Positions 1-11,970 of a stretch of 11,970 nucleotides of DNA are shown in pieces. Below the pieces are notes generated by a model. That model was given only the letters and a program-made list of their open reading frames with translations. It was not told the origin of the DNA and ran no database searches. This DNA is from Deinococcales bacterium (GTDB lineage: Bacteria > Deinococcota > Deinococci > Deinococcales > JAAFIG01). How positions within the stretch are numbered: the stretch's first letter is position 1; each line of letters opens with the position of its first letter. Location of the stretch: assembly GCA_043778225.1 (NCBI GenBank), contig JAYWGM010000105.1, positions 1-11,970 of the forward strand, in the 5' to 3' direction. A program made the translations under genes and the position numbers.

Positions 1-25
1 TCTTTGCTAAAACATTTCCGACTAA

Positions 26-183
26 GCGACCCAGCCCCGTCAGGTGGCGCTTTGGGGTCAAGAACAGGAGTAAGGGTGACGTATCTCACGCCGTAATGAC
101 AGATTTGCCGTTTTGTGAAAAATCTAAAATGCGCGACCATGCCCGATAGGTGCGCGTTTATGGTCAAGACAGGCGTGAGATAC
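26..183. repeat. Two diverged copies (about 26-80 and 133-183) of a structured element; the right copy is closed by a 12-bp perfect inverted repeat (81-92 / 172-183)
   Basis: gcgacccagccccgtcaggtggcgctttggggtcaagaacaggagtaag (from 26) aligns with gcgaccatgcccgataggtgcgcgtttatggtcaagacaggcgtgag (from 133). GTATCTCACGCC (81-92) is the reverse complement of GGCGTGAGATAC (172-183). Confidence 0.6.
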
Positions 184-261
184 TTAGAGCCTCTCGACTG
201 CGCCAACAAAAGCAGCGCACAACAAAAATAAACCAAGCAAGACCAAAAACCCCCAAATCAT
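184..261 (-). CDS. 25-aa hydrophobic membrane peptide (MIWGFLVLLGLFLLCAAFVGAVERL), kdp-associated small protein
   Basis: Hand translation. The ATG at 261 overlaps the kdpF stop (ATGA coupling) and the ORF ends TAA at 184-186. It has a single TM-like stretch ending ...ERL, resembling short peptides I recall next to kdpF in other bacteria. Confidence 0.7.
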   Translation of the reverse strand: MIWGFLVLLGLFLLCAAFVGAVERL

Positions 262-341
262 TGGAATGCCTCTGGTCGAAGCAGTGCATAGAACAGGTAA
301 ACAACCAACAGAACTGCCAGAATCAGTAAAACCCAAAGCAT
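258..341 (-). CDS. kdpF: K+-transporting ATPase subunit F (MLWVLLILAVLLVVYLFYALLRPEAFQ, 27 aa)
   Basis: Hand translation. A hydrophobic helix is followed by the KdpF signature YLxYALxxPExF. A perfect Shine-Dalgarno GGAGGT lies 5 nt before the ATG (plus-strand acctcc, 347-352). Confidence 0.9.
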   Translation of the reverse strand: MLWVLLILAVLLVVYLFYALLRPEAFQ

Positions 342-463
342 AAAAGACCTCCGCGTGACAGCCTAGGCTTGAAAGCTGAAGCCGGGCTATCGGTCAGATG
401 GTTTTGCTGGTCGGTCAGTTGACTCGAGTCAACCTATAAATCGTTTGGGGGCAGTACAGTATA
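342..463 (-). promoter_or_regulatory. Putative kdpF promoter (-10 TATACT at 458-463) and ~110-nt structured leader
   Basis: TATACT on the minus strand. A perfect 16-bp palindrome GTTGACTCGAGTCAAC lies at 418-433, CTGACCGA occurs twice (411-418, 390-397), and a hairpin spans 357-391 directly upstream of the SD. Confidence 0.45.
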
Positions 464-488
464 AAATTCCCCACATTGCAAATACAGT

Positions 489-1529
489 CTAGCGGTTTGA
501 TAACCCAGCTTCGTCCTCGGGGCGTTTAAGCGCCAACTGCCCACAAGCTGCTCCGGCATCGCGCCCACGCGAACGACGCACCGAAACGGGTATGCCAAGA
601 TGCTCGAGGGTGTTGTAAAACTCTTGGATTCGGGCTTCGCTCGAGGAAGTAAAACCAGAACCAGCCCATGAGTTCATTGGAATTAAATTGACATGGGCAA
701 TTAAACCGCGCAGCAATTCGGCTAACAGTTCAGCTTGCCAGAGATGGTCATTGACTCCAGCCAGCATACTGTACTCAAAAGTTAAGCGGCGTTTGCTGCG
801 GCGCTGGTATTCTCTGGCGCTCTCGAGAATGTCCTTGATGCTACTGGCATGAGCCGTGGGAATAATTTGTTGGCGGGTTTCTTCGTCGGGGGCGTGCAAA
901 GAAATTGCTAATTTAACCACCACATCCTCGGAAGCCAATTTGATGATTTGCTTGGGCAGCCCCACAGTGGATAGGGTCACACGGCGTTGGCTCATGCCTA
1001 AACCGTTTGGGTGCAATAAAATTCGCGCCGCATTGAGGGTATGGTCGTAATTCAAGAGCGGTTCGCCCATGCCCATAAAAACCAAATTACGAATCATGTT
1101 CGGTTGCCAGCCATTGTCTCGAGCCGCGTACAGCACTTGTTCGACAATTTCGCCACTGGTTAAATTGCGCCCAAAACCCATCCGCCCAGTGGCACAAAAA
1201 GCACAGCCAGCCGGACAACCAACCATCGTCGAGACACAAATCGTGATGCGATCTTGGTAGGGCATCAGCACCGCTTCCATTTGTTTGCCATCCAGCAGGG
1301 TATACAGGTACTTGGTGCTGCCATCGGTCGAGACAAATTTCTCGACCTTCAAAAAAGTGCTAAAGGCAAATGAATCCTCGAGTTGGCTGCGTGAGGCTTG
1401 CGGGATATTGCTCATCTGGCTAAATGAGCTTACACCCTGCCCAAAAACCCACTCGAGCAACTGCTTTTGGCGGTAGCCCTCGAGTGGATATTGGTCTGGA
1501 TGCAAATCGAGCAAAAAAGGCTTAGTCAT
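489..1529 (-). CDS. rlmN: 23S rRNA (adenine2503-C2)/tRNA dual-specificity methyltransferase RlmN (radical SAM)
   Basis: CxxxCxxC motif (GCPAGCAFC), MGMGEP, and C-terminal [11 protein letters not shown] with the methyl-accepting Cys. Start moved to the ATG at 1529 ([11 protein letters not shown]), which overlaps the upstream ORF by 8 nt. Confidence 0.95.
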
Positions 1530-2013
1530 ACTGCTGTTGCAATTGTAGTTCATCTACGCCGTCTGTGAAGACCAAAACGACCCGTTTATCATCGGGGTAA
1601 CGCACAAAGCGCAAGACTCGAGCCATTGGAAAATCGGTCTTGAGTTCTTCTAAAAGCGCCAAGGCAGTCTTTTTTTCTGTGCCACCAAGTGGCAAATTCT
1701 CGGCTTCTAAATGTGGTGTGTAACTGCTTGGCTTAGCAATTGGACCGCCACTGCCAGCTGGGTCGGCTGGCAATCCATCGTGGGATTCGCCTTCATTGCT
1801 CGGGGCGTGCAAACCACTTTTGAAGGACTCGAGGTCGGCAGCAAAAAAACCAGTCTCGATCACTTCACCAGTCAGCACCTCTCGTCCGAGTGCCATTTCT
1901 TCGGATAAACCAGGGAATTCACTCGAGCCAGCCGGTCTTTCTTGGGTCTCGAGTTGCACCACTTGGCTGCTTCGGACTTCGCTTGGATAATGTTGACCAT
2001 CTAATTCGATCAT
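1522..2013 (-). CDS. Hypothetical acidic protein, 163 aa
   Basis: Exactly fills the gap between the EamA gene (stop 2024) and rlmN on the same strand. An AAGG lies immediately before the ATG, too close to be a good SD. No family recognised. Confidence 0.7.
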
Positions 2014-2023
2014 GCCTTTAAGC

Positions 2024-2857
2024 CTAACACGCGCTGGCTAATGCCGCCCCACCCAAAACCAAAGCAGCCCCAAGCAGCATCTCGAGACGTGGTGTTTCGG
2101 CGATAAATGCCCATGCCAGCAGCACCGCAAAAACTGGCTCGAGGGTGCTGATTAAACTGGCTCGAGCCGCGCCAATTCGGGCAATCGAGGAATAGAGCAT
2201 TGGCAGTGCCAACAAAGTCGAAATAATTGCCATCGCAGCCACCAACCCCCAAACGGGCAGCGAATCTGGAATTCTGGTTGTGCCTGCCAATACGTTCCAA
2301 ACCGCAAAGCCAATCGCGCTACCCAACGCACCATGAGCGGTAAAAGCAAGCGGCGGAATATGGCGTTGGGTTTCGCTCAGTACCAAGTACCACCCGTACC
2401 CAATGCCCGCCATTGCGCCAAGCACCACCCCAAGCAGATTGGCATCTCGAGAACTTGGAACGCCAACAATCACCAGTAAACCACTCACTGCTAAACTCAT
2501 GGCAATCAGTTGTATTTTGCTTGGGCGCTTACCCTGCAAGGCATGAATCAGCACCACCGAAACGGGCGCAAGATACACCAACAAAGAAGCCGTCCCCGCC
2601 GAGATTCGCTCGAGTGAGGAAAAATACAACATCGTAAAGACAAAATAAAGTAAGCCAAATATAATCATCCGCAGGCGGTCACGCCAAACAAAGCCCCTGC
2701 TATAACCAGCCGCAAACAGCACCAATGCCACCAGTGCAAAACGCCAGACCAAAAGGCTGCTCGAGGCAAAACCAAATTGCTGGGTCAGTTTCCCCCAAAT
2801 GCCAAGGGTCGAAAAACAAAAAGCGCTGGTCGCCGCCAGCAGAACACCAATCCACAC
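2024..2857 (-). CDS. EamA/DMT family transporter (about 277 aa)
   Basis: About 10 hydrophobic segments in two repeats, with DMT-type motifs (SSLLVWRF, ASLLVYLAPV, RIGAARASLISTLEPVFAVLLAW). Likely start is the GTG at 2857 after AGGA, 7 nt downstream of the kinase stop. The ORF-track extension to 2971 overlaps the kinase. Confidence 0.9.
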   Translation of the reverse strand: MWIGVLLAATSAFCFSTLGIWGKLTQQFGFASSSLLVWRFALVALVLFAAGYSRGFVWRDRLRMIIFGLLYFVFTMLYFSSLERISAGTASLLVYLAPVSVVLIHALQGKRPSKIQLIAMSLAVSGLLVIVGVPSSRDANLLGVVLGAMAGIGYGWYLVLSETQRHIPPLAFTAHGALGSAIGFAVWNVLAGTTRIPDSLPVWGLVAAMAIISTLLALPMLYSSIARIGAARASLISTLEPVFAVLLAWAFIAETPRLEMLLGAALVLGGAALASAC

Positions 2858-2864
2858 TTTGTTC

Positions 2865-4358
2865 CTAGACAACCCGAATTGGAATCTCGAGCGTAAAAGT
2901 GCTGCCTTCACCCTCACCAGCGCTCTCTGCCCAAACCCGCCCGCCGTGGGCTTCGATGATGCTTTTAACAATTACCAAGCCTAAACCTGTACCTGTGCTG
3001 CGGCGCTGCTCGCCCGGTAAGCGTTGATATTTTTTGAACAGGCGCGGTAAATGGTCTGGGGCAATGCCGTTGCCTGTGTCGGCAATCGCAATCCGAAAAA
3101 GTGCGCCAGTCGTGGTCAGTTGGACATCTATTAAGCCATCATCGGGGGTGTACTTGATGGCGTTGCCAATCAGGTTGTCCAAGACTTGCTTGAGGCGCGA
3201 TTCATCGGCAATGCTCTCGAGTTTTTCGGGAGCGGTTAAATTCAGACGCTGCCCTTTGCTGGTGGCAATCACTCGGGCTTGCTCAGCAGAGGAGCGAATA
3301 ATGACGGCAATATCGGTTGGGTTTGGCTCGAGTGTAAAGTACCCCGCGTCTATCTTGGCGTAATCGAGGTAATCCACCACCAGCCGTTGGAGTTTTTCGG
3401 CAGCATCTTGTCCCACCCGCACGGCTTTGAGTTGTTCGTCGGTCAGGTTAGAAATATCGTTCTCGAGCAGGTGTTCTAAACTCAAACCAATCACATTGGC
3501 GGGGTTTTTGAGGTCGTGTGTGACCATGCTGTACAAATCGGCTTTCATGCTCTCGAGTTGCTGACGGGCAATGATGCCAGCGCGGTATTCTTTGGCTTGC
3601 TCGAGCGCGTAATAAAACTCCGAGCGGTCGCCCTCGAGTGGCAAGTCTTGTTTGGCTAAAAAGCCGTCTGCGCCAATCCGCATCGCTTCGATGGCAGTTT
3701 TGACATCGCCGGCGGCGGTCAGCATGACCACCACCACATCTTGCGAGGCTTTACGGATATAGGGCAGCAACTCGAGTCCGGTATAGTCTGGCATCTGCAA
3801 ATCGAGCAAAATCAAATCAAATTTACCGATTTCTTTGAGGCGGTCAAGCAATTCTGTGCCGTTGCGTGCTTCTTCAACTCCTGCCCCAGATTCGCTAAAA
3901 ATACGGCGCAAAGCACTGCGGACTAAGCCAGAATCGTCCACCGATAAAATACGGCGCAGTCCACCAGCTGTATCGTCGGCTTGAGGTTCAACCACTGGTG
4001 TGGGGTCAAGGTTCAGTGCGCCAAGCGGTGGAGCATACAAAAAAGCATCTTCTTCAAGGCTCTCGAGTTCGGTCTCGAGGCGGTCAAGGTTCTCGGTTGG
4101 GTCGGCGCGTTCGAGTGCCTTAAAGGTCGTGTCAAGTACCGATAAAGAAACAGGAAAGCTCATTTCAACGGCTGTTTTGGCAAGTCCAGCCAAACGATTC
4201 GCCACCCGAGCCAAATAGACAGCGCTGTTGGCTTGGGCAATTTTCTCGAGGGTTCTTGCGCCACTTTCGAGTTCGCCGAGCGGCACGGCTTGAGCGTTCG
4301 CCGAAAGGCGAGAGAGGAGGGCAGTCACTTCTTGTTGGAACGGTTCAAGGGTGGTCAC
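2865..4358 (-). CDS. Cytoplasmic hybrid sensor histidine kinase/response regulator (helical N-domain, REC, HisKA, HATPase_c)
   Basis: REC motifs (ILSVDDS, LLDLQMPD, MLTA, FLAK), H-box THDLKNP, N-box NLIGNAIKY, G1 DTGNG, G2 GTGLGL. GTG start with GAGG upstream. No TM segment. Confidence 0.92.
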   Translation of the reverse strand: MTTLEPFQQEVTALLSRLSANAQAVPLGELESGARTLEKIAQANSAVYLARVANRLAGLAKTAVEMSFPVSLSVLDTTFKALERADPTENLDRLETELESLEEDAFLYAPPLGALNLDPTPVVEPQADDTAGGLRRILSVDDSGLVRSALRRIFSESGAGVEEARNGTELLDRLKEIGKFDLILLDLQMPDYTGLELLPYIRKASQDVVVVMLTAAGDVKTAIEAMRIGADGFLAKQDLPLEGDRSEFYYALEQAKEYRAGIIARQQLESMKADLYSMVTHDLKNPANVIGLSLEHLLENDISNLTDEQLKAVRVGQDAAEKLQRLVVDYLDYAKIDAGYFTLEPNPTDIAVIIRSSAEQARVIATSKGQRLNLTAPEKLESIADESRLKQVLDNLIGNAIKYTPDDGLIDVQLTTTGALFRIAIADTGNGIAPDHLPRLFKKYQRLPGEQRRSTGTGLGLVIVKSIIEAHGGRVWAESAGEGEGSTFTLEIPIRVV

Positions 4359-4387
4359 AATCGGGCAACCTCGCTTTCTGTTGAGTT

Positions 4388-4393
4388 ATTCTA
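4388..4393 (-). promoter_or_regulatory. Putative -10 element (TAGAAT) for the kinase operon
   Basis: TAGAAT on the minus strand about 30 nt upstream of the GTG at 4358. No convincing -35 at 17 bp. Confidence 0.4.
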
Positions 4394-4400
4394 CACGCAA

Positions 4401-4449
4401 AGTATCACACAAGTCCTACATTGGCAGTATCACACAAGTCCTACATTGG
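4401..4449. repeat. Tandem direct repeat, 2 x 24 bp identical (AGTATCACACAAGTCCTACATTGG), 25-bp period
   Basis: Copies at 4401-4424 and 4426-4449 read directly from the sequence. Confidence 0.95.
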
Positions 4450-4494
4450 TGCAAAAGGCTTTTGTACAACTTCTTAAACTTGAGTCTGCCATAG

Positions 4495-4516
4495 AAAACT
4501 GACAAAAAACTGACAA
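4495..4516. promoter_or_regulatory. 11-bp direct repeat AAAACTGACAA x2, possible OmpR/PhoB-family binding site
   Basis: The reverse strand reads TTGTCAGTTTT-TTGTCAGTTTT, giving TGTCA half-sites one helical turn apart in a divergent intergenic region. Confidence 0.35.
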
Positions 4517-4797
4517 AGGCTACCGGCGGTCTCGATTAGGCTTTAATCTAAACTGTCAACAACAGAATACCCTGTTATGATAGTTAAAAAATACTGTCTG
4601 TCACAATTTTCCTCGAGTAGCTATTATTTTGCCTAATTTAGAAAAAGTCGAATTTATACTCGAAAACAAGTATCTACTTTTGTCCTACTAACTACCAGAT
4701 GTTGTGCCTATTTTGCACATACAACATCATTTTGTGCTAGTATACTCTTGTAATAAAGAAAGCGGTTTTCTTGGTTACGCAATATGCGAAACGAATC

Positions 4798-4826
4798 TTG
4801 ACAAATCATTCTGCTTGAGGCAAAAT
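4798..4826 (+). promoter_or_regulatory. Sigma70-type promoter TTGACA-N17-CAAAAT
   Basis: Perfect -35 TTGACA at 4798-4803, 17-nt spacer, -10 CAAAAT at 4821-4826, and an ATG 6 nt further at 4833. Confidence 0.6.
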
Positions 4827-4832
4827 ATGAAT

Positions 4833-5078
4833 ATGCTCATCACAGAACGCACCATTCTAAATCCGCACAAGAATACTCGAGTTCGCAGCCTTCCACCTGT
4901 CGTTGCGCTGCCAGAGCCACTGGTCAAACCGCGTCTGGCTCGAGTCACCAAGACCCATGGTTTACTGCAAAGCCTGAGTCTGCTTGGCGACCGACAGAGT
5001 TGGTTGTTGTTGGCTTTGGTGCTGATTCCAGTTTGTGGTGCGATTTATAATTTCATAACTTACGGCTTTAACCGTTAA
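4833..5078 (+). CDS. Small hypothetical protein (about 81 aa) with a basic/Pro-rich N-part and a C-terminal TM helix
   Basis: Has its own promoter and a downstream terminator. Hydrophobic stretch WLLLALVLIPVCGAIYNFI. An alternative start at ATG 4827 has GAGG upstream. The ORF-track start at 4704 lies in AT-rich promoter DNA. Confidence 0.65.
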   Translation: MLITERTILNPHKNTRVRSLPPVVALPEPLVKPRLARVTKTHGLLQSLSLLGDRQSWLLLALVLIPVCGAIYNFITYGFNR

Positions 5079-5086
5079 AAAACTCG

Positions 5087-5121
5087 AAAAACGCGGCGTT
5101 TATCCTGACGTGGCGTTTTTT
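5087..5121 (+). terminator. Probable intrinsic terminator
   Basis: Stem AAAACGCGGCGT / ACGTGGCGTTTT (one mismatch, one G-U pair) ending in a T6 run, just after the 5078 stop. Confidence 0.55.
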
Positions 5122-5141
5122 GGTTTGTTATTCTGAGCAGT

Positions 5142-6143
5142 ATGAAACCTGTTCGTATTTTTCTTGGTCTTTTGGGTCTGCTGGTGGTGCTTGGTTTGTT
5201 GGCTGGCGGTGTGGCTTTGTATATTTTTCTGCCGACCAATGCCAAAAAGCAAACCCTAGAAGTCAAATCGGGTATGAGCATTGGCACAATAGCAACCCAA
5301 CTCGAGCAGTCTGGCTTGGTTCGTAATGCCACCGCGTTTCGCTTGGTTGCCCAGTATGTTGGTACAGACCGCCGCATCCGCGAAGGCTATTACGACCTAT
5401 CGGGGCAGCAAAATATCCTCGAGATTGCCCGCACCCTTGGAAAAATCGGTCGCCCTAGGCAAATTACAGTGGCGATTCCCGAAGGCTTACGCCAAACTGA
5501 AATTGTGACGCGAATTGCCAGTAAATTCTCGAGCCTTGGCGAACTCGAGACTGCTTTTCGGCAAACCAATTTGCTAGAATTCACCAAAGGCGCACCAAAC
5601 CTAGAAGGTTTTTTGTTTCCAGCTACTTATCAGTTTCGCCCCGAAGACAACGCCCAAAGCATTGCCAAAGCCATGACCAAGCGTTTTAGTGCCGAAGTTA
5701 CACCAGCCCGTAAAACCCGTCTCGAGAAAATCGGCTTGAGTGTTTACCAATGGGTTACGCTGGCAAGCATTGTTCAAGTTGAAGCCGGCAATGCTGCCGA
5801 AATGCCGATTATCGCTGGGGTTTTCTTAAATCGGCTCAAGCTTGGTATGGCACTGCAATCTGACCCAACCATTGCTTACGGACTTGGCAAGCGCCTACCT
5901 GAACTGAGCCGTCGGGCTGGGGATTTTGAATCCACCACGCCATACAACACCTATAAAGTGCGCGGCTTAACCCCAACCCCGATTTCTAATCCGGGGACAC
6001 AAGCCCTCGAGGCAGTCTTAAACGCCAACCGCAGCAACTCGGGCGGGCAAGAATGGCTGTATTTTCTGCATGGTAAAAATGGCGAATTTAGACCAAACAT
6101 CAATTTTGAAAATCATCAGCGCGACAATGCCGAGTTTAGGTGA
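5142..6143 (+). CDS. mltG: Endolytic transglycosylase MltG (YceG family)
   Basis: N-terminal TM anchor and motifs IPEG, LEGFLFPATY, LASIVQVEA (catalytic Glu), NRLKLGMALQSDPT, PYNTY...GLTPTPISNPG, LYF. Confidence 0.95.
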   Translation: MKPVRIFLGLLGLLVVLGLLAGGVALYIFLPTNAKKQTLEVKSGMSIGTIATQLEQSGLVRNATAFRLVAQYVGTDRRIREGYYDLSGQQNILEIARTLGKIGRPRQITVAIPEGLRQTEIVTRIASKFSSLGELETAFRQTNLLEFTKGAPNLEGFLFPATYQFRPEDNAQSIAKAMTKRFSAEVTPARKTRLEKIGLSVYQWVTLASIVQVEAGNAAEMPIIAGVFLNRLKLGMALQSDPTIAYGLGKRLPELSRRAGDFESTTPYNTYKVRGLTPTPISNPGTQALEAVLNANRSNSGGQEWLYFLHGKNGEFRPNINFENHQRDNAEFR

Positions 6144-6215
6144 GTCTTTTGAACCTCGCAAAAAATGAGTCTTTTTAACCTCGTAAAAAATGAGTCTTTT
6201 GAACCTCGCAAAAAA
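6141..6215. repeat. Tandem repeat 3 x 25 bp (TGAGTCTTTTGAACCTCGCAAAAAA)
   Basis: Units at 6141-6165, 6166-6190 (2 substitutions) and 6191-6215. The array starts at the mltG stop codon and has no spacers. Confidence 0.95.
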
Positions 6216-6242
6216 ATCGAATTGCCGTAGAATGGTGCGTTT

Positions 6243-9200
6243 ATGTCCGAAGCGTTGCTGCGTACTTTTTTTGACTTAGCCACTTTTAAGCGTGGGCAAC
6301 TTATTCGCTCTCGAGTCCGAAAAGTTCAGTTAAAAGTGGCTCGAGATGGTACAGAAAGTCTGGTTGGTGTGGTTGGCGGCTCAAATAACGAAAAGTACGA
6401 TGTTGAAGTCAGCCTGACTCGAGATATAGATGGCGACCTGCAAGAACTTGAGGGTGTTTGCGATTGCCCGATGGGTTGGGATTGTAAACACACTGTAGCG
6501 CTGCTGCTCGAGGCGCTGGCACGAAATGTCTGGACGCTTGAGCCAAAAGAACGACCCGACCCGTTCGAGCGCTTAAAATTGTTGAACAGCAATCAATCCG
6601 TGGAAATCATTGCGCCTAAGGCAGAATTGGACAAAACTTTGAATACTTGGCTCTCGAATGCACCAAAAAAGAATAATTCTCAAGACACCGCCGCCAAACA
6701 AACCCTGCTTTTTTCTTTGGCGCTTAAAAATGGCTCGGTGGTCTACGAAGTCTGGAATGCTCGGCTGGGCAGTAAAGGCTGGACGGAGATTAAGCCGTAC
6801 CGACTGCCCCACAGCCTCGAGCAACTGCCCGGTTATGCCAAGCGCGACCGCGCCTTGTTGCAAGCCTTTCAAGCCACCCACAACAACCGTTATGGGGGTT
6901 CAAGCGAATTTATTCTCGAGGACACCGACCTGGTGGCATATTTGCTCGAGCGTATTTTGGCAACCGAGCGTTGTTACTGGGGAAACCCACAACACAAAAT
7001 ACTGCTGCTAAAAGGTTCGGCACGGGTGGGGACACCCACTTGGGCAATCGAGTCTAACGGTTCGCAGCGTCCGATGTTTGATACCACACCCACAAGCCAT
7101 GCGGTGCTGCCGTTTACGCCACTGTGCTATGTCGATACCGAACGTGGTGAACTTGGACAACTCGAAAGCCAACTCGAGCCAGCCGCCGCCAAGCACTTTG
7201 CCAGTTGCCCGCCAATTTTGCCCGAAATGCTTTTTGCTTTCCGCGATGCGCTGCGCCAGCGCTTTCCGACCATTCCAGAACCCGATTCGATGAATACCCG
7301 CGATATTGTGCTGCCTAGCCGCACAATCATGACCTTAAAATCGCAAAAAGCCACCCAGTCTTGGCAAGCCGACTTGCACTACGCGACCCTCGAGTTTGAA
7401 TACGGACAGTTGCGAATTCCCGAAGGCGATAAACGCGAACTGGTGTCTTTTCAAGATGGCATCTTAGAACGAATTAAGCGCAATCCCGATATGGAGCGCA
7501 ATGCGGTCATGAGTTTACAAGCCCTGAGTTTTAATAAAGCCGTGGCGAACACCATTCCCAAAGTGCAACACGCTTGGACTTTTGGGGCTGGGACAAACAC
7601 CAACGATGCGTGGCTGGATTTTTTGAACCGCTTTGTGCCGACCCTCCAAGAACTTGGCTGGACAATTCTCGAGGACAATAGCTGGGCATTTAAGATTGCT
7701 CAGATTTCGGATTGGTACGGTAGCATCGAAGATAAAAACGATTGGTTTGGACTCGAGCTTGGCGTGATTGTGGACAACAAAGAAATCAGTCTGCTGCCGA
7801 TTTTAAGTGGCATGATTGAACGCTTACCCAAAGATTTTACGCTCGAAAAACTCAAAGCCTTACCCGATAAACATATCTTTTATGCCACCCTGCCCGATAA
7901 ACGAATGTTGGCACTGCCAGCTGCTCGGGTGCGGGTGGTGCTTGGGGTGCTGCTCGAACTCTACTCCGAGCGACCCAAAGGTGCACTGCGACTGAGTATT
8001 TTTGATGCCACCCGCTTACTCGAGCTTCAAGAAGCACTGCAAGTTCGTTGGCATGGTGCAGACCGCTTGCTTGAATTGGCACAAAAACTGCGCTCGTTTG
8101 CTGGAATTGCTGCCCAAGAAGCACCTAAAAAACTCGAGGCAACCTTGCGCCCTTATCAACTCGAGGGTGTGGCATGGTTGCAATTTTTGCGCGAATACGA
8201 CTTGGCGGGGGTACTCGCTGACGACATGGGCTTGGGTAAAACGGTTCAGGCTTTGGCACATTTACTGCTCGAGCAACAGGCTGGGCGCTTAAAAAACCCC
8301 GCGATGGTGGTCATGCCAACCAGTTTAGTGACCAATTGGAAACTCGAGACCGCCCGCTTTGCGCCGAGTCTAAAGGTGGCGATTCTGCATGGGCAATCGC
8401 GTGACCACAGCGCCCTCGAAGGGGCAGATTTAATCCTTACGACCTACCCAATTTTGCTGCGCGATTTTGATAAGCTCAAAAAGAAAAAATTCCACACCAT
8501 CATCCTTGATGAAGCCCAGTACATCAAAAATGCCAAAAGCAGCACCGCCCAAGCCGCCAGTGCCTTGAAAGCCGAACACCGCTTATGTCTGACTGGCACA
8601 CCGCTCGAGAATCATCTTGGTGAACTCTGGAGCATTTACAACTTTTTGATGCCCGGTTTTCTGGGCGACGACACCAGTTTTAAGCAAACCTACCGCACCC
8701 CCATCGAGCGCGGTGGCGATACCCACCGCCGCGATGTGCTGGCTCGGCGGGTCAAGCCGTTTTTACTGCGCCGCAGCAAGACCGATGTCGCAAAAGAACT
8801 GCCCGAAAAAACCGAAATTATTGTGCCACTCGAGCTTCAAGCCAGTCAGCGCGACCTCTATGAAACCATCCGTGTGGCGGTCAGCGACCGCATCCGCGAA
8901 GAAGTGGCGAGTAAAGGTTTAGCACGTTCGCAAATTGTGGTTTTGGATGCGCTCTTGAAGTTACGCCAAGCTTGTTGTGACCCGCGTCTGGTCAAACTCG
9001 AGCAAGCCAAAAGCGTGACCCACAACGCCAAACTTGAATGGCTCAAGGAAAACTTGCCGCCGTTAATCGAAGATGGTCGTAAAGTTCTTTTGTTTAGTGC
9101 TTTTGCCTCGTTGCTTGGAAATCTCGAGCAAACAATGACCCAATTGGGCATACCATACTCTAAACTGACAGGGCAGACCAAAGACCGAGCCAAACAAATC

Positions 9201-9536
9201 AATGCTTTTCAAGACGGACAAACCAGTGTCTTTTTAATCAGCTTAAAAGCAGGTGGTGTCGGCTTAAACTTAACGGCTGCCGATACGGTCATTCATTTTG
9301 ACCCATGGTGGAATCCAGCCGCCGAAAACCAAGCCACCGACCGCGCTCACCGCATTGGGCAAACCAAAAAAGTCTTTGTCTATAAGCTGATTACCCAAGG
9401 CAGCCTAGAGCAAAAAATTCTCGAGCTGCAACAGCGCAAAGCTGAACTGGCACGCGGTATTCTCGAGGGTGGACTGAGCAGTGCCGTGGCACTGACCCAA
9501 GACGACTTAACCCAATTGCTTGCGCCTTTGGCTTAG
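6243..9536 (+). CDS. SNF2-family (SWI2/SNF2) helicase/ATPase with N-terminal SWIM zinc finger
   Basis: SWIM CDCPMGWDCKH, motif I LADDMGLGKT, II DEAQ, III LTGTPLEN, V SLKAGGVGLNL, VI QATDRAHRIGQ. Confidence 0.95.
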   Translation: MSEALLRTFFDLATFKRGQLIRSRVRKVQLKVARDGTESLVGVVGGSNNEKYDVEVSLTRDIDGDLQELEGVCDCPMGWDCKHTVALLLEALARNVWTLEPKERPDPFERLKLLNSNQSVEIIAPKAELDKTLNTWLSNAPKKNNSQDTAAKQTLLFSLALKNGSVVYEVWNARLGSKGWTEIKPYRLPHSLEQLPGYAKRDRALLQAFQATHNNRYGGSSEFILEDTDLVAYLLERILATERCYWGNPQHKILLLKGSARVGTPTWAIESNGSQRPMFDTTPTSHAVLPFTPLCYVDTERGELGQLESQLEPAAAKHFASCPPILPEMLFAFRDALRQRFPTIPEPDSMNTRDIVLPSRTIMTLKSQKATQSWQADLHYATLEFEYGQLRIPEGDKRELVSFQDGILERIKRNPDMERNAVMSLQALSFNKAVANTIPKVQHAWTFGAGTNTNDAWLDFLNRFVPTLQELGWTILEDNSWAFKIAQISDWYGSIEDKNDWFGLELGVIVDNKEISLLPILSGMIERLPKDFTLEKLKALPDKHIFYATLPDKRMLALPAARVRVVLGVLLELYSERPKGALRLSIFDATRLLELQEALQVRWHGADRLLELAQKLRSFAGIAAQEAPKKLEATLRPYQLEGVAWLQFLREYDLAGVLADDMGLGKTVQALAHLLLEQQAGRLKNPAMVVMPTSLVTNWKLETARFAPSLKVAILHGQSRDHSALEGADLILTTYPILLRDFDKLKKKKFHTIILDEAQYIKNAKSSTAQAASALKAEHRLCLTGTPLENHLGELWSIYNFLMPGFLGDDTSFKQTYRTPIERGGDTHRRDVLARRVKPFLLRRSKTDVAKELPEKTEIIVPLELQASQRDLYETIRVAVSDRIREEVASKGLARSQIVVLDALLKLRQACCDPRLVKLEQAKSVTHNAKLEWLKENLPPLIEDGRKVLLFSAFASLLGNLEQTMTQLGIPYSKLTGQTKDRAKQINAFQDGQTSVFLISLKAGGVGLNLTAADTVIHFDPWWNPAAENQATDRAHRIGQTKKVFVYKLITQGSLEQKILELQQRKAELARGILEGGLSSAVALTQDDLTQLLAPLA

Positions 9537-9581
9537 GTAACACCAGCTTAGAAGTGGCTTGTAACACCAGCTTAGAAGTGG
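9537..9581. repeat. Tandem direct repeat, 2 x 21 bp identical (GTAACACCAGCTTAGAAGTGG), 24-bp period
   Basis: Copies at 9537-9557 and 9561-9581, starting immediately after the helicase stop codon. Confidence 0.95.
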
Positions 9582-9661
9582 TGTAAATCTCGAGTGCTTA
9601 CCGCAGCCAAATTGCCTCATTTGACCCACAACGCTCACATTTTTAGACTAGAATACTGCTT

Positions 9662-10084
9662 GTGAGTATTACCCGCGACACCCGACCCGTAGACCCCGTG
9701 CAACAAGCGCAGCGTGGGCAACTCGATGCTTTGGTCAACGAGCTTCGTCAATTACACAGTATGTTGTTGGATGCGGTCAAAGCCGACTATGAAAAACTCA
9801 ATGGCAAAACCCAAGGACCATTTCATATGTTTCAATTGGTCACCAACGACCCATTTTTTCAGTGGCTGCGCCCCTTGAGCGCCATGATGGCAACCATAGA
9901 CGAAATGACTGACGAAAAACGCTTACTCGAGCGCACTGAACTCGAGCAAATTCAAAATCTGGTCGATACCTTGCTTGCGCCAACCGAACCCGCTTTTGGC
10001 ATTAACCTCGATATTCGAGCCTCGGACAGCGCCACCATTGAAGATAAACGGGCTGGAATTCTGGGTTTAATCAAAACCTTATGA
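9662..10084 (+). CDS. Hypothetical helical protein, 140 aa
   Basis: TAGAAT 7 nt before the GTG start. Protein-like sequence (LHSMLLD...YEKLNG...FQLVTNDPFFQWLRPLS...IDE) resembling a widespread uncharacterised family from memory. ATGA coupling to the next ORF. Confidence 0.8.
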   Translation: MSITRDTRPVDPVQQAQRGQLDALVNELRQLHSMLLDAVKADYEKLNGKTQGPFHMFQLVTNDPFFQWLRPLSAMMATIDEMTDEKRLLERTELEQIQNLVDTLLAPTEPAFGINLDIRASDSATIEDKRAGILGLIKTL

Positions 10085-10278
10085 CCGAGCCAGAAGTGCA
10101 GGATGATGATGCCAGTCTCGAGCAGGATGATGATGATGCCAGTCTCGAGCAGGATGATGATGATGCCAGTCTCGAGCAAGATGATGATGCCAGTCTCGAG
10201 CAAGATGATGAGACCCGTCCAGACCGAGCCACGGGAAAATCCGACCCGTGGCATGGCTTAGACGACTTCGAGGACTAG
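10081..10278 (+). CDS. 65-aa highly acidic repeat peptide ((D)DDDASLEQ x4)
   Basis: The ATG overlaps the upstream stop (ATGA). The TAG ends 1 nt before the pyrD ATG. Repeat unit lengths of 24/27 bp preserve frame. Confidence 0.6.
   Translation: MTEPEVQDDDASLEQDDDDASLEQDDDDASLEQDDDASLEQDDETRPDRATGKSDPWHGLDDFED
10099..10209 (+). repeat. Coding tandem repeat, 4 units of 24 or 27 bp: (GAT)3-4 GCCAGTCTCGAGCAR
   Basis: Directly visible. CTCGAG occurs at 10117, 10144, 10171 and 10195. Confidence 0.95.
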
Positions 10279-10279
10279 A

Positions 10280-11290
10280 ATGTACGCCCTCTTCAAGCCT
10301 TTGCTTTTTTCGCTGGATGCCGAGACAGTTCATGATCACGTGATGGGCTTACTCGAGCTTGTGGCTCGTAACAAGCCGCTGCTTGGGCTTACCGAGCGCT
10401 TTTGCCAAATCACCGACCAAAGGCTCGAGTGCATGGGTTTACATTTTCCTAATCCAATTGGACTGGCTGCCGGATTAGACAAAAATGCGCTGGCTTTGCC
10501 GATTTGGGCAGCCTTGGGGTTTGGTTTTGTCGAAATCGGCAGTATCACGGCACAGCCGCAAAATGGCAACGAGAAGCCACGGCTTTTTCGTTTCCCTCAA
10601 GACAACGCCCTGATTAACCGTATGGGATTTAATAACCACGGTGCAAAAATTGTGGCAGCGCGGCTCGAGCTTTGGCGACACACCCATGGGCAATCCAAAG
10701 TGCCAGTTGGTGTCAACCTTGGCAAAAGTAAAATCACACCACTCGAGAACGCCCCCCAAGATTACTTAGACAGCCTGCGTCGGCTTTGGGAGTATGGCGA
10801 TTATTTTGTCTTGAATGTTTCGAGTCCAAATACACCAAATCTACGGCAACTCCAAGACCGCGCCCCGCTTGAGGAATTACTGAGCACGGTCATGAATTTT
10901 GTCAAAACCCAAGTCGTACCTAAACCAATCGCCTTAAAAATCGCGCCCGACTTAACTTGGACGCAAATAGACGAAATCCTCGAGCTTGCGCTGCTGTATG
11001 GTTTAAGTGCGATTATTGCCACCAACACCACGATTGCTCGAGAAGGCTTAACGACTGCAACCACCGAAAGTGGTGGGCTATCGGGGCAACCGCTCAAAGC
11101 CCGCTCGCTCGAGGTGCTGCGCTATTTAACCAAAGTGCAAGCGCTGCCAATTATTTCGGTCGGCGGTATTGCCAGCACCCAAGATGTCCAAGAACGGCTC
11201 GAGGCAGGAGCGGCTTTGGTGCAATTGTACAGTGGCTTTATTTTTGAAGGTCCGATGCTGCCCAGTCAAATGGCTCGAGGCTTACTTTAA
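10280..11290 (+). CDS. pyrD: Quinone-dependent dihydroorotate dehydrogenase (class 2)
   Basis: Motifs NPIGLAAGLDKN, LINRMGFNN, NVSSPNTP (catalytic Ser), KIAPDL, TNTT, GGLSG, VGGI, VQLYS. GAGGA SD upstream. Confidence 0.96.
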   Translation: MYALFKPLLFSLDAETVHDHVMGLLELVARNKPLLGLTERFCQITDQRLECMGLHFPNPIGLAAGLDKNALALPIWAALGFGFVEIGSITAQPQNGNEKPRLFRFPQDNALINRMGFNNHGAKIVAARLELWRHTHGQSKVPVGVNLGKSKITPLENAPQDYLDSLRRLWEYGDYFVLNVSSPNTPNLRQLQDRAPLEELLSTVMNFVKTQVVPKPIALKIAPDLTWTQIDEILELALLYGLSAIIATNTTIAREGLTTATTESGGLSGQPLKARSLEVLRYLTKVQALPIISVGGIASTQDVQERLEAGAALVQLYSGFIFEGPMLPSQMARGLL

Positions 11291-11970
11291 GCGCCACCGA
11301 TTTTGGGCAATAAATTTGGCGGTGAAAACCCTGGCTCGAGGTTGGGTTTAGCACTTTCGGGTTCTTCGGGCAAAAATCCACCATCAAAAACCGTCGTGAA
11401 CTCTTCGCCATTTAAGGTTTCGCGCTCGAGTAGGGCAGCCACAACTCTATCCATGGCGTTTCGGTTTTGCTCGAGTAAGTGCTTGACTTTTTTGTACTGT
11501 ATTTCGATGATGCTTTTGACTTCGGCATCGATGGCTTGGGCAGTGGCATTGCTGTAGTTACGGCTTTCCGAGCCATAACCCAGATAATTTTGTGATTCCT
11601 CAATCAGTGCCACATGACCCAGCGTCTGGCTCATGCCCCACTCGGCAACCATGCGTTTAGCAATGCTGGTGGCACGTTGAAAATCGTTTTGTGCGCCGGT
11701 CGTAACTTCATCAAATTGTAGTTCTTCAGCAACCCGCCCCGCCAAAAAAACCGCGATGCTATCGAGCAGTCTGGATTTACTGTAATGCTGAGTCTCACTG
11801 GGTAACGGCATCATGTAGCCAGCCGCTCCACCACGCGGCACAATCGTCAGTTTATGCACCCTATCCGACAATGGCAACAAATGCGCCGCAATCGCATGAC
11901 CAACTTCATGGTATGCCGTGATTAACTTATCCTCGAGCAATATCACCCTCGACTTTCGGGCTGCCCCCAT
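11287..11970 (-). CDS. ftsH: ATP-dependent zinc metalloprotease FtsH, C-terminal M41 peptidase part (5' truncated by the window edge)
   Basis: TAYHEVGH zinc motif, TIVPRG, LAGRVAEE, TTGAQND, WGMS, LLERETL. Confidence 0.95.
   Translation of the reverse strand: MGAARKSRVILLEDKLITAYHEVGHAIAAHLLPLSDRVHKLTIVPRGGAAGYMMPLPSETQHYSKSRLLDSIAVFLAGRVAEELQFDEVTTGAQNDFQRATSIAKRMVAEWGMSQTLGHVALIEESQNYLGYGSESRNYSNATAQAIDAEVKSIIEIQYKKVKHLLEQNRNAMDRVVAALLERETLNGEEFTTVFDGGFLPEEPESAKPNLEPGFSPPNLLPKIGGA

Follow-up and report, generated by a model that had tools for sequence, protein, structure and literature searches.

Introduction

The closest described system to the one reported here is HIP1 (GCGATCGC), together with the alternate highly iterated palindromes (HIPs) of cyanobacteria (Elhai 2015, PMC4390886; Xu, Lawrence and Durand 2018, PMC5861425). 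As presented in these sources, HIP1 is a short GC-rich palindrome that lies in and between genes, is lineage-wide, is conserved above control words and is missing from exceptional relatives, and its function is unexplained; the same can be said of CTCGAG, the word studied here, and the over-representation range given for this likeness is 15- to 300-fold. The differences are that CTCGAG belongs to the phylum Deinococcota, has six letters rather than eight, and occurs at ~6/kb, whereas HIP sites occur at ~1/kb (Elhai 2015, PMC4390886). CTCGAG is absent from the main text of the latter paper (PMC4390886), and we found no published report of its hyper-abundance. A first-pass annotation of the DNA had called the word HIP1-like, and HIP1 is indeed the closest known parallel.

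Other systems share some of these properties. DNA uptake sequences, i.e. the USS of Pasteurellaceae and the DUS of Neisseriaceae, are asymmetric, non-palindromic words of 9–12 bases that occur at ~1/kb with a measured uptake bias, and molecular drive builds them up in restriction-rich bacteria that are naturally transformable. Like CTCGAG, they are dense in coding and non-coding DNA family-wide, shape peptides and are scarce in imported DNA, whereas CTCGAG is a six-base palindrome. Chi is also an over-represented self word, which marks DNA for recombination instead of degradation; unlike CTCGAG, it is asymmetric, strand-skewed, read by RecBCD or AddAB, and enriched only a few-fold. To our knowledge, the CCWGG excess produced via Dcm/Vsr very-short-patch repair in E. 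coli is the only established case of repair raising the count of a methylase site, yet that excess is far below 2-fold and its T:G neighbour is depleted. Lastly, CTCGAG is the very word of XhoI/PaeR7I restriction–modification, but restriction sites are normally avoided.

Results

The window, meaning the whole stretch of 11,970 bases that was analysed, contains exactly 80 copies of CTCGAG (6.7/kb), with start positions running from 423 to 11932, whereas 200 dinucleotide-preserving shuffles yield 1.6 on average and never more than 6; the first-pass count of about 80, far above expectation, was thus accurate. The features used are as follows.

423..11937, no strand: CTCGAG, 80 copies spread over the whole window (counts, frames, shuffles)
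423..428, no strand: CTCGAG outside ORFs of at least 100 aa, downstream of the rlmN-like gene
489..1553, minus strand: rlmN-like gene with 7 CTCGAG, orthologue probe for named relatives and the tree
3600..3638, no strand: two CTCGAG (3600, 3633) missing in a co-occurring strain variant (Logan contig comparison)
4612..4617, no strand: CTCGAG in the spacer between a hybrid histidine-kinase gene (2865–4358, minus) and an ORF (4704–5078)
6243..9536, plus strand: SNF2/SWIM helicase gene with 22 CTCGAG (6.7/kb), orthologue probe
9589..9594, no strand: CTCGAG in the spacer after the SNF2/SWIM helicase gene
10102..10211, no strand: 27-bp tandem repeat of 4.2 copies, one CTCGAG per copy, upstream of a dihydroorotate dehydrogenase gene

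Most copies read as CTC GAG (Leu-Glu, 57 of 80), while 11 read as xCT CGA Gxx and 5 as xxC TCG AGx; the off-frame examples singled out earlier (6310, 6340, 6418 and 5528) have the frames claimed for them. The remaining seven lie outside ORFs of at least 100 aa: the three that had been called non-coding (423, 4612 and 9589) and four in the tandem repeat (10117, 10144, 10171 and 10195). The 18 single-mismatch neighbours are rarer, as had been judged by eye, with 0–11 copies each and 53 in total. When codons were shuffled so that each protein and the codon usage of each gene were preserved, the ORFs of the window were left with 9.2 CTCGAG (maximum 19, 500 shuffles), compared with 74 observed.

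The source genome (G000, 4.03 Mb), that of an uncultured Deinococcus relative, carries 24,877 CTCGAG (6.17/kb, 27x the base expectation), about one per 160 bases, which makes it by far the commonest hexamer and shows that the excess extends genome-wide, beyond the window. CTCGAG is equally dense in coding (6.18/kb) and intergenic DNA (6.20/kb), and when the codons of 3,585 ORF-called genes were shuffled synonymously 20 times, the observed-to-expected ratio (O/E) came out at 7.8, 11.5 and 14.5 in the three frames, i.e. the excess survives at 8–14x in every frame. The claim that the signal acts at the DNA level is borne out by these results and by the altered proteins described below. The flanks of CTCGAG in G000 were found to hold no information, and its spacing no period other than 3.

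We considered whether the excess could simply follow from codon usage, from amino-acid composition or from other words being avoided, or whether it arose in assembly. Many words alternative to CTCGAG are strongly avoided in G000, and outside the family the mild excess is partly codon usage (in f2, CTCGAG makes up 46.5% of Leu-Glu versus 37.7% predicted by codon frequencies). However, the synonymous alternatives TTAGAA (1,198) and CTTGAA (997) are not avoided in G000, and Leu-Glu codon pairs have an odds ratio of 103 within the genus, against 26 for the family's other genera. In Logan contigs of two public runs, each built on its own, the window is recovered with matches of up to 5,868 bases and 0 differences, and 12 named MAG loci from several submissions have the same density. 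The by-product and artefact reading, refuted by these loci, the contigs, the odds ratios and the codon shuffles, is hardly credible. The strain variant seen in the Logan comparison has the first letter of the two sites at 3600 and 3633 changed (C>A and C>T) within a 157-base patch of 18 differences; the 2 of 18 that fall in CTCGAG are about chance level, and this is the only such patch seen.

The word has reshaped codons and proteins. In G000, 13,039 of 18,854 Leu-Glu pairs (69%) are encoded CTCGAG; the Leu codon is CTC in 74.7% of cases before Glu versus 9.2% elsewhere, and the Glu codon is GAG in 78.5% after Leu versus 22.7% elsewhere. Leu-Glu is the most over-used dipeptide (O/E 2.33, versus 0.97 for Glu-Leu). 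Across 64 proteins aligned with their best Deinococcus match, Leu-Glu occurs 346 times in G000 versus 137 in Deinococcus, being up in 49 G000 proteins and down in 1, whereas Glu-Leu is nearly level (168 versus 157). The Glu of CTCGAG pairs is conserved with Deinococcus in 87 of 255 cases, compared with 591 of 1,031 for other Glu. Since none of 32 two-residue insertions is Leu-Glu, CTCGAG was gained by point substitution and not by insertion. Where Leu-Glu is conserved among family members, relatives keep CTCGAG at 72–77% of the G000 positions, while other Leu codons are identical in just 30–36%, which suggests a persistent force; in same-genus DNA alignments, in-frame CTCGAG is kept at 108 of 160 positions versus 24–25% for control hexamers. 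Most of this conservation by position could follow from how frequent the word is at equilibrium (64–69% of Leu-Glu), and it is no proof of site-specific selection.

The hyper-abundance is lineage-wide, as the first-pass annotation had supposed, being present in all 19 family genomes, whose GC spans 43–64%; relatives of the SNF2/SWIM helicase in the family carry 4.4–9.7 CTCGAG/kb at GC 45–64%. Outside the family it was found in two other genera (G042, with CTCGAG at 50 of 60 Leu-Glu, and G156 and G157), while G158, of the same genus as G156 and G157, is at chance level, and Deinococcus avoids the word. The hyper-abundance accompanies extreme avoidance of other palindromes. In line with the expectation that restriction sites are avoided, 41 of the 64 palindromic hexamers are avoided more than 5-fold in G000. 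For the 63 other than CTCGAG, the median O/E is 0.07 in G000, 0.19–0.33 in other family members and 0.19 in G156 and G157 together, versus 0.79 in G158 and 0.5–0.9 in weakly or non-enriched families; non-palindromic hexamers are at 0.78–0.94. The coupling is imperfect, because G042 carries CTCGAG although it avoids palindromes only mildly (median 0.66) and has few methyltransferases.

Under a methylation-linked model, as proposed by Elhai for HIP1, the word would be marked by a nuclease-free CTCGAG or TCGA methyltransferase and, once marked, would gain from methyl-directed repair, from replication control or at uptake. In cyanobacteria every abundant HIP has a methyltransferase for it, according to Elhai (2015, PMC4390886), and the HIP1 effect on transformation is described as methylation-dependent. 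A hot-spring metaepigenome preprint gives CTCGAG and TCGA as methylated motifs common to one host–phage group, whose taxon the passages on these motifs do not name. CTCGAG-specific enzymes circulate in the order: G021 and G033 encode an XhoI-family nuclease next to a beta-class methylase, G031 has a broken pair of this kind, and G022, G027 and G038 have close homologues of the XhoI-linked methylase. The avoidance of CTCGAG in Deinococcus likewise suggests exposure to CTCGAG nucleases. G000 has 23 methyltransferase genes, whose specificities are not readable from sequence, and the non-carrier G158 has lost nearly all DNA methyltransferases, with one weak methyltransferase-family match compared with 16 in its congener G157. 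However, no methyltransferase orthologue is common to the carriers compared, which sets CTCGAG apart from the HIPs: none of the 23 has a partner of at least 50% identity in more than one of five other family genomes, drawn from four other genera and G000's own. The closed carrier G013 has no match to PF01555 (beta-class), G010 (91% complete) none to PF00145 (C5), and G042 (96% complete) none to PF01555 or PF02086, its methyltransferases being one C5 enzyme without a family counterpart and one gamma enzyme of 1,328 aa. None of the 19 family genomes yielded an XhoI-family nuclease, and the methylase linked to it has motif-level matches only there, while G022 and G038, which have its close homologue, are not enriched (Leu-Glu codon-pair ratio 0.56). 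Among the same 19 genomes, MutH is found in 2 and Vsr in none; the T:G-repair signature is absent, as CTTGAG/CTCAAG shows no depletion in G000 (1.41x base expectation). The earlier proposal of an orphan methyltransferase or methylation-directed repair is not supported, though a non-orthologous or unrecognised enzyme may still methylate the word; we regard the broader methylation-linked model as rather doubtful, and a single conserved cognate methyltransferase appears not to be required.

The spacing of the sites bears on an architectural role, in which an abundant dimeric nucleoid protein would bind CTCGAG and weak selection at ~25,000 sites would sustain the density. A strict six-base palindrome suits a symmetric dimer, and the density is even: the distribution in G000 is near Poisson (variance/mean 1.22 in 2-kb windows), 18 of 1,962 such windows have two sites or fewer, and gaps of 400–800 bases are mildly fewer (0.78x) and gaps of 50–200 bases more frequent (1.22x). 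For HIP1, conservation and long-range periodicity have been read as chromosome structure (Xu et al. 2018, PMC5861425). Against this role, the 23S rRNA of the closed genome G013 (2,933 bases) has 1 CTCGAG versus 8–12 in its 1.5-kb flanks, and several kb-long imported islands in G000 have none; all 19 gaps above 1.5 kb in G000 are of low GC (0.31–0.47). The purging of other palindromes would also be left unexplained. We know of no nucleoid protein that binds CTCGAG in this role, and none was found in this analysis. An architectural site is unlikely.

A Chi-like signal would act on either strand, stopping end-resection and loading RecA at double-strand breaks of either orientation. It is established for Chi that over-represented self words spare self DNA, the imported islands are free of CTCGAG, and a HIP1 preprint invokes a Chi-like effect. 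Yet AddAB-like nuclease pairs (PDDEXK_1) do not track the hyper-abundance: none were found in the carriers G000 and G010, nor in G158, whereas two Deinococcus genomes, which avoid CTCGAG, have strong ones. Given this, and the asymmetry and far lower enrichment of known Chi sites, such a signal is very improbable.

Discussion

CTCGAG is, with high confidence, a real, genome-wide, hyper-abundant palindrome that is created and retained by a force on the six-base DNA word. It is largely shown, and we hold it equally firmly, that this force works one point substitution at a time, that it fixes CTC-GAG at ~70% of Leu-Glu and turns other post-Leu residues into Glu, and that it is too weak against rRNA constraint and too slow to fill recently imported DNA. 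The first-pass interpretation thus stands as regards the DNA word, its genome- and lineage-wide reach and the HIP1 parallel, but not as regards its proposed agents.

As to how the force works, we tentatively favour the reading that the word is better transmitted when DNA is exchanged or recombined. A putative conserved protein would read the symmetric word on self DNA, and fragments or alleles richer in CTCGAG would be taken up, spared or recombined more often; alternatively, such alleles may prevail when chromosome copies undergo gene conversion. Molecular drive would then build up the word, as with DNA uptake sequences and as now proposed for HIP1, and the same DNA traffic through many restriction barriers may purge nearly all other palindromes. 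Deinococcus and Thermus are naturally transformable and polyploid. The occurrence of palindrome purging in G000, the family, G156 and G157 but not in G158 would link CTCGAG to exchange under restriction, as would the 16 methyltransferase-family matches of G157 against the single weak one of G158. In the HIP1 literature, transformation of Synechococcus PCC 7002 is reported to be up to >100-fold higher with methylated HIP1, and HIP1 abundance is correlated with natural-transformation genes and proposed as an uptake mark. Against the exchange reading, no reader protein was identified, and a palindrome of six bases is closer to what a dimeric type II enzyme recognises than to an uptake sequence. 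ComEC occurs in the carriers G157, G042 and G013 and equally in the non-carrier G158, which means that the contrast between them cannot be put down to a lost uptake channel. The imperfect coupling in G042, the near-Poisson spacing, the failure of AddAB-like pairs to track the trait, the equilibrium account of positional conservation and the chance-level share of differences in the strain-variant patch also weigh against it. Divergence data cannot separate selection from biased conversion. Compared with HIP1, a cyanobacterial word that still awaits explanation, CTCGAG is the denser parallel and belongs to a different phylum.

CTCGAG is hyper-abundant in the window and throughout the genome

The first-pass annotation had put the number of CTCGAG copies in the window at about 80. 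The exact count is 80 (positions 423 to 11932), against a mean of 1.6 and a maximum of 6 in 200 dinucleotide-preserving shuffles. The sites are read as CTC GAG in 57 cases, as xCT CGA Gxx in 11 and as xxC TCG AGx in 5, with 7 lying outside ORFs of at least 100 aa. The individual sites singled out by eye occupy the frames and spacers assigned to them, and the 18 single-mismatch neighbours, judged to be rarer, occur 0–11 times each and 53 times in total. Shuffling synonymous codons within the ORFs of the window gave an expectation of 9.2 sites (maximum 19 in 500 shuffles) against 74 observed. The gene content is ordinary housekeeping (an rlmN-like gene, an EamA transporter, a hybrid histidine kinase, YceG, an SNF2/SWIM helicase, dihydroorotate dehydrogenase and FtsH), and Rfam and tRNA scans found no Rfam family or tRNA in the window. 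Three tandem repeats are present:

10102–10211, 27-bp tandem repeat of 4.2 copies (93% matches), between the ORF at 9662–10084 and the dihydroorotate dehydrogenase gene, with CTCGAG in each unit
4401–4449, intergenic 25-bp tandem repeat of 2.0 copies, without CTCGAG
6141–6215, intergenic 25-bp tandem repeat of 3.0 copies, without CTCGAG

Read on the minus strand, the 27-bp repeat gives tandem TGIIILLE peptides within an ORF of 100 aa, which is probably no gene.

The assembly (G000; 4.03 Mb in 107 contigs, the longest at most 154 kb, 48.7% GC, completeness 89%; the window is its contig C105) contains 24,877 copies, i.e. 6.17 per kb, compared with 931 expected from base composition (26.7-fold). 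The excess therefore extends genome-wide, beyond the at least 15-fold enrichment of a short GC-rich palindrome that marks a highly iterated palindrome (HIP). CTCGAG is by far the commonest hexamer of this genome, the runners-up being its own one-base shifts. As CTCGAG dominates its own 5-mers, a maximal-order Markov expectation is unusable, and base composition, dinucleotide shuffles and codon shuffles served as nulls instead.

Genes were defined by a greedy longest-ORF rule rather than a gene finder (3,585 genes, 89% of the DNA). Their density is 6.18 sites per kb (13,039, 4,481 and 4,668 sites by frame), and that of the leftover 436,505 bases is 6.20 per kb (2,705 sites). Twenty genome-wide synonymous-codon shuffles gave expectations of 1,665, 390 and 322 by frame, hence observed/expected (O/E) ratios of 7.8, 11.5 and 14.5; this null is conservative because it keeps a codon usage that CTCGAG itself has inflated. 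With equal density within and between genes and all frames enriched under a protein-preserving shuffle, the suggestion that the signal acts at the DNA level, and is no protein constraint, is borne out; as in HIPs, neither peptide nor codon usage accounts for it. CTC makes up 74.7% of Leu codons before Glu versus 9.2% before other residues, GAG makes up 78.5% of Glu codons after Leu versus 22.7% otherwise, and 13,039 of 18,854 Leu-Glu pairs are encoded as CTCGAG.

A check on the assembly came from Logan contigs built separately for two public runs; these runs are from two samples belonging to a single study, and one of them is possibly the source of the assembly. The contigs cover the window, matching it without a single difference in pieces as long as 5,868 bases. 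A run from that study contains next to none of the words, and 12 named metagenome-assembled genome (MAG) loci from several submissions carry 4.5–8.4 CTCGAG per kb. The excess is no artefact.

Two stretches of the window stood out in these runs. Positions 1–400 have about 10–13 times the depth of the rest in both runs, with many joints and loose ends at 22–170, and the genome has three exact copies of a 40-base stretch within them; these features mark a repeated element at the end of the contig. Within the histidine-kinase gene, at 3537–3693, a co-occurring strain in sequencing run X2 differs at 18 of 157 bases between identical flanks, two of the differences (at 3600 and 3633) abolishing CTCGAG. 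This variant looks like a recombined patch.

Sites arise by point substitution and alter proteins

Leu-Glu is the most over-represented dipeptide of the genome (O/E 2.33; Glu-Leu 0.97). For each of 64 of its proteins, we made an alignment with the best match found in 17 Deinococcus loci. Counted over aligned columns, Leu-Glu occurs 346 times versus 137 in Deinococcus, and Glu-Leu 168 times versus 157. Leu-Glu is more frequent in 49 of the proteins, less frequent in 1 and equal in 14. Of 255 CTCGAG-encoded pairs, 87 have a conserved Glu and 146 a conserved Leu; the figures for other residues are 591 of 1,031 Glu and 1,217 of 1,923 Leu. Since the Glu is poorly conserved and the Leu nearly as well as elsewhere, the usual change is from Leu-X to Leu-Glu, where X is mostly Ala, Asp, Ser, Gln, Arg or Thr. 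Six-base insertion was rejected as the origin of sites: Leu-Glu is not among the 32 exact two-residue insertions, and sites lie opposite alignment gaps no oftener than other dipeptides. The sites come from substitution.

The flanks of CTCGAG are nearly uniform, which rules out a longer hidden motif. Genome-wide, single-mismatch neighbours occur at 0.15–1.41 times base expectation, transition neighbours being highest. Site spacing has a mean of 160.6 and a median of 117 bases; spacings below 20 bases are scarce, those of 50–200 mildly in excess and those of 400–800 mildly deficient. Helical or other short periodicity was dismissed, as the sole period below 400 bases is 3. Across 1,962 2-kb windows the site count has a variance/mean ratio of 1.22. 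All 19 CTCGAG-free gaps longer than 1.5 kb are GC-poor (0.31–0.47), as imported DNA would be. The 23S rRNA gene of G013, a closed family genome, contains one site in 2,933 bases, compared with 8–12 in its 1.5-kb flanks; this rRNA result comes from G013 alone, no 23S rRNA gene having been found in the G000, G006 and G011 assemblies. Taken together, these results show a word-specific, DNA-level, lineage-wide force. It acts by point substitution, prevailing over synonymous constraint and in part over non-synonymous constraint.

Some local arrangements were also recorded. In G013 (loci L204 and L205), a stretch of about 125 bases (locus positions 4652–4775) immediately downstream of the 23S rRNA gene contains five or six CTCGAG, and the 100 bases upstream contain three. 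CTCGAG-N-CTCGAG (spacing 7) occurs 123 times in G000 versus 30–53 times for spacings 8–11, with N uniform and 102 instances coding. Spacing 6 is absent, in keeping with GAGCTC being nearly absent (24 copies).

Conservation reflects a persistent force

Against same-genus DNA of 72–82% identity, the window has kept 108/160 in-frame, 14/34 frame-1 and 11/22 frame-2 sites, compared with 24–25% for control hexamers in the same frames; conservation thus exceeds that of control words, as in HIPs, among relatives that are not independent samples. At lost sites the orthologous word differs by 2–4 letters in 61 of 83 cases. Where Leu-Glu itself is conserved within the family (G000 and 18 further genomes), relatives have CTCGAG at 72–77% of positions where G000 does and at 30–51% where it does not; Leu codons elsewhere are 30–36% identical. 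As CTCGAG already encodes 64–69% of all Leu-Glu in the family genomes compared, most of this apparent conservation reflects a persistent force rather than inheritance of particular sites, and the data carry no claim of selection on positions. For HIP1, the cyanobacterial HIP, Xu et al. 2018 (PMC5861425) describe conservation and a 10–90-kb periodicity.

The trait is graded across the order and switches within a genus

The named relatives are uncultured 'Deinococcales bacterium' MAGs. Loci retrieved with an SNF2 probe from the 18 other family genomes (five genera, GC 45–64%) all carry 4.4–9.7 CTCGAG per kb, whereas 17 Deinococcus loci carry 0–0.14 per kb, i.e. 0–0.4 times base expectation. Codon-pair odds ratios, relative to codon use elsewhere, differ accordingly, and Leu-Glu O/E is 2.2–2.3 in the family and about 1 elsewhere.

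Leu-Glu codon-pair odds ratio for CTCGAG by group (f2, f4 and f5 are other family-level groups)
Same-genus (g1) relatives of G000: 103
Other family genera: 26
Deinococcus: 0.3
f2: 1.4
f4: 3.2
f5, genus g9: 0.5
f5, genus g13: 4.7
Two low-GC MAG loci (7/37 pairs): 15

We surveyed 364 genomes of the phylum for CTCGAG pairs at a distance of 21 bases, using the reversed pattern as control; the survey includes one unpublished genome, G327, on which no claim rests. All 19 family genomes gave 83–317 matches with none in the control, and 111 Deinococcus genomes gave 0–4. Within f5, genera g26, g27 and g13 gave 66–109, 107–217 and 16–157 matches, respectively, with low controls. Outside the family the word is hyper-abundant in G042 (genus g19; 203 matches) and in G156 and G157 (genus g23; 238 and 334), whereas their congener G158 gave 0. 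Sampled densities are 10.3 sites per kb in G156, 7.1 in G157 and 3.6 in G042 (at 69% GC); CTCGAG encodes 72/80 Leu-Glu pairs in G156 and G157 pooled and 50/60 in G042. G158 has 0.30 sites per kb (1.2 times chance) and CTCGAG at 5/72 pairs. A single-gene RlmN tree of 36 rows leaves a trichotomy of the family (support 100/100), g19 plus g23 (98/94) and Deinococcus (85/85), with G158 on a long branch as sister to G156 and G157. From the survey, the samples and the tree, the trait therefore reaches beyond the family: CTCGAG abundance varies by degrees across the order, and within one genus it has been gained or lost.

G158 (loci L214–L216, L228 and L231) has a small genome, 2.3 Mb in 5 contigs. 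Its rlmN match contains an internal TAG, and there is a second, partial copy.

Other palindromes are purged where CTCGAG abounds

In G000, 41 of 64 palindromic hexamers fall below 0.2 times expectation, some to near absence (GGCGCC 3 copies, GACGTC 1, AGGCCT 1, GGGCCC 1, CTTAAG 8). Among 4-mers, GGCC has 131 copies in 4 Mb and GATC stands at 0.13 times expectation; the non-palindromes GACGCC (11) and GAGCAC (49, both strands for each) are also scarce. The purged words vary among same-genus relatives, CTTAAG for example standing at 0.01 versus 0.82.

Median O/E of palindromic hexamers other than CTCGAG
G000 (63 hexamers): 0.07
Same-genus relatives: 0.33
Other family genera: 0.19
G156 and G157: 0.19
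G158: 0.79
G042: 0.66
Deinococcus: 0.51
f2: 0.80
f4: 0.92
f5: 0.58

Non-palindromes have medians of 0.78–0.94. Hard purging is found in all lineages with a more than 20-fold CTCGAG excess and in none besides, G042 being a partial exception; the coupling draws on at least two phylogenetic contrasts, with small samples in g23.

Methylation, restriction and repair

The initial proposals included an orphan methyltransferase and methylation-directed repair. For cyanobacteria, Elhai 2015 (PMC4390886) states that a methyltransferase accompanies each HIP and proposes a repair model. A hot-spring metaepigenome preprint, used here as a lead, lists a 'Group 2' with CTCGAG and TCGA methylated.

G000 has 23 DNA-methyltransferase genes across five Pfam families. 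We searched PF00145, PF01555, PF02086, PF02384 and PF07669 (the last outside G042 and G156–G158) and extended the inventory within the family to G006, G013 (5.09 Mb), G011, G010 and G012. By profile matches PF00145 is absent in G010, PF01555 in G013, and PF01555 and PF02086 in G042. No G000 candidate has a partner of at least 50% identity in more than one of the five inventoried genomes, and the cross-genus pairs among these all connect G011 with G013, except for a single pair of 41% identity that joins G013 to G010. Several restriction–modification genes of G157 are 51–69% identical to family genes, none of them universal. No orthologue is common to the carriers in the searched Pfam families. 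Specificity cannot be read from sequence, and a cognate methyltransferase may still exist among unrecognised enzymes. An NCBIfam scan of 20 of the 23 G000 candidates assigned no specificity.

Matches to PF01555/PF00145/PF02384/PF02086 outside the family
G157, carrier: 2/5/7/2
G158, non-carrier: 0/0/0/1 (weak)
G042, carrier: 0/1/3/0
G156, carrier, 58% complete: none

A single 1,328-aa frame holds two of the three PF02384 matches of G042. Individual candidates were set aside in turn. The third PF02384 (N6_Mtase) match of G042, of 372 aa, is an RMKL-like RNA methyltransferase. A conserved methylase of about 500 aa is not supported, since identity among the gamma-class genes of that size in G010, G011 and G013 does not exceed 41%; each precedes an ORF of roughly 375 aa, as in type I systems. 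A C5 methyltransferase is common to G000 (L076, contig C33), G006 (L148) and G157 (L234), at 59–80% identity, G157 belonging to a different family-level group; an HNH nuclease adjoins it, and it is therefore part of an ordinary restriction–modification pair.

CTCGAG as an XhoI-type restriction–modification target also finds no support. The XhoI-family nuclease PF04555 has no match in the 19 family genomes (elsewhere G021 and G033 have it, and G031 has a broken copy), and the linked beta-class methylase has only weak, motif-level matches in the family, with close homologues (63–73%) only in G033, G027, G022 and G038. G021 (L095) and G033 (L094) have an intact nuclease and a convergent 340-aa beta-class methylase; they do not avoid CTCGAG (1.5–1.9 per kb, 2.4–2.5 times second-order Markov expectation). 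Very-short-patch repair of the Dcm/Vsr type fails as well: a search of the 19 family genomes gave no Vsr, and CTTGAG/CTCAAG are not depleted (1.41 times base expectation).

Mechanisms in which methylation, or repair linked to it, maintains the word are weakened by the lack of a shared methyltransferase and by the counts for Vsr and MutH (the latter in 2/19 family genomes), but the G157/G158 contrast in methyltransferase content keeps them alive. We rank them second and consider them unlikely.

Reader and mechanism

The strict six-base symmetry of CTCGAG points to a symmetric protein reader. The first-pass annotation had named nucleoid and recombination proteins among the possible readers. That the word serves as a nucleoid-binding site strikes us as improbable. 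A Chi-like signal is very improbable: Chi sites go with a RecBCD/AddAB-type reader, and PF12705 (AddAB-like) has no match in carriers G000 and G010, while strong paired matches occur in the CTCGAG-avoiding Deinococcus genomes G028 and G040, so that AddAB-like matches do not track the trait.

Our first-ranked reading, advanced tentatively, is that DNA bearing CTCGAG would gain a transmission advantage during exchange or recombination. It is placed first because it explains the coupling with the purging of restriction sites and fits the newest HIP1 data: Kamoku and Nielsen 2024 report that methylated HIP1 raises transformation, and Rodriguez-Cruz et al. 2026 correlate HIP1 with transformation genes and hypothesize an uptake mark. 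CTCGAG is unlike DNA uptake sequences (USS/DUS), which are asymmetric and 9–12 bases long, whereas it is a six-base palindrome with flanks almost without information. ComEC (PF03772) was found in carriers G013, G157 and G042 and in non-carrier G158, and not in G156 (58% complete). The remaining probability goes to something not yet thought of.

Significance

To our knowledge, what HIP1 is for has stayed open for three decades, and the word has been regarded as peculiar to cyanobacteria. A second, independent, six-fold denser iterated palindrome in another phylum makes the phenomenon general, and it comes with contrasts: Deinococcus relatives that avoid the word, and a same-genus pair with and without it. 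We found no published report of CTCGAG hyper-abundance in a literature search that most subscription journals lay beyond, and the word is not in the main text of Elhai 2015 (PMC4390886). That no methyltransferase lineage common to the carriers was found bears on the leading HIP1 models. CTCGAG is also a strong marker of native versus imported DNA in these genomes, and it distorts codon and dipeptide statistics on which annotation tools rely. Gene-content comparison, within the on/off pair and along the graded series in the order, offers a route to the responsible gene, and the moderately enriched genera may include cultured strains.

A more specific proposal, possible though somewhat doubtful, is that CTCGAG is a self-recognition word without a cognate methyltransferase, read by an undescribed protein family. 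It would be switched on (about 10 sites per kb) or off (chance level) within a genus, would co-evolve with palindrome purging, and would be the footprint of very frequent exchange among restriction-rich, polyploid Deinococcales. If this is true, comparing G156 and G157 with G158 would put the reader gene directly within reach, and by analogy the HIP1 problem too.
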